The notes under the pieces are model-generated. The model saw only the letters and a list, made by a program, of their open reading frames with translations. It had not been told where the DNA came from and did not search any database. Below, piece after piece: positions 1 through 64,000 of a stretch of 64,000 bases of DNA (positions within the stretch are counted from its first letter, which is position 1; the number at the start of each line of letters is the position of its first letter). A program made the translations under genes and the position numbers. The stretch is from assembly GCA_963748815.1 (NCBI GenBank), contig CAVVKJ010000010.1, positions 736,001 to 800,000 on the forward strand, written 5' to 3'. This DNA comes from an uncultured Gemmatimonadales bacterium. GTDB taxonomy: Bacteria > Gemmatimonadota > Gemmatimonadetes > Gemmatimonadales > GWC2-71-9.

Positions 1-25
1 AAGCTCGCGCCGGACTTCGCGGCCG

Positions 26-1324
26 CTAGGGCCGGGCTGCAGTCGGCCCAGGCGTCGTAGCCGGCGCCGGGGCGGCCCGGATCGCTCCGAGCGCCATTCC
101 CAGGTTCGCCGGGACAAAGAACACCAGGATCGGGGCGTTCACCTGCGAGAACCAGGGGAGCACCTGCCACAGGACGCCGAGGACCGAGAGCATCGCGACG
201 GTCACGGCGAGCACCCGCAGGCCGGCCGGGGCCGGTCCGGCGCGCCGGGCCCATCCCGCCAGGAATCCGAACATCAGCAGGCCCAACATGCTCGCCTGCA
301 GGACGTTTTCGTTCCGGTAGGCGTAGGTGTGGTCGGTGAACGCCCAGAGATAGATCATGATGAGGCCCGCGAGACCCGACACCAGCGTCCAGGCGCCGGC
401 AAGCACCAGGAACGGCCGCCGCCCTCTCCCTGCCCCGCTCCGTCCACCAGTCCACGCCAGCAGTCCACCCACCAGCACTCCCAGGACCAGGAACCATCCG
501 AGCCACGACGCCGGTGAGCGGTTTACCGGCGCCATGTCCTTTCGGGCCGGGACGAAGCTCGTGATGTCCACCAGGGGCGCCCCGCCTCCGTCCACCGCGG
601 GATTCACGGCAGGCGCCACAGAGCGTGCGAGGTTCATCGGGATGAAGGCATCGTCCCACGCCGACAGCGGCAGGTCGGTGGACGGCCCGAGGAGCAGCAT
701 CAGGCCGAAATACCAGGCGGGATTCCCGGCCGTAAGTTCAGCGGTGCGTGAGCGGAAGGTGGCACCCGCGGGGAGGGCGGCAAGCGGCGCCTCCAAGGCG
801 CCGCCCAGGCTCACGTTCAGCGCATCGCGCACCCGCGTGGAGCAGTTATCCCGGAACGGCTCGTAACGATAGTCCTTCATGTCGGGCTGGGCGTTGCGGG
901 CAAGGGTGGCGGCGAGCAGCCGGGCCTGGCCTGGGGTGAGTGCCAGCTGCTGGCTCTCGACCGATCGTCCTTCGCGCTGATAGAAGGCAATGTATCGGGC
1001 GGCGGAAAAGCCCTCCATCGCATACAGCATCCGGCCCTGCAGGAAATTCCAGAAAAAGTTCGTCTGGTGAAAGTTGTAAATTCCGTAATTGTAGGCGATA
1101 TCCGTCCCAGCGACCGAGTCCGTCACTCGGATCATGTTGTGACCAAACATCTCCCAGACCATCATGCCGGTGGGATTGGGACCGAACGTGACGAGGGAAA
1201 TCCGAGGCGCGGGGGCCGCCGCGTCGAGCGCGGAATCGGTGGCGGAGATCTGAGCCTCGGCACCGCCGGCCCATCCGGCACCGAGCAGCCCGAGGAGGAG
1301 GGCAACCCGGCGCCCGCGCCTCAC
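26..1324 (-). CDS. DUF4105 / Lnb-like membrane protein
   Basis: Signal peptide, FGH and YNYGxYNF motifs, YRYEPFRDNCSTRVRD motif, four C-terminal TM helices. Confidence 0.8.
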   Translation of the reverse strand: MRRGRRVALLLGLLGAGWAGGAEAQISATDSALDAAAPAPRISLVTFGPNPTGMMVWEMFGHNMIRVTDSVAGTDIAYNYGIYNFHQTNFFWNFLQGRMLYAMEGFSAARYIAFYQREGRSVESQQLALTPGQARLLAATLARNAQPDMKDYRYEPFRDNCSTRVRDALNVSLGGALEAPLAALPAGATFRSRTAELTAGNPAWYFGLMLLLGPSTDLPLSAWDDAFIPMNLARSVAPAVNPAVDGGGAPLVDITSFVPARKDMAPVNRSPASWLGWFLVLGVLVGGLLAWTGGRSGAGRGRRPFLVLAGAWTLVSGLAGLIMIYLWAFTDHTYAYRNENVLQASMLGLLMFGFLAGWARRAGPAPAGLRVLAVTVAMLSVLGVLWQVLPWFSQVNAPILVFFVPANLGMALGAIRAAPAPATTPGPTAARP

Positions 1325-2331
1325 AGCAGGACGTCGCGGCCGTCGTCAGCCGATTTGTAGATCGCGTCGATCACCCGGTGCAGCGCCAGATGCTCCTCAA
1401 GGTCCGGTGCCTTCGCTTCCCCCCGGATCGCGGCGAGGAAATGGGCCCACTCGGCGCGGTACGACGCCGTGAAGGCGCTCTCGCGCGACGCCGATCCGGT
1501 GGGCGCCACGTCGACCGGCGTGCCGTGCATCTCTTTCCAGACCTTGAGCGGGTTGATGCTCGCGGTGCCCTTGCTGCCCCGGAGGCCGACCCCGAAGCGC
1601 TCGCCCTCGCCAAGGTGGTGCCAGGTCACGTCCACGAAGATGCAGGCCCCGTTCTCGCAGACGACGAAGGCGCTCCCGGCATGTTCCGTGGCACGCTCGC
1701 GTCCCGCTCGGTCCAGGGTGGCGCTGACCCGCACCGGTTTGGGATTGCCCGCGAGCCAGAGGCCGAGGTCGAGGATCGACAGGCCGAGGTCGAGCATGGC
1801 GCCACCCCCCGAGAGGTCGCGCTTCAGCCGCCAGCCGAGCATCGAACGACTGGGCCGGAAGACGTGCCAGCTGCCGCGCACGCTCTCCACGTCGCCCAGT
1901 TCGCCGGTCTGCACGAAGCTGCGGATAATCTGGACGTCCGCCCGGTAGCGATGGTTCATCCCGACCATCACGATTCGGTCCTTCTTGGCGGCGGCGCGCA
2001 CCACCCGCTGGGCGCTCGCGGTGTTGAGCGCGATCGGCTTCTCCACGAGGATGTGCACGCCCGCACGCAGCGCCGCCAGCACATGACCTTCGTGCAGGTG
2101 ATTGGGAGTGCAGATGACGACGGCGTCCAACTCCGAGTGTCCGAGCAGCTCCTCGATGTCGTCGAAGCAATTCTCGATCTTGAACCGGTCGGCGAGGGCG
2201 CGCGCTTTCGGGTAGTCGGCGTCGCAAATGGCCACGACTTCCGCTCCCTTGAGTTTCCGCAGCACCGGCAGGTGCGCCACCTGGGTAATGGCCCCTGCCC
2301 CGACCACGCCGACGCGCAACGTCTCGCTCAT
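1321..2331 (-). CDS. Gfo/Idh/MocA family oxidoreductase
   Basis: GVVGAGAI Rossmann motif, HILVEKP, GGGAMLDLG. Confidence 0.92.
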   Translation of the reverse strand: MSETLRVGVVGAGAITQVAHLPVLRKLKGAEVVAICDADYPKARALADRFKIENCFDDIEELLGHSELDAVVICTPNHLHEGHVLAALRAGVHILVEKPIALNTASAQRVVRAAAKKDRIVMVGMNHRYRADVQIIRSFVQTGELGDVESVRGSWHVFRPSRSMLGWRLKRDLSGGGAMLDLGLSILDLGLWLAGNPKPVRVSATLDRAGRERATEHAGSAFVVCENGACIFVDVTWHHLGEGERFGVGLRGSKGTASINPLKVWKEMHGTPVDVAPTGSASRESAFTASYRAEWAHFLAAIRGEAKAPDLEEHLALHRVIDAIYKSADDGRDVLL

Positions 2332-2353
2332 CCTCTGCCCCCGGGGTAACCGG

Positions 2354-3703
2354 TCAATTCAGGCGCTCGACTGTGGTGGAAGGATAATATGCCGCGAGGA
2401 TCTGCCCGTACGCCTGCCCTTCCCGCGCCCGCCCCACGGCCCCCCACTGGCAGAACCCGACGCCGTGGCCGGCGCCGCGACCGTCGATGGCCAGCCAGCT
2501 GACGCGGGAGCCGTCCGCCCGCTCCTGGACGTCGAAGGCCGTGCTGCGGAGCATGCCGCCGTCCGGCAGGAGAAAGGCCCGCCGGACTGCCTGGCCCGAG
2601 ACCGACACCTGCCGCCCGTTCAGCTTGAATTCCACCGCCTCGACCCGGCCCGACGGTGTCCGGCGGGACACCGTCACATCCTCGACGCGCGAGACCGACG
2701 ACGCGCTCACGCTGGTCAGGCCCGGCAGGGTGCGACGGAGCATGGCCTCGAGGCTGTCGCCAGAATACTCCTCGCGCCACCGGAAGCGGGGCGAGAAACG
2801 GCAGTACGCCTGGCCATTGGGATCGAGATCGGAGACCGACTTGAGGTAGGGATCCCCCGCGAGCTGGAAGACGGCGGCGCCCGATTCCGTCCGCCCGCCG
2901 CAGGTCGAATAGAAGAAGGCATCGATGGGCTGGCCCTTCCACGTCACGATTTCCGCCCTGGTGGCGCGGACCGCATCCCAGCTCTGCGCCGTCTCGGCGC
3001 CGACCCCGCCGTAGACCTGGTCCGCCACCGTACCATAGAGATCGAAACCGAGGGCGCGGCGCTTCCCCTGGTTCCGGATGGCATAGGTGCGCGAAATGAC
3101 CGCCTGCGCGTACATCGCCTGCACCTCGGTCGGATCCCGGCGGCCCATCTCCGCCGAGAGCACGCCAGCAAGGTAGGACTCGAGGCCCAGGCGGTTGACC
3201 ACCGTGAGTCCGCCCGGTCCGGTGATGACGGACACCTCGCCACGGTAGTCGCGGCCGTCGATCTGCACGAACTGGCCCGGATGCAGCGGCGTGATGACGA
3301 TGGCGTCCACCCGGCCGCCGTTGAGGTTGCCTGGACCGGTGAGGGTCATCGCCGACCCGGCCGGGCGCACGCGCCACGGGGCACCCTCGATCACGTCCAG
3401 CACGCGGACGCCGGCCGGATTGGTGACGACCAGCGGGCCGCCTCCCCCGATCGTGACCTCGGACGCACCGACGGCGAGCCCGATCCGCAGGTCCGAGGTG
3501 CTGACGACCGTGTCAGGCGGCAAGGGGGCGGCCGCGGGCCCGCCCGGGCCCGAGTCAACGACCGGACGGGCGGGCGGCCGGGCCGCTTCCGAGGGCGGCG
3601 CCTCGGGAGCCGGGAGAGCCGTCGGCTGGGTCGGCTGGCACGACGCAACCGCCACGGCGGCGGCGGCGGCGAGGAGGGACACCGGCGTGAACCGCACGGT
3701 CAT
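2354..3703 (-). CDS. SpoIID/LytB domain lipoprotein (putative lytic transglycosylase)
   Basis: Lipobox-like VASC; ESYLAGVLSAEM, AQAVISRTYA, DQVYGG, GHGVGFCQWGA motifs. Confidence 0.9.
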   Translation of the reverse strand: MTVRFTPVSLLAAAAAVAVASCQPTQPTALPAPEAPPSEAARPPARPVVDSGPGGPAAAPLPPDTVVSTSDLRIGLAVGASEVTIGGGGPLVVTNPAGVRVLDVIEGAPWRVRPAGSAMTLTGPGNLNGGRVDAIVITPLHPGQFVQIDGRDYRGEVSVITGPGGLTVVNRLGLESYLAGVLSAEMGRRDPTEVQAMYAQAVISRTYAIRNQGKRRALGFDLYGTVADQVYGGVGAETAQSWDAVRATRAEIVTWKGQPIDAFFYSTCGGRTESGAAVFQLAGDPYLKSVSDLDPNGQAYCRFSPRFRWREEYSGDSLEAMLRRTLPGLTSVSASSVSRVEDVTVSRRTPSGRVEAVEFKLNGRQVSVSGQAVRRAFLLPDGGMLRSTAFDVQERADGSRVSWLAIDGRGAGHGVGFCQWGAVGRAREGQAYGQILAAYYPSTTVERLN

Positions 3704-4206
3704 CCGCGGTAGTTCCCGAAGGTGAGTTCGATTTCGAAGTCCTCGGCACGCAGGAAGGCCATGACCGCCTGCAGCTCGTCGCGAGACGGGCTGGTGACGC
3801 GGATCTCGTCCCCCTGGATGCTGGCGGTGACCTTCTTGAAGGACTTGTTGTCCTTGATCGCCTTGGTGATCCGCTTGGCGACGTCGCTCGCGATGCCCTG
3901 CGTGAGGGTCACGGTGCAGCGCACCGAACTGCCGGTGGCGGACTCGAAGTCGCTGGTGGCCATGTTCTTGACCGGCACGCCACGCTTGATGAGCCGGCCC
4001 TGGAGCACGTCGAGCAGGCTCTTCATTCGGAAGTCGTCATCAGCGGCGAGCCGGATTTCCGCCTTCTCGCGGTCGAATTCAATGGTGCAGTGCGTTCCCT
4101 TGAAATCGTACCGCTGCTGGATCTCCTTCAGCGCCTGGTTGACCGCGTTGTCGACCTCTTGCAGGTCGGCGCCGGTGGAAATGTCGAAGGAGGAGTTGGA
4201 TGCCAT
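3700..4206 (-). CDS. yajQ: YajQ family nucleotide/c-di-GMP-binding protein
   Basis: SFDIS..EVDNAVNQA.KEI.QRYDFKG, IQGDEIRV, FGNYR; start trimmed to MASNSSFDI. Confidence 0.93.
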   Translation of the reverse strand: MASNSSFDISTGADLQEVDNAVNQALKEIQQRYDFKGTHCTIEFDREKAEIRLAADDDFRMKSLLDVLQGRLIKRGVPVKNMATSDFESATGSSVRCTVTLTQGIASDVAKRITKAIKDNKSFKKVTASIQGDEIRVTSPSRDELQAVMAFLRAEDFEIELTFGNYRG

Positions 4207-4225
4207 GGATGTGAGCCGGGAAGAA

Positions 4226-4249
4226 AGGACTGAGGACTGAGGACTGAGG
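4226..4249. repeat. Heptamer tandem repeat (AGGACTG)3
   Basis: aggactg aggactg aggactg agg between the sigma gene and yajQ; same unit recurs at 54064-54084. Confidence 0.85.
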
Positions 4250-4271
4250 GCCGTGCGGCCGAGGCCAGGCA

Positions 4272-5141
4272 CTAACTTAGGAAGCTCTCCAGCGAGCGGG
4301 CGCGGCTGACGTGCCGCAGGCGGCTCAGCGCCTTTTCCTTGATCTGGCGGACGCGCTCCCGGGTGATGCCGAGCAGGCTGCCGATCTCCTCGAGGGTCAT
4401 CTGCTCGGGGCCGTCCAGGCCGAAGTAGAGCCGGAGGATCTTCGCTTCGCGCTCCTTAAGGGTGGACAGCACCTCCTCGATCCCCTCCGTCAGCGCATGC
4501 TCGAACGTCTCGCTGTCGGACCCGGCGTTCTGGGTGTCAGGCAGGTAGTCGAGGAGGCGGTTGTCCTCCCCCGGTGTCATGGGCGCATCGAGGGACAGGT
4601 GCGCCTGGCTGATGGAGAGGGTCTTCTGGACCTCCTCCATCGAGATGTCCATTCCCTCGGCGATCTCGGCCGGCGTCGGCTCCCGCCCGAGTTCCTGCAG
4701 CAGCATCGAGGTCTTCTTCCCGATGCGGTGCAGCGTGCCGGCGCGGTTGAGCGGAACCCGCACGATCCGGCTCTGCTCGGCGAGGGCCTGCAGGATGGCC
4801 TGCCGGATCCACCAGACCGCGTAGGAGATGAACTTGATCCCCTTCGTCTCGTCGAACTTGTGGGCGGCGCGGATCAGGCCGAGGTTGCCCTCGTTGATCA
4901 GGTCCGCGAGGCTCACGCCCTGGTTCTGGTATTTCTTGGCGACCGAGACGACGAAACGGAGATTGCTGCGGACCAGCTTGTCGAGCGACTCCGCGTCGCC
5001 ACGGCGGATTCCCTGCGCAAGCGTGACCTCCTCCGTCTGCGGGATCAGCGGGTACCGGCTGATCTCGCGGAGGTACTGGTCGAGTGACCCCTCGTCTGAA
5101 GTGGGGCCGCGTCGGGTGGAACCGACTTGCAATGGGCGCAT
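4272..5141 (-). CDS. RpoD/RpoS-family sigma factor lacking region 1.1
   Basis: YLREI, NLRFVVSVAKKY, DLINEGNLGL, YAVWWIRQ, TRERVRQI motifs; 289 aa. Confidence 0.93.
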   Translation of the reverse strand: MRPLQVGSTRRGPTSDEGSLDQYLREISRYPLIPQTEEVTLAQGIRRGDAESLDKLVRSNLRFVVSVAKKYQNQGVSLADLINEGNLGLIRAAHKFDETKGIKFISYAVWWIRQAILQALAEQSRIVRVPLNRAGTLHRIGKKTSMLLQELGREPTPAEIAEGMDISMEEVQKTLSISQAHLSLDAPMTPGEDNRLLDYLPDTQNAGSDSETFEHALTEGIEEVLSTLKEREAKILRLYFGLDGPEQMTLEEIGSLLGITRERVRQIKEKALSRLRHVSRARSLESFLS

Positions 5142-5178
5142 GCGCGGGAACCTCTGGTGGGCGAACCGCTACGTTCGA

Positions 5179-5207
5179 ACCTTAGCGGCCGCCCCGTGAC
5201 GGCGCAA
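5179..5207 (-). promoter_or_regulatory. Putative sigma-70 promoter of the sigma-factor gene
   Basis: Minus strand TTGCGC-N17-TAAGGT. Confidence 0.4.
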
Positions 5208-5214
5208 CCGGGCC

Positions 5215-6707
5215 TCAATCATCGTAGTTGTCGATCTGCGCCCGCTGCAGCGTGCCGCAGTAGTCGACGTAGCCGACCTTCGTCTCCGAGTAGAACTCGT
5301 ACACTTCCCAGCCGCCTTCGCGGTGCCCGTTGCCGGTCTGCCTTGACGCCGCCGAAGGGGAGGTGCGCCTCGGCCCCGATGGTCGGGGCGTTGACGTAGG
5401 AGATCCCGTTGTCGAGCTCCTGCAGCGCGCGGAACGCCCTGGTTGACGTCCTGCGTGTAGATCGAGCTCGAGAGCCCGTACTTGACGCCGTTGTTGACCC
5501 GGATGGCCTCGTCGAGGCTGCGGACCTGGATGACGCTCAGCACCGGGCCGAAGATCTCCTCCTGGGCCAGCCGCATCGACGGCTTCACGCCGGCGAAGAT
5601 CGTCGGGCGGTAGAAGAAGCCGTGCCCCAGTCGCTCGCCCCCGGGCTTCTTGCCGCCGGTGAGCAGTTCCGCGCCCTCTTCCTGCCCGATCTCCACATAC
5701 GACTCCACCTTCTGTCGCGAGCGCTCGTGAATGAGCGGGCCCACGTCGTAGCCGTCGCGCCCGTCACCCAGGCGCAGCGACTCCGCGGCGTCCACGAGCT
5801 TCCGCAGGAACCTGTCGTGGATCTTCTTGTGCAGGATCAGGCGGCTGGTCGCGGTGCACCGCTGGCCGGTGGTGCCGAACGCCCCCCAGAGCACGCCGTC
5901 CAGCGCCAGGTCGAGGTCGGCGTCGTCCATCACGATCTGCGCGTTCTTGCCGCCCATTTCCAGCGACAGGCGCTTGTGCATCCGGCCGCACGTCTCACCG
6001 ATGAACGACCCGGTGTCGGTGGAACCGGTGAACGAGATGACCGGCACGTCGGGATGCTCCACGAGCGCCTTGCCCGCGGTGGCGCCCCGCCCATGCACCA
6101 GCTGGATGACCTCGGGGGGCAGTCCCGCCTCGAGCAGCAGCTCCACCAGCCGGTGCGAGGTGTGCGGCACGTCCTCGGACGGCTTGAGGATGACCGCGTT
6201 TCCGCACACCAGCGCCGGGAACATCTTCCAGGTCGGGATGGCCAGCGGGAAGTTGAACGGCGTAATGAGTCCGGCCACCCCGATCGGCCGGCGGAAGCTC
6301 ATGGCCCACTTGTCCCGGAGCTCCGACGGCACCGTGTGGCCGAAGAGGCGACGCCCCTCGGTCGCGGCGTAGTAGGCGGTGTCGATGCCCTCCTGCACGT
6401 CGCCGCGCGTCTCGGCGAGCACCTTGCCCATTTCGCGGGTCATCCCGTCGGCGAGCTCCTCCTTGTGCGTCGAGAGGAGGTCACCGAGGCGGCGGAGGAC
6501 GTCGCCGCGCGCCGGCGCCGGCGTCCGCCGCCAGATCTCGAAGCCCCGCTGCGCGGAGCGCACGGCAGCCTTGATGTCCGCGGGGCCCGAATCCGGGAAT
6601 CGACCGATCAGGTCGCGGGTGTCGGCGGGATTACGGTTCTCGAACCAGGTCCCGGTGGTCGGGGTGACCCACTTGCCGTCGATGAAGTTCTTGAAAGTCT
6701 TTGGCAT
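5215..6707 (-). CDS. Aldehyde dehydrogenase (two +1 indels near 5438 and 5341, probably sequencing errors)
   Basis: [29 protein letters not shown]; shifted frames give [16 protein letters not shown] and [21 protein letters not shown]. Confidence 0.9.
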
Positions 6708-6744
6708 CAGGCTTTCAGGTGTTCAGAGTGGACGGATCGTGCGG

Positions 6745-7193
6745 CTACTCGCACATCCAGGGAAGCAGCGTCGCGGCGTAACCGAGCCGCGGAAGGAGGA
6801 CGGTCGCGACGAGGGCGAGACCGCCGAGGAACACCGCAAGGCCGGCGAGGTGCGCCCAACCCTGCCGGCGGTGCCAGCTGACCAGCATCGTCCAGCCGCC
6901 CGCCACGGCCACCATCCCCGCCGAGCCGAGATAGAGCATCAGCCCGAGCCGCAGCGGTGGGCATACGGCCACTGGAGGACCGCGGCGGCGACAAGGATGC
7001 CGAGGCCGGCACGGACCCAGGTGGTCAGGGCCGCCCGCCTCCCGATCGTTGGCCGGGCGACGGCGGCCGCGGCGGGCACGCCCCCGCCCCGTGGAGCCGG
7101 CACCCCCGCCCCTGCCGGCGCGGAGCCGCCCTTGGCCATCACCTTGTCGATGGCGGCGAGTTCCTTGTCCCAGTCCCGGGGTCCGTCGCTCAT
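6745..7193 (-). CDS. Hypothetical membrane protein (one frameshift near 6950)
   Basis: MSDGPRDWDKELAAID N-terminus continues into hydrophobic ORF 6745-6972; overlaps the upstream gene's stop. Confidence 0.65.
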
Positions 7194-8572
7194 GAGAGCT
7201 CCCGCGTCAGGCCGTACCGCTCGATCTTCTTGTAGAGATTCGACCGCGGCATGTCGAGCGCCCGCGCGGTCTCCGAGACATTCCAGTCGTGCTGACGCAG
7301 CTTGGCCTCGAGGAACACCCGCTCGGCCTCCAGCTTGAACGCCTCGAACGTCGGCGCGGAGAAGGGATCGTCGGCGCCATGACTTGCCGGGGTCGTGGCC
7401 TCGCCGCTGCCGGAGAGAATCCGGTCGACGTCGGCGGCGGTCACGGACTTGCCGGCCGCAAGGATCATCAGTCGTTCGACCGCATTCCGCAACTCGCGGA
7501 CGTTGCCCTGCCAGCCGCGGCGCTGGAGGCGTTCGACAGCGCCCGCCTCGAACTGGCGGGCCGGCACGCCGGCGGCCGCGGCGATGGACGCCGCGAAGTG
7601 GCCCACGAGGTCGGGGATGTCGCCGGCGCGCTCGCGCAACGGCGGGACCACGATCGGCACCACGTTCAGTCGGTAGAGCAGGTCTTCGCGGAACCGCCCC
7701 GCCGCGATCTCGGCTTCCAGATCCTTGTTGGTGGCCGCCAGCACCCGCACGTCCACGTGCGCCGACTTGGTGCCGCCGACCCGAGTGACCTCGCCCTCCT
7801 GCAGGGCGCGCAGCATCTTGGCCTGCGCCGCCAGCGACAGGTCGCCGATCTCGTCGAGAAAGAGGGTCCCGCCGTCGGCCAGCTCGAACTTGCCCGGGCG
7901 ATCGGCGAATGCGCCGGTGAACGACCCCTTCATGTGCCCGAAGAGCTCGCTCTCGATCAGTTCGCTCGGAATCGCGGCGCAGTTGACCTCGATGAACGGC
8001 CCCTGGCGTCTCGGACTCGCCGCGTGGATCGCACGGGCCACCAGCTCCTTGCCGCTCCCGTTTTCCCCGGTGATCAGCACCCGGGCCGCGGTCGGCCCCA
8101 CCTTGTCGATCAGCGCCCGCACTCCCCGCAGGGCCGGGCTGGTGCCCACCATCGCGTGCGCCTCGTCCACGGCGCGCTTGAACCGCTGGTTCTCGTGGGT
8201 CAGCACCACCTGGTTCAGCGCGTTGCGCACCGTGACCAGCAGGCGGTCGCTGTCGAGCGGCTTCTCCAGGAAGTCGAACGCCCCCCGCTGGGTGGCCTCG
8301 ACGGCGGTCGAGATGGTGCCGTGCCCGGAGATCATGACCACCGTGGCGCCGGGGTCGAGCTCGCGCAGGCGGGTGAGCGTGTCGAGTCCGTCGAGCCCGG
8401 CCATCTTGACGTCGAGGAATACGAGGTGCGGCCGGAACTCGGGATAGACGGTCAGCCCCTCACCGCCGGAACCGGCCACGCGGACGTCGTGTCCTTCGTA
8501 GGCCAGCACCTGCTTCAGGGCGTCGCGGACGCCGGCTTCGTCGTCAATGACGAGAATGCGATGCGCGGTCAT
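7190..8572 (-). CDS. Sigma-54-dependent response regulator (NtrC/NtrX-like)
   Basis: Receiver (IDDE, FLDVKM, FLEKP), GENGSGKE, ESELFGH.KGSFTGA, C-terminal HTH. Confidence 0.95.
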   Translation of the reverse strand: MTAHRILVIDDEAGVRDALKQVLAYEGHDVRVAGSGGEGLTVYPEFRPHLVFLDVKMAGLDGLDTLTRLRELDPGATVVMISGHGTISTAVEATQRGAFDFLEKPLDSDRLLVTVRNALNQVVLTHENQRFKRAVDEAHAMVGTSPALRGVRALIDKVGPTAARVLITGENGSGKELVARAIHAASPRRQGPFIEVNCAAIPSELIESELFGHMKGSFTGAFADRPGKFELADGGTLFLDEIGDLSLAAQAKMLRALQEGEVTRVGGTKSAHVDVRVLAATNKDLEAEIAAGRFREDLLYRLNVVPIVVPPLRERAGDIPDLVGHFAASIAAAAGVPARQFEAGAVERLQRRGWQGNVRELRNAVERLMILAAGKSVTAADVDRILSGSGEATTPASHGADDPFSAPTFEAFKLEAERVFLEAKLRQHDWNVSETARALDMPRSNLYKKIERYGLTRELS

Positions 8573-9219
8573 GGCTGCTGGCTCGAAGGATACAAGGTCA
8601 CCCCATCCGGGTGTACCCGGACGCGGCCAATCCCAACCGGAATCGTGATCACCAGCACGCTGTCCCGCCGGTCGCCGGCTACCAGCCCGACCATGCGAGG
8701 CACCATCTCACGGGGAAACTCGAAGTCGCGCACCTGGAACGCGTCCAGTCGCCACTCGGCGCGCCCCGGGCCCGTCACCTGGACCGGCCCCGCGCCCCGA
8801 ATCGGCTCCCGCTCCTGGAAGGCGCCGGCCAGGGGCCCCAACACCTCGCGCGGGAGTCCCGCCGTCCGGATCTTCCCGGCCACGGCAATCCGACCCTCGC
8901 CCAGTGTCACGGCCAGAGAGTCGAGCTCGGCGCGGACCCGCGGATCAAGTCCGGCGCCAACCAGCGAGGCCATCTCCGCCGCGCTCAGCGTGACTGAATC
9001 GGCACGCCAGCCGTTCAGGCTGTCGATCTTGGCCGTCGCCATCTGGAGGGCGGACTCGCCGGGACGACCCGTGGCGCCGACCGCCGTCGCGGCCGGCCGG
9101 TCGGTCAGGCGATTCCAGTACGGCGCGATCCGATCCCGTTCCCGCCACGCCAGGTAGATCACGGCCCCCACGATGAGGAGACCGAGCAGTCGAAATGGAA
9201 GCGAGAGGCATCCGAGCAT
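8569..9219 (-). CDS. Hypothetical membrane-anchored protein
   Basis: N-terminal TM helix; coupled between larE and the regulator. Confidence 0.7.
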   Translation of the reverse strand: MLGCLSLPFRLLGLLIVGAVIYLAWRERDRIAPYWNRLTDRPAATAVGATGRPGESALQMATAKIDSLNGWRADSVTLSAAEMASLVGAGLDPRVRAELDSLAVTLGEGRIAVAGKIRTAGLPREVLGPLAGAFQEREPIRGAGPVQVTGPGRAEWRLDAFQVRDFEFPREMVPRMVGLVAGDRRDSVLVITIPVGIGRVRVHPDGVTLYPSSQQP

Positions 9220-10032
9220 TCAGGGTCGCCGAGACGCGGAAGCGATGGGGAGCAGGCTCCCCCGCCGGTAGCCCTGCGGATCGAGCACCGCCGCCGCGAA
9301 TCCCAGCGCGATGAGCCCTGCCGACACCTCGTCCCACCGTGATTCCACCAGCGGCCGCTCCGCCGCACCCACTTCCACCCGTGCGGTGTCTCCGAGATGC
9401 CGAACCCGCACGTCGCCGCGCACCCCGCACTGACGGATCAGCGCTTCGGCGAGTTCCACCTGGCGGAGCCGTTCGGCGGTGACTGGGAGTCCAAAGCGGA
9501 TTCGGCTGGACAGGCAGGGCGCCGCCGGGGCGTCCCAGGTGGGGAGGCCGAGCGCGCGCGCGGCCGCGCGGACATCGGCCTTGGTCCAGCCGAGTTCCAC
9601 GAACGGCGAGTGCACCCGGCGCGCCGCCCCGGCCGCCGCGCCCGGGCGGTGCTCGTTCAGGTCGTCCGCATTGGTGCCGTCGAGCAGGAACTCGAAGCCG
9701 CGATCCGCGGCGACCGCCCCGAGCACCCGCCAGAGCTCCGATTTGCAGAAGAAGCACCGGTTGAGCGGATTCGCGACGTACTCGGGATCGGCCAGTTCGG
9801 CGGTGTCCACCTCGAGCAGCGGCACGTCGAAGCGCGCCGCCAGGTCGATCGCGGTTTGCCACTGGACCGCCGGATACGACGCGCTCCGCCCGATGACCGC
9901 CAGGAATCGCGCGGGGCCAAGCGCCCGCGCCCCGACAACCGCCAGCACGGCGGAATCGACGCCGCCGGAATATCCCAGCACCGCACCCGAGAGGGCGCCC
10001 AGATGTGACTCGAGCCGGTCGATGGTGGCCAT
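9220..10032 (-). CDS. larE: ATP-dependent sulfur transferase LarE
   Basis: YSGGVDS PP-loop, NRCFFCK, DGTNADD..HRPG, PCLSSRI. Confidence 0.9.
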   Translation of the reverse strand: MATIDRLESHLGALSGAVLGYSGGVDSAVLAVVGARALGPARFLAVIGRSASYPAVQWQTAIDLAARFDVPLLEVDTAELADPEYVANPLNRCFFCKSELWRVLGAVAADRGFEFLLDGTNADDLNEHRPGAAAGAARRVHSPFVELGWTKADVRAAARALGLPTWDAPAAPCLSSRIRFGLPVTAERLRQVELAEALIRQCGVRGDVRVRHLGDTARVEVGAAERPLVESRWDEVSAGLIALGFAAAVLDPQGYRRGSLLPIASASRRP

Positions 10033-10061
10033 GGAGGAAAAGTAGCGGATATCTTTCGGGC
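10033..10061. promoter_or_regulatory. Back-to-back leaderless -10 elements for larE and arfB
   Basis: Minus TACTTT-N6-ATG (10044-10039); plus TATCTT-N6-ATG (10050-10055). Confidence 0.6.
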
Positions 10062-10469
10062 ATGCCCGCACCCATCCCAGCCCACGAACTGACCTTCAAG
10101 GCCACCAAGGCGGGGGGCCCGGGCGGCCAGCACGTCAACACCTCGTCGACCCGCGTTGAGCTCTGGTGGAACGCGCTTGGCTCCCCCAGCCTCACAGAGA
10201 CGGAGCGCGTCCGCCTCCTGGCCGCCTTGGGACATCGCCTCGATGGCGAGGGCTGGCTTCGACTCGTCTCCGCGGGCACCCGAAGCCAGCTCAAGAACCG
10301 CGAGGCGGTGACCACCCGGTTCCACCAGCTCATCGCCGAGGCGCTGGTGCCACCCAAGCTCCGCCGCAAGACCCGGCCCCCCCGGTCGGCGGGAGAGAAT
10401 CGCCTCAAGGCAAAGAAACGGCGCTCCGCCACGAAGGCGAAGCGCCGTGCGCCCCCCCGGGACGACTGA
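10062..10469 (+). CDS. arfB: Alternative ribosome rescue factor ArfB
   Basis: GGPGGQHVN, RSQLKNRE, basic C-terminal tail. Confidence 0.93.
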   Translation: MPAPIPAHELTFKATKAGGPGGQHVNTSSTRVELWWNALGSPSLTETERVRLLAALGHRLDGEGWLRLVSAGTRSQLKNREAVTTRFHQLIAEALVPPKLRRKTRPPRSAGENRLKAKKRRSATKAKRRAPPRDD

Positions 10470-10496
10470 GTCCCGAAGCGCGATTTCTCCTGCCTG

Positions 10497-13307
10497 TTAT
10501 GGCTGCGCCGGCGGCGCCTTCCCCTTGGCAAAATCACCGGCGGTGATGACCGTGAATTTCGAGGGGACGATGAAGGCGCGGAATCCGTTGCTCACTTGCG
10601 CGGGCGTGAGGGCGTCGATCGCCTGGTCGAGCTTCGCCTCCCACGCCATGGTGCGCCCGAGGTAGAGCCCATCCACAAGTTGATCGGCCAGGCTGCCGTC
10701 GTCGGCGCGGGCGATCTGACGCTGCTGCAGGTATCCTGCCTTCCCCTTGGACACCTCTTCGGGAGTGAAACCGCCGTTGACGGCCGTGTCGGTCACTTGC
10801 TTGAACGCCTCGACCACCTTGGCGCCATTCTCGGGCGCGAAGATGGCGTACACGAACTCCTGGCCCACCTGATCCTCAGAGCTGGCGCTCAGCCCGCTCC
10901 CGACCCCGTAGCTCAGCCCTTCCGTCTGCCGAATCCGGACCATCAGCCGGGAATCGAACGCCGAGCCGCCGTAGATGTAGTCCCCGATGGCCACGGCCGG
11001 ATAGGCCGCATCCGCATCGCTCAATGGGAAGCTGGTCGACGCCAGCATGATCGCGTTGGCCTTGTCCGGGGTCTCGATCTGCTCACTGACCGCCGGCTTA
11101 TCGGACAGCAGGTCCGGGATGCGGGCGTACGCCGCGGGGCTCTTCCAGGCGCCGAAGATCTCGGTCAGGACCGGCGTGATCTCCGACGCCGCAAAGTCCC
11201 CGACGATCGCCGTCTCGCCGGCGCCGACCCCGTAGAACTCGACCCAGAAACGCTTGGCCTCCTCGACCGTCGCGGCGTTCAGCAGCGCCACCCGTTCGTC
11301 GATGGAGCTGACGTACCGCGGGTGGCCCGGCGGGTAGGCCTGCGTCGCCCGGGCGAGCGCCGTCTGCGCGAGGGCGATCGGGTCGCTCCGCTGCGACTCC
11401 AGCCGCGCCAGCCCTTCGCGCTGCAGCGTCGCGAACTCCGCCGGGTCGAAGCTCGGTTGCCGGAGTACTTCGCCCACGAGGCGGAGCACCGCCGGGAAAT
11501 TCGCGCGGACGGTGGAAATCGAGACGGTCGCCCCCTCGGCGGATCCGCGCACGCTGACCTGTGCCTTGAGCCGGTCGAACTCGTCCTTGATCTGCTGGCG
11601 CGTGTGGGTCGCCGTGCCCCGGAGCAGCATCGATCCGGCCAGCGACGCCGCCGTCGCCCGGCCGGTGAGGGCCGACTCGGTGCCGAAATGCAGCTGGATG
11701 GAGGCGTTGACCGTCTGGCCCCGCGTCTCCTTCGGGAGCAGCGCGACCTTCATGCCGCTCGGGAGCTCCGACCGCGTGGTCCGCGCGTCGATGTTGGCCG
11801 GTGAGGCGTCGAAGGCCTCGCCCAACGTCATCGTGGTGTCGCCCTTGTAGTCCTTGACCATCGCCGCGATGTCCGGCGCCGGCGGCATCTCCGCGCGATC
11901 CGGCTTGGTGGTCGGGACGAACACCCCGAGCGTCCGGTTGCTCGGCTTGACGTAGGCCGCCGCCACCCGTTGCACGTCCGCAGGCGTCACGGCACGCACC
12001 CGGTCCCGGTTGATGAAGATGAGCCGCCAGTCGCCCCGCGAGGCCCACTCGCTGAGGGCGAGCCCCACCTGGTCCGTCTGGGTCAGGCTCAGTTCGATGT
12101 TCTTCAGGATGGTCTGCTTGGCCCGCGCCACTTCCTCCTCGGTGGGCGGGCGCGTCGTCACCTCGTCGAGGGTGGCGAGCAGCGCCGCCTGCGCCACGGC
12201 CAGCGTGTCCTCGGTGCGGAGCTGCGCGCCGGCCAGCAGCATGCTCGGCTGGTAGAGCTGGTACGCCGACGACCAGACCCGGGCGGCGCGCTTCGGCTCG
12301 ACCAGCGCCTGGTACAGCCGCCCGCTGGGGGCCGAACCGAGGATCTGCGTGAGGACGCTGATGGCGGCGAAGTCAGGCTCCGACCCGGCGGGGATGTGGA
12401 ACCCGGCCAGGATGACCTGCTCGTCACCCACCCGCCGGAGCGTCACCGTCCGCTCGCCGTCCTGCACCGGCTCGACGGTGTAGGTGCCCCACAGGATGTT
12501 GCCGCCTTCGCGTTTCGGCCGGGGAATCGCGCCGTAGAGCTGTTCGATCCGCTTCAGGACCGCCGCGTCGTCGAACTTCCCCGCCACGACCAGGATCGCG
12601 TTGTCGGGCTGATAGTACTTCCGATAGAACCCCTGCAGCCGTCCGATCGGGACGTTCTCGATGTCCGAACGCGCGCCGATCGTGGAGTTGCCGTAGTTGT
12701 GCCAGAGATAGGCCGTCGAGAACACTCGCTCCTCGAGAATGGAGCCCGGGTCGTTCTCGCCCATTTCGAACTCGTTGCGGACCACGGTCATCTCGGATTC
12801 GAGATCACTCTTGGCAATGAACGAGTTCACCATCCGGTCCGCTTCGAGCCGCAGCGCCCAGTCGACGTTTTCCGGCGTCGCGGGCACCATCTCGAAATAG
12901 TTGGTGCGATCGTACCACGTCGTCCCGTTGAACTGGGCGCCGTGCTGCGTCATTTCCTCGCCGATCTTCGGGTGGCCGGTCGAGCCCTTGAAGAGCAGGT
13001 GCTCCAGCAGGTGCGCCATGCCCGTCTCGCCGTAGTCCTCGTGCCGGGACCCCACCAGGTAGGTGATGTTGACCGTCGTGACGGCCTTGGTCTGGTCGGG
13101 GAGGAGGAGGATCCGCAGGCCGTTCGGCAGCTGGTACTCGGTGATCCCCTCGACGGAGGCGACCTTGACCGCCTTCGGAGCGGGCTGGGAGGGCTTGGCT
13201 GGCCTGGCGGGCTTGGTGACCGGCTGTTGGGCCGGGACAACCCCCGCCGCGGCGATCGCCAGCAGCACGGTGAGCAGGCCCGCACGTTTCCAGGAAGCAA
13301 TGGACAT
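10497..13307 (-). CDS. M16 (pitrilysin/insulinase) zinc peptidase, secreted
   Basis: Signal peptide, GMAHLLEHLLFKGS (HxxEH), four M16 domains. Confidence 0.93.
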   Translation of the reverse strand: MSIASWKRAGLLTVLLAIAAAGVVPAQQPVTKPARPAKPSQPAPKAVKVASVEGITEYQLPNGLRILLLPDQTKAVTTVNITYLVGSRHEDYGETGMAHLLEHLLFKGSTGHPKIGEEMTQHGAQFNGTTWYDRTNYFEMVPATPENVDWALRLEADRMVNSFIAKSDLESEMTVVRNEFEMGENDPGSILEERVFSTAYLWHNYGNSTIGARSDIENVPIGRLQGFYRKYYQPDNAILVVAGKFDDAAVLKRIEQLYGAIPRPKREGGNILWGTYTVEPVQDGERTVTLRRVGDEQVILAGFHIPAGSEPDFAAISVLTQILGSAPSGRLYQALVEPKRAARVWSSAYQLYQPSMLLAGAQLRTEDTLAVAQAALLATLDEVTTRPPTEEEVARAKQTILKNIELSLTQTDQVGLALSEWASRGDWRLIFINRDRVRAVTPADVQRVAAAYVKPSNRTLGVFVPTTKPDRAEMPPAPDIAAMVKDYKGDTTMTLGEAFDASPANIDARTTRSELPSGMKVALLPKETRGQTVNASIQLHFGTESALTGRATAASLAGSMLLRGTATHTRQQIKDEFDRLKAQVSVRGSAEGATVSISTVRANFPAVLRLVGEVLRQPSFDPAEFATLQREGLARLESQRSDPIALAQTALARATQAYPPGHPRYVSSIDERVALLNAATVEEAKRFWVEFYGVGAGETAIVGDFAASEITPVLTEIFGAWKSPAAYARIPDLLSDKPAVSEQIETPDKANAIMLASTSFPLSDADAAYPAVAIGDYIYGGSAFDSRLMVRIRQTEGLSYGVGSGLSASSEDQVGQEFVYAIFAPENGAKVVEAFKQVTDTAVNGGFTPEEVSKGKAGYLQQRQIARADDGSLADQLVDGLYLGRTMAWEAKLDQAIDALTPAQVSNGFRAFIVPSKFTVITAGDFAKGKAPPAQP

Positions 13308-13412
13308 CGTCGAACTCCATCGGCACAGGTGTACACGCCAACCAGCGAACCCGAAGAATAGACATCGGGCCCGCCGTGAATGCAAACCAGCCACCGCCTG
13401 CCACTCCGCCAG

Positions 13413-13862
13413 TTAGGGCACCGCCACCGTCACGGGAAAAGGCCCGAAGGTGAGGTCATCCGCCGAGGCCTCGTGCCCCCAGCCGACGGTCACCGTCCCG
13501 GTGCCGGCCGCGACTTGCGCCGTCACATCGAATTCGAAATGCGCCGCGGCATCCTCGACCGCCGTGGCGAGCGCGCCTGGGGTGAACGCGAGCGCCGCGA
13601 AGTGGTCTGCCTCGATGCCCGTGATTTCGTCGCCGTCGGCGGCGTAGAACTTCACCACGACCCGCGTGACCGCGCCGGCCTCGAGCGTCAGGTTGGCGGT
13701 TTCATCCACGTCGTTGACGAACAGCTTGGCCGAGGCAGGCGTGTGGCCGTGCTCTGGCGCCGCCGCCTCGTCGCTGTTGCAGGCTACGACGCCCAGCGCG
13801 AGCGCGAGCAGGGGAAGGGCCATCAGCTGCGCCATCGTCCGGCGCGATACGTGTGGGAACAT
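13413..13862 (-). CDS. His-rich lipoprotein, putative metal-binding partner of the TonB receptor
   Basis: Lipobox VVAC; EHGH, DH, AHF, GWGHE. Confidence 0.7.
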   Translation of the reverse strand: MFPHVSRRTMAQLMALPLLALALGVVACNSDEAAAPEHGHTPASAKLFVNDVDETANLTLEAGAVTRVVVKFYAADGDEITGIEADHFAALAFTPGALATAVEDAAAHFEFDVTAQVAAGTGTVTVGWGHEASADDLTFGPFPVTVAVP

Positions 13863-13900
13863 GGGAACAACCTCCTGGACAGCAGGGTGAAACCCGCGGG

Positions 13901-15982
13901 TTAGCGCGGGTGGAGCAGGCGCACCGACACGAGCAAGCTTCGGGGAGCGCCGGGATTGATGTAGCCGGACGCGCGGATATCCGCGTATTTGGTATCGAAG
14001 ACGTTCAGCAGGTCCACGTCGATGCTGGTGCGGGCGCCGAGGGCGATGGATCCGCCAAGGTCGACGACCGCGTATGCCTCCGTCGTCACACCCGGCTCGC
14101 CGATCGGCGTGAACGGGCCAGTGAAGCGGACCAGGGCATAGGTAGAGAAACCCCTCCCCGGGGCAAACTCGGCCCCGACGCGGCCGAAATAGTCGGAGAC
14201 GCCGGGTACCGGATCGCCGGGCTCGAGGGGCTCGGTGTGGAAGTTCGGGCGGGGCGGACGGAGGGCGACGCGGTCCAGCTCGACATTGACCGGTTCGGCT
14301 GCGCCGGTAATCGTCGCGTCATTGAACGTCGCCTCGGCCTGGAGCGTCAACTTGCGGCCCATCTGCCAGGCCGCGCTCGCCGAGATGCCGCGCCGGCGGC
14401 TGGTGCCCGTCGCCAGGATGTCCAGGGTAACGGGATCCTTGATGCGTTCATTGGCCGTGTTGAACTGAAAGAGCGACGCGGTCACCAGGAGGGTACTCGT
14501 GCCGTACTCGGCGCCGATTTCACCGGCCCAGGCCGTCACGAGCGGGCGGTCCGGGTCGCCGATCACGCCGACCGGACCCCGAAACCCGCGGGCGAGGGAC
14601 CCGAGCAACCGTACGCGGCTGGAGGCCATGTAGCTCGCCCCGATCTTCGGGCTGAGCACCGGATCGGTGGCGTCCTGCCACGCGGCCAGCGAATCGAGGC
14701 GGTTGAGGCTCTCGTAATGGACCAGGTCACCGCGCAGCCCGAGATCGTACATGAACCGGGTGCTCAGCATCCCGCGCCAGCGGCCGTAGAGCCCGAGGGC
14801 CTGGTACCGTCCGTCATTGGATTGCTCGGCAGATACCGGCACGCGCTCATCGGTCTGTTCGAGATCATAGGCCGTCCAGTCGGCCCGCCCCGCAAGGCCA
14901 AGACTCAGCTCGCCGTCGCCCTTCACGCGGCTGACCTGGGCTTGCATCCCGACCGCGTGACGATCGTCCCGTTCCGCGGTCTGCTGAGGCGTGCCGTCTT
15001 CCGGCAGGGTGAGGAAGACCGTGGAGCGTCCCACCTGTCCCCAGAGCTGGGTTTCGAGGGTGGTCGTCGGGTTCAGGGCGACGCCATACCGCAGGGTACC
15101 GATGTAGCGGTCGGCATCGCCCCCGTCGGTGGTGTCGGTGGCCGCGACGAGATCGCCCTGATTGTACCGGTCCACCGACACGTATCCGGGCGAGTTCCAG
15201 GCGGAGCCGTACCCGTACAGTCCCCCCTCAAGTCGCCCCTTCCCGACCATTTGCCAGCCGCGAAGGACCGCGGTGCCGAGCAGGTAGTCGGCATTCTCCC
15301 GCCATCCCTCCTCCCGCTGCCCCGAGACCGAGAAGAGCGCCCCGGCGTCCGGCTGACGGAACCCACCCGTCACCCACCCGCGCACGTCGCCAAACGAGGT
15401 CACCCCCACGGAGGCGGTCGTCGCATCGGCGTCGGCGGCGGTGTACACCTCGACGACGCCCCCGAGTGAGAAATCGCCGTAGAGCGGGCTGGCCGGACCG
15501 TGAATGACGCGGGTGGCGCTGATGGCGCCCGGCGAGAGGATGCTCCAGTCGGCGTACCCTTCCACGTGGCCGTGAATCGGCAGGTTGATCGCCACACCAT
15601 CGAGGACGAGGAGCACGTCGGAGGAGTGATCGGAAGTGAAGCCGCCAATCACCACGTTCGAGGCGAATCCCGGACCCTGGCCCTGTTGGTGCACTTCGAT
15701 TCCCGCGGACCGGCCGATGAGGTCGTACGGGTTCCCGGCGGGGGCGCGCTGAATCGCCTCGGTGCTCACGTCAACTGTGGCGACGGGCGGGGCGACCGCG
15801 TGCTCCCGCTTCCCGGTGACGACGATTGGCGTGACGGTGGTCGGCCTCGTCGAGTCCCCCCGGGCCGGCGCCGGCTCTTGCGCAGCCGCCCGACCCCCGA
15901 ACGCCACGAGCGCGCAGGCGCAGGCCGCCACGCGCAAGGAGGTGCGCCGGCGAGCGGGGCGAAGAGGTGATCCAGCTTCCAT
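13901..15982 (-). CDS. TonB-dependent receptor
   Basis: IVVTG TonB box, plug with PIHGHVEGYAD and GDFSLGGVV, C-terminal NVFD..Y and PGAPRS. Confidence 0.9.
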   Translation of the reverse strand: MEAGSPLRPARRRTSLRVAACACALVAFGGRAAAQEPAPARGDSTRPTTVTPIVVTGKREHAVAPPVATVDVSTEAIQRAPAGNPYDLIGRSAGIEVHQQGQGPGFASNVVIGGFTSDHSSDVLLVLDGVAINLPIHGHVEGYADWSILSPGAISATRVIHGPASPLYGDFSLGGVVEVYTAADADATTASVGVTSFGDVRGWVTGGFRQPDAGALFSVSGQREEGWRENADYLLGTAVLRGWQMVGKGRLEGGLYGYGSAWNSPGYVSVDRYNQGDLVAATDTTDGGDADRYIGTLRYGVALNPTTTLETQLWGQVGRSTVFLTLPEDGTPQQTAERDDRHAVGMQAQVSRVKGDGELSLGLAGRADWTAYDLEQTDERVPVSAEQSNDGRYQALGLYGRWRGMLSTRFMYDLGLRGDLVHYESLNRLDSLAAWQDATDPVLSPKIGASYMASSRVRLLGSLARGFRGPVGVIGDPDRPLVTAWAGEIGAEYGTSTLLVTASLFQFNTANERIKDPVTLDILATGTSRRRGISASAAWQMGRKLTLQAEATFNDATITGAAEPVNVELDRVALRPPRPNFHTEPLEPGDPVPGVSDYFGRVGAEFAPGRGFSTYALVRFTGPFTPIGEPGVTTEAYAVVDLGGSIALGARTSIDVDLLNVFDTKYADIRASGYINPGAPRSLLVSVRLLHPR

Positions 15983-16135
15983 GGGTCGTCGATTCCGCCG
16001 CCGCCCGCGTCGATGGACCCCGATGGGATCCGGTCAGACGTACGACGGCAAAGACACGATTCCCCGGCCAGGGCCGAAGGATGAGGTGGTGCGACTAGAG
16101 TGTGGGGGACTGTCCGACGCGCGAAAACGCGGGGA

Positions 16136-16522
16136 TCAGCCGAGCGGAGCGGGAGGAGCGGTCGCGAAGGGTTGGAGGTGGTCGGACGGGGTAATCGGAG
16201 CCGGTTGCGAGTCGTCGAGCCACGGCAGGGCGGCGACGGCCGCCGGACCGGCCTCCGCCAGGGTGGTTGCGACCGGCAAGATCGTCGCCGTGGCCAGCGC
16301 GCAGTGACCGACGCAGCGGCAGGGGGTTGGGGCTTCAGGGCTTTGCCCATCGCCGGGAGGGGCGTCAGGCTCGGCGTGTCGATGGCCTCCCGCGGCGACC
16401 GACGCGCCGTCGGCCACGGATGGCGGGCAGGAGTGCAGGCCGCCGGGCACGGCCGTAACCAGGCCGAACCAGACCGAGAGTACTCCCGCGAGGGACCGGG
16501 CCCAGCCGTTCGTGGCGCGCAT
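16136..16522 (-). CDS. DUF2946-like Cys/His leader protein
   Basis: N-terminal TM, LHSCP, HRH, CRCVGHC, C-terminal PFATAPP; directly upstream of the TBDR. Confidence 0.65.
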   Translation of the reverse strand: MRATNGWARSLAGVLSVWFGLVTAVPGGLHSCPPSVADGASVAAGGHRHAEPDAPPGDGQSPEAPTPCRCVGHCALATATILPVATTLAEAGPAAVAALPWLDDSQPAPITPSDHLQPFATAPPAPLG

Positions 16523-16532
16523 CTTTCCGAAT

Positions 16533-19500
16533 CTAGCGGGAGCCGCCTACCTCGTCCACCAGCGTTCCGCCGGGGGCGGCGGCCCGCCGCCCGCGCAGGC
16601 GGTTCCCGAGGGCCTCGCGCCAGTCGAAGAAGATCTCGTAGACCGTCGGGATGACGAGCAGCGTCAACAGCGTCGACGTGAGCACCCCACCGATGACGGC
16701 CACGCCGAGCGGCTGGCGGAACTGCGCCCCCTCGCCGCTTGCGATGGCCACCGGAATCATCCCGGCAATCAGGGCGAATGTCGTCATCAGAATCGGACGG
16801 AGGCGGATGGCGCCCGCCTCGATGAGCGCCTCCCGAATGGGCATCCCCTTCTCGTGACTCCACTTGGCGAAGTCGATGAGGAGAATCGCGTTCTTCGCGA
16901 CGATTCCCATCAACAGGATAACGCCGATGAGGCTCATGATATTCACGGTCAGCCCGGTGATGGCGAGCGACAGCATGACCCCGATCAACGAGAGCGGCAG
17001 CGACATCAGGATGGCCATGGGGTCGAGGAACGACCCGAACTGCATGACCAGGATCAGGTACATCAACAAGACCGCCACTCCGAGGGCCAGGAAGATGTTT
17101 CCGAACACCTCGCTCTGGTTCTCGGCGTCGCCGCCCTCGGAGTAGGTGACTCCCGGCGGCAGCGGCTCGGTCGCCAGCGCCTTCCGGACATCCGCCATCA
17201 CCTCGCCGGTGGATCGGCCCTGCGTGTTCCACTCGACGTTGACCACGAGGTCCCGGTCGAGGTGGTTGATGACCGCCGGCCCAAGCCCGGCGGTGACACT
17301 CACCACCTGTCCGAGCGGTACGGTGCGCGGGATGCCGTTCACGCCGCCCGGGACGAGCAACGGAAGCTGGCGGAGGTCCTCCGCCCGGCGCCGCGCGGAT
17401 GGCGCCAGCCGCACCACCACGTCCCGGGTTTCGCCGCTGGGGTCCACCCAGTCGCCGGCGTCGATCCCGGCGAAGGCCGGCCGCAGGGCCTGCGCCACCT
17501 GCCCCGCCGTCAGGCCGAGCGCCCCGGCCAGACCGCGATCCAGGTCAACCGTCAGTTCGGGTCGCTGTCCCTTGCTGGACAGCGCGATGTCCACCGAGCC
17601 CTCCGTGGCGGCGACGATCGCGCGAACCTGCTCCGCCCCGGCGTTGATCGACGCGAGGTCGGGGCCCTTCACCTGGAGTGCGAGTTGTTTGCGCCCGCCT
17701 CCCATGTCGCTGGTGAACAGCGCCATGTTGACGCCGCCCAGCTGGACCAGCTCGCTCCGGATTTCCGCCCCGATGCGCTCGGCATCCAGCGGGCGTTCGT
17801 TCTTGGGCACCAGCTTGACATACATGCGCCCCACGTCGACGGCGCTGGAGGACGGATCGCCGAGGGTGATGTAGCTGTACATCACGTCCGGGCGCGCGCG
17901 GATGATGCGGTCCGCCTCCTCGGCCTTGGCGCGCGTGTACGCCAGGTTGGATCCGGGCGGGGTCTCGATCTGGACGTTGAACTCGGAGCGGTCGTCGAGG
18001 GGCATGAAGCCGACGCCCACCTTGTGCCACTCCGGCACCACCAGGAACAGTCCGACTCCCACCACGACCCCGACGACCGCCCCGCCGAGGCGCACCGCCA
18101 GCGGACGCGTGCCCGAGAGCGACCAGACGCTCACCACCAGCCCGGTCACCAGCGCCAGGAAGCCAAGCACCCCGTTCCACAGCAGGGCAAAGGCGCTGAT
18201 CATGGATCCCGTCGCCAGCAGCACCATGGCGGCACGGTGGTCCAGCGCCCACGCGATCACCCCGCGATAGCGCTCCGCCATCCGGTTGAACCAGGCGTTG
18301 AACCTGTCGAGCGTGCGCGTGATCCAGCTGCGCTTCTCCACGGGCACATGCGGATCGGGCCAGTAGGCGGACAGCATCGGGTCGAGCGAAAAGCTGACGA
18401 AGAGCGACACGAAGCACCGAGCAGGCCATCGTCAGGGCGAAGGGCTTGAACCACTGTCCGCCCACGCCGGACATGAAGGCCACCGGGAGGAACACGGCGA
18501 GGATCGAGAAGGTCGTGGCCGTCACCGCCAGCCCGATCTCGTCGGTCCCTTCGAGCGACGCGGTGTAGTGGTCCTTCCCGAGCTCGACGTGCCGCACGAT
18601 GTTTTCCCGGACCACGATCGCGTCGTCGATCAGGATGCCGATGGCCAGGGAGAGGCCGAGGAGCGACATCGTCTCCAGCTTGAAGCCGAACGCCCACACC
18701 GCGATGAACGACGCGAGCACGCTGACCGGGAGGGCGAGGCCGGTGATGACGGTGGAGCGCCAGGAATTGAGGAAGAGGAAGACCACCAGCACGGTCAGGA
18801 GCGCGCCTTCGAACAGCGCCTCCTGCACGTTGCGGACGGCGGCGGTGACGCGGGTGCCGGAGTTCTTCACCACGTTGATCGTGGTGCCCTCCGGGAGGGT
18901 CGCCTCGAGCTTGTGCACGCGTTCGAGCAGCTGTTCGGCCACGTCGGTCGTGCTGTAGCCCTTCGACTTCTTGATGTCGATCCCGACCGCTTCCGTGCCG
19001 TTGAAGAGCGCCAGCGTCCGCTGCTCCTCGATGCCGTCCCGGACGTCGGCCACCTGGCCGAGGCGGATCAGCACGCCGTTCCGCTCCGCCACAACGAGCT
19101 GGGCAAACTCCGCCGGGCCGCCCAGGCGGCCCTGGAGGCGGATGGCCCGCTCATCGTACTCCCCCTGCACCCGCCCCACCGGGGCGGCGAGGTTCTGGGC
19201 CTGCAGCGCCTGCACCACCTGCGCCACGCTCACCCGCGCCGCCTGGAGGGCCGCGGGCCGCAGCTCCACCGTCAGCTCCCGCTCCTGCTTGCCCGTCACC
19301 GTGACCTCGGCGACGCCCGGAATCGACCGCAGCTCACGCGTGATGCCAGGGTCGGCAAGCCGCGTGAGCTCGGCCGGCGTGAGCCGGGTGGACGACAGCG
19401 CGAGCGACACGATGGGGCGGTCGGTGTCGTTCAGCTTCTTGATGATCGGCTCTTCCATCTCGGCCGGCAGGTCGTTGCGGATGGCGGAAATGGCGTCCCG

Positions 19501-19824
19501 GATATCCTGAGTGGCCTCGGGGAGCGGTTTCTCGAAGATGAACTCGATCAGCACGAAGGCGAATCCATCCTCCGCCTTGCCCGTGACCTTCTTGACCCCG
19601 CTGATGGACGCGATCGCCTCTTCGACCGGGTTGAGGACTTCCGTCTCCACGGTCTCCGGCGACGCCCCGGGATACGGCACGGCCACCGAGACGTACGGCG
19701 GCGCCACCTCCGGGAACTCGTCGGTCTGGAGCCTGATCAGGGCGATGATCCCGCCCACCACGAGCGCCAGCATGGTGACGACGGTGATAGTCGGGCGCTT
19801 GATGGCGAAATCGGAAATGAGCAT
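16533..19824 (-). CDS. RND efflux transporter, AcrB/MdtB family (+1 indel near 18412)
   Basis: MLISDFAIKRP, GILIDDAIVVREN, GIVAKNAILL, RLRPILMT. Confidence 0.93.
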
Positions 19825-19835
19825 GGCGTCGCCCC

Positions 19836-21002
19836 TTACGGTGTGGCGGCGGGGGAAGCCCGCTCGGCGAGATTCTGCACCCGGATCGGCGTGCCCGCCG
19901 CGATGCCGCGCGAACTGCCCAGCACGATCGTGTCACCCACCGCCAGACCGGAAGCCACCTCGACCAGCTCCGCCACGATGTCTTCCAGTCCCAGCACGAC
20001 CTCCGTCCGGACCAGTCGTCCGTTCTTGACCTGCGACACGGTCGGCCGCACCCCGCGCAGGTCCACCGCCGCCTTTGGCACCGTCAGCGCCTGCCGCTCC
20101 GAGGTCACGACCCGCCCCTCGGCGAAGAGCCCCACCACGAGCCGCTGCCCCGGGTTGGGGACGGTCACGAGAATCCGCACCTGCCGGGTCGCCGGATCGA
20201 CGGAGGGGTAAATGCGGGTCACCCGCCCGGTCAGGCGCCGGTCCGCGAACCCGCTCACGGTGAATTGCACCGCGGTGCCGACCCGGAGCCCGCCGAGCGA
20301 CTGCGCCGGCAGCTGGGCCTCGAGTCGGAGCGACGACGGGTCGATGATCGTGAACAGCTCCGTCCCGTTCTGGACGACGTCGCCCACGCTGACCATCGAC
20401 TCGCTGACGACGCCGGCGAACGGGGCCCGGACGCTCGCGCGCGCCAGCGCGCGCTGCGCGACGACCTGGCGGGCATTCGCCTCGGCCAGCGCCGCCTCCG
20501 CCTGCGCGACCGCCAGCGAGTCCGACTCGACGGCGCGGTCGGAGAGCGCTCCCGCCTCGGCCAGCCGCTTGTCGCGCTCAAGATTGCGCCGCTGCAGGCG
20601 CAGGTCGTTCTCGAGGCTCCGGACCAGCGCGTCGGCAAACGCCGCCTGCTCCCGCGCCATCTGCGGCTCGATCTGCACCAGCACCTGGCCGGCCGAGACG
20701 CCCTGCCCCGGCTCGACGAGCACCTGCAGGACCGAGCCTCCCAGCTCGGACCGGACCCGCGCCTCGCGTTCGGCCCCCAGGGTCCCGGAGATCGGAGGTC
20801 CATCCATCAGGAGGGTGTCACGGACCACCGCGATGTTCTCGGGCCCGATGACGATCGGGGCCGCCTCGTCGCTCTCGCCGCCCTGGGTGCGGTCCGCGCA
20901 CCCCGACAGGCCGATGCCGACGAGCGAGCACAACGCCAGCGCCATCCAGTTCCTGCGTGCGGTCATCATTCGGGCCCTTGCCGTCAAGTAGGTAGTTCGC
21001 AT
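19836..21002 (-). CDS. RND periplasmic adaptor (MFP) lipoprotein
   Basis: Lipobox LSGC, VRAPFAGVV, VDPATRQV. Confidence 0.92.
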   Translation of the reverse strand: MRTTYLTARARMMTARRNWMALALCSLVGIGLSGCADRTQGGESDEAAPIVIGPENIAVVRDTLLMDGPPISGTLGAEREARVRSELGGSVLQVLVEPGQGVSAGQVLVQIEPQMAREQAAFADALVRSLENDLRLQRRNLERDKRLAEAGALSDRAVESDSLAVAQAEAALAEANARQVVAQRALARASVRAPFAGVVSESMVSVGDVVQNGTELFTIIDPSSLRLEAQLPAQSLGGLRVGTAVQFTVSGFADRRLTGRVTRIYPSVDPATRQVRILVTVPNPGQRLVVGLFAEGRVVTSERQALTVPKAAVDLRGVRPTVSQVKNGRLVRTEVVLGLEDIVAELVEVASGLAVGDTIVLGSSRGIAAGTPIRVQNLAERASPAATP

Positions 21003-21009
21003 GGTGAGT

Positions 21010-22485
21010 CTATCGACCGCTGGTGGTTGCGGCCCCGGCCAGCGCCTGCGTGGCGGTGCCTGCCGAGGAAACCGACGAGGTGGTGAGCGCGGCGCCGTCC
21101 GCGGTGCCGAGCGGCAGGTACGGAAGCAGCGCGCGGCGGAATCGCGCGACCTGGGTGTCGCGCGCCGCCTGCGCCTGGTTGGCGCGGGCCTGTTCCAGCT
21201 GCAGTCGGACGTCTTGCAGCTCGGTCTGCGTGGAGATGCCTTCCGCGTACCGCACCTCGGCGATTTCGTAGGCGCGGGTCGCCTGCTCCACCACGCTGGC
21301 CGTGGCGAGGCTATTGTCCCGTGCCTCCCGAAGCCGCGCGTTGACCGTCTCGTTGTCGAGCGCCGCCTGCTCCTCGGTGAGCTTGGCCCGCAGCCGCGCG
21401 GCCTCCAGGTTGGCCGCGGCCTGCTGGCGGGCGCCGCTGATGCGTCCGGAGGTGAAGAGGGGCCAGTTGACGACGGCATTGATGGTCCAGTCGTTCCCGA
21501 ACTGGCTGTTGACCGGGAAGAAGTCGCTGCTGTAGCCGGCGCGGTTGTAGTTCATCGTGGTGGACATGGTGGGGATCCACTGGCGCGACGCGGCGGCGCT
21601 CAACTGCTCGCTCTGCGCCACCGATTCCGTGGCGGTCTGGACCACGGCACGCGCCCCGACGGTGGTGTCCGCGCTCGTGATCATCTCCGCCACGTCGGCC
21701 GGCAGGTCACTGAGGTCGGGGTTGTCGTCGAGTGGCGTGGCGAGGATCAGCTCCGCGGACAGCGGGATATCGAGCAGTTGCTTGAGCCGCGTGAGCGCGA
21801 TGACGTGGTTGGCCCGGGCCCGGGTGACCACCGGGATCTGGTTGTCCCGGGAGACACGTGCCCGAAGCTGCTCGAATTCCGACTGGGTCCCGACTTCACG
21901 GCCGAGCGTCACGTCGGCCAGCGTCTTCTCTGCCTGCGCCAGCGTGAACTCGGTGATGGTCAGGAGCTGCGCACTGAGCGAAGCATCGTAGTAGGCGCTG
22001 GCCACCGTGAGAATCGTCAACGCCTGCTGCTGCGTGAGCTGCAGCTCGGACACCCGCGTGGCCGCCTGGCTGGCCCCCAGCTGCGACCACTGGCTCAGGT
22101 TGAACAGCGACATTCCGACGCTGCCCCCCAGCCGCCACTGGTTCGAGGAAGTGAACGGATTCTCCACCGTGCCCGAGCCGCCCGAGAAGAGATTCTCGTA
22201 CGGACTCTCGAGGACGCGCGTGTACTGGGGGCCGAGGTTCACCTGGGGAAGCAGGGCGGAACGGGTCTGCGTCACCACCCCCTTGCTGCGAGTGACGTCC
22301 GCCTTCGCGATGCCGACCTGCTCGCTCGCGGGCCGCGCCCCGGCGAGCGCCGCAGCGAGGGTGAGCCGGAGGGTGTCGGTCGCCGCGGCAGGCACGAGGG
22401 CGGCGGAGGGGGATTGCTGGGCCTGTGCCGTCGAGACGACGACCAGCCCGAAGAGGGCGGTCAGGGCGTGCGCGAGGGTTTTCAT
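21010..22485 (-). CDS. TolC family outer membrane protein
   Basis: Signal peptide, two OEP repeats (LLPQV, WPLFTSG, RYAEG). Confidence 0.9.
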   Translation of the reverse strand: MKTLAHALTALFGLVVVSTAQAQQSPSAALVPAAATDTLRLTLAAALAGARPASEQVGIAKADVTRSKGVVTQTRSALLPQVNLGPQYTRVLESPYENLFSGGSGTVENPFTSSNQWRLGGSVGMSLFNLSQWSQLGASQAATRVSELQLTQQQALTILTVASAYYDASLSAQLLTITEFTLAQAEKTLADVTLGREVGTQSEFEQLRARVSRDNQIPVVTRARANHVIALTRLKQLLDIPLSAELILATPLDDNPDLSDLPADVAEMITSADTTVGARAVVQTATESVAQSEQLSAAASRQWIPTMSTTMNYNRAGYSSDFFPVNSQFGNDWTINAVVNWPLFTSGRISGARQQAAANLEAARLRAKLTEEQAALDNETVNARLREARDNSLATASVVEQATRAYEIAEVRYAEGISTQTELQDVRLQLEQARANQAQAARDTQVARFRRALLPYLPLGTADGAALTTSSVSSAGTATQALAGAATTSGR

Positions 22486-23081
22486 GACTGGGATTGCTCC
22501 GGGATGCCGACAGGCGCGCGCAAGGCGCGCAGGAGGACTTCGACGAAGAGGGCGGCGCACTCCTCCAGCGAGGGAATCTCGGGGACGAGATCGCGCCAGA
22601 GCGCGTTGCTCAGCAGCGAGTGGACCAGCATCGCGGCGCCCCCCTGGAGAATCAGTGGATCGCCCGCGTGCAGAATCCCGCGCTGCTCGAGCGCGGAGAG
22701 GAAGGCCACCAGCTGGTTCATCTCGTCACTGGGGTCTTCGCAGATGCGCGGGGCAATTTCCGGTCGCTGGACCGTATCGCCAAGGATCTGACGAATCAGC
22801 TTCTGGTGCTGATAGAAACGGTGGATGCTGGCCCTCGCCCAGCGATGCAACTCGGCAACTGGGTCGGCGGCGGCGGCGTTGAGCGCGGGACGGCTGTGGC
22901 GGTCGGCCTGTTCGATGGCCTCGCGCAGGAGGGCGTCCTTGCTGCCGAACTGGCGGAAGAGGGTGACCTCGTTCAGCCCCGCCTCATCGGCGATGCGTCG
23001 GGTGGTCGTGCCGTGGTAGCCCGACTCGGCGTACACCCGCGCCGCCACTTCCAGGAGTCGTTCACGAGAATCGGTAGACAT
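22482..23081 (-). CDS. TetR/AcrR family regulator
   Basis: GYHGTTTRRIADEAGLNEVTLFRQFGSKDAL HTH. Confidence 0.93.
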   Translation of the reverse strand: MSTDSRERLLEVAARVYAESGYHGTTTRRIADEAGLNEVTLFRQFGSKDALLREAIEQADRHSRPALNAAAADPVAELHRWARASIHRFYQHQKLIRQILGDTVQRPEIAPRICEDPSDEMNQLVAFLSALEQRGILHAGDPLILQGGAAMLVHSLLSNALWRDLVPEIPSLEECAALFVEVLLRALRAPVGIPEQSQS

Positions 23082-23089
23082 GGGGCAAG

Positions 23090-23132
23090 AACATAGAGCG
23101 CAAAGGGTGACAATGCAAGCACGTACTTGCAT
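23090..23132 (-). promoter_or_regulatory. TetR operon promoter with overlapping 20-bp palindromic operator
   Basis: TTGCAT-N17-TATGTT-N8-ATG; ATGCAAGCACGTACTTGCAT (23113-23132) covers the -35. Confidence 0.75.
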
Positions 23133-23192
23133 ATCACGCGGGGGCCGTGCTCCCGCCGGCTCCCAACCAACTGCCTCACAAACGGTTACCGG

Positions 23193-24788
<1,596 letters not shown>

Positions 24789-24911
24789 CGGGGCGGCACC
24801 TCCAGAGGGTCGCCCATCTTAGCGGGCGCCTCCCTGCCCTGCGGGATGCTTCGGTCGCCGACAGGCGCCGGATAACGCGTCGAGTCCGCGAACGCCCAAT
24901 TGCAACCATTC

Positions 24912-24949
24912 TTGACTCCGATCTATCCTACCTTTAGTCTGTCTGAAGG
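24912..24949 (+). promoter_or_regulatory. PadR promoter with overlapping near-palindromic operator
   Basis: TTGACT-N17-TAGTCT; CCTTTAG-N5-CTGAAGG at 24931-24949; SD GGAGG follows. Confidence 0.65.
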
Positions 24950-24959
24950 AGGTGGACCG

Positions 24960-25310
24960 ATGGCCGACCATGACGGGGAACTGCTGCAGGGCACGCTGGA
25001 AATGCTGGTGCTCAAGACCCTCGCACTCGAACCCCTGCACGGCTGGGGCATCGCGCACCGGATCGAGGCGCTGTCGGGGCGGGTGTTCCTGGTCAGCCAG
25101 GGTTCGCTCTACCCTGCCCTGATCCGGATGAAGCGCCGAGGGCTGGTGCGATCCGAATGGCGCATGACGGAGAACCGCCGGCGCGCGCGCTATTACGAAC
25201 TGACCCCGGCCGGCCGCCGGCAGCTCGAGGTGGAACGGACCACTTGGCGTCGCGCCTCCGCGGCGATCGACGGCATCCTGAATGCCCAATGGGCCATCGA
25301 GGGAGCATGA
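24960..25310 (+). CDS. PadR family regulator, acidobacterial type
   Basis: LQGTLEMLVLKTL..LHGWGI, QGSLYPAL, ENRRRARYY. Confidence 0.93.
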   Translation: MADHDGELLQGTLEMLVLKTLALEPLHGWGIAHRIEALSGRVFLVSQGSLYPALIRMKRRGLVRSEWRMTENRRRARYYELTPAGRRQLEVERTTWRRASAAIDGILNAQWAIEGA

Positions 25311-27973
25311 CCTTCATCTCTGACGCAATCGAGCGCATCCGGGCCCTGATTTTCCGGGGACGGGAGGAGCGCGAACTGGCGGAAGAACTGCGTTTTCACC
25401 TCGAGGAGGAGGCCGCCTACCGACGTCGCACCGGTCTCGACGATGCGGAGGCTCGGCGGCAGAGCGGCATGGCGCTCGGCGGGGTGGAGCAGGTCAAGGA
25501 GGAGGTGCGCGATGCCCGTGGCACCCGCTGGCTCGAGGACACCCGGGGTGACATCGCCTTCACGCTGCGAACGCTCGCCCATCACAAGGGGTTTGCGGCA
25601 GTCGTGATCCTGACCCTGGCGCTCGGCATCGGCGGCACGACCGCGGTGTTCAGCGCCGTAGACGCCGTCCTGCTCCGGCCGCTGCCGTATCAGGAGTCGG
25701 GTCAGTTGGTTCGCCTCTACGTGGGCTACACTGAGTATCCGGACGCTCGGAACTTCGTGTCACCGGTACAGTATGGGGTGTATCGGGACCAGCTGGAGAC
25801 GGTGGAGTCGCTTGCGGCGGTGCTGACTTACTCGGAGCGCGGGGCGGACGTCGGATCGGGCACCGATGCCCACCGGATTCGGCTGCTCTACACCAGCGCC
25901 AACTACTTCGACGTCCTCCGGGTGGCGCCTGCGCTCGGACGGACGCTCCCGCCCGAGGCCGAACGCGGACCGGGCAACGGGGACGAGGTCGACGCCGCGC
26001 CGCTCGTCGTGTTGAGTCACCAGCTCTGGCAGGATCAGTTCCATGCCGACCCGGCGGCGGTCGGCCGCAGTCTGATGATGAACGGCAAGTCCTACCAGGT
26101 CGTGGGCGTCATGCCGGCGGGGTTCAAGGATCCAATCGCCGATGGCATCGCGGCCTGGGTGCCCCTCGACCTGAGTTTCGCCAGCGATCCCAGCCAGGCG
26201 GGCAATCACTACCTCTCGGTCATCGGCCGCCTGCGGCCAGGCCTCTCGCTGGGTGGCGCCCAGGGAGACGTCGATCGCATCGCCCTCCAGATGGCCGCGG
26301 ATTTTCCCGATATCCAGCGGGAGCGTGCGCGCCTCTACCCGCTCAAGGAGGATGTCGTCGGTTCCTCGAGTCGGGCCCTCAGCATCATGCTTGGCGCGGT
26401 CGGTCTTGTGCTGTTGTTGGTCTGCGTGAACCTGGCGAACCTGATGCTGGTCCGCGGCTCCGAGCGCGGCCGGGAATTCGCGGTGCGATCGGCGCTGGGC
26501 GCGGGAGGACGTCGCCTTGCGCGGCAGCTCCTGATCGAGAGCCTCACCCTCGCGCTGGCCGGTGCCCTCGCCGGATTGGTGGTGGCCCGCCTCGCGATGG
26601 CCGCCATCGTCGCGCTCGGCGCCGGCACCATCCCTCGGCTCGAGTCCCTCTCGCTGAACCCCTGGCTGCTGCTGTTCTCACTGGCGCTCGCAAGCGGTTG
26701 CGCGGTGCTCTTCGGGCTGGCGCCGGCGCTCCGCGCGGCACGGACGCAGCCGGGGGACGCCCTGCGGGATCAGAGCCGCTCGAACTCCGGCGGCGCTCGC
26801 TCGCTGCGAGGCCGGGAGTGGCTCGTCATCTCCCAGGTCGCGCTCGCCTTCGTCCTCCTGATCGGTGCGGGACTCCTGCTCGCCTCGTTTCGGCAGATTG
26901 GGCGCGTCGACCTGGGCATCCGAACGGACAACGTCCTGACCTTCCAGCTGAACCTGCCCGATACACGGTACGACTCCACTGCGCGCGCCAGCTTCTTTGA
27001 CTCGTTCGCGGAGCAGGTGGCCGCGCTGCCCGGCGTCCGCGCCGCCGGCGGCGTGTCCAGGCTCCCGGCCACCGGAGCGTACCACCACTGGGGGACCGTC
27101 GCGTTGTCGGGGCCCCTGGTCGGAGATCGGGAACGCGGACGGGCAGGCGCTCAGAACCGCGTGGTGTCGGGCGAGTACTTCAAGACCATGGGCATCCCAC
27201 TGATCGCCGGGCGGACGTTCTCGTCAGCCGATGACCGAACGGCACCGGACCGGGTCGTGATCAGCCAGCAACTGGCCGAGCGGCTGTTCCCTGGCATTGA
27301 GGCCGTTGGGCAACGGCTCAACAGCGGGGGCCGGGAGAACGAGGTGATCGGCGTGGTGGGCAATGTGGCGGTCACGAACGAAGGCGAGGGGGATAATTTC
27401 GTCTATCACCCACACCGGCAGTTCGCGGGGGACCGGAACTGGGCCCTGACGCAGGTCGTGGCCACCGACGGCCCACCCGCGGCCTCGGTGCCCGCCATCC
27501 GGGAGCTCCTCGCCACCGCGGACCCACAGCTGGTCATGTTCCGCCCCAGCCCGCTCGACGAAGTCATCGGCCGGGGCGCCGCGCAGCGCCTCTTCACGAT
27601 GCGCATCCTGCTCACCTTTGCGGCCGTTGCGCTGGCGCTCGCCGCGCTCGGACTGTTCGGGGTGCTCTCCTACGGCGTCAAGCTCCGCACGAGGGAATTC
27701 GGTATTCGCATGGCGCTGGGGGCCGAACGGAGCACCATTCGCCGGGCGGTCCTGCGTCAGGGCTTGACGGTTGCAGCATTCGGCGTCGTGCTCGGGCTTC
27801 TGGTGGCATTGCCCCTCTCGAGGCTGATGCGAGCCCTGCTCTTTCAGGTCAGCCCGCTCGACCCCTGGGTGATCGCCGGGGCCATCCTGTTTATGGGCAT
27901 CGTCGCCACCGTCGCCAGCTACCTGCCGGCGCGGCAGGCAACCGCCGTTGATCCGCGGACGGCGCTGCAGTAG
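25307..27973 (+). CDS. Duplicated orphan ABC permease (ADOP type)
   Basis: EELRFHLE permease-prefix domain, two MacB/FtsX repeats (REFAVRSALGA, REFGIRMALGA); no adjacent ATPase. Confidence 0.9.
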   Translation: MTFISDAIERIRALIFRGREERELAEELRFHLEEEAAYRRRTGLDDAEARRQSGMALGGVEQVKEEVRDARGTRWLEDTRGDIAFTLRTLAHHKGFAAVVILTLALGIGGTTAVFSAVDAVLLRPLPYQESGQLVRLYVGYTEYPDARNFVSPVQYGVYRDQLETVESLAAVLTYSERGADVGSGTDAHRIRLLYTSANYFDVLRVAPALGRTLPPEAERGPGNGDEVDAAPLVVLSHQLWQDQFHADPAAVGRSLMMNGKSYQVVGVMPAGFKDPIADGIAAWVPLDLSFASDPSQAGNHYLSVIGRLRPGLSLGGAQGDVDRIALQMAADFPDIQRERARLYPLKEDVVGSSSRALSIMLGAVGLVLLLVCVNLANLMLVRGSERGREFAVRSALGAGGRRLARQLLIESLTLALAGALAGLVVARLAMAAIVALGAGTIPRLESLSLNPWLLLFSLALASGCAVLFGLAPALRAARTQPGDALRDQSRSNSGGARSLRGREWLVISQVALAFVLLIGAGLLLASFRQIGRVDLGIRTDNVLTFQLNLPDTRYDSTARASFFDSFAEQVAALPGVRAAGGVSRLPATGAYHHWGTVALSGPLVGDRERGRAGAQNRVVSGEYFKTMGIPLIAGRTFSSADDRTAPDRVVISQQLAERLFPGIEAVGQRLNSGGRENEVIGVVGNVAVTNEGEGDNFVYHPHRQFAGDRNWALTQVVATDGPPAASVPAIRELLATADPQLVMFRPSPLDEVIGRGAAQRLFTMRILLTFAAVALALAALGLFGVLSYGVKLRTREFGIRMALGAERSTIRRAVLRQGLTVAAFGVVLGLLVALPLSRLMRALLFQVSPLDPWVIAGAILFMGIVATVASYLPARQATAVDPRTALQ

Positions 27974-28000
27974 CCAGCACGTCCGGCGGGGGCGCGGGCA

Positions 28001-28906
28001 CTACGGGACCCGCGTCCCCACCGCCTGGATCGAGTCGTCCTTGCGGCGGATCACGAACCCCGTCGCCTTCCCGTCCGCGACCGAAAACTCCGTGGCCAGG
28101 CTCGGCACGGCGTCGAAGATGTCCCCCGCCTCGATGAACCCGGGATAGAACGCGTCGTCACCAATGCTCACGAGGATGGCGTGGTACGGTGCCTCCTCGT
28201 CCCCCACCACCTCCCAATCCAGCACCAGCTTGTCCTCCGTGTAGGAGATGTTCCAGGTCTCCACCGGCGGGGGGACCGAATCAGTGCGCACGACGGTCGT
28301 GTCCCGTGGAATCCAGCGCAGGGAATAGCGTCCCACGTATTGCGCGGCGAGCGCCGCTGCGAACGTGAGCGGATGCGACGGCGTGACGGCAACGGACATC
28401 GAGACGGACCGCCCGGCCCATGCCATCCGCAGCACCATGCCCGACGTCGAGATGGTCGGGAACGACCAGATGAGGACGTCGGGCCCCGTCACGCTGTCCG
28501 GCGTGACGCCGAACCGAATCTGGGCGCTGTCGGGCTCCGGATGCGCGGTGTGAAACTGCTTCGCCCTCGGATCGAGGATGACGGTCCAGTCCCCCGGCTC
28601 CACCTGCATCCACACCGAGTATTTCCCCTTGGGGACGGGATGGCCGTCGATGATGACATCGTTCGTGACCTCGAGCGTGGTGGCCCAATTGGCGCCGGGG
28701 GTCCAGACCTCCCCCCATCGCACTTCCCCGCCGTAGATCGGCGACCGGCCACGTGAGCGGGGACGGCTGTATTCCACCGTGAGCACGGTGCCGTCCACCG
28801 TCTGCGACACGGTGGCCGGTTCGCTCGCACGCACTTGCGCGTGCATCCCGGCAGGGAGGCACACCATGAGCCCGACGACGGCCTGCCAACGACGGACGTT
28901 CGGCAT
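28001..28906 (-). CDS. DUF2911 domain protein with C-terminal extension (paralog 3)
   Basis: Signal peptide, RASE..SQ, YSRP..RGR, WTPGANWAT, FHTAHP. Confidence 0.85.
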   Translation of the reverse strand: MPNVRRWQAVVGLMVCLPAGMHAQVRASEPATVSQTVDGTVLTVEYSRPRSRGRSPIYGGEVRWGEVWTPGANWATTLEVTNDVIIDGHPVPKGKYSVWMQVEPGDWTVILDPRAKQFHTAHPEPDSAQIRFGVTPDSVTGPDVLIWSFPTISTSGMVLRMAWAGRSVSMSVAVTPSHPLTFAAALAAQYVGRYSLRWIPRDTTVVRTDSVPPPVETWNISYTEDKLVLDWEVVGDEEAPYHAILVSIGDDAFYPGFIEAGDIFDAVPSLATEFSVADGKATGFVIRRKDDSIQAVGTRVP

Positions 28907-28937
28907 TCACCCTCCCGGAGGGAAACTCGACATCGTG

Positions 28938-28980
28938 AAACGGGCGGCGCCACCGAGACCGCCACCGGTAGCGTCGCCCG
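28938..28980 (-). terminator. Hairpin between DUF2911 paralogs (weak terminator or stabiliser)
   Basis: Minus strand CGGGCGACGCTACCG-N10-CGGTGGCGCCGCCCG followed by TTT. Confidence 0.45.
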
Positions 28981-29006
28981 ACCTGCTGTTCAGGGGTACA
29001 TGCCCG

Positions 29007-29939
29007 CTACTTGATCCGTACGGCCGATCCCATCGCCTGATCGTCTTCCCCGCGCACCACGAAGCCGGTAGCCTTCCCGTTCTTCAGCTCGAACTCGACG
29101 ACCAGGTCGTTGGCGACGTCGAACACCTCGCCGTCCACCATCGCACCAGGATTGAACCAGTCGTCGCCGATCCGGATCAGGACCATATGGGCCCATTCGG
29201 GAAAGATCGGCGGATCCCAGTCCGAAAGCAGCATGCCGTTGCGATAGGTCACCGTCCAGGTCGACGCCTCGGCCGTGGAGGGACCCTCGTCGGGGGCGTC
29301 GGGAGGCGGCGCTGAATCTCCCGGTAGCGGCTCCGGTCGAGGCGCAAAGCGGAACTCGTACCGGCCGGTGTAGCGCGGCGCCAGCGACGCGGCGAGCGTG
29401 ATCGGGTGGGACGGCGGGACGACGATTTCCAGCGGGACCGACCGGCCCGCCCACGCCATCTGGAGCGTCACCCCGGTCGGCCCGATCCGGGGAAACGACC
29501 AGGTGAGCACCTCGGGACCGCTCAGGCTGTCGGGAGTGACCGCAAACCGGATCTGGCTGCTGTCGGGCTGCGGGTGCACGGTGTGGAAGAGCTTCGCTCT
29601 CGGGTCGAGGATGACGGTCCATGCCCCCCGCTCCACCTGCATCCACACCGAGTACTTCCCCTTGGGAACGAGATGCCCGTCGATGGTGACATCGTTCGTC
29701 ACCTCGAGCGTGGTGGCCCAGTTGGCCCCCGGAGTCCAGACCTCGCCCCACGTGACTTCATCGCCAAAAATCGGCGACCGCCCCCGGGTGCGGGGCCGGC
29801 TGTAGTCGACGGTGATGACCGTGCCATCCACCGTCTGCGAGATCGTGGCGGCTTCGCTGGCGCGTACCTGCGCCTCAAGCGCCGGCGGAAGGGCCGTGAG
29901 GGCGGCGAGCATTCCCGCCCAGGTGCCAATTCGTCGCAT
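29007..29939 (-). CDS. DUF2911 domain protein with C-terminal extension (paralog 2)
   Basis: Same motifs with FHTVHP; SD AAGGAG upstream. Confidence 0.85.
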   Translation of the reverse strand: MRRIGTWAGMLAALTALPPALEAQVRASEAATISQTVDGTVITVDYSRPRTRGRSPIFGDEVTWGEVWTPGANWATTLEVTNDVTIDGHLVPKGKYSVWMQVERGAWTVILDPRAKLFHTVHPQPDSSQIRFAVTPDSLSGPEVLTWSFPRIGPTGVTLQMAWAGRSVPLEIVVPPSHPITLAASLAPRYTGRYEFRFAPRPEPLPGDSAPPPDAPDEGPSTAEASTWTVTYRNGMLLSDWDPPIFPEWAHMVLIRIGDDWFNPGAMVDGEVFDVANDLVVEFELKNGKATGFVVRGEDDQAMGSAVRIK

Positions 29940-29989
29940 CGAGACTCCTTCGGGTGGTGCGAGTCGCCTGCGTCCTGCCACTGGAAATC

Positions 29990-30859
29990 CTACGGGACCC
30001 GGATGCCGCGCCCCATCACCATGTCGTTGGGACCGCGGATCTCGAATCCGGTCGCGCGCCCATCGGCGAGCGCAAACTCGAACACCACGTCGGTCACGAT
30101 GTCGTAGAGCGCCCCGTCGACCAGGGCACCCGGCTGAAACCACCCGTCGCCGATCTGTACGAAAGTGAGGTCCGTCCAAGCCGGGAAAGGCGCGCCGTTC
30201 CATCGAGCCAGGAGGTGTTCGTCCGCGGCGGAGACGGTCAGGTCGCTCTGGTTCGCCTCGGAGCGCCACCAGAGCTTGTACCGGCCGGCATACTGGGCCG
30301 CAACCCCTGCGGCGACCTCGGGAACCTCGACCGGCGGCACGCCGATCCGGAACGCGACCGACCGGCCCGCCCACGCCATCTGCACGGTGGTCCCCGACGC
30401 GGACATTCCCGAGAAGGACCATGTCAACAGGTCGGGACCCTGGACAGCTTCCGGCGAGACCTGGAACCGGAACTGCGCGCTGTCAGGCTTCGGGTGGGCG
30501 GTATGGAACATCCGCGCCCTCGGGTCGAGGATGACGGTCCAGCGGTCGGGCTGCACCTCCATCCACACTGAGTACTTGCCGCGGGCCAGCGTCCGACCGT
30601 CGATCGTCAGGTCGTGGTCCGTCTCGAGTGTGGTGGCCCAGTTGGCACCCGGCGTCCAGACCGTGCCCCAGGGGATCTGGCCTCCATACACCTGCTCCCG
30701 GCCGCGGAGGGCAGGCCTCCCATAGTCGATCGTGATGGTGGTGCCATTGATCTGCTGAAAGACGCCTCCGCGCTCGCTGGCTCTGACCTGCGCATTGGCG
30801 GCGGTGACGCCCGCCAGCAACCCCGCCAGGGCGAGCATCCACCCCCGATCATGTCGCAT
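29990..30859 (-). CDS. DUF2911 domain protein with C-terminal extension (paralog 1)
   Basis: Same motifs with FHTAHP; SD AAGGAGG upstream. Confidence 0.85.
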   Translation of the reverse strand: MRHDRGWMLALAGLLAGVTAANAQVRASERGGVFQQINGTTITIDYGRPALRGREQVYGGQIPWGTVWTPGANWATTLETDHDLTIDGRTLARGKYSVWMEVQPDRWTVILDPRARMFHTAHPKPDSAQFRFQVSPEAVQGPDLLTWSFSGMSASGTTVQMAWAGRSVAFRIGVPPVEVPEVAAGVAAQYAGRYKLWWRSEANQSDLTVSAADEHLLARWNGAPFPAWTDLTFVQIGDGWFQPGALVDGALYDIVTDVVFEFALADGRATGFEIRGPNDMVMGRGIRVP

Positions 30860-30917
30860 GGGAGATTCCTCCTTGTTGATTATTCCGATCGCCTGCAGCA
30901 CCCGGCCAGGTCCATGA

Positions 30918-31346
30918 TCACCCGTATCGCGCGTCGACGGCAACGCGGATTTCATCCAGCGTCTTCCCCGCCTTGAAGAGCCGGGCCGCGAGGCGGCCCT
31001 GTCCCTGGCAAATCTCACAGATCCGGGCCATGCCGGCGCCTTCGTAGCAGGAGAGCAGCGAATAGAAGCCCGGAATGTCGGCGCATCCACAGTGACACCG
31101 GATGCCGTCCACGATCTGGGGTATCTGCCGGATCGCTTCGAACGCCGACTGACAGGAGGGGTAATCCACCAGTTCGGAATCCGGGAGGACCTTCTCGGAG
31201 GTGATGCCGGGGCGCGGCGTCGGGTGCGCGGGGTCGCCGCGCCGCCGGCGTGCGGCCCCCCACAACGGCCCGGCCAGGCCGACAGCGGCGGCACCGCAGC
31301 AGGCGGCGAGGAAGTGGCGGCGTGAGCAGTTGGGTGCGTGCTTCAC
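30918..31346 (-). CDS. PCYCGC-like Cys-rich protein with Tat signal
   Basis: SRRHFL twin-arginine motif; RCHCGC..SLLSCY..CEIC..GKTLDEIR; GTG start after GGAGG. Confidence 0.8.
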   Translation of the reverse strand: MKHAPNCSRRHFLAACCGAAAVGLAGPLWGAARRRRGDPAHPTPRPGITSEKVLPDSELVDYPSCQSAFEAIRQIPQIVDGIRCHCGCADIPGFYSLLSCYEGAGMARICEICQGQGRLAARLFKAGKTLDEIRVAVDARYG

Positions 31347-31457
31347 AGGTCCTCCGGCCGGGATGCGGACGGTGTCGGGAGCCGATCGTCAATGGGGAGA
31401 ATCGCATTCAACATAGGGTGCGCCACGGGAAAACGAAACGGGGGCCCCGCACGCGGA

Positions 31458-34400
31458 TCAGATCAGATCCACCGTGACGACCGTGCCGCGGCCCTCCTCG
31501 CTCTCGACCTGCACCGCCCCTCCCCATCCCTCGACCAGCCGCTTCACGATGGCCAGCCCCAACCCCGAGCCGCTGGTCGTCGTCGAGAATCGCGGCTCGA
31601 AGATTCGCGGCAGCAACGCCTCGGGGATCCCCTCGCCGTCGTCGTGCACCTCCATTCGCTGCGGCAGGACCCGCACCACGATATGCCCCGCCCCGGCCTG
31701 CCGCGCGTTCTCAAGGAGGTTGACGAGGACTTCTTTCACCTCGTCCGCCCGTGCCCGTCCCCACGCCGCCGGATCGGACTCGAGGACGACCTCCGTCCCC
31801 TCCCCCGCCAGCCGGTAGAGGTGCACCACCTCGTTGGCCACCGGGGCCAGCCGCATGTGGTCCGGCGCGATCGTCGGCCCGGCGGGCGCGGCAAACCGGC
31901 TGAAGGCCCTCGCGATGGTGTCGAGCCGCTCGATCTCGGCGAGAATGCGTTCCGCCGTCTCGTCGAGCGCCTGCCCGAGCGCCTCGGGCCGTTCCCGTCG
32001 CACTCGCCGCAGGTGCTGGATGCCGAGTCGCATCGGGGTCAGCGGGTTCTTGATCTCGTGTGCCACCTGCCGCGCCATCTCGCCCCAGGCGAGCACCCGT
32101 TCGGCCCGCGAAAGTTCCGTCACGTCGTTGACCGCGAGCACTGCGCCTCCGATTTCCGGTCCGAGCGGCGCGAGCGCGACGGCAAGCCGGCGTGCGCCGT
32201 CCGCCAGTTCAGCATGGGTGGGCGCCGAACCGGGCCTCGCCAGAAATGCCTCCACGGCCGCGACCAGTGAGGGCCATTCCCCCCGTAGCGCATCGTCGAA
32301 ATTCGCGCCCAGCGCCAGCGCGCCCCCCAGGAGTTCCTCCGCGCGAGGGTTCGCCACCAGCACCTCGCCCGCCGCCCCGATCCCGACCACGCCGGTGGAG
32401 ACGGTCGCCAGCACCGCGGCGGTCGTCCGCCGCGACTCCTCGAGCTCCACGCGACTCTGTCGAATGTCCTCCGCCATGCGCGCAAAGGCAGCCACCACCG
32501 GTTCGAATTCGACCGGCGGGGGCACCGACCGCTTCGGCGGCGGCGCCCCGCGGCCGAGGGCCAGGGCCGCACGGCGTAGCTCAGCGACCGGCCGAGCCAG
32601 GGCCTCGGCCACGCCGCGCGCGGCGGCCACGGCCGCGGTCAGGCCGAGCACCAGCGCGAGCAGCAAGAGCCAGCCGAGATCGGCCTGGCTGGCGGCGAGT
32701 CGAGTCACCTCCGCCCCGCGCGGCGCCGCCAGCACCACCAGCTGATCGCCGGAGCCCGGCCGCTCGACGCGGTAGCCGACACGCCCCCCCCGCCCAAGGA
32801 GGGGCTCATCGGCCGCCGACTCCACCTCCCCGCCAAACGCCAGCACCTGGTAGGCCGCGGCGTCCTGCAGCGGCGCGAGGATCGCCAGCGCCGCAAGGAC
32901 GGAGTCGGTGGCCGCGACACGCGTCCCGCCACGGTACAGGGCAAGGTCGGCCCGAAACCGCCCCGCGAGGCGGTCGAGCGTGGTCACCGCGAAGGCCGGC
33001 GCGACGGACGGATCGCTCGAGGCCGCGGCCACGTCACGCAACACCTGGGTGATGGCGTCGTCTCGCTCCCTGGCCGCCTCTCCGTTCAGCCGGGAGAGTT
33101 CCCAGATGGCGAAGCCGACTGCGGGGACAAGGAAGAAGGCCGCCAGCGCGATCGCCACGCGCACCCGGAAGGAGCGCCGGACCCGCTGCCAATTCGGGAG
33201 CGCCGGCGGCATCCCGGCGATCGCCTCGGCCAGCAACCAGATGAGGGCCAGCACCACCGCATCGAGGACCACCACCAGCGCGCCCCGCACCAGCAGCGGG
33301 AAGGGTCCGCGGAGGTCGACATCCGCATGCGTCGTCCGGACGCCGTCCGGCATCACGACCGCCCGCTCGCCGTGGACGGCCCAGGATTCCCTGCGCCAGC
33401 GGAGCCGGCGGGCGTCGGGGGTCAGCCCCGGCGTGGGCGGCGAGAGCGTCATCCGGTACGACGGTTCCGACAGCGCGCCCGGATCGAGGAGCGCGCCGAG
33501 GCGGTCCGGCACGAGCAGCTGCGTCCGGGGACCGACGGCAACGGTGAGCAGGTCGCCCGACGCGAGGCGGAGCGAAAGCACCTGGTACACGCCAGGCACG
33601 CCCCGCACCGTCGACACCCGCATCGATGCATCCGCCGGCAGGGCGACGGCCAGCGCCGCCACCGCGGCCTCTGACAGGTCCAGGGAATCGAGCCCGAGCG
33701 ACGCGAATGCGGACCCGTCGGGCCTCCGGAGCGCGAGCCGCACCGGATAGTCGGCCAGGTCAGCGCGCGCCGCCAGCCACCGGACGTAGAGCTGCGACGC
33801 ATCCTGCGGCGCGGGCGTCGCGCCGAGCGTGGCCCCGGCACGCTGCAGCAGGGGCACCACCACCGGGTCCAGCGTGGGACCCTGACGCATGGCATCCTGT
33901 TGGGCCGACTCGAGCCGGCTTTCCGTCATCGCCCCCCAGGTGAGCAGCGCGGCGGCACTGCCTGCCACCGTTGCGATGCCGAGGATGGTCACGCCGCGCG
34001 CCGCCGGGCGGGTCACGAGGAGCAGCCCCGGCAGCCAGAGGAAGATGTACCAGCCCTCCCAGCCGGACCCCGGATGCCAGACATACAATCCCGCCGCCGC
34101 GGCGACGATGGTCAGCGCCATCCCAAGCCAGACCGCGGTCGGCCCACCGATCCTGGCCGGCGGCCCCCGGAAGAGCGCCGCCGCGATGACGGCCAGGGCC
34201 ATGGAGGCCAGGGCCAGCGTCAGCTGCCAGCCGAGCCAGAGCCCGAGGGAGACGCCCGCTGGCGGGGGAGTGATCCCGCGCGCGAAGTAGCGCAGCACCA
34301 CCGGCGCACCAAGGAGGAGCAGGACCCCGAGCGGAACGGAAAACCAGTGGCGGCGGGGCGGACGGTTCCAGAGCGCCACGGCCAGCAGCGTGAGCAGGAG

Positions 34401-35441
34401 CGCGAGGGACGCGAGCGCGCCGGCGGAATTGCCGATGGGTCCGAGCGCCGGGCGGAAGAAGACCATCGGGGAGAAGAAGAGGTCGAACCCAAGAGCGGCG
34501 CCGATCGGGGCGCGGCTGAGCACGCCCACGCCCAGCGCGAGCACCGCATACCGGGCGACCGAATGCCCAGCCGCCAGGACGGTCAGGAGGAGCGTCAGCA
34601 GCAGCACCCAGGCCGTGACACGGACTCCTCCCGCCCGGGCCGATTCGCTCGCCTCCTCGAGCTCGGGGGGAACCGGCTCGACGCTGAACAAGAGTCGCGG
34701 CCCAGCCGTGGTCGGTTCGGAATAGTCAAACACGTCCGGCGTGTCCGGCGCGGTTCCGGCCGGGTAGACGCGGAGTCCCACACCCGTCCGCGCCCGAAAG
34801 TCCTCCGTCACGGACTGCACTCGCTCCGGAACCGCGGAGGAGGCCCAGACCACGACCGAGCCCACCGCGCGCCGCTCCAGCGGGGCATCGCGCGTCACCT
34901 CGAGCACCAGGTAGAAGGGGTTGTCGGTCGTCGAGACGGGACGACCGTCCCCTCTCGGTGCCAGTCGATGAGATCCGGCCCACGCCTGCACGCGCCCAGC
35001 CTCGTCGAGAAGGGCGACGCCGGCTTCCAGCCCCGCACCAGCCACCGTCTTTTCCAGCGCGAGGAAGGTCAGTTGCAGGTTGCTCGGCGCGGCGCTGGCT
35101 TCGTCGGCGAGGCGATTGGCGAGGAGGTAGGCGGCGTGCAGGTCGCCGGCCAGCCGATCGGTGGCCCGGTCGACCCGCGCCTGCTGGATGGTGGGCCAGT
35201 ACGCCTCGAGTTGCGCCAGGCGCCATTCGGTGATGAGCGGGATGAGGGCCAGTCCGGTGAGCGCCGCCGCAATCACCCGGGACCGCCAGCCGACCCAGGG
35301 GCGCAGCCCCACCGTGCTGACGACCGCGGCCAGGCAGGTGGCGAGCATCCAGGGCGTGGTCGGAGTGCGCAGCCATTCCCCGGCGGCGACGACCGTCAGA
35401 GCAGCCCCGGGGAGCCACCAGCGATGCGGGGAGGAGGTCAC
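31458..35441 (-). CDS. Large multi-TM sensor histidine kinase (NtrY-like)
   Basis: HAMP, PAS-like region, AWGEMARQVAHEIKNPLTP, NLLENA, DDGEG, GSGLGL. Confidence 0.9.
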   Translation of the reverse strand: MTSSPHRWWLPGAALTVVAAGEWLRTPTTPWMLATCLAAVVSTVGLRPWVGWRSRVIAAALTGLALIPLITEWRLAQLEAYWPTIQQARVDRATDRLAGDLHAAYLLANRLADEASAAPSNLQLTFLALEKTVAGAGLEAGVALLDEAGRVQAWAGSHRLAPRGDGRPVSTTDNPFYLVLEVTRDAPLERRAVGSVVVWASSAVPERVQSVTEDFRARTGVGLRVYPAGTAPDTPDVFDYSEPTTAGPRLLFSVEPVPPELEEASESARAGGVRVTAWVLLLTLLLTVLAAGHSVARYAVLALGVGVLSRAPIGAALGFDLFFSPMVFFRPALGPIGNSAGALASLALLLTLLAVALWNRPPRRHWFSVPLGVLLLLGAPVVLRYFARGITPPPAGVSLGLWLGWQLTLALASMALAVIAAALFRGPPARIGGPTAVWLGMALTIVAAAAGLYVWHPGSGWEGWYIFLWLPGLLLVTRPAARGVTILGIATVAGSAAALLTWGAMTESRLESAQQDAMRQGPTLDPVVVPLLQRAGATLGATPAPQDASQLYVRWLAARADLADYPVRLALRRPDGSAFASLGLDSLDLSEAAVAALAVALPADASMRVSTVRGVPGVYQVLSLRLASGDLLTVAVGPRTQLLVPDRLGALLDPGALSEPSYRMTLSPPTPGLTPDARRLRWRRESWAVHGERAVVMPDGVRTTHADVDLRGPFPLLVRGALVVVLDAVVLALIWLLAEAIAGMPPALPNWQRVRRSFRVRVAIALAAFFLVPAVGFAIWELSRLNGEAARERDDAITQVLRDVAAASSDPSVAPAFAVTTLDRLAGRFRADLALYRGGTRVAATDSVLAALAILAPLQDAAAYQVLAFGGEVESAADEPLLGRGGRVGYRVERPGSGDQLVVLAAPRGAEVTRLAASQADLGWLLLLALVLGLTAAVAAARGVAEALARPVAELRRAALALGRGAPPPKRSVPPPVEFEPVVAAFARMAEDIRQSRVELEESRRTTAAVLATVSTGVVGIGAAGEVLVANPRAEELLGGALALGANFDDALRGEWPSLVAAVEAFLARPGSAPTHAELADGARRLAVALAPLGPEIGGAVLAVNDVTELSRAERVLAWGEMARQVAHEIKNPLTPMRLGIQHLRRVRRERPEALGQALDETAERILAEIERLDTIARAFSRFAAPAGPTIAPDHMRLAPVANEVVHLYRLAGEGTEVVLESDPAAWGRARADEVKEVLVNLLENARQAGAGHIVVRVLPQRMEVHDDGEGIPEALLPRIFEPRFSTTTSGSGLGLAIVKRLVEGWGGAVQVESEEGRGTVVTVDLI

Positions 35442-35459
35442 CCGCGTATTATACGCAGA
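35442..35459. promoter_or_regulatory. Overlapping bidirectional leaderless -10 elements
   Basis: Minus TATAAT-N6-GTG (35453-35448); plus TATTAT-N7-ATG (35447-35452) in an 18-bp gap. Confidence 0.65.
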
Positions 35460-36113
35460 ATGAGTTCGACAACGCCCTGGCGGCTCAAGGAATTGTCTCC
35501 GGCGGAGGTGGAGCGCTGCCTGGCCCGCCGCCCGGCGCTGATCCTTCCCGTCGGTTCCACCGAACAGCACGGTGCCCACCTCCCGCTCGGCATCGACACG
35601 ATCCTGGTCGAGCGGCTGGCGGACGACCTGTCGGCGCGATTTGGAATCCTGAGGGCGCCGGCGGTGGAGTATGCCGCCAACCGGGATCCCCACCGCCCTC
35701 TCCCGGGCAGCGCCCCGCTCGGCCGGAAGACGCTGCATCGGCTGATGAACGAACTGATTGAGGCGTGGGAGCTGGGAAGCGGCGTTCGGGAGTTCGTCGT
35801 GATCACCGCCGAGGGGCACGAGGCGCACCAGGAGGCGCTCAGCACCCTGCTGGTCATGGAGGCTCGGGTGCAGGTCGTCGACATCTTTTCGCTCGACTTT
35901 GGTTCCCTGCTCGAGCGACCCGGGATTCCGGCCCACGGCGGCGAATTGGACACGTCCCTGCTCCTACACCTCGCGCCCCACCTGGTGCGCATGGAAGTTG
36001 CGATGGATACGCCTGAGGCACGCCCCTCCCTTTCCACCCCGGAAAAGGGGGCGCGACTCTATCAGTTCATTCTGGACCGTGTCGCGGTCCGCTGCCTGCA
36101 CCAGGAGTCCTGA
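35460..36113 (+). CDS. Creatininase family protein
   Basis: LPVGSTEQHGAHLPLGID, HGGELDTS, TPEKG. Confidence 0.85.
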   Translation: MSSTTPWRLKELSPAEVERCLARRPALILPVGSTEQHGAHLPLGIDTILVERLADDLSARFGILRAPAVEYAANRDPHRPLPGSAPLGRKTLHRLMNELIEAWELGSGVREFVVITAEGHEAHQEALSTLLVMEARVQVVDIFSLDFGSLLERPGIPAHGGELDTSLLLHLAPHLVRMEVAMDTPEARPSLSTPEKGARLYQFILDRVAVRCLHQES

Positions 36114-36745
36114 TGCGAGCCTGGCACCTGCTCCTTTGCGTCGCCTGTCTGGCCACGCCGCTGGTCGCCCAACAGGCTGACCGCGGGGTCTTTTCGATTC
36201 AGCGCGGTGAGACGCCGCTGGGGCGGGAGGAGTTCAGTCTCCAGCCCACGACCACCAGCGGCGGCGGATCAATCCTCGCGTCGCTCGCGCGGTATCCCGC
36301 CGCGGGACCGACGGTCCAGATCCAGGCCGTGGTGGAGCAGAACGCGGCCGGGGCCATCGTCGCGCTGCAGCTGGACACCCGCAATCCGGCCGGGGTCAGC
36401 CGTGTCTACGGCGCCGCGCTCAAGGACAATCTCACCATCCGCCAAACGACTTCCGCCGCAGAATCGGTGCGGGAATATCCCCGTGCCGGGGGGATCGTCA
36501 TCCTCGATGACAGCGTGTTCGCGCTCTACCAGGTAGTCGCCCAGCGCGCCACGGCCGCCGGGGCGCGCATGCAGGTCCTCTTTCCCCGGTCTGGCCGCCG
36601 CGGGCAGCTGACGGCGACGCTGGCGGACCCGACGACGATTGACGTGAGCGGCACGGTCACCGGGACGCTGACTGTCGATGCCACCGGACGCCTGATGCGC
36701 GTCGTCCTCGCCGACGGCCTCGCCGCCATTCGCCAGTCCAAGTAG
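36113..36745 (+). CDS. Hypothetical secreted protein
   Basis: Signal peptide; GREEFS motif; coupled to the upstream stop. Confidence 0.7.
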   Translation: MRAWHLLLCVACLATPLVAQQADRGVFSIQRGETPLGREEFSLQPTTTSGGGSILASLARYPAAGPTVQIQAVVEQNAAGAIVALQLDTRNPAGVSRVYGAALKDNLTIRQTTSAAESVREYPRAGGIVILDDSVFALYQVVAQRATAAGARMQVLFPRSGRRGQLTATLADPTTIDVSGTVTGTLTVDATGRLMRVVLADGLAAIRQSK

Positions 36746-36805
36746 CCGCCGGGCCGCCCCCGAAGTTGTTGCCTGGTATTATCTTCCCCCCAGTTCGTCC
36801 CAAGC

Positions 36806-36842
36806 TGAAACTCATCATGCGCCCCCCTCGTAGGGGGGCGCA
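36806..36842 (+). promoter_or_regulatory. Putative ECF-sigma promoter within an 11-bp perfect inverted repeat
   Basis: TGAAAC-N17-CGTA; TGCGCCCCCCT-CGT-AGGGGGGCGCA. Confidence 0.55.
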
Positions 36843-36881
36843 CGACAATTTCCACCGCCCGATCACACTGGGGAAGACTTC

Positions 36882-38247
36882 ATGACGCACTGGAAGCGGT
36901 TGCTCGTGCTCGGCCTGTTCGTTCCCGCCATGGCCGTGGCCCAGCAGCCCACGACACCGGCGCCGACAGCAACGCTTGAACCGGCGCCGACCGCCGGCGT
37001 TTCGCTACAGGACGCGATCAGCTCCGCGCTGGCCAACAACCCCGAGTATCTCCAGTGGCTCAACAACGAGAGCCCGGCAAGCCTGGCGGTCAAGAGCGCC
37101 TACGCCACGTTCGTCCCGTCGGCCAGCGTTTCGGCGGGCTTCAACTACACCGGGTCGGGCTCCTCCAACTTCGGCGGCACGAACGTCATCAAGACGTCGT
37201 CCTCCATCGGGTCGAGCTACAGCATCGATCTTGGATGGAATCTGAACGGGCGTGTGCTGTACGGACCGGCCCAGTCCAGGGCGGGCCTGCGGGCGACCCA
37301 GGAGCAGATCGCGGCAGCCAACGTCCAGCTCCGCTCGGCCGTCAACACGCAATACCTGAACGTGCTGCAGAGCAATGCCCGGATCGATGTCGTCACCCAG
37401 CAAGTGGCCCGAAACAAGGTGTTCCTCGATCTGGCCAAGGCTCGGTACCAGGTCGGGCAGGCCACGATGCTTGATGTGCGGCAGGCGGAGGTGACGCTGG
37501 GGCAGTCCGAGGTCGACCTCCTTGTCGCCAAGCAGGCGAATGCCGACGCCCGATTGCAGCTGTTCCAGTTGATGGGCGTCACCGCCACCGGCCGGATTCG
37601 ACGCGGTCGTGCTCACGGACTCGTTCCCGGTGCTGGAACCGGCGTACTCGCTGGACAGCCTGCTGAATACGGCGGCCGTCGTGAATCCGAACCTCCTGGC
37701 CGCGGAAGCTTCGGCGCAGGTGAGCAAGTTCAGCCTGAGCGTCGTGAAGAGCGAGTATTTCCCGACCTTGCGCGCGGGGGCCAACTGGAACGGGTACACC
37801 CAGCAGTACACCGACCAGGATACGCTCCAGACCTTCCCGTTCGACTTCACGACGCAGCCGTTCACGATCTTTGCCGGACTCTCGTGGCCCATTTTCGATG
37901 GCCTGCAGCGCGAGACCCGTGTGTCCGACGCCAAGGCGCGGCGCGACGACGCGCTGGAGCAGGTGCGTGCGCAGTCGCTGCTGGTTCGGACCCAGGTGAC
38001 CAGCCGGTACCTGGCGATCGGCGCCACGTACAAGGCGATCGGCGTGGCGGAGGCCAACAAGGCCGCCGCGGCCGACCAGCTCCGCCTGGCGCAGGACCGG
38101 TACCGCCTCGGCCAGGGTACCGCGCTCGAACTCTCGGACTCCGAGGGCGCGGTGCAGCGCGCCGACGGCACGTACGTCGACGCCATCTATGGATTTCACA
38201 AGGCCGTGGTCGCGCTCGAAGAGGCGGTCGGGCAACCCCTTCGTTAA
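36882..38247 (+). CDS. TolC family protein (frameshift near 37590)
   Basis: OEP repeats split over two frames (ARYQVG; WPIFDG, DRYRLG). Confidence 0.85.
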
Positions 38248-38262
38248 TCCCGAGGACCCACA

Positions 38263-39549
38263 ATGTCACGTCGTACCAAGTTCGGACTCATCGCCGCCAT
38301 CCTGATCGTCGTGGTCGGCGGACTCTCCTTCCTGACGGCGGCCAACCGCAACAAGCGGGCGGTCGAGGTCCGGTTCGACACGGTCCAGCCGCAGAACCTC
38401 GTGGCCTCGGTCACGGCCAGCGGCCGGATCGAGCCGCAGACGAAGGTGGATATCAGCGCCGACATCACCGGGCGCATCACCCAGATCGCGGTCAAGGAAG
38501 GCGACTGGGTCAAGAAGGGGCAGTTCCTGCTCCAGATCGACCCGGCGCAGTATGAGGCGGCCGTGGCCCGCACGGAGGCGCTGCTCTCGGCCTCCACCGC
38601 GTCCCAGGTCCAGGCCAAGGCCAACTACGACCAGGCCGAGCGGACCGCCAACCGGGCCACGGGAGCTCAGCACCAGCAGCCCCAACCTGATCTCCACCGA
38701 GGCGGTGGAACAGGCGCAGACCGCGTTCGACGTGGCGAAGGCGAACCTGAACGCCGCCAACGCCCAGGTGGCGCAGAACCGCGCCACCGCTCCAGGATGC
38801 GCGAGGACCAGCTGGCCAAGACGCGGCTCATCAGCCCGCTCGACGGCCGGGTCACGCGGCTGAACGTCGAAGTTGGCGAAGTCGCCGTGCCGGGCACCTT
38901 CTCGCGCGAGACCGCGCTCCTCATGACCGTGGCCGACCTCTCCGTCATCCTGGCCAAGGTGCAGGTGGACGAGACCGACGTCGTGCGCCTGGCGCTCGGC
39001 GACTCGGTGCGGGTCACGATCGATGCCTTCCCTGACACGGCGTTCGTGGGGCGCGTCACCGAAGATCAGCAACAGCGCGCAGCTGACCGCGACGGCCACC
39101 GCCGCCGGCTCCTCCGACCGCGCGGTGGACTTCGACGTCGAGATCACCCTGGCGAATCCGCCGGAGGACATCCGGCCGGACCTGAGCGCGACCGCCAAGA
39201 TCATCACCGACACCCGTACGCAGGTGCCGAGCGTGCCGATCATCGCCCTGACGGTGCGGCAGCACGAAGTTGTTCCCAACGAGAGCGCGCCCGCGACCAC
39301 GCCGCCGGCCGACAGCTCCGCGCAAGAAGATGACGGACACGGAAGGGGTCTTCGTCGTCCGCGAAGGCGTCGCGACCTTCACCCCCGTGAAGGTGGGCAT
39401 CGCCGGCGAGGAGTACTTCGAGGTGCTCTCCGGCGTGCAGCTCGGCGACTCGATCGTGGCCGGCACCTACCAGACGATCCGCGACCTGCAAGGACAGCGC
39501 GAAGGTCCGCGCGGCCAAGCTGCCCCCGCCGGGCGGGAGCAAGAAGTAA
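38263..39549 (+). CDS. MacA-like periplasmic adaptor (several indels)
   Basis: [33 protein letters not shown]-terminal VKVGIAG in a shifted frame. Confidence 0.82.
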
Positions 39550-40252
39550 TGAGCGATCTCGTCATTGCCGTCCGCGCGCTCGCGCGGTCCTACGAAATGG
39601 GCGCCGAGGTGGTCCAGGCGCTCCGCGGTCTCGATCTCGAGATCCGCCGCAACGAGTACGTGGCCATCATGGGGCCGTCGGGCTCGGGCAAGTCCACGCT
39701 GATGAACATGATCGGCTGCCTGGACACCCCGTCGAGCGGCGAGTACTGGCTCAACGGCCAGGAAGTCTCCCGCATGGGCGACGACGCCCTGGCCCGGGTG
39801 CGGAACAAGGAGATCGGCTTCGTGTTCCAGACCTTCAACCTGCTGCCGCGCGCCACGGCGCTGCACAACGTCGAGCTGCCGCTGGTGTACGCCGGCACGA
39901 CCGCCCGCGACCGGCGGGCGCGGGCCGAGGAGGCGCTGGCGCGGGTCGGGCTGGCGGACCGGATGCACCACCGCCCGAACGAGCTCTCCGGCGGGCAGCG
40001 GCAGCGGGTGGCCATCGCGCGCGCCCTGGTCAACCGAGCCCTCGATCCTGCTGGCCGACGAACCGACCGGCAACCTCGACAGCTCCACGAGCGACGAGAT
40101 CATGCGGGTCTTCGAGCAGCTGCACGCGCGAGGGGCAGACCGTGATCATGGTGACCCACGAGGCGGACATCGCGGCCCACGCGCACCGCGTGGTGGTGCT
40201 GCGCGACGGCCGGGTCGAGAGCGACGTGCTCAGCCAGCCGAAGGCGGCCTGA
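39549..40252 (+). CDS. MacB/LolD-type ABC ATP-binding protein (indels)
   Basis: [33 protein letters not shown] and MVTHE in shifted frames. Confidence 0.9.
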
Positions 40253-40256
40253 CCCG

Positions 40257-41507
40257 ATGCCGATCTGGGAAGCGGTCACGATGGCGCTCCGCACCATCCG
40301 GGCGCAGAAGCTGAAGAGCTTCTTCTCCCTGATCGGCGTGCTCATCGGCGTCATGTTCCTGATCGCGGTCGTCTCGATCGTGCAGGGCATGAACGTGTAC
40401 ATGGAGGACCAGTTCGCCAATCGGCTGATCGGGCTGAACATCTTCCAGGTGCGCCAGCGGCCGGGCATCACCACCGGCGACGTGCACGCGAGGAAACGTG
40501 GCGTCAGCTGGCGCCGGCGGCCGCGGATCACCTACGCCGACGCCGACTACATCAAGGCGCGGCTCACCGACCCCCGCGACCATCGCGATGTACTGCGCCG
40601 ACCGGATGCCGCTCAGCTACGCCGGGCAAGACCGCCAAGGACATCGATCTCGTCGGCACGGAGGAGACCTACTTCAAGATCAAGAATTACGACATCGCCA
40701 ACGGGCGGGCCTTCTCCGCCCAGGAGGTCCGGGCCGCGCAGACCGTGGTGGTCCTGGGCGACCTCGTGGCCGAAAAGCTCTTCCCGGGCAGGATCCCGTC
40801 GGGAAAGAAGTCGCTCATCGCGGCCTGCCGCTACCGGATCGTCGGCGTGGTGGCCAAGCAGGGGACGCTGTTCGGCATCTCGCTCGACAAGTTCGCCATC
40901 ATGCCCTACACCGCGCCGGCGCGCCGGTACATCTGCCCGATCAACATCCTCGACGACATTCAGATCCAGACCGCCGGGCCCGACCGACATGCGTGGCGGC
41001 GATGGACGAGGTCGAGGCGCTGATGCGGATCCGGCGCGGGCTCAAGCCGGCGCAGGAGAACAACTTCTACCTGCAGACGGCGGAGGGCGCCCTCGAGGGC
41101 TGGAAGCGGATCTCCAAGATCCTCTTCATGGCGCTGCCGGGGCTGGTGGCCATCTCGCTGGTGGTCGGTGGCATCGTGATCATGAACATCATGCTGATGG
41201 CGGTGTCGCGAGCGCACCCGGGAGATCGGCATCCGGAAGGCGCTCGGCGCCAAGCGGCGTGACATCCTGGCGCAGTTCGTGGTCGAATCGGCCACGCTGT
41301 CGGTCGTCGGCGCCGTCCTCGGCATCGGCGCCGGAATCCTGCTGGCGTTCGCGGTGCGCGCACTCTCCGCCGCTCCCGGCCGCCGTCGCCCCCTGGTCGA
41401 TCGTCGTCGGGCGTCGCGCTCGGCATCTTCGTCGGCATGGTGGCGGGCGTCTACCCGGCCACGCGCGCCAGCCTGCTGGATCCCATCGCGCGCTCCGCGC
41501 CGAATAG
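40257..41507 (+). CDS. MacB/FtsX-type ABC permease A1 (many indels)
   Basis: [32 protein letters not shown] spread across frames. Confidence 0.8.
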
Positions 41508-41519
41508 CGAGGAGACGCC

Positions 41520-42770
41520 ATGTCACAGACCTATTAGTCGGGCCTTCGAAGGCATCGGCATCGCGCTCGACTCGCTGCGGGCCAGCAAGGTGCGCGCGGC
41601 GCTGACCATCCTCGGCGTGGCCATCGGCGTCATGGTCGTGATCGCGATGGCCTCGGCCATCACCGGCATCAACCGGGCGCTCGAGAAGGAGCTGGAGTCG
41701 GCGGGCCCGCGCACCTTCTTCGTGCAGCGCTTCTTCCAGGGCGGGCTCAACATCTCCGACGGCTCGGACGAGCTGTCGCCGTGGCGGAAGAATCCCTGGA
41801 TCACGGTGGAGGAGTCGGAGATGATCCGCCAGCTCCCGGCCATCCAGGAAGTGTCCATCGACGAGTCCACCGGCGGACCAGTCAAGTACGGCGACACCGA
41901 GCTGCCCAACGTGGGCATCGCGGGCTTCGGGCCCGCGTGGGTGTACGTCGACCGGTGGAGAGATCGTGGCCGGCCGGAGCTTTACGGCCATGGAGTATGC
42001 GGCCGGCGCCCGAGTCGCCGTGATCAACGACAAGGTGGCGGAGCGGCTCTTCCCGGGCCTCGACCCGCATCGGGAAGACGATCAAGATCTTCGGGCAGCC
42101 TTTCCAGGTGATCGGGCTGCACGTGGCGGCCGCCTCCCTGTTCGGCGGCGGCGACCAGGCCCGGCTCGCAATGCCGCACACCACGTTCGAAAAGGTGGCG
42201 GACTACTGGAAGGGTTGGATGAGCATCTCGGTCATGCCCGTGGACGGAGTGACCGTGGACGAGGCCCAGGACCAGGTGGTGGCCGCGCTCCGTGGGAGCC
42301 GCGGGCTCAAGCCGGCTCAGGAAAACAACTTCGCCATCCTGACCCAGGACCGGATCCTCGAGACGTTCGACAGCATGACGAGCGCCTTCTTCCTCGTGAT
42401 GCTGGCGCTCTCCAGCGTCGGCCTGATGGTCGGCGGCGTCGGCGTGGTGGCCATCATGATGATCTCGGTGACCGAACGCACCCGCGAAATCGGCGTGCGG
42501 AAGGCGCTCGGCGCCACCCGGCGCGAGGTCCTCTTCCAGTTCCTGGTCGAGGCGGCCACGCTCACCCTGGTCGGCGGCGTGGTCGGCATGATGCTCGGCG
42601 GTCTCATCGCGCTGGCCATCAACAAGCTGACCCCGATTCCCGCAGCGGTCCCGCTCTGGTCCGTCGTCGTGGCACTCCTCGCCTCGATCGTGACCGGCAT
42701 CATGTTCGGCATGTATCCCGCCAACAAGGCCAGCAAGCTCGATCCGGTGGAGGCGCTGCGATACGAATGA
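41520..42770 (+). CDS. MacB/FtsX-type ABC permease B1 (indels)
   Basis: [38 protein letters not shown]. Confidence 0.85.
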
Positions 42771-42771
42771 G

Positions 42772-42827
42772 GCGGGTCAGCGGGGCCGCGGGGCCGCCCC
42801 CCTGCCCCGCTGCCCAGCGGCCCCGCT
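42772..42827. repeat. 8-mer GCGGGGNN repeats in inverted arrangement (hairpin)
   Basis: gcgggtca gcggggcc gcggggcc followed by gcccccct gccccgct gcccagcg gccccgct. Confidence 0.65.
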
Positions 42828-42838
42828 AGTTTTCCCCT

Positions 42839-44083
42839 ATGCCCTACCGTGAAGCCCTCCGCCTCGCCCTCCAGTCGATCCTCGGCAGCAAGTTGCGGTC
42901 GTTTTTCACCCTGCTCGGGATCATCGTCTCGGTGGGCTTCCTGGTGGCGGTCGTGGCCATCATCCAGGGGATGAACGCGTACGTCAAGGAGAACATCACT
43001 GGCGCGGTCATCGGCACCAACGCCTTCCAGGTCCGCCGGACGCCGGTCTCGGTCGGCCTGATGGACGACGAAGAGGTCCGGGCCATCGCCAAGCGGCCAC
43101 TGGTCACCACCGATGACGCCGAGGTGGTACGGCGCGCCCTCCCGGACGCCGAGGCGGTCGCCTTCCAGTCGGGCTGGCCCACACCCACGAGCGACCTCAC
43201 CTACCGCAACCAGCGGATCGGCGACGTGCTGGTCTTCGGGATCACCCCGGCCTACCAGATCGTGCGCGACTACGTCTTCGCCGCCGGCCAGCCGATGACC
43301 GACCCCGACGTCGAGGGGCGGCGGATGGTGGCGATCGTGGGCTTCGACGTGGCCGACAAGCTGTTCGGCGACGCGCAGAAGGCGGTCGGCAAGTCGATTC
43401 GCATTGCCGGGCGGGAATTCACCATCAAGGGGGTCGTCGCCAAGAAGGGGAAGGTGCTGGGCCAGTCGTTCGACGGCTTCGCCCTGGTGCCCTATTCCAC
43501 CTTCGAGTCGATCTACGGGCGCCGCAAGACGACCGTGGTCTCGGTCAAGATGCGCGACGCGGAGGAGGTGGAGCCGGCCATGGCCCGCGCGCAGGAGGCC
43601 ATGCGGCTCGCCCACCGGCTCCGTCCCAACGAGCCCGACGACTTTACCGTCGACAAGGCCGATGCGCTCGTCGCCTTCTGGAAGAGCCTGACCCGGATTC
43701 TCTTCACCATCATTCCCGCCGTGGTCTGCATCGGCATCGTGGTGGGTGGCATCGTGATCATGAATATCATGCTGATGACGGTCAACGAGCGGACCCGCGA
43801 AATCGGCGTCCGGAAGTCCCTCGGCGCGACGCGCCGCGACATCCAGCGCCAGTTTCTCGTCGAAGCCGCCACCCTCTCCTTCTTTGGAGGCATCCTCGGC
43901 GTCGTCGCGGGGTGGTCGCTGGCTTACCTGGTGTCGTCGTTCACCCCGCTGCCCGCGCGCGTGACCCTCTGGTCGGTGTCGGTGGCCCTGACGCTTGGCG
44001 TCGGCACCGGCCTGCTGTTCGGCGTCTACCCCGCCTCCCGCGCCGCGAAACTCGACCCGATCACCGCCCTCCGCGCCGAGTGA
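42839..44083 (+). CDS. MacB/FtsX-type ABC permease A2
   Basis: Intact [39 protein letters not shown]. Confidence 0.92.
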   Translation: MPYREALRLALQSILGSKLRSFFTLLGIIVSVGFLVAVVAIIQGMNAYVKENITGAVIGTNAFQVRRTPVSVGLMDDEEVRAIAKRPLVTTDDAEVVRRALPDAEAVAFQSGWPTPTSDLTYRNQRIGDVLVFGITPAYQIVRDYVFAAGQPMTDPDVEGRRMVAIVGFDVADKLFGDAQKAVGKSIRIAGREFTIKGVVAKKGKVLGQSFDGFALVPYSTFESIYGRRKTTVVSVKMRDAEEVEPAMARAQEAMRLAHRLRPNEPDDFTVDKADALVAFWKSLTRILFTIIPAVVCIGIVVGGIVIMNIMLMTVNERTREIGVRKSLGATRRDIQRQFLVEAATLSFFGGILGVVAGWSLAYLVSSFTPLPARVTLWSVSVALTLGVGTGLLFGVYPASRAAKLDPITALRAE

Positions 44084-44087
44084 CACG

Positions 44088-45329
44088 ATGATTCCCCTGA
44101 ACCGGGTGGGCGAGGGCGTGGTGATGGCGCTGGACGCCATGCGGGCCAACAAGCTCCGGTCCGCGCTCACGGTGCTGGGCGTGATCATCGGCGTGGCCAC
44201 GGTGATGACGATGGCGTCGATCGTCCAGGGGGTGCGGTCGCAGATCTTCAACGCCATCGAGGTGGCCGGCCCGACGACGTTCTACGTGATGCGGTACTTT
44301 TCCCAGACGCCCCTCAACCCGGACAACCTCCCCTACGAAGTGCGCATCCGGCCGGTGCTCCGGGAGAGCGACGCCGAGGCGATCCGGCAGGTACCGGAAA
44401 TCCAGTATGCCGGGATGTGGATCCAGGTGTTCGCACGGGTGGAGTACCAGGGAACCCAGACCCAGATGATCACGGTCTGGGCCGCGGATGACCACTACAT
44501 GGAGCTCCAGGGGGGCACACTCCTCCGCGGCCGCTTCTTCACCCGCGCCGAACTGACCGGTGAGCAGGTGATGGTCATCGAGGACAAGACCGCCGACCAC
44601 CTCTTCGGCCGCCTCGACCCGATGGGACAGACCGTCCGGGTGAACGGGGTCCCCTTCCGGATCATCGGCGTCTACCTCAAACCGGACAATATCTTCGAGC
44701 CGCCCGGTCAGGAGACCGCGGGCATCATTCCCTACCGCGCGGCGAAGTACAACCTGCGGTACGACGAAACCAACACGCTCTGGATTTCGGTCAAGGGCCG
44801 CCCCGACGTGAGCGTGGCCAAGGCCCAGGACCTGGTGACGGTGGCCCTCCGGCGCGAGCGCAAGCTGCGGCCCGGCGTGCCGAACACCTTCGACCTGATC
44901 ACCCAGGACCAGATTCTGGACATCATGGGCAGCCTGACCACCGCCTTTTTCGGCGTCATGGTGGCGCTCTCCGGCGTGGCGTTGCTGGTCGGCGGCATCG
45001 GTGTGATGGCCATCATGATGGTCTCCGTGACCGATCGCACGCGGGAAATCGGCCTCCGGAAGGCGCTGGGGGCCACCCGGCGGGAAATCCTGCTGCAGTT
45101 CCTGGTCGAGGCCGCCACCCTGACGCTGGTGGGCGGGCTCCTCGGCATCGTGGTGGGCCTGGGACTCGGCGAGGTGCTGAAGCACGTCCTCAACCTGGAG
45201 TCCTCGGTGCCCCTCTGGAGCGCCATCCTGGCCACGGCCGTGTCGGTGGGCATCGGACTGGGGTTCGGGCTCTACCCGGCCAACCGGGCGGCCGCCATGG
45301 ACCCCATCGAGGCGCTGCGGCATGAATAG
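44088..45329 (+). CDS. MacB/FtsX-type ABC permease B2
   Basis: Intact ORF; NKLRSALTVLG, SVTDRTREIG, MDPIEALRHE. Confidence 0.92.
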   Translation: MIPLNRVGEGVVMALDAMRANKLRSALTVLGVIIGVATVMTMASIVQGVRSQIFNAIEVAGPTTFYVMRYFSQTPLNPDNLPYEVRIRPVLRESDAEAIRQVPEIQYAGMWIQVFARVEYQGTQTQMITVWAADDHYMELQGGTLLRGRFFTRAELTGEQVMVIEDKTADHLFGRLDPMGQTVRVNGVPFRIIGVYLKPDNIFEPPGQETAGIIPYRAAKYNLRYDETNTLWISVKGRPDVSVAKAQDLVTVALRRERKLRPGVPNTFDLITQDQILDIMGSLTTAFFGVMVALSGVALLVGGIGVMAIMMVSVTDRTREIGLRKALGATRREILLQFLVEAATLTLVGGLLGIVVGLGLGEVLKHVLNLESSVPLWSAILATAVSVGIGLGFGLYPANRAAAMDPIEALRHE

Positions 45330-45369
45330 GCGGGGAGGCGGGAACGCGGGGAAGCGGGGAAGCGGAGAG
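45330..45369. repeat. Five degenerate GCGGGGAA 8-mers
   Basis: gcggggag gcgggaac gcggggaa gcggggaa gcggagag. Confidence 0.75.
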
Positions 45370-45395
45370 GCTGGCGGCGGGCTAAATTGCTTCGC

Positions 45396-46112
45396 ATGAG
45401 CGTTGACATCCTGGCCATCGCGGCCCATCGCGACGACGTCGAACTGACCTGCGCCGGCACCCTGCTCCGCTCCATCGACCAGGGCCATTCGGCCGGCATT
45501 CTCGACCTGACCGCCGGCGAGAGCGGCACCCTGGGCAGCGCCGACCTCCGGGCCGCCGAAGCCGAGGCGGCGGCGAAGATTCTCGGGGTGGCGGAGCGCC
45601 GAAACGCCGGCCTCCCCGACGCCCACCTCCAGAATTCCGAGGAAGCACGCCGGGTGGTGGTCGCGGCCATCCGGCACTTCCGCCCCCGGATCGTGATCCT
45701 CCCCTTCCCCATCGGCCGCCATCCCGATCACCGGATCGCCGCCGAGCTGTCCCGCGACGCCTGCTTCCTGGCCGGCCTCGGCAAGTACGACGCGCCAGGG
45801 GAGCCGCACCGCCCACACAAGATCTTGTACGCGCTGAGCTATCGCGAGGATCCGGTCAAGCCGACCTTCGTGGTGGACATCAGCGCGCAATTCGAGCGCA
45901 AGCTCGCCGCCATCCGCTGCTACGCGAGCCAGTTCGACGGCGCCAAGGCCGCCGGCGAAATCTTTCCCACAGGGCAGGATCTCTACTCGCTGGTCGAGAC
46001 CCAGAACGCCCACTACGGCTCCCTCATCCGGACGCGCTACGGCGAGCCGTACTTCACCCAGGAAACGGTCCGCATCGACGACGTGGTCGCGCTCCACGTC
46101 GCCAGCATGTAG
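45396..46112 (+). CDS. bshB1: Bacillithiol biosynthesis deacetylase BshB1 (PIG-L family)
   Basis: AHRDDVELTCAGT, DLTAGESGTLGS, RHPDH, SQF. Confidence 0.85.
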   Translation: MSVDILAIAAHRDDVELTCAGTLLRSIDQGHSAGILDLTAGESGTLGSADLRAAEAEAAAKILGVAERRNAGLPDAHLQNSEEARRVVVAAIRHFRPRIVILPFPIGRHPDHRIAAELSRDACFLAGLGKYDAPGEPHRPHKILYALSYREDPVKPTFVVDISAQFERKLAAIRCYASQFDGAKAAGEIFPTGQDLYSLVETQNAHYGSLIRTRYGEPYFTQETVRIDDVVALHVASM

Positions 46113-46126
46113 GTATCTTTCCGCCC

Positions 46127-47305
46127 ATGTCGCATCCCCCGGTCTACCTCGACCACGCCGCCACGACGCCCGTGCGCGCCGAGGTGCTCGAGGCGATGCT
46201 CCCCTACCTGGGGAGCGCCGCCTTCGGGAACCCCTCGAGTTCCCACCGTTTCGGGCGCACCGCGCGCGCCGGGATCGAGGAGGCGCGCCGCCAGGTGGCC
46301 GCGGCCGTCGGGGCCGAGCCGAGCCAGGTCATCTTCACCTCCGGCGGGACGGAGGCGGACAACCTGGCTGTCGTCGGCGCCTCGCTCGCGGCCGGGGCGG
46401 CCGGCCAGCCGATGCATGCAGCCGTATGCGCCACTGACCACAAGGCGGTGCTCGCGGCCGCCCATGCGGTGACGCGGCTCGGCGGCTCCGAGACCGTCCT
46501 CCCGGTGGACGGTCACGGGCTCCTCGACCTGGCCGCGCTCGACGCGGCGCTCGCCACGAAGCCGGCCGTCGTCTCGGTGATGTGGGTCAACAACGAGGTG
46601 GGCACGATCCAGCCGGTGGAGGAGATCGGCCGGCGGTGCCGCGCCGCCGGCGCGATGTTTCACACCGACGCGGTGCAGGCCTTCGGGCAGCTGCCCGTCT
46701 CGTGCGACGCGGCCGACGCCACGCTGCTCACGCTGTCGGGCCACAAGATCGGCGCGCCGAAGGGCGTTGGCGCGCTCATCGTGCGGAGCCGCGCCGCGGT
46801 GGAGGCCATCATTCACGGCGGGAGCCAGCAGTTCGGGCTCCGCCCCGGGACCGAGAATGTGCCCGGCTCGGTGGCGCTGGGGCGGGCCGCCGAGCTCGCC
46901 AGCGCCGAGCAGGCGGCCAAGGCCAGCCGCCTCGGCAAGCTCCGCGACGAGCTCGCCGCCCGGATTCGCGCCGCCATCCCCGACGCGATCTGGATCGCCG
47001 AGGCGGCGCCCCGCGCGCCGCACGTGCTGAGCGTGGCCATCCCCGGTGCGGACGCCGAGGCGATGCTCATGCACCTCGACCTGCAGGGGGTGGCGGCCTC
47101 GGGCGGCTCCGCGTGCAACACCGGCGCCGCCGAGCCGTCGCACGTGCTCACGGCGATGGCGGTGCCGCGCGAGCTGGCGCTCTGCACGGTGCGCTTCTCG
47201 ATGGGGCGGGAAACCACGCAGGCCGACGTCGATCGGGCGGCCGAGGTGCTGCCGACGGTGGTGGCCAAGGTGCGGAAGCTGGCGGGGGTGCTGGGTCGTG
47301 CCTGA
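46127..47305 (+). CDS. Cysteine desulfurase (IscS/NifS-like)
   Basis: [25 protein letters not shown]. Confidence 0.92.
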
Positions 47306-48356
47306 GCGGGTGCTGGTGGCGATGTCGGGCGGCGTGGACAGCTCGGTGGCCGCGGCGCTGCTCGTCGAGCAGGGCTACGACGTCGTCGGCGCGACGATGA
47401 AGCTCTTCTGCTACGGTGACTCGGTGCCCGACCGCCCCTGCTGCTCGCTCGATTCCATCAACGACGCGCGCGACGTGGCCGCCACGCTCGGCATCCCGCA
47501 CTATGTGCTCAACCTCGAAGACCGCTTTTCGCTGCACGTCATCCAGAACTTCGTCTCGGAATACAGCCGGGGGCGGACGCCGATTCCGTGCGTGCGCTGC
47601 AACTCGTTCACCAAGTTTCGCGACCTCCTGGCCCACGCCGACGCCCTCGATTGCGCCTACATCGCGACCGGCCACTACGCCGTGGCGCGCGACGGGGCGC
47701 TCTACCGGGGCGAGGATGCCAACAAGGACCAGAGCTATTTCCTCTGGGGCATCGACCGGGCCGTGGTGGCGCGCATGCTGACGCCGGTGGGGAGTTCCAC
47801 GAAGGACGCGACCCGGGCGCTCGCCCGGCGCCTCGGGCTGGCCACCGCGGACAAGCCGGAGTCGGTGGAGATCTGCTTCGTGCCGGACGACGACTACGTC
47901 GGCGTGCTCGAGCAGCACCTGCCGGCCGACGCCCCCGCCCTCACCCCCGGCCCGCTGACCACCGTCACCGGCGAGGTCATCGGCGAGCATGAGGGGTTCG
48001 CCCGGTACACCGTCGGGCAGCGGCGCGGCCTGCCGGGGGGATTTGCCGAGCCGATGTACGTGGTGGCCATCCGGCCCGAGCGGCGGGAGGTCGTCATCGG
48101 CCCGGAGGAGGCGCTGGCCGGCCACCGGCTCACGCTGGACGAGGTGAACTGGCTGGCGCCGCCGCTCGCGGTGGGCGACCGCTGCGCCGTGCAGATCCGG
48201 TATCGCGCCCGCGCCATCCCGGCCACGGTCACCGCGCGAAGCGACGACGCGCTCTCGCTGCTCCTCGAGACGCCCGGACGCGCCATTTCGCCGGGGCAGT
48301 CGGGCGTGCTCTATGCCGCCGACGACCGCGTCCTCGGCGGGGGAGTGATTCAGTGA
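47298..48356 (+). CDS. mnmA: tRNA 2-thiouridylase MnmA
   Basis: [46 protein letters not shown]. Confidence 0.95.
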
Positions 48357-50389
48357 ACCGGATCGCTCGACGGTTGGCCCTCGCGGCCGCCCTCGCGGTC
48401 GGCGCCAGCGACGTCCGCGCCCAGGCCGCCCAGGCGCCGATGACCATCGAGCAGTTCCTGGAAGTGCGCGCCGTCTCCGACCCCCAGCCCTCGCCGGACG
48501 GGCGGCTCCTGGCTTTCACCGTGTCCACGCCGTCGCTGGAGGAGGACCGCAACCGCAGCCGCATCTGGCTGGCGGACCTCGGTTCCGGCGAGACGTGGGA
48601 GGCGACGTCGGGCTCCGGGAGCGAGCGGTCGCCGCGGTGGTCGGCGGACGGGCGGACGCTGTCGTACATCTCCACCCGGGAGGGGGGCTCCCAGATCTGG
48701 CGCCTCCCGATTCGCGGCGGTGAACCGACGCGACTCTCCTTTGTGCCGGGCGGCATTTCCGAGTTCTGGGTATCGCCAGGCGGCAAGGCGATGTTCTACG
48801 TGAAGGATGTCGCCTGGCCGGCGCCCCAGGAGATCGACCGCCGGAACGGTCCCTACCCCACCGAGGCGAAGCTCTGGACGGACCTCTTCTATCGGCACTG
48901 GAACGAGTGGCGGGTGGGGTTGCGGCAGCACCTCTTCCGTCTCGAGCCGGGCGACTCCATCGGGACCGACATCACCACCTACGACCGGGACGTGCCGACG
49001 CTGGCCCTCGGCGGCGTCGGCGTGGCGCTGTCGCAGTTCGGCACCGAGGTGGCGGTGGTCTACAATCCCGACTCGTCGCTCGCCACCAGCACCAACAACG
49101 ACATCTTCGTGATGGGGCCCGACGGGAGCGGCCGGCAGGCCATCACGACCAATCCCGCGAACGACAACTCGCCGGCCTACTCTCCCGACAGCCGCTACGT
49201 GGCCTACCTGGCCATGACGGTGCCCGGGTTCGAGGCCGACCGGCAGCAGGTGATGATCTACGAGCGGGCCACCGGCCGCCGGCGGGCGCTGACCTCCGAG
49301 TGGATGTTGTCGGTGGACGCCATCACCTGGACGCCGGACTCGCGGGCGCTGATCGCCGAGGTGCCCGAGCGCGGCGGGGTGTCGCTGTATCGCATCGATG
49401 TGGCCAGCGGCCGGCGGTCGCTCCTCGTCTCGGGGGGGGTCAACCGCGCCGCGCGCGTTCCCCCGCGAGGCGATGACATGGTCTTCCTGCGGAGCACCGC
49501 CGAGCGCCCGGCTGAGGTCTGGGCGGCCAACTGGACCACCGGCGCCGGCCTCAGGCAGGTCACCGCGCTGAACGACGAATGGCGCAGCGGCGTGGCACTC
49601 ACCCCGCTGGAACCGTTCGGCTTCGTGGGCGCACTGGGCGACTCGGTCTTCGGCTGGCTCATGAAGCCCCCGGGCTTCGACCCGTCGAAACAATACCCGC
49701 TGGTCTACCTGATCCACGGCGGCCCGCAGTCGGCGTGGAGCGACGAGTGGCACCCGCGCTGGAACTACGCGATGTTCGCCGCGCGGGGCTACGTGGTGGC
49801 CGCCGTGAATTTTCACGGCAGCACGGGGTACGGGCAGGCGTTCACCAACAGCATCTCGCTGCACTGGGGCGACTACCCCTACGACGACCTGATGCAGGGC
49901 CTCGACGTGGTCTCGGCCTACCCGTGGGTGGACGGCAGCCGGGTGGGCGCGGCCGGCGCCTCGTACGGCGGGTACATGATCTACTGGATGGCGGGGCAGA
50001 CCAACCGCTTCCGCACCCTCGTGGCGCACGACGGGATCTTCAACCCGCTCAGCTTCACGGGATCCACCGAGGAGCTCTGGTTCCCCATCCACGAATTCGG
50101 CGGCACCCCGCTGATGCCCTCCGCCCGCGCCACGATGGAGAAGTGGTCGCCCGCCAATTATACGGCGCGGTGGCAGACGCCGATGCTGATCGTGCACGGT
50201 CAGGAGGACTACCGGGTGGACGTCTCCGAGGGATTCCAGGCGTACACGGCGCTGCGCCTCCGGGGCCTGCCGGGCAAGTTCCTCTACTTCCCGAACGAGG
50301 GGCATTTTGTCCTCCGTCCGAGGGACCGGCGCCTCTGGTGGGGAACGGTGCTCGACTGGCTGGATGCGTCGCTCCGCCCGACTCCGTAG
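48353..50389 (+). CDS. S9 family peptidase
   Basis: Signal peptide, beta-propeller repeats, IHGGP, GASYGGY, DYRV, EGH. Confidence 0.93.
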
Positions 50390-50419
50390 CCCCGCCTCCC
50401 CGTTTCCTGCCGAGGACGC

Positions 50420-50797
50420 ATGAAATCCTTCCTGATCCGGTGGATGATCAACACCATCGCGCTCTCCGCGGCGGTCCAGGTCATCCCCGGCATTCACTTC
50501 ACCGATGGCCCGATCCAGCTGCTCGCGGTGGCGCTCGTCTTCGGCGTGGTCAACGCCGTCCTCCGCCCGATCCTCACGCTGCTGTCGTGCCCGCTGGTCC
50601 TGTTGACGCTGGGGCTCTTCACCCTCGTGATCAACGGTGTAATGCTGATGCTCACCGCCAGGCTGGCGGCCATCTGGGACCTGGGGTTCAGCGTCGAGGG
50701 TTTCTGGCCCGCCTTCTGGGGCGGCCTGGTGGTCGGACTCGTGAGCCTGGCGCTCGCGTTGCTGGTGAGTGGCGACCAGCGGCCGGGTCCGGGATGA
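50420..50797 (+). CDS. YvlD-like 4-TM membrane protein (phage holin family annotation)
   Basis: NAVLRPIL..LTLGLFTLVING, GFWPAFWG. Confidence 0.88.
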   Translation: MKSFLIRWMINTIALSAAVQVIPGIHFTDGPIQLLAVALVFGVVNAVLRPILTLLSCPLVLLTLGLFTLVINGVMLMLTARLAAIWDLGFSVEGFWPAFWGGLVVGLVSLALALLVSGDQRPGPG

Positions 50798-50828
50798 CCC
50801 CGGATTTGCCTGCGGGGGCGCGGACGAC

Positions 50829-50855
50829 TTAACACCTCGGGGAGGTCGTCGTCTA
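50829..50855 (+). promoter_or_regulatory. Putative ECF-sigma promoter
   Basis: TTAAC-N16-CGTCTA upstream of the lipoprotein gene. Confidence 0.4.
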
Positions 50856-50902
50856 TGGGGCGTAGTACCCATCCGACCCGACCAACCTGAGGAGCTCGAC
50901 TC

Positions 50903-51811
50903 ATGCGACTTCATACCACCGCGTTCCTGGTGGCCGCGGCCCTGGCCGCGACCGCCTGCAGCGACGAACCGACCGGCGGCTCCAGCGAGGAAGCCGCGGT
51001 CCAGCAGGCCTATCTCGACGTCGACGCCGGCTACTTCGACGAGAACCCCGGCGGAGACGACCTCTTCGCCACCCCCCTCCTCACGGCATCCTCGACGCTG
51101 TTCTCCGCGCCGGGCGACCCCTACGTCGCGCCGGAGCGCTGGGGCCGCCGCCGGGCCCAGGAGCTGCCGAGCCGCGACCGCACGGTCGTCATCGAGGGCG
51201 ATACCGCCCGGGTGTCGGTGGCGGTACGCTTCCGGGGCCGCTTCCTGGTGGACACGACGTTCGACGGCGTCGCGAATCCCGGCGCCAAGCGGATGCACGA
51301 GACGTTGCGACACCGCGCCGTGTTCGTCCGGGACGAGACCGCACCCCGCGGCTGGCGGCTGATCGCGATGACCATCGGCAACATCGTCGACACCGACCCT
51401 GCGAAGCGGACGGTGGAGATCACCGCCATGGCGGTCACAGTCAACGGGGAATCCGCCAGGGAAATCACCGACCCCAACCAGCTCGTCCGGGTAAATGGCG
51501 GCGTGCCCGAACTTCGGGTCGGCGACAGCGTCGAGGTGACCGTCCGGGTCCGAAACGCCACCGGGACCGACCTCGCGCCGCCGACGCAGCTCTTCCTCCA
51601 CGTGCGGCATCACCGGGCGGACCAGGATCGCTGGGCACGCATCCAGATGCGACCCAACGAGGACGGGAGCTGGAGCATCGGGTGGACAGTGCGGCGCGCA
51701 GGCATCGCCCGGATGGCGGTCGACGCGATCGATTCCGAGGCGCTGCAGACCCAGTCCGGAGACAATTACCGGGCGAACATCTGGGCCTTCCCGTATCGCG
51801 CCATTCCGTAG
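50903..51811 (+). CDS. Hypothetical lipoprotein
   Basis: Lipobox ATAC; SD GAGGAG; followed by a terminator hairpin. Confidence 0.75.
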   Translation: MRLHTTAFLVAAALAATACSDEPTGGSSEEAAVQQAYLDVDAGYFDENPGGDDLFATPLLTASSTLFSAPGDPYVAPERWGRRRAQELPSRDRTVVIEGDTARVSVAVRFRGRFLVDTTFDGVANPGAKRMHETLRHRAVFVRDETAPRGWRLIAMTIGNIVDTDPAKRTVEITAMAVTVNGESAREITDPNQLVRVNGGVPELRVGDSVEVTVRVRNATGTDLAPPTQLFLHVRHHRADQDRWARIQMRPNEDGSWSIGWTVRRAGIARMAVDAIDSEALQTQSGDNYRANIWAFPYRAIP

Positions 51812-51830
51812 ACCCGACTCCACACACGAC

Positions 51831-51874
51831 GAACGCCGGCCCGGGGACGCTTCCCCGGGCCGGCGTTCCTGTTT
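51831..51874 (+). terminator. Rho-independent terminator
   Basis: 17-bp stem GAACGCCGGCCCGGGGA / TCCCCGGGCCGGCGTTC followed by CTGTTT. Confidence 0.8.
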
Positions 51875-51954
51875 CTAACGTCATTTATTGCAATATGTTA
51901 CACGTTCGTGACAGAGCTTCCGGAGACCGCTCCACGGCGGTACATTCCACGGCG

Positions 51955-54057
51955 ATGACCTCCCCGACCGCAATCCCAACGGGCGCCACGAAGCCCGATC
52001 TCCACCACGCCGGGCTCTATTTCAATCGGGAGCTCTCCTGGCTGGAGTTCAATCGGCGCGTCCTGCACGAGGCGCAGGATCGGCGGACGCCGCTGCTCGA
52101 GCGGCTCAAGTTCCTCGCGATCTTCGCGGGCAACCTCGACGAGTTCTTCCAGGTCCGCGTGGCCGGGCTTCGACGGCAGGTGGACGCCGGCTACAGCGAG
52201 CGCACGGCGGACGGCCTCACGCCGGATGAACAGTTGCGGACCATCGCCCGACAGGCCCGCGGCATGGTGGAAGCCCAGTACCGGTGCCTGCTCGAAGAGG
52301 TCGTCCCCGAACTCGCCCGGGCCGGCGTGCACCTGCTGCTGGATCTTGCCGAGGCGACGGCGGACGACCGCGTCCACCTGGAGGAGTACTTTCGCCGGAA
52401 CGTGTTCCCCGTCCTGACCCCGCTCGCGGTGGATCCGGCGCACCCCTTCCCGTACATCTCGAACCTGAGCATCTCGATCGCCGTCTTCCTCCGGGGGGCC
52501 GACGGCGAGGAGCGTTTTGCGCGGGTCAAGGTGCCGAAGATCCTGCCACGCTGGGTGGCGCTGCCGGGCACCCATCGGTACCTCCCGCTCGAACAACTGA
52601 TCGGCGCCCATCTCGAGGCGCTCTTCCCCGGCGTGGAGATCCTCAGCTGGCACTCCTTCCGGATCACCCGGAACACCGACCTCCAGATCGACCACGACGA
52701 GGCGGAGGACCTGCTGAGCCTGATCCAGGAGGAGGTCCGGAACCGGCGGTTCGCGGAGGTGTCTCGCCTGGAAGTCGGCGTCGGCACGCCGGTGGCGTTG
52801 CGCCAGCTGCTGCTGGCTGAATTCAACGCGTCGCAGGAGGAGGGGATCGACCTCACCCTCGAGGACGTCTACGAGGTGCCGGGGCTGCTGGACTGCACCG
52901 ACCTGATGACGCTGGCCACACTCGACCTGCCGGAGTTGCGGGATCCGCCGTTCCTCCCCGTCACGCCCCCGCGCCTCGCGTCGGGCCGGAGCGTCTTTGA
53001 CGTGATCCGGGAAGGCGACCTCCTGCTGCACCACCCGTACGACAGCTTCCAGACCTCGGTGGAGCGCTTTCTCCAGCAGGCGACCGACGACCCGGACGTG
53101 CTGGCCATCAAGCTGACACTCTACCGGACCGGCGGCGACTCGAGCATTGCGCGCCTCCTGGCGCACGCCGCCGAGCGGGGCAAGCAGGTGGCGGTGCTGA
53201 TCGAGCTCCAGGCCCGGTTCGACGAGGAGAGCAACATCATCTGGGCGCAGCGGCTCGAGGACGTCGGCGTGCACGTCAGCTACGGGGTCTCGGGGCTCAA
53301 GACCCACACCAAGATCATGCTCGTGGTCCGCCGCGAGGGGAACGAAATCCGGCGCTACGTGCACATCGGCACCGGGAACTACAATCCCCGCACCGCCCGG
53401 CTCTACACCGATTTCGGCCTCTTCTCGAGCGACCCCGCCCTGGGCGAGGACCTGACCGACCTCTTCAACGAACTCACCGGGTTCGGGGTGACGGAGCGGT
53501 TCCGCAAACTGCTCGTGGCACCGCGCACGATGCGGGAGCGGTTCGTGGAGATGATCCGCCGCGAGTGCGAGCACGCCGGCGCGGGCCGGCCCGCGCGCAT
53601 CGTGGCCAAGATGAACGCCCTGGTCGACCCGGGGATGATCCACGAGCTCTACGAGGCGTCGCGGGCGGGGGTGCAGGTGCACCTCATCGTACGCGGCATC
53701 TGCTGCCTGCGGCCCGGCGTGCCCGGCGTGAGCGACAACATCCGGGTCGTGAGCATCGTCGGACGGTTCCTCGAGCACAGCCGCGCGTTCTGGTTCCAGA
53801 ATGGCGGGGCGGACGAGGTGTACATCGGCTCGGCCGACTGGATGCCGCGCAACCTCGACCGGCGGGTGGAGGCCGTGGCGCCGATCGAGGATCCGCACCA
53901 CCGGCGGGCGATGCGCGACGTGCTCGAATTGATGTGGGAAGACAATCGCCAGGCGTGGGATCTCCTGCCCGACGGCACCTACGTGCAGCGCCAGCCGCCC
54001 TCCCCGGACGAAGAGCGGGCCACGCACAAGCGACTGCTGGAGCAGGCTGCGCGGTGA
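51955..54057 (+). CDS. ppk1: Polyphosphate kinase 1
   Basis: YFNRELSWLEFNRRVL, LHHPYDSF, KTHTK, GRFLEHSR, SADWMPRNLDRRVE. Confidence 0.96.
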   Translation: MTSPTAIPTGATKPDLHHAGLYFNRELSWLEFNRRVLHEAQDRRTPLLERLKFLAIFAGNLDEFFQVRVAGLRRQVDAGYSERTADGLTPDEQLRTIARQARGMVEAQYRCLLEEVVPELARAGVHLLLDLAEATADDRVHLEEYFRRNVFPVLTPLAVDPAHPFPYISNLSISIAVFLRGADGEERFARVKVPKILPRWVALPGTHRYLPLEQLIGAHLEALFPGVEILSWHSFRITRNTDLQIDHDEAEDLLSLIQEEVRNRRFAEVSRLEVGVGTPVALRQLLLAEFNASQEEGIDLTLEDVYEVPGLLDCTDLMTLATLDLPELRDPPFLPVTPPRLASGRSVFDVIREGDLLLHHPYDSFQTSVERFLQQATDDPDVLAIKLTLYRTGGDSSIARLLAHAAERGKQVAVLIELQARFDEESNIIWAQRLEDVGVHVSYGVSGLKTHTKIMLVVRREGNEIRRYVHIGTGNYNPRTARLYTDFGLFSSDPALGEDLTDLFNELTGFGVTERFRKLLVAPRTMRERFVEMIRRECEHAGAGRPARIVAKMNALVDPGMIHELYEASRAGVQVHLIVRGICCLRPGVPGVSDNIRVVSIVGRFLEHSRAFWFQNGGADEVYIGSADWMPRNLDRRVEAVAPIEDPHHRRAMRDVLELMWEDNRQAWDLLPDGTYVQRQPPSPDEERATHKRLLEQAAR

Positions 54058-54063
54058 GAGCGC

Positions 54064-54084
54064 AGGACCGAGGACTGAGGACTT
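54064..54084. repeat. Heptamer repeat AGGACYG x3
   Basis: aggaccg aggactg aggactt between convergent ppk1 and dnaJ. Confidence 0.7.
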
Positions 54085-55178
54085 AGTACTTCAGCCCCGT
54101 CGACTCCGCCAGCTGTTTCGCCAGCGCTTCCTGTTCGGGCGTGAGGGACTCCGGCAGCTCGACCTTCACCGCCACGATCTGGTCTCCCCGCCTGCCTGCC
54201 CGCTCCAACCCCTGCCCCTTGATGCGGAACTTCCGGCCCGGCTGCGTCCCCGGCGGCACCTTGAGGACGATCTTCTTGCCGTCGAGGGTCCGGACCCGGA
54301 GCCGGGTGCCGAGGAGCGCCTGCGCCAGGTTGATGGGGACCTCGCACACGAGGTCGAGACCGTCCCGCTGGAAGAAGCGATCGACCTCGACGGTGAAGAC
54401 GACGATCAGGTCGCCCGCCTGCCCGCCCCCTCGCGCCGGCTGCCCCTGCCCCTTGAGCCGCACCCGGGCGCCCGTCTCCGTGAGGGGCGGCACCGAGATC
54501 AGCACGCGGCGCTCGGCGCGGAGGTCGCCCGCGCCCCCGCACGTCGGGCAGCGCTCGGAGGGGACGGTCCCTTTCCCGCGGCACTTGGGACAGGGGCGAT
54601 TGACCGCGAATCCCCCCTGGCCGAAGGAAATGGACCCCCGCCCGTTGCACTCGTCGCAAGTGGTGATCTTGGCGCCCGGCGCGGCGCCGCTCCCCTTGCA
54701 GGTGGCGCACGTCTCGGTGACTGGCAGCGTGACGGGCACTTTCCCGCCGAGCATCGCGACGCGGAAGGGAACCTCGACGTGGGCCTCGAGGTGCTCCGCG
54801 ACCGGTTCCTCGCGACGGCCCCGCCCGAAGATCGACGAGAAGATGTCGCCCAACCCGCCCAGATCCCCGAATTCGAAGCCTTCCATCCCCGGTTGCGCCT
54901 GTCCCCCTGCCCCACTGCCCCGCTGCCCCGCCGCGCCGCTCCGCGCGCGGCTCAAAGGCCCCCAGCCGCCGCATGTGGTCGTACTTCTTCCGCTTTTCCG
55001 CGTCGGACAACACGGAGTGCGCCTCGGAGATTTCCTTGAAGCGCTCGGCGGCCGATGGATTGTTGGGATTGGCGTCCGGATGGTGCTGCTTGGCCAGCCG
55101 CCGGTAGGACTTCTTGATCTCGGCCGTCGTCGCCGAGTCGGGGACGCCGAGCACCTGGTAGAAGTCCCGGTCGGCCAC
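54083..55178 (-). CDS. dnaJ: Chaperone DnaJ (frameshift in the G/F linker, ~54900-54955)
   Basis: J domain with HPD; four CxxCxGxG repeats and C-terminal domain in the second frame. Confidence 0.9.
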
Positions 55179-55787
55179 CTAGGCCTGCCCCGGATCGGAA
55201 TAGACCTGGACGCGGGCGGGGCGGAGGAGCGCCCCCTTGAACCGATACCCCACCTGGAAGGTGCGGCAGACGGTATGATCCTGCTCCGGCGCCGTCGGCG
55301 GCGTGGTGGCCACCGCCTCGTGCAGCTCCGGATCGAAGGGCAGCCCGGCGGGATCGACCCGCTCGAGTCCGACCAGCTCGAGTTCCTTCCAGAGCTTTCG
55401 GGCCAGGAGTTCCATCCCCTGGTAGAGCGATTCGGCGGTCATGACCGCCGGGTCGCCGGAGAGGAGCCGGTCGATGTCGTCGAGTTCATCGAGCAGGCGG
55501 CCGACGAAGGCGCCCTGGGCGCGCGTCGTCAGTTCTTCCCGCTCCTTGAGGGTCCGCTTCCGGAAGTTGTCGTACTCGGCCGCGAGCCGGGTGAACTTGT
55601 CCTTCAGCGCGTCGTTCTCCGCCTCGAGCCGATGGATCGCCTCGGCCGCCGGCTCCAGTGGCACGCCGCCGATCGCCGCACCGGCCTCGGGCGTCTCGGC
55701 TCCCTGCTCGGCATCGCTCAGGGCGTCCGGAAGGTCGTTCAGGTCGTCTTCTGCGTCAGTCAATTTGGGGTCCAGTGGAGAGTGCAT
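55179..55787 (-). CDS. grpE: Nucleotide exchange factor GrpE
   Basis: AEYDNFRKR, FDPELHEA, GYRFKGALLRPARV. Confidence 0.93.
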   Translation of the reverse strand: MHSPLDPKLTDAEDDLNDLPDALSDAEQGAETPEAGAAIGGVPLEPAAEAIHRLEAENDALKDKFTRLAAEYDNFRKRTLKEREELTTRAQGAFVGRLLDELDDIDRLLSGDPAVMTAESLYQGMELLARKLWKELELVGLERVDPAGLPFDPELHEAVATTPPTAPEQDHTVCRTFQVGYRFKGALLRPARVQVYSDPGQA

Positions 55788-55826
55788 AGAGGAAGCTAAT
55801 AGCAACCGGCGTGCCCTGGGGGAGGG

Positions 55827-57075
55827 TCATTCTGGCAGGGATTTGAGCCGCCGCCAGAGTTCGAAAAGGGCCAGATGCGCCGCCCTCCCCCGAATCTCGG
55901 CCCTCGATCCGACCAGCTTGAGCGGGACCACCTCCGCCCCACCGGGAAGGGCGAAGCCCAGCCAGACCGTCCCGACCGGTTTCTCCTCCGAGCCTCCGTC
56001 CGGCCCAGCAATCCCGGTGATCGACACCGCCACATCGGCACCCAACGCGCGGGTGGCCCCGAGGGCCATCTCACGCGCCACCGGGCCGCTAACAGCCCCC
56101 TCGGCGGCGAGGAGGCTCTCAGGGACGCCCAGGAGCCGACGCTTCGCCTCGTCGGCGTAGGCGATGACCCCGCCGAGAAACTGGCTCGAGCTCCCCGGCA
56201 CGGCGGTCAGCCGGCCGCCCAGCAGCCCGCCGGTACACGACTCGGCCACGGCAATCGTCCAGTGCCGGCGGCGCAGCTCAGCGAGGGTCACCTCGGCGAG
56301 GTCTTCGTCGCCCCGGCCGTACAGCGTGGTGGCCGGCCCGGGTGGTCAGGAGGTCGGCGGCCGCCTCAAGCCGCCGGTCGGCCACCTCGGGGGCCAGGTT
56401 CCAGGCGGTCGCCCTGAGGTCGACACTCCCGAACCCCGGAAGGTAGGCGAGGGTCAGCGGGGCAATCGCCGAATCGATGTCACCCAACTGCTCCGCCAGC
56501 GCCGACTCGCCGACGCCGGTGGTTCGCACGGTGACCGATCGAATGACGCCGCCGCTCCGCTCCCGCTCCGCAAGCCGTGGCGCCACGGCCGAGGCGATCA
56601 GACTTCGCATTTCCACGGGGACGCCGGGGAGCATCACCACGAGTCCCGGCTCCCCCTCGAGCCAGAGTCCAGGAGCGGTGCCCCAGCGGTTGGGGAGGAC
56701 GACGGCCCCCTCGGGCACTTCGGCCTGCCCGCGATTGCTGGGGGTCGGCACCCGGCCAAAGCGGGCGAAACGCTCCTCGACGGCGGCCCACACGGCGGAA
56801 TCGAAGACGAGGCGGGCGCCGAAGAGTCCGGCCACGGCCGACTTGGTGATGTCGTCGGCGGTCGGGCCGAGTCCGCCGGTGGTGATGACCGTCCCGGTGC
56901 GCTTGAGCGCGGCGGCGACCGCATCGCGGATGTCGGCGACGTTGTCGGACACGGCGGTGCGCCGCACGACGCGCACGCCGAGGGCCGCGAGCGCGCGCCC
57001 GATCTCGGCGCTGTTGGTGTCGACGGTGAACCCGAGCAGCAGTTCCGTGCCGACCGTCACGAGTTCGATGTTCAT
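55827..57075 (-). CDS. cinA: CinA (MoCF-like + PncC domains; frameshift near 56290-56330)
   Basis: GTELLLG..DTN, TGGLGPTADD, LPGVPVEM; AESCTGG, ITGIAGPDGG..KPVGTV. Confidence 0.9.
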
Positions 57076-57091
57076 GGGGGGGACGGCGGAC

Positions 57092-57730
57092 CTACTCGGA
57101 GCGCTGGGAGAAGAGCGCGCGATACCGGTAGAGGTAGACGAGGAAGGAGTAGACGGTCAGCGCCACGGCCAGGAGCAGGGCGACGGCCACGAACCCGCCG
57201 TGCCAGCGGCTCCACCACGCGAAGAAGGGGGTGTGCTCCCACCCCAGGGGACGGCCGGCGTCGCGGAAGGCGAACCAGAGGAAGATTCCGCCGATGAAGA
57301 TGCTCTGGAACGCGGTCTTGAGCTTGCCGGCGCCACCGGCCGAGATGATGACGCCGCGGCGCTTGCCCCACCAGCGGAGCACGGTCATCGCGAACTCCCG
57401 CCCGAGCATCAGCACGCAGGCCCAGAGGGGGATGCTCCCCCAAATCGGGATGTCATAGAGGTTGTGGCGGGTCCGGCTGATGAAATAGATCGGGATGAGG
57501 CTGGCGAGGAGGAGGAGCTTGTCGGCGAGGGGATCGAGCAGCTTGCCGAGATCGGTGATCTGGTTCCGGCTCCGGGCCAGGTACCCGTCCAGGATGTCGG
57601 TGAGGGCCACGGCGACGAACACCAGGAAGGCGATGAACTTCGGCCAGTACCCTTCGATGAAGGGGAGGAGCGCCACCACCGGTGTCATCGAGATCCGGAT
57701 GAGGGTGACGATGTTGGGCAGGTTCCACAT
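57092..57730 (-). CDS. pgsA: CDP-alcohol phosphatidyltransferase (PgsA-like)
   Basis: NLPN..T..R, DILDGYLAR..G..LDPLADK. Confidence 0.88.
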   Translation of the reverse strand: MWNLPNIVTLIRISMTPVVALLPFIEGYWPKFIAFLVFVAVALTDILDGYLARSRNQITDLGKLLDPLADKLLLLASLIPIYFISRTRHNLYDIPIWGSIPLWACVLMLGREFAMTVLRWWGKRRGVIISAGGAGKLKTAFQSIFIGGIFLWFAFRDAGRPLGWEHTPFFAWWSRWHGGFVAVALLLAVALTVYSFLVYLYRYRALFSQRSE

Positions 57731-57742
57731 CTGCCCGGCCTC

Positions 57743-58420
57743 CTAGCCGAGGGTCTTGAGGACGAGCTTGCTGACCGCCTTCAGCGTGTCGAACACCCCT
57801 TCGCCGTTGACCGCCACCGCCTCGAAGTACGTGGCGCGCTCGATCCACTCGCCGTCCTGGGTCCGGCCCACGAGGAACTCGCCTTCGTGGTAGGGGTCCG
57901 CCAGCGGGCGCTGGCGCGCGGCCTCTTCGACCGGCCAGCCGGGATTGAGCGCCGCCTGCAGGTCGAGGATGGAGGCGGCGTTCGGCAGGTCGCGCTTGTT
58001 GTACTGGATGATGAACGGGATGCGCGTCAGGTCGTAGCCGTGCTCGGCCATGTTGTCGTACAGGTTCTGCATCGCCTCGATGTTGGCTTCCATCCGCTCG
58101 ATCTGGCTGTCGGCCACGAACACGACGCCGTCGACGCCCTTGAGGATCAGCTTCCGCGAGGCGTTGTAGTACACCTGGCCGGGGACGGTGTAGAGGTGGA
58201 AGCGCGTCTTGAAGCCGCGGATGGTGCCGAGGTCGACGGGGAGGAAGTCGAAGAAGAGGGTGCGCTCGGTCTCGGTGGCGAGGGAAATCATCTTCCCCTT
58301 GGCCCCGGGCGCGACCTTGTTGTAGACGTGCTCCAGGTTGGTCGTCTTGCCCCCGAGGCCGGGGCCATAGTAGACCAGCTTGCAGTTGATTTCGCGGGAC
58401 GCGTAGTTGATCATCGACAT
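57743..58420 (-). CDS. mglA: MglA small GTPase
   Basis: [34 protein letters not shown]. Confidence 0.95.
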
Positions 58421-58433
58421 GCGCGCGTGCCTT

Positions 58434-58925
58434 CTATTCGCCGAAGAGTTTGTCGATTTCGTCCTCGGCATCGCCGAGGAAGTCCTGCTCGACCCGCGGC
58501 GCCACGCCGCCGTCCCGCGCGAACATTTCCGTGAAGACCTGCGAGAGGTCTCCCACCGTCCCGCGGACCCGCAACTTGACCAGGCCGAGCGTCGTGCGGG
58601 TGTCGAACAGCACCACGAGAATGACCCGCCGCGCAATGTCGGCGAGGTACATCGAGGCGTTCTCGCCCTGGTGGAACAGGCTGCCGAATTCCGGTTCGCC
58701 GATCAGCCGGGCCAACTGGTCGTTGGCGCTGAAGTCGGCGGCCGCCAGCGACGCGAAGGTGGTCGGGTCGAAATCCGGCGGTTCCCCCGCGGTCGCCACC
58801 ATCTGGCCGGTGCGGTCGACCAGCAGGGCGGTCCGCGCGTTCGACTCCCGCAGGAACGCCGTCAGCATGACCACGATCTTGTCGTGATCCGCCTCTGCGA
58901 GTGACCAACTGGACGCACCGGACAT
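58434..58925 (-). CDS. mglB: MglB roadblock/LC7 GAP
   Basis: [44 protein letters not shown]. Confidence 0.92.
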
Positions 58926-58934
58926 GCAGGCTTC

Positions 58935-59204
58935 CTATCCGAGGGAGAGTTCGAGCCGCCGCAGCAGCGCGCCGGCGCGCCGGCGCAGGCCGGGGACCGT
59001 TTCCCACACCAGGTAATCACGGAGCACCCGCGCCGCCTCCGGCGACCGCTCGCCCGCGAGATAGGCGAGGGCGTCGGCCCGCCGGCGCTCCACCGGGCTG
59101 AAGAGCTCGGCGCGGTGGCGGTCCAGCCGGCGCTGGGCGAGGTGCCAGCCCACCACCAGCCCGGCCAGCGCGCCGCCGAGCAGGAGGAGCCCCGGCGCCC
59201 TCAC
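58935..59204 (-). CDS. Small membrane-anchored hypothetical protein
   Basis: N-terminal TM then a HEAT-like helix pair; overlaps the recR stop. Confidence 0.7.
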   Translation of the reverse strand: MRAPGLLLLGGALAGLVVGWHLAQRRLDRHRAELFSPVERRRADALAYLAGERSPEAARVLRDYLVWETVPGLRRRAGALLRRLELSLG

Positions 59205-59794
59205 CCCGCCACGTCCTGTCGGGCGAGGAGCGCGTGGGCCAGCGTGACGCCGTCCACGTACTCGAGGTCGCCGCCCATCGGGAGCCCGCGCGCCAGGCGC
59301 GTCACCCGAATCCCCTCCCCCGCCAGCACCTGGTGAAGATAGGTCGCGGTGACCTCCCCCTCCATCGACGGATTGGTGGCGAGGATCACCTCGCGCACCC
59401 CGCCACCCCGCACCCGCTCGAGGAGACTGTCGATCCGCAGCGCCTCGGGCCCGATGCCGTCGAGCGGCGAGAGACGTCCGCCGAGCACGTGGTAGCGGCC
59501 GCGAAACTCGGTGGAGCGCTCCACCGCCTGCACCGACGCCGCCTCCTCGACCACGCAGATCAGGCCGGCGTCCCGCCGCGCGTCCCGGCAGAACTCACAG
59601 CGCTCTTCCTCCGCCACATAGCCGCACTCCGCGCAGGCGCGCACGGTGGTGGCGACGGTGTCGAGCGCGCGGGCGAGGCGGGTGGATTCGTCCGGCCCCT
59701 GCTGGAGCAGGTGAAAGGTCAGCCGCTGCGCCGTCTTCCGTCCGATGCCGGGAAGGCGCGCCAGTTCGGTGACCAGCGCCTCGATGGCCCGCAC
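59201..59794 (-). CDS. recR: Recombination protein RecR
   Basis: LPGIGRKTAQRL, C4 zinc finger, EVILATNP..EG. Confidence 0.96.
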   Translation of the reverse strand: MRAIEALVTELARLPGIGRKTAQRLTFHLLQQGPDESTRLARALDTVATTVRACAECGYVAEEERCEFCRDARRDAGLICVVEEAASVQAVERSTEFRGRYHVLGGRLSPLDGIGPEALRIDSLLERVRGGGVREVILATNPSMEGEVTATYLHQVLAGEGIRVTRLARGLPMGGDLEYVDGVTLAHALLARQDVAG

Positions 59795-59797
59795 CGC

Positions 59798-60106
59798 CTA
59801 GAGTCCCAGCCCCGCCGGACCGGGCTGCACCTTTCGCATCTCCGCCTGCGCCATCTCGGCGGCCTGGCGCTGCGCCTCGGCGACCGCGCTCAGCACCAGG
59901 TCGGAGAGCAGCTCCGCGTCGCGCCCCTCAAACGCCTCGGGATCGATCGCGATGCCCCGGAGCCGCCCCTGGCCGTCGACCGTCGCGCGCACCAGGCCGG
60001 CGCCCGCGCTGGCCTCGACGGTGCGACCGGCGAGTTCGACTTGAAGTTGCTGCAGCCGGCCCTGTACCTGCTGGCCCAGCTGAAAGAGCTGCTGAATATC
60101 TGCCAT
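59798..60106 (-). CDS. ybaB: YbaB/EbfC nucleoid-associated protein
   Basis: AGAGLV..DG, IDP, L.DLV..A; position between dnaX and recR. Confidence 0.9.
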   Translation of the reverse strand: MADIQQLFQLGQQVQGRLQQLQVELAGRTVEASAGAGLVRATVDGQGRLRGIAIDPEAFEGRDAELLSDLVLSAVAEAQRQAAEMAQAEMRKVQPGPAGLGL

Positions 60107-60170
60107 TTCACACCTAAGTCACTGTGACAGTGCAAAGTACGGGTGCCCACACCGCGGGGCAACCCGGCTC

Positions 60171-61787
60171 CTAGTCGAGGACCTCGAGGTCGAGCACGGT
60201 GGCCGCGGCGTCGAGCGTGGGGTCCTTCTTCCGCACCTTGGTGAGCCGCTCCGCCCGCACCGCCTCCTCCGTCAGCCGCTCGGGAGGACGGGCGGCGGTG
60301 GCCGGCGGCGCCACCTCGACGCGCGCGGCGGTCCCCGCAACCGCCGTGATGATCGCGTCCACCGCGCCCGATTGCCGCTCGAGCGCCTCGCGATACATCG
60401 GATTCTCCTCGGTGAGCTCGAGCCGCACCACGTTGCCCTGGATGCTGACCGGGTTGCAGACCAGCAGGGCGGCGCCGAGGAAACTGCCCTGCTCGCGCCC
60501 GCGGGCGACGACGGAGTCCCAGGCGGTAATCAGCGCATCGAGGTCGAGGCCGGTGGCGGCCTCGCCGCGGGGAAGCGGGGAAGCGGGGACGCGGGGAGGC
60601 GCCGCCTTGGGCGCGCGCGGGGGCCGCGGGGCCGCGGGGCCGGGAGGCGGTGAACCGGCGATGACCGACGCCAAGTCCACCGTCCGGTCCATCATCGTCC
60701 AGCGGAGGAGCAGCGTCTCGACCGCCAGGCGGGCGTTGCCGCTGCGGCGGACAGCGTTCTCGCTCTCGGCGAGGAGCCGGAGCATCCGGAGGACGTCCCC
60801 CTCGGTGAGCTGCTCCTTGTACTCCTCGAGGGCGGCGCGGAGCGACTCGGTGATCTCCTCGGGGTCGACGCCGACCTGGAGCATCATCAGGGCGCGGAGC
60901 ATCTCGCCCGTGCCATTCAGGAATTCGGCGAGGTCGGCGCCGGCGTCGAGCAGCCGGGCGACCAGCGGGAAGACGCCGGCGGGGTCGCGCTCCGTGACGA
61001 CCTTGAGCACCTCGGCGTACTGCTCGTCGCCGACGAGGCCGAGGACCTCGCGCACCCGCTCGGCGGTGACGGCGCCTTCGCCGAAGGAGAGACACTGGTC
61101 GAGGACGGAGAGGGCGTCGCGCATCCCGCCGTCGGCGTGCCGGGCGATGAGCGTCAGCGCGTCGTCGTCCGCGGCGAGCTTTTCCTCGGCGAGCACCTGC
61201 GCGAGGCGGGTGCGGATGGCGGCGGGCCCGATGCGGCGAAAGTCGAAGCGCTGCAGCCGCGACAGGACCGGGGCGGCGGTATTGAAGATCTTGGCCGGCT
61301 CGGTGGTGGCGAAGACGAACACCACGCCCGGCGGCGGCTCCTCGAGGATCTTGAGGAGCGCGTTCCACGCCTCGCGGGTGAGCATGTGCGCCTCGTCCAC
61401 GATGTACACCTTGTGGTGCCCCTCCTGGGAGGCGGCGTACATGGCGCGCTCGCGGAGCTCGCGGGCGTCGTCGACGCCGCGGTTGCTGGCGGCGTCGATT
61501 TCCACGACATCGAGGTTGGCCGATCCGTTCCAGATGCGGAGGCAGTTCTCGCACTCGCCGCAGGGCTCGCCGGCGGGGGTGACGGTCTCGCGGCGCTCGC
61601 AGTTGAGCGCCATCGCGAGGATGCGGGCGGCGGTGGTCTTGCCGACGCCGCGGGGGCCGGTGAGGAGGTAGCCGTGGCCGAGGCGTCCGCTGGCGATGGC
61701 ACCGCGCAGGGCGGCGGCGACGTGGTCCTGCACCAGGAGATCGGCGAAGCGCCGTGGGCGATACCGGCGTGCGAGAGCGATGGCCAT
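60171..61787 (-). CDS. dnaX: DNA polymerase III subunit gamma/tau
   Basis: LARRYRP, GPRGVGKTT, EIDAASNRGVD, DEAHML, GGMRDALS. Confidence 0.96.
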   Translation of the reverse strand: MAIALARRYRPRRFADLLVQDHVAAALRGAIASGRLGHGYLLTGPRGVGKTTAARILAMALNCERRETVTPAGEPCGECENCLRIWNGSANLDVVEIDAASNRGVDDARELRERAMYAASQEGHHKVYIVDEAHMLTREAWNALLKILEEPPPGVVFVFATTEPAKIFNTAAPVLSRLQRFDFRRIGPAAIRTRLAQVLAEEKLAADDDALTLIARHADGGMRDALSVLDQCLSFGEGAVTAERVREVLGLVGDEQYAEVLKVVTERDPAGVFPLVARLLDAGADLAEFLNGTGEMLRALMMLQVGVDPEEITESLRAALEEYKEQLTEGDVLRMLRLLAESENAVRRSGNARLAVETLLLRWTMMDRTVDLASVIAGSPPPGPAAPRPPRAPKAAPPRVPASPLPRGEAATGLDLDALITAWDSVVARGREQGSFLGAALLVCNPVSIQGNVVRLELTEENPMYREALERQSGAVDAIITAVAGTAARVEVAPPATAARPPERLTEEAVRAERLTKVRKKDPTLDAAATVLDLEVLD

Positions 61788-61827
61788 GGCGATACGACCT
61801 GCGGAAGGACGGGAGAGGAAAAGAGTT

Positions 61828-61924
61828 GCCCCAGGCGACCCACAGCGAAACCGGACATCGTTTAGCGCTGCTACCGGCAAGGTCCTGACGCGGTTCACGC
61901 GCCGGCGTCCTGTGGACCTGGGGC
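61828..61924 (-). ncRNA. ffs: SRP RNA (4.5S type)
   Basis: GCCCCAGG..CCTGGGGC closing stem; GTGAACC..TCAGGACC-loop-GGTAGCAGC domain IV; upstream of dnaX. Confidence 0.9.
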
Positions 61925-61930
61925 GCGGGG

Positions 61931-61939
61931 AATATAACA
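61931..61939 (-). promoter_or_regulatory. Extended -10 promoter of ffs
   Basis: TGTTATATT six nt upstream of the SRP 5' end. Confidence 0.65.
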
Positions 61940-61941
61940 TG

Positions 61942-62003
61942 GCGGGGAAGCGGGGAAGCGGGGAAGCGGGGAAGCGGGGAAGCGGGGAAGCGGGGAAGCG
62001 GGG
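61942..62003. repeat. Perfect tandem repeat (GCGGGGAA)7 + GCGGGG
   Basis: Directly visible; eight GGGG tracts. Confidence 0.95.
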
Positions 62004-62190
62004 CAGGAAGATAGAACCCCGAACCCCGAGCGCAAGGAACTGCGGTTCGGTGGCCCTGGGGCACTCGCAGAATACGGGTGCTGGCGGGTGGGCCGATCTG
62101 TCGGGAACCTTCGAATTGCGGGCGGTCCTGGCGACAGGCGCTGCACTCCCTCAGCGTCGAACCACGCGCTGAACGGCCTCCCTGCCCCGC
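61998..62190 (-). ncRNA. Unannotated ~190-nt structured RNA (possibly 6S-like)
   Basis: Nested stems with G-U pairs only on the minus strand; TACGCT -10 candidate at 62225-62220; no credible ORF. Confidence 0.55.
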
Positions 62191-62234
62191 CGCCCCCCGG
62201 CCCACCGGCCCCACCTCTCAGCGTATGCTGACAA

Positions 62235-62264
62235 TTGCGCTGAACGATGCCCGAGTGTTATAAT
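62235..62264 (+). promoter_or_regulatory. Putative sigma-70 promoter
   Basis: TTGCGC-N18-TATAAT with extended TG. Confidence 0.5.
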
Positions 62265-62439
62265 TGCTTCCGCATCAACGGGTTACCATCGACCGCCTGA
62301 GTTGCCATGTCGTGGAGCCGAATGTCGACTATCTTGACAGATGTGATGCGGTCCTATCCCCAAGTCCTATGCGGACTTGCCCCTATCATCCAAACTCAAT
62401 CTTGACGTTCTTTGACGCCTGATTGCCCGCGCGCCAGCA

Positions 62440-62456
62440 TCGGCACGGGCCTTGCC
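62440..62456 (+). promoter_or_regulatory. Sigma-54 (-24/-12) promoter
   Basis: TCGGCACGGGCCTTGCC = GG-N10-GC; palindromes upstream at 62323-62339 and 62361-62379. Confidence 0.65.
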
Positions 62457-62567
62457 CCTGAGCAGGCGGATATGTGTCCCCATGTGGGGCCGTAAATTTC
62501 AGAGTACTCGTCGTTTCGCGCAGTGAGTTGTCCACCAGCAGTTCCTTTCACAAAGGACCAGCACACC

Positions 62568-63068
62568 ATGCACACCGCCTCCAAGCTGTCCCTCGCCGTC
62601 GTGGCGCTGCTCGCCATCGGGACCACCACGGTCCAGGCGCAGACCGCCAACATCAACGCCACCGCCACGGTGCAGACGCCGCTGACCCTGTCGGGCCAGG
62701 CCGATCTCGCCTTCGCCGCCGTCTTCCCGGGCGTGGCCAAGACCGTCCTCTCGACCGACCCAGGCGCCGGTCGCTTCCTGATCGCCGGCCAGGCCGCCGC
62801 GGAGGTCAACGTGACTTTCTCGCTGCCGACCCAGCTGACCTCGGGGGCCAACAACCTCCCGATCGGCACCTTTACCGGCGGCCAGTTCGCCACGAACACC
62901 CAGGCGAGCCAGACCGCGCTGGTGCCGACCGCGCCGACGGTGACCAACATCGGGGCCGGCGGAAACCTCTTCATCTGGCTCGGCGGGACGGTGACGCCGG
63001 CCTTTGGGCAGGCCGCCGGGGCCTACACCGCCCCGATCACCATGACTGTCGCATACACCGGCAACTGA
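62568..63068 (+). CDS. Secreted pilin-like protein (DUF4402 / spore-coat-U-like)
   Basis: Signal peptide, Thr/Ala-rich beta protein, C-terminal GAYTAPITMTVAY. Confidence 0.7.
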   Translation: MHTASKLSLAVVALLAIGTTTVQAQTANINATATVQTPLTLSGQADLAFAAVFPGVAKTVLSTDPGAGRFLIAGQAAAEVNVTFSLPTQLTSGANNLPIGTFTGGQFATNTQASQTALVPTAPTVTNIGAGGNLFIWLGGTVTPAFGQAAGAYTAPITMTVAYTGN

Positions 63069-63141
63069 GCTGGACACCGTGAGGCGGTGGTACCGGCGGC
63101 GTGGGCTCTGGCCTGCGCCGCCGGTGCGCCCTTCCGGACCC

Positions 63142-63603
63142 ATGCCCTCGACACGACTGCTTCCGCTCCTGGTCCTTGGGACGGCGCTCGTCGCCGCCCC
63201 GGCGGCGCTCCGCGCACAGACGGTCGTCGGCATCCAGGACCTGAGTTTCGGCACGGTCATTCCCGGCGTCCCGACGACCATCCTCCAGACGGACGCGGTG
63301 CGGGCAGGCCAGTTCCGGATCAGCGGGGTGTTCATCCGGAACGTGACGATCACGTTCACCCTGCCGACCGTGATGACGCGCATTGGCGCGCCGGCGGCGA
63401 CGATGCCGATCACGTTCCTGAACAACAGCGCGGGGTACACCACGGTGTTCCAGGCCAATACACCGTTCAACCCGAACACGCCGTACAACGAGACCGTCGT
63501 CTTCAACGCGACGATCACCCTCGGCGGGCGGGTGACACCCGCGCCGACGCAGCTCGGCGGCAACTACACCGCCAACATCGTCATGACCGTCATCTTCCTC
63601 TGA
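63142..63603 (+). CDS. Second pilin-like paralog
   Basis: Signal peptide, DLSFGTVIPG, GGRVTP..GNYTANIVMTVIF; alternative GTG start at 63079. Confidence 0.7.
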   Translation: MPSTRLLPLLVLGTALVAAPAALRAQTVVGIQDLSFGTVIPGVPTTILQTDAVRAGQFRISGVFIRNVTITFTLPTVMTRIGAPAATMPITFLNNSAGYTTVFQANTPFNPNTPYNETVVFNATITLGGRVTPAPTQLGGNYTANIVMTVIFL

Positions 63604-63616
63604 GCACGACAGGCCG

Positions 63617-64000
63617 ATGAATCATACCGGACGCTTGCTGGTCGCCCTCCTGACGCTGACGCCCGCCGCCGCCATGGCGCAGGGCGTCATCGTGGCCCCG
63701 CACGCCGTATTCATCGACCACGCCACCCGGGCCGGCTCCATCACCCTGTACAACCCCGGCGACGAGCCGGTCGAGGTGGGCATTTCCTTCGGCTTCGGCT
63801 ATCCGACCACCGATTCCGCGGGTTCCGTCGGGCCTCGAGCTGATGGACGAGGCCCCCGCCGGGGAGCCGGCGGCCACGCCCTGGTTGCAGGCGTTTCCGC
63901 GGCGGGTCACCGTGGGCAAGCAGCAGCGGCAGACCATTCGCCTCCTGGGAACGCCGCCCGCCGACCTGCCCAACGGGGAGTACTGGGCCCGATTGATCGT
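63617..64000 (+). CDS. Fimbrial chaperone-like protein (partial; +1 indel near 63833)
   Basis: VAPHAVFID, ITLYNP; then WLQAFPRRVTV..QTIRL..GEYWARL in a shifted frame. Confidence 0.65.
   Translation, partial: MNHTGRLLVALLTLTPAAAMAQGVIVAPHAVFIDHATRAGSITLYNPGDEPVEVGISFGFGYPTTDSAGSVGPRADGRGPRRGAGGHALVAGVSAAGHRGQAAAADHSPPGNAARRPAQRGVLGPIDR

Follow-up and report, generated by a model that had tools for sequence, protein, structure and literature searches.

A family of arginine-less CruR/CutF-like leaders, predicted to sense copper, heads TonB-dependent receptor gene clusters in Gemmatimonadota

Organization of the locus

The window analyzed here is a 64,000-nt stretch of the genome of a Gemmatimonadales bacterium (GCA_963748815.1, CAVVKJ010000010.1:736,001-800,000, forward strand), and all coordinates are positions within it. 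It harbors a three-gene cluster, in which a 128-aa open reading frame (ORF), the leader, is followed by a TonB-dependent receptor (TBDR) and a His lipoprotein (Table 1). All motifs listed by a first-pass annotation of this DNA were found, namely LHSCP (residues 29-33), HRH (47-49) and CRCVGHC (68-74) in the leader, PIHGHVEGY in the TBDR, and EHGH and GWGHE in the lipoprotein; His-richness is common to the leader, the TBDR plug and the lipoprotein. The translated leader ORF terminates in HLQPFATAPPAPLG. Its N-terminus is hydrophobic (best 15-residue Kyte-Doolittle mean of 2.09), in agreement with the transmembrane-type segment noted earlier, and may be a signal peptide or a membrane anchor. The AF2 model predicts disorder outside the N-terminal helix (pTM 0.32) and holds no information beyond it. 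Pfam and NCBIfam profile searches returned no match for this protein.

Table 1. Predicted features of the leader-TBDR-lipoprotein cluster (positions within the window)
Feature	Position	Strand	Basis
TAGATT, predicted -10 box of a leaderless transcript	16530..16535	(-)	
Leader ORF, 128 aa, Arg-less CruR/CutF-like family	16136..16522	(-)	
N-terminal hydrophobic helix, residues 5-24 (signal peptide or membrane anchor)	16451..16510	(-)	AF2
CxCxGHC (C68, C70, C74), predicted metal-binding cluster	16301..16321	(-)	
C-terminal HLQPFATAPP, predicted arrest/pause site, codons C/U-biased	16151..16180	(-)	
Intergenic region between leader and TBDR, 153 nt	15983..16135	(-)	
TBDR; plug His98, His119 and His139 (76/76 homologues), His137 (70/76)	13901..15982	(-)	
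Lipoprotein; lipobox-like Cys28, predicted Ig-like beta-sandwich	13413..13862	(-)	

The proposed leaderless start, with TAGATT placed 7 nt before the ATG, is supported statistically across the family: TAnnnT lies 5-8 nt before the in-frame start in 67/150 leaders, compared with 3/109 and 3/111 for off-frame positions and 121/1947 for genome ORFs. The TAG of this hexamer also ends the reading frame of the AcrB-like gene upstream, and TACATT, which contains no stop codon, is found at the same spacing in four leaders (L003, L005, L012 and L014).

The assignment of the second gene as a TBDR was confirmed by Pfam (plug, E 4.8e-15; barrel, E 2.9e-20). Its best PDB matches are BtuB plugs (E 1.5e-10); no PDB match to CrtA or OprC was obtained at E<=1e-3, and TIGR01778 is absent among the matches listed. 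In the lipoprotein, His40 (45/48), His87 (50/50) and His130 (50/50) are conserved. Fold searches with this protein gave generic Ig-like matches alone (best Z 9.4, rmsd 3.0, 97 aligned), among which a named metal-binding family did not stand out.

The leader family and its C-terminal signature

A single-sequence homologue search with the window leader returned only the query itself, and homologues were reached through synteny of the TBDR. A leader match was found upstream of 70 of the 77 homologous TBDR loci, and related leaders were detected in 165 of 301 Gemmatimonadota genomes. The family is large, at about 2,650 sequence clusters, and unannotated. All named leader matches belong to Gemmatimonadota, and one Atlas cluster with similar features is mostly of Pseudomonadota. 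Some genomes carry tandem leader copies.

The consensus end of the family is H-L-L-P-[FY]-A-x-[GA]-P-P, followed by a tail of 1-10 residues. Position x, occupied by Arg in RAPP, is variable (N, T, I, Q, L, H or V), and R[AG]PP is found in 0/68, 0/98 and 0/150 sequences of three overlapping motif sets (316 sequences in total). A profile-free scan upstream of the 77 TBDR loci likewise revealed no Cys-bearing R[AG]PP ORF. The first-pass reading of TAPP as a replacement of RAPP did not hold as a conserved motif, TAPP being present in only 16/68, 24/98 and 22/150 homologues; among database representatives, N-G-P-P is seen most often. The conserved novelty lies in the missing Arg combined with the near-invariance of Pro at -5 and of Phe/Tyr at -4. 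In 67 leader sequences P118, P123 and P124 are invariant, while mean column identity is otherwise 23%. Conservation of the motif purely at the RNA level was ruled out, synonymous codons varying at each position. The C-terminal pattern P[FYWL]xx[AGP]PP is absent from all the long ORFs of this genome that served as controls (0/1948), which, together with the homologous leader upstream of 70/77 loci, places the observation above chance.

The Cys cluster lies at a characteristic distance from this end. In the window, C68, C70 and C74 are 55, 53 and 49 residues before the first Pro of PP, respectively, and the family shows spacing peaks at 46-49 and 52-55, close to the spacing in CruR (51/48 residues). 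Among 150 representatives, CxC occurs in 149, CxCxGxC in 111, CxxxC in 118 and CxxC in 10. Under a rule-based CutF-like definition, which asks for fewer than 150 aa, the window leader is included, with its 128 aa, hydrophobic helix, CxxxC (C70-C74) and PP located 4 residues from the end.

Profile searches gave a mixed answer to the proposal that the leader is a divergent DUF2946 protein (PF11162; gathering cut-off 23.7 bits). The window protein has no match at E<=1 and is not a DUF2946 member by profile cut-off, by a RAPP ending or by CxxC, having CxCxGHC instead, whereas 26/67 family members match weakly (E<=1), three of them above the cut-off (35.4, 26.0 and 25.5 bits). Similarly, NCBIfam CopL (NF033807) matches 17/67 members at E<=0.1 (best 9.6e-05) and not the window protein. 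The DUF2946 matches make a distant relationship between the family and DUF2946 likely. The proposed CruR/CutF-like architecture and the first position of the leader before TBDRs are supported, as is the Cys-PP spacing, and the similarity to DUF2946 and CopL, though weak, recurs across homologues. The leader is judged to be a new, Arg-less variant of the known CruR/CutF-type system.

Gene neighborhoods

The first gene downstream of 70 leaders encodes a TBDR plug in 42 cases, a TBDR-type N-domain only in 2, MbnP in 7, PCuAC in 3, CopC in 3, AhpC/TSA in 1, cytochrome c in 1 and a non-copper hydroxylase in 3, the remaining 8 giving no match. Neither a multicopper oxidase, an efflux gene or an outer-membrane efflux protein nor a Ni-, Co- or Zn-specific family was found in this position among the 70 leaders scanned. 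MbnP with MbnH, CopC, SCO and PCuAC are also found at TBDR loci, and a leader paralogue in the same genome heads mbnP-mbnH. Of the metals suggested previously (Cu, Ni or Co), these neighborhoods favor copper; Ni and Co are less favored, though distant TBDR relatives adjoin nikR and HoxN.

Canonical RAPP leaders and Arg-less leaders occur together in 11 genomes (G027, G035, G073, G076, G099, G105, G243, G254, G271, G275 and G277). A phylum-wide change of the ribosome abolishing the use of RAPP was ruled out, since 21 of the 30 best DUF2946 matches of the phylum end in RAPP; in these 21 leaders the Cys-to-PP spacing is mostly 50-52/46-49.

RNA-level signals around the leader stop codon

The 153-nt intergenic region contains a short GC hairpin after the stop codon, a C-rich G-poor stretch, a second hairpin and a weak Shine-Dalgarno (SD)-like GGCGGA; neither an intrinsic terminator nor a sigma-70 promoter was found in it. 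A riboswitch-like conserved fold was unsupported (window z +0.85, short hairpins alone, covariation term -0.19 in 12 relatives). Across the family, the distance between leader and downstream gene has a median of about 115-130 nt.

The C-G excess around the window leader stop was matched by only 1 of 1939 control genes, and the C/G ratio of the last 60 nt of leaders is 2.0-2.4, compared with 0.8-0.9 in the 1939 control genes. This bias is owed partly to Pro, His and Leu codons, and it is weak past the stop codon (8/152 above the control 95th percentile). At the codon level, the first Pro codon of PP is CCT in 77/152 leaders vs 9% of genomic PP pairs, and the Leu-6 codon is CTT in 57/114 vs 4.5%. 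The motif codons are C/U-biased and resemble a Rho-loading site, the C>G bubble being a sequence signature; Rho and EF-P genes are both present in the genome.

Complementarity between PP codons and the SD zone is cognate-specific (z -3.2 to -4.2 in 69 clusters, with inner-leader controls at z +0.7 to -1.3), and the SD is paired to the PP zone in 43/114 folds. Cognate pairing tested more broadly, against the entire intergenic region, gave a negative result (motif -0.67 and control -0.73 kcal/mol), a modelled ribosome footprint shifted mean SD accessibility from 0.30 to 0.34 (gain >0.2 in 12/130), and SD-leader pairing at the window locus was 0.0 in the equilibrium fold. Of the two routes, the one through Rho has more support at this locus than masking of the SD.

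Predicted mechanism and alternative explanations

Taken together, the leader is probably a cis-acting metal-sensing peptide whose ribosome would stall at P-F-A-x-[AG]-P-P under copper scarcity and so keep the uptake genes downstream switched on. The leaderless mRNA would start at the ATG, and the hydrophobic N-terminus of the nascent leader would engage the membrane. Once the ribosome reaches PP, the Cys cluster, which precedes it by 46-55 residues in the chain, would just have emerged from the exit tunnel. In the absence of metal the ribosome would be held, probably by the Pro-5/Phe-4/His-8 segment instead of the Arg of RAPP, and would cover the C/U-rich motif codons, blocking Rho loading and, in many members, freeing the SD of the next gene. 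Copper binding at the Cys/His cluster would relieve the stall and turn uptake off, as proposed for CruR. According to the accessible parts of PMC12992588 and PMC10951233, loss of Arg abolishes arrest in CruR, ApdA and ApdP; hence pausing at the Arg-less motif may be no more than weak.

The opposite, CutF-like logic, in which an EF-P-sensitive diproline pause would be prolonged by metal outside the membrane and metal would turn the downstream genes on by SD unmasking, is unlikely. The hydrophobic N-terminus is kept in 147/150 representatives, CxxxC is frequent, SD complementarity is cognate-specific and EF-P is present, all as this logic would have it, and the proline-rich end of CutF is itself not a strong staller alone, needing Cu and export (accessible parts of PMC9973294 and bioRxiv 10.1101/2025.02.05.636593). 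However, most of the downstream genes encode importers and copper-delivery chaperones, without any multicopper oxidase or efflux gene among the 70 first genes, and the intergenic regions are long, as for cruR.

Sensing of nickel, cobalt or zinc by the leader in place of copper, with import of the same metal by the TBDR, is quite improbable. The leader, plug and lipoprotein are His-rich, and the window TBDR falls within a wider family sharing a QH..DH..HGH plug, of whose distant proteobacterial relatives two of the four inspected adjoin nikR, one of them also HoxN/NixA. Yet no convincing match to the leader profile was found at these nickel-linked loci, none of the 70 first-downstream genes is Ni/Co/Zn-specific, MbnPH, PCuAC, SCO and CopC recur in TBDR operons, and four loci of other genomes carry the lipoprotein domain as a fusion with MbnP. 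The nikR adjacency and the three leaders preceding non-copper hydroxylases were counted against the copper-stall reading.

A conventional chaperone or storage peptide that is exported and binds metal, with a C-terminal binding or degradation signal and no cis role, is very improbable: export, Cys/His motifs and tandem copies would suit it, but it is at odds with the predicted disorder outside the N-terminal helix and with the fixed Cys-PP spacing, short tail, C/U codon bias and cognate SD complementarity, which would be expected of a cis-acting nascent peptide but not of a chaperone.

Beyond copper-scarce stalling at the window locus, a broader proposal is offered with somewhat less than even confidence: the family may form a phylum-wide second class of leaders, in which metal-sensing arrest would proceed independently of Arg through a tunnel-proximal H-L-L-P-F, with codons doubling as a Rho site and anti-SD. 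It would act alongside RAPP leaders, with tasks apparently divided between them (copper uptake on one side, other metal or efflux operons on the other), and would control an uncharacterised His-plug TBDR and a new three-His Ig-fold lipoprotein. Whether an upstream P-F segment can replace Arg, and by what means, can be tested directly in this family, with natural RAPP controls in the same genomes. To our knowledge, there has been little genetic work on metal uptake in Gemmatimonadota, for which the predictions made here comprise a copper regulon along with a new subfamily of TBDRs and a new His lipoprotein.

Comparison with known leader systems

Regulation of this kind has precedents in CruR and CutF. 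CruR (Bp2923), whose ribosome arrest has been demonstrated (PMC12992588, as far as its accessible text goes), heads cruR-crtA(bfrG)-bp2921 in Bordetella pertussis (PMC9426467). In both systems a small upstream ORF with an N-terminal export signal (putative in the present family) comes first in an operon before a TBDR, and a Cys cluster lies about 50 residues before a C-terminal PP (C90/C93 to P141 in CruR; PMC9426467). Also shared are a long intergenic region (162 bp for cruR, 153 nt in the window) and a C>G bubble at the 3' end of the upstream ORF, and relatives head MbnPH/PCuAC/SCO/CopC operons. The present family differs in having no Arg before [AG]PP (0/316 across the overlapping sets), with nearly invariant P-5 and F/Y-4, and in having CxC..C where CruR has CxxC. 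Its transcripts are often predicted to be leaderless, in contrast to the 45-nt leader of cruR. Judged from PDB and NCBIfam matches, the TBDR appears not to be CrtA or OprC; CrtA is without a conserved plug His cluster (accessible parts of PMC12914433). The partner is a His lipoprotein instead of PepSY_TM.

Small size, a putative signal peptide, Cys/His motif and PP within the last 15 residues are shared with CutF (PMC9973294, in its accessible parts), as is the common CxxxC with CutF and CopL, and SD unmasking could plausibly operate in part of the Arg-less family. In Rhodobacter capsulatus, however, copper turns on a detoxifying oxidase through CutF, whereas the Arg-less family heads putative uptake genes. 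Gemmatimonadota are unnamed in the main text and three small supplements of PMC9973294, whose File S1 protein list may include members.

In the accessible parts of PMC10951233, RAPP/RAGP arrest is explained structurally by Arg bound in a 23S rRNA pocket, and genome surveys sought R-containing motifs, with AAPP/AGPP as the negative class (PMC12992588, likewise in part). The approximately 2,650 clusters, with their CruR architecture and no arginine, would escape such surveys. Arg-less diproline motifs (QAPP, HAPP and LPPP) can arrest ribosomes in vitro (PMC10987492), and QAPP and HAPP endings also occur in the present family. The RQH-family and LPPP peptides are located upstream of secA/secDF and monitor protein export (PMC10987492); they depend on the Q or H residue, whereas the Arg-less leaders are free at that position and are conserved 4-8 residues upstream.

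The leader locus and the leader family

The leader ORF, the TonB-dependent receptor (TBDR) and the lipoprotein claimed in the first-pass annotation were all found in the window.

Features of the leader locus, its neighbours and the second leader copy of the genome
Feature	Position	Strand	Length	Basis
Leader ORF	16136-16522	-	128 aa	ORF read from sequence
Intergenic gap, leader-TBDR			153 nt	
TBDR	13901-15982	-	693 aa	Pfam Plug E 4.8e-15, barrel E 2.9e-20
Lipoprotein	13413-13862	-	149 aa	ORF read from sequence
M16 peptidase	10497-13307	-		
AcrB-like RND gene	16533-19824	-		
Second leader copy (L079/L081)	G000:C10:113318-113686	-		

Neither Pfam nor NCBIfam gave a match to the window leader at E ≤ 1, and a single-sequence homologue search with it returned only itself. 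With the TBDR as anchor, 77 homologous loci were retrieved, and a profile built from 48 upstream ORFs, chosen by a loose motif, placed a leader upstream in 70 of them; of the remaining seven, four have <20 nt of upstream sequence and three have 1.5-2 kb without the motif. Two leaders (L037 and L053) contain a frameshift that puts the motif into a different frame, and their exclusion left 68 distinct TBDR-anchored sequences, the window's included. Alignment A1, which comprises 67 of these (partial L033 was excluded), has a mean column identity of 23%, with P118, P123 and P124 invariant. It has matches in 165 of 301 genomes sampled from the phylum and, at E ≤ 1e-3, in 2,657 sequence clusters (50% identity). 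The leader is a real, conserved feature. The second copy in the window's genome lies directly before mbnP-mbnH and has a deviant end, FSLHLAQPPP (LHLAQPPPAQA), in which His replaces Pro at -5. Elsewhere, leaders of the family stand in tandem or series, two or three per locus (L176, L177, L178, L170, L179, L180, L143, L164).

The AcrB-like gene carries one frameshift near 18415 relative to an intact homologue (L009), and the mbnH gene that follows the paralogous leader, on the same contig, has a frameshift too; assembly indels are therefore likely. The M16 peptidase gene, 3' of the lipoprotein and on the same strand, recurs in the closest relatives only (L001-L003, L007, L014) and is probably a neighbour rather than a system component.

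Loss of arginine from the C-terminal motif

In three overlapping sets (68 TBDR-anchored sequences, 98 genome hits and 150 best representatives) the leaders end in H/F/Y-L-L-P-[FY]-A-x-[GA]-P-P, followed by 1-10 residues. The x position, that of Arg in RAPP, is occupied by N, T, I, Q, L, H or V and by Arg in none of the sets; the earlier reading of the motif as TAPP in place of RAPP does not hold, TAPP being found in only 16/68, 24/98 and 22/150. Pro-5 is present in 68/68, 97/98 and 150/150, a position that the anchoring score favoured and with which A1 independently agrees. Since the leader profile was possibly biased against RAPP, two controls were run. Scanned without the profile, the sequences in front of the 77 TBDRs contained no R[AG]PP ORF with Cys, and the DUF2946 model (PF11162) applied to the same 301 genomes yielded a separate class, with a RAPP end in 21 of the best 30 loci and CxxC about 51/48 residues before PP. 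Both classes occur together in 11 genomes, which makes Arg loss a subfamily trait and rules it out as a phylum-wide one. Outer-membrane efflux and ABC genes are among the first genes behind RAPP leaders, and none of these is first downstream of the 70 Arg-less leaders scanned. At G277:C1:2306114-2307101 (L156, L133) the two classes are adjacent: an Arg-less leader stands back to back with a RAPP leader on the other strand, and each opens a separate operon. A third, His-rich leader type (HTHxH) with the end [TF]HPP[RK]A was seen twice (L111, L134), at L111 before an outer-membrane efflux gene.

Downstream genes and the metal

The first downstream ORF was scanned for 70 out of 88 leaders whose neighbour had been called; the scan omitted 18 top-scoring loci (nearly all with a window-type TBDR by inspection) and took in 60 extra regions hand-picked among paralogues and weaker hits rather than sampled at random. 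The 70 ORFs comprised 42 TBDR plugs, 2 TBDR-type N-domains, 7 MbnP, 3 PCuAC, 3 CopC, 1 AhpC/TSA, 1 cytochrome c, 3 hydroxylases and 8 without a match. The leaders of L109, L152 and L157 directly precede two Asp/Asn beta-hydroxylase genes and one fatty-acid hydroxylase gene, which are not copper genes; in L170 and L181 the leader is followed by a protein of 345-349 aa that matches no Pfam family and carries the motif HAPIGV(M/T)G in its N-terminal part.

MbnP binds copper. Operons with a window-type TBDR include MbnP+MbnH, CopC, SCO and PCuAC, the same partners that the accessible part of PMC9426467 lists for cruR homologues; the available text of PMC3621798 still called the MbnP-copper link unproven in 2013. 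In the TBDR plug, His98, His119 and His139 are conserved without exception across 76 homologues. Distant (~24%) proteobacterial relatives share the His plug, and two of the four inspected adjoin nikR, one of them also HoxN/NixA, which counts against copper.

The lipoprotein conserves His40, His87 and His130, and its predicted fold is an Ig-like sandwich (pLDDT 94) matching generic Ig; judging by strand order, the three His would lie at one end. No Pfam family covers the domain, which four loci (L053, L142, L146, L149) carry as an N-terminal fusion to MbnP; it is a candidate new metal-binding domain.

Leaderless start and output signals

The first three bases of TAGATT, the proposed -10 box, also serve as stop codon for the upstream AcrB-like gene; outside support for the promoter was therefore required. 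In 67/150 leaders TAnnnT precedes an in-frame start by 5-8 nt, with a peak at 6-7 nt, and the count is 35/97 when each cluster is represented once; the off-frame counts are 3/109 and 3/111, and that for long ORFs of the genome is 121/1947. Close relatives carry TACATT, which contains no stop codon, at the same spacing as in the window. This frame-specific enrichment and the relatives' TACATT support a leaderless start and make it likely that the promoter is real.

In the last 60 nt of the leaders C/G is 2.0-2.4, compared with 0.8-0.9 in 1,939 control genes; it exceeds the control 95th percentile in 101/152 leaders, and the window leader's value is equalled by one control gene. G is avoided at third codon positions, CCT encodes the first Pro in 77/152 (against 9% of PP pairs genome-wide) and CTT encodes Leu-6 in 57/114 (4.5% genomic). 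These biases fit a Rho-loading stretch that a ribosome stalled at PP would cover; the genome encodes Rho and EF-P. Past the stop codon the C>G bias fades family-wide (8/152 leaders above the control 95th percentile), and the window's close relatives retain a C-rich stretch there.

An initial test, in which the leader end was paired with the entire intergenic region, came out negative. With start codons picked by best Shine-Dalgarno (SD) score, cognate duplexes between PP zone and SD reached -9.55 vs -8.78 kcal/mol for permuted ones (0/5,000 permutations, 114 loci); the signal persisted when each of 69 clusters contributed a single locus (z -3.2 to -4.2), and inner-leader control duplexes were not stronger than permuted. 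The SD was paired with the PP zone in 43/114 folds and in 18 after synonymous recoding, and a modelled ribosome footprint gave a small rise in SD accessibility, from 0.30 to 0.34. The equilibrium fold of the window locus contains no such pairing. The Rho and SD routes would obey identical logic, stalled meaning on, and may coexist.

Comparison with known leader peptides

We consider a CruR-like attenuator the most probable, if not certain, reading: without copper the translated leader would stall its ribosome and keep the uptake genes on, and metal bound by the Cys cluster, having just emerged from the tunnel, would release the ribosome and turn uptake off. The genes, their conservation, the Cys-PP spacing, the gene neighbourhoods and the codon signals are observed, and from them translation, arrest, the metal, the direction of control and the output route are inferred. 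The weakest point of this reading is that in CruR, ApdA and ApdP arrest disappears when Arg is lost (accessible parts of PMC12992588, PMC10951233), so the Arg-less motif would act either through another tunnel contact (Pro-5/Phe-4/His-8) or as a weaker, CutF-like pause. Arg-less arresters are already known (QAPP, HAPP and LPPP, in the available text of PMC10987492), which limits the novelty of the motif, and the CutF-like proteins in File S1 or the cluster logos of PMC9973294 may include Arg-less members. A term search of three PMC9426467 supplements, including a 2,172-line table, returned no Gemmatimonadota names, and a literature search, mostly outside subscription journals, found nothing on arrest peptides in Gemmatimonad bacteria and no account of the Arg-less motif.

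The proposed kinship with DUF2946 stood in part: 26/67 members matched its HMM at E ≤ 1, three above the cut-off, and the window leader did not match; 17/67 members weakly matched the CopL family. A hydrophobic N-terminal stretch occurs in 147/150 representatives, and the AF2 model of the leader contains little beyond a single N-terminal helix (pTM 0.32), as also reported for CruR. In CruR, CxxC lies 51/48 residues before PP (accessible part of PMC9426467). The Arg-less family mostly has CxC (149/150; CxCxGxC in 111/150), with Cys peaks at 46-49 and 52-55 residues before PP. The CruR/CutF-type principle is already known, and the Arg-less variant is new.
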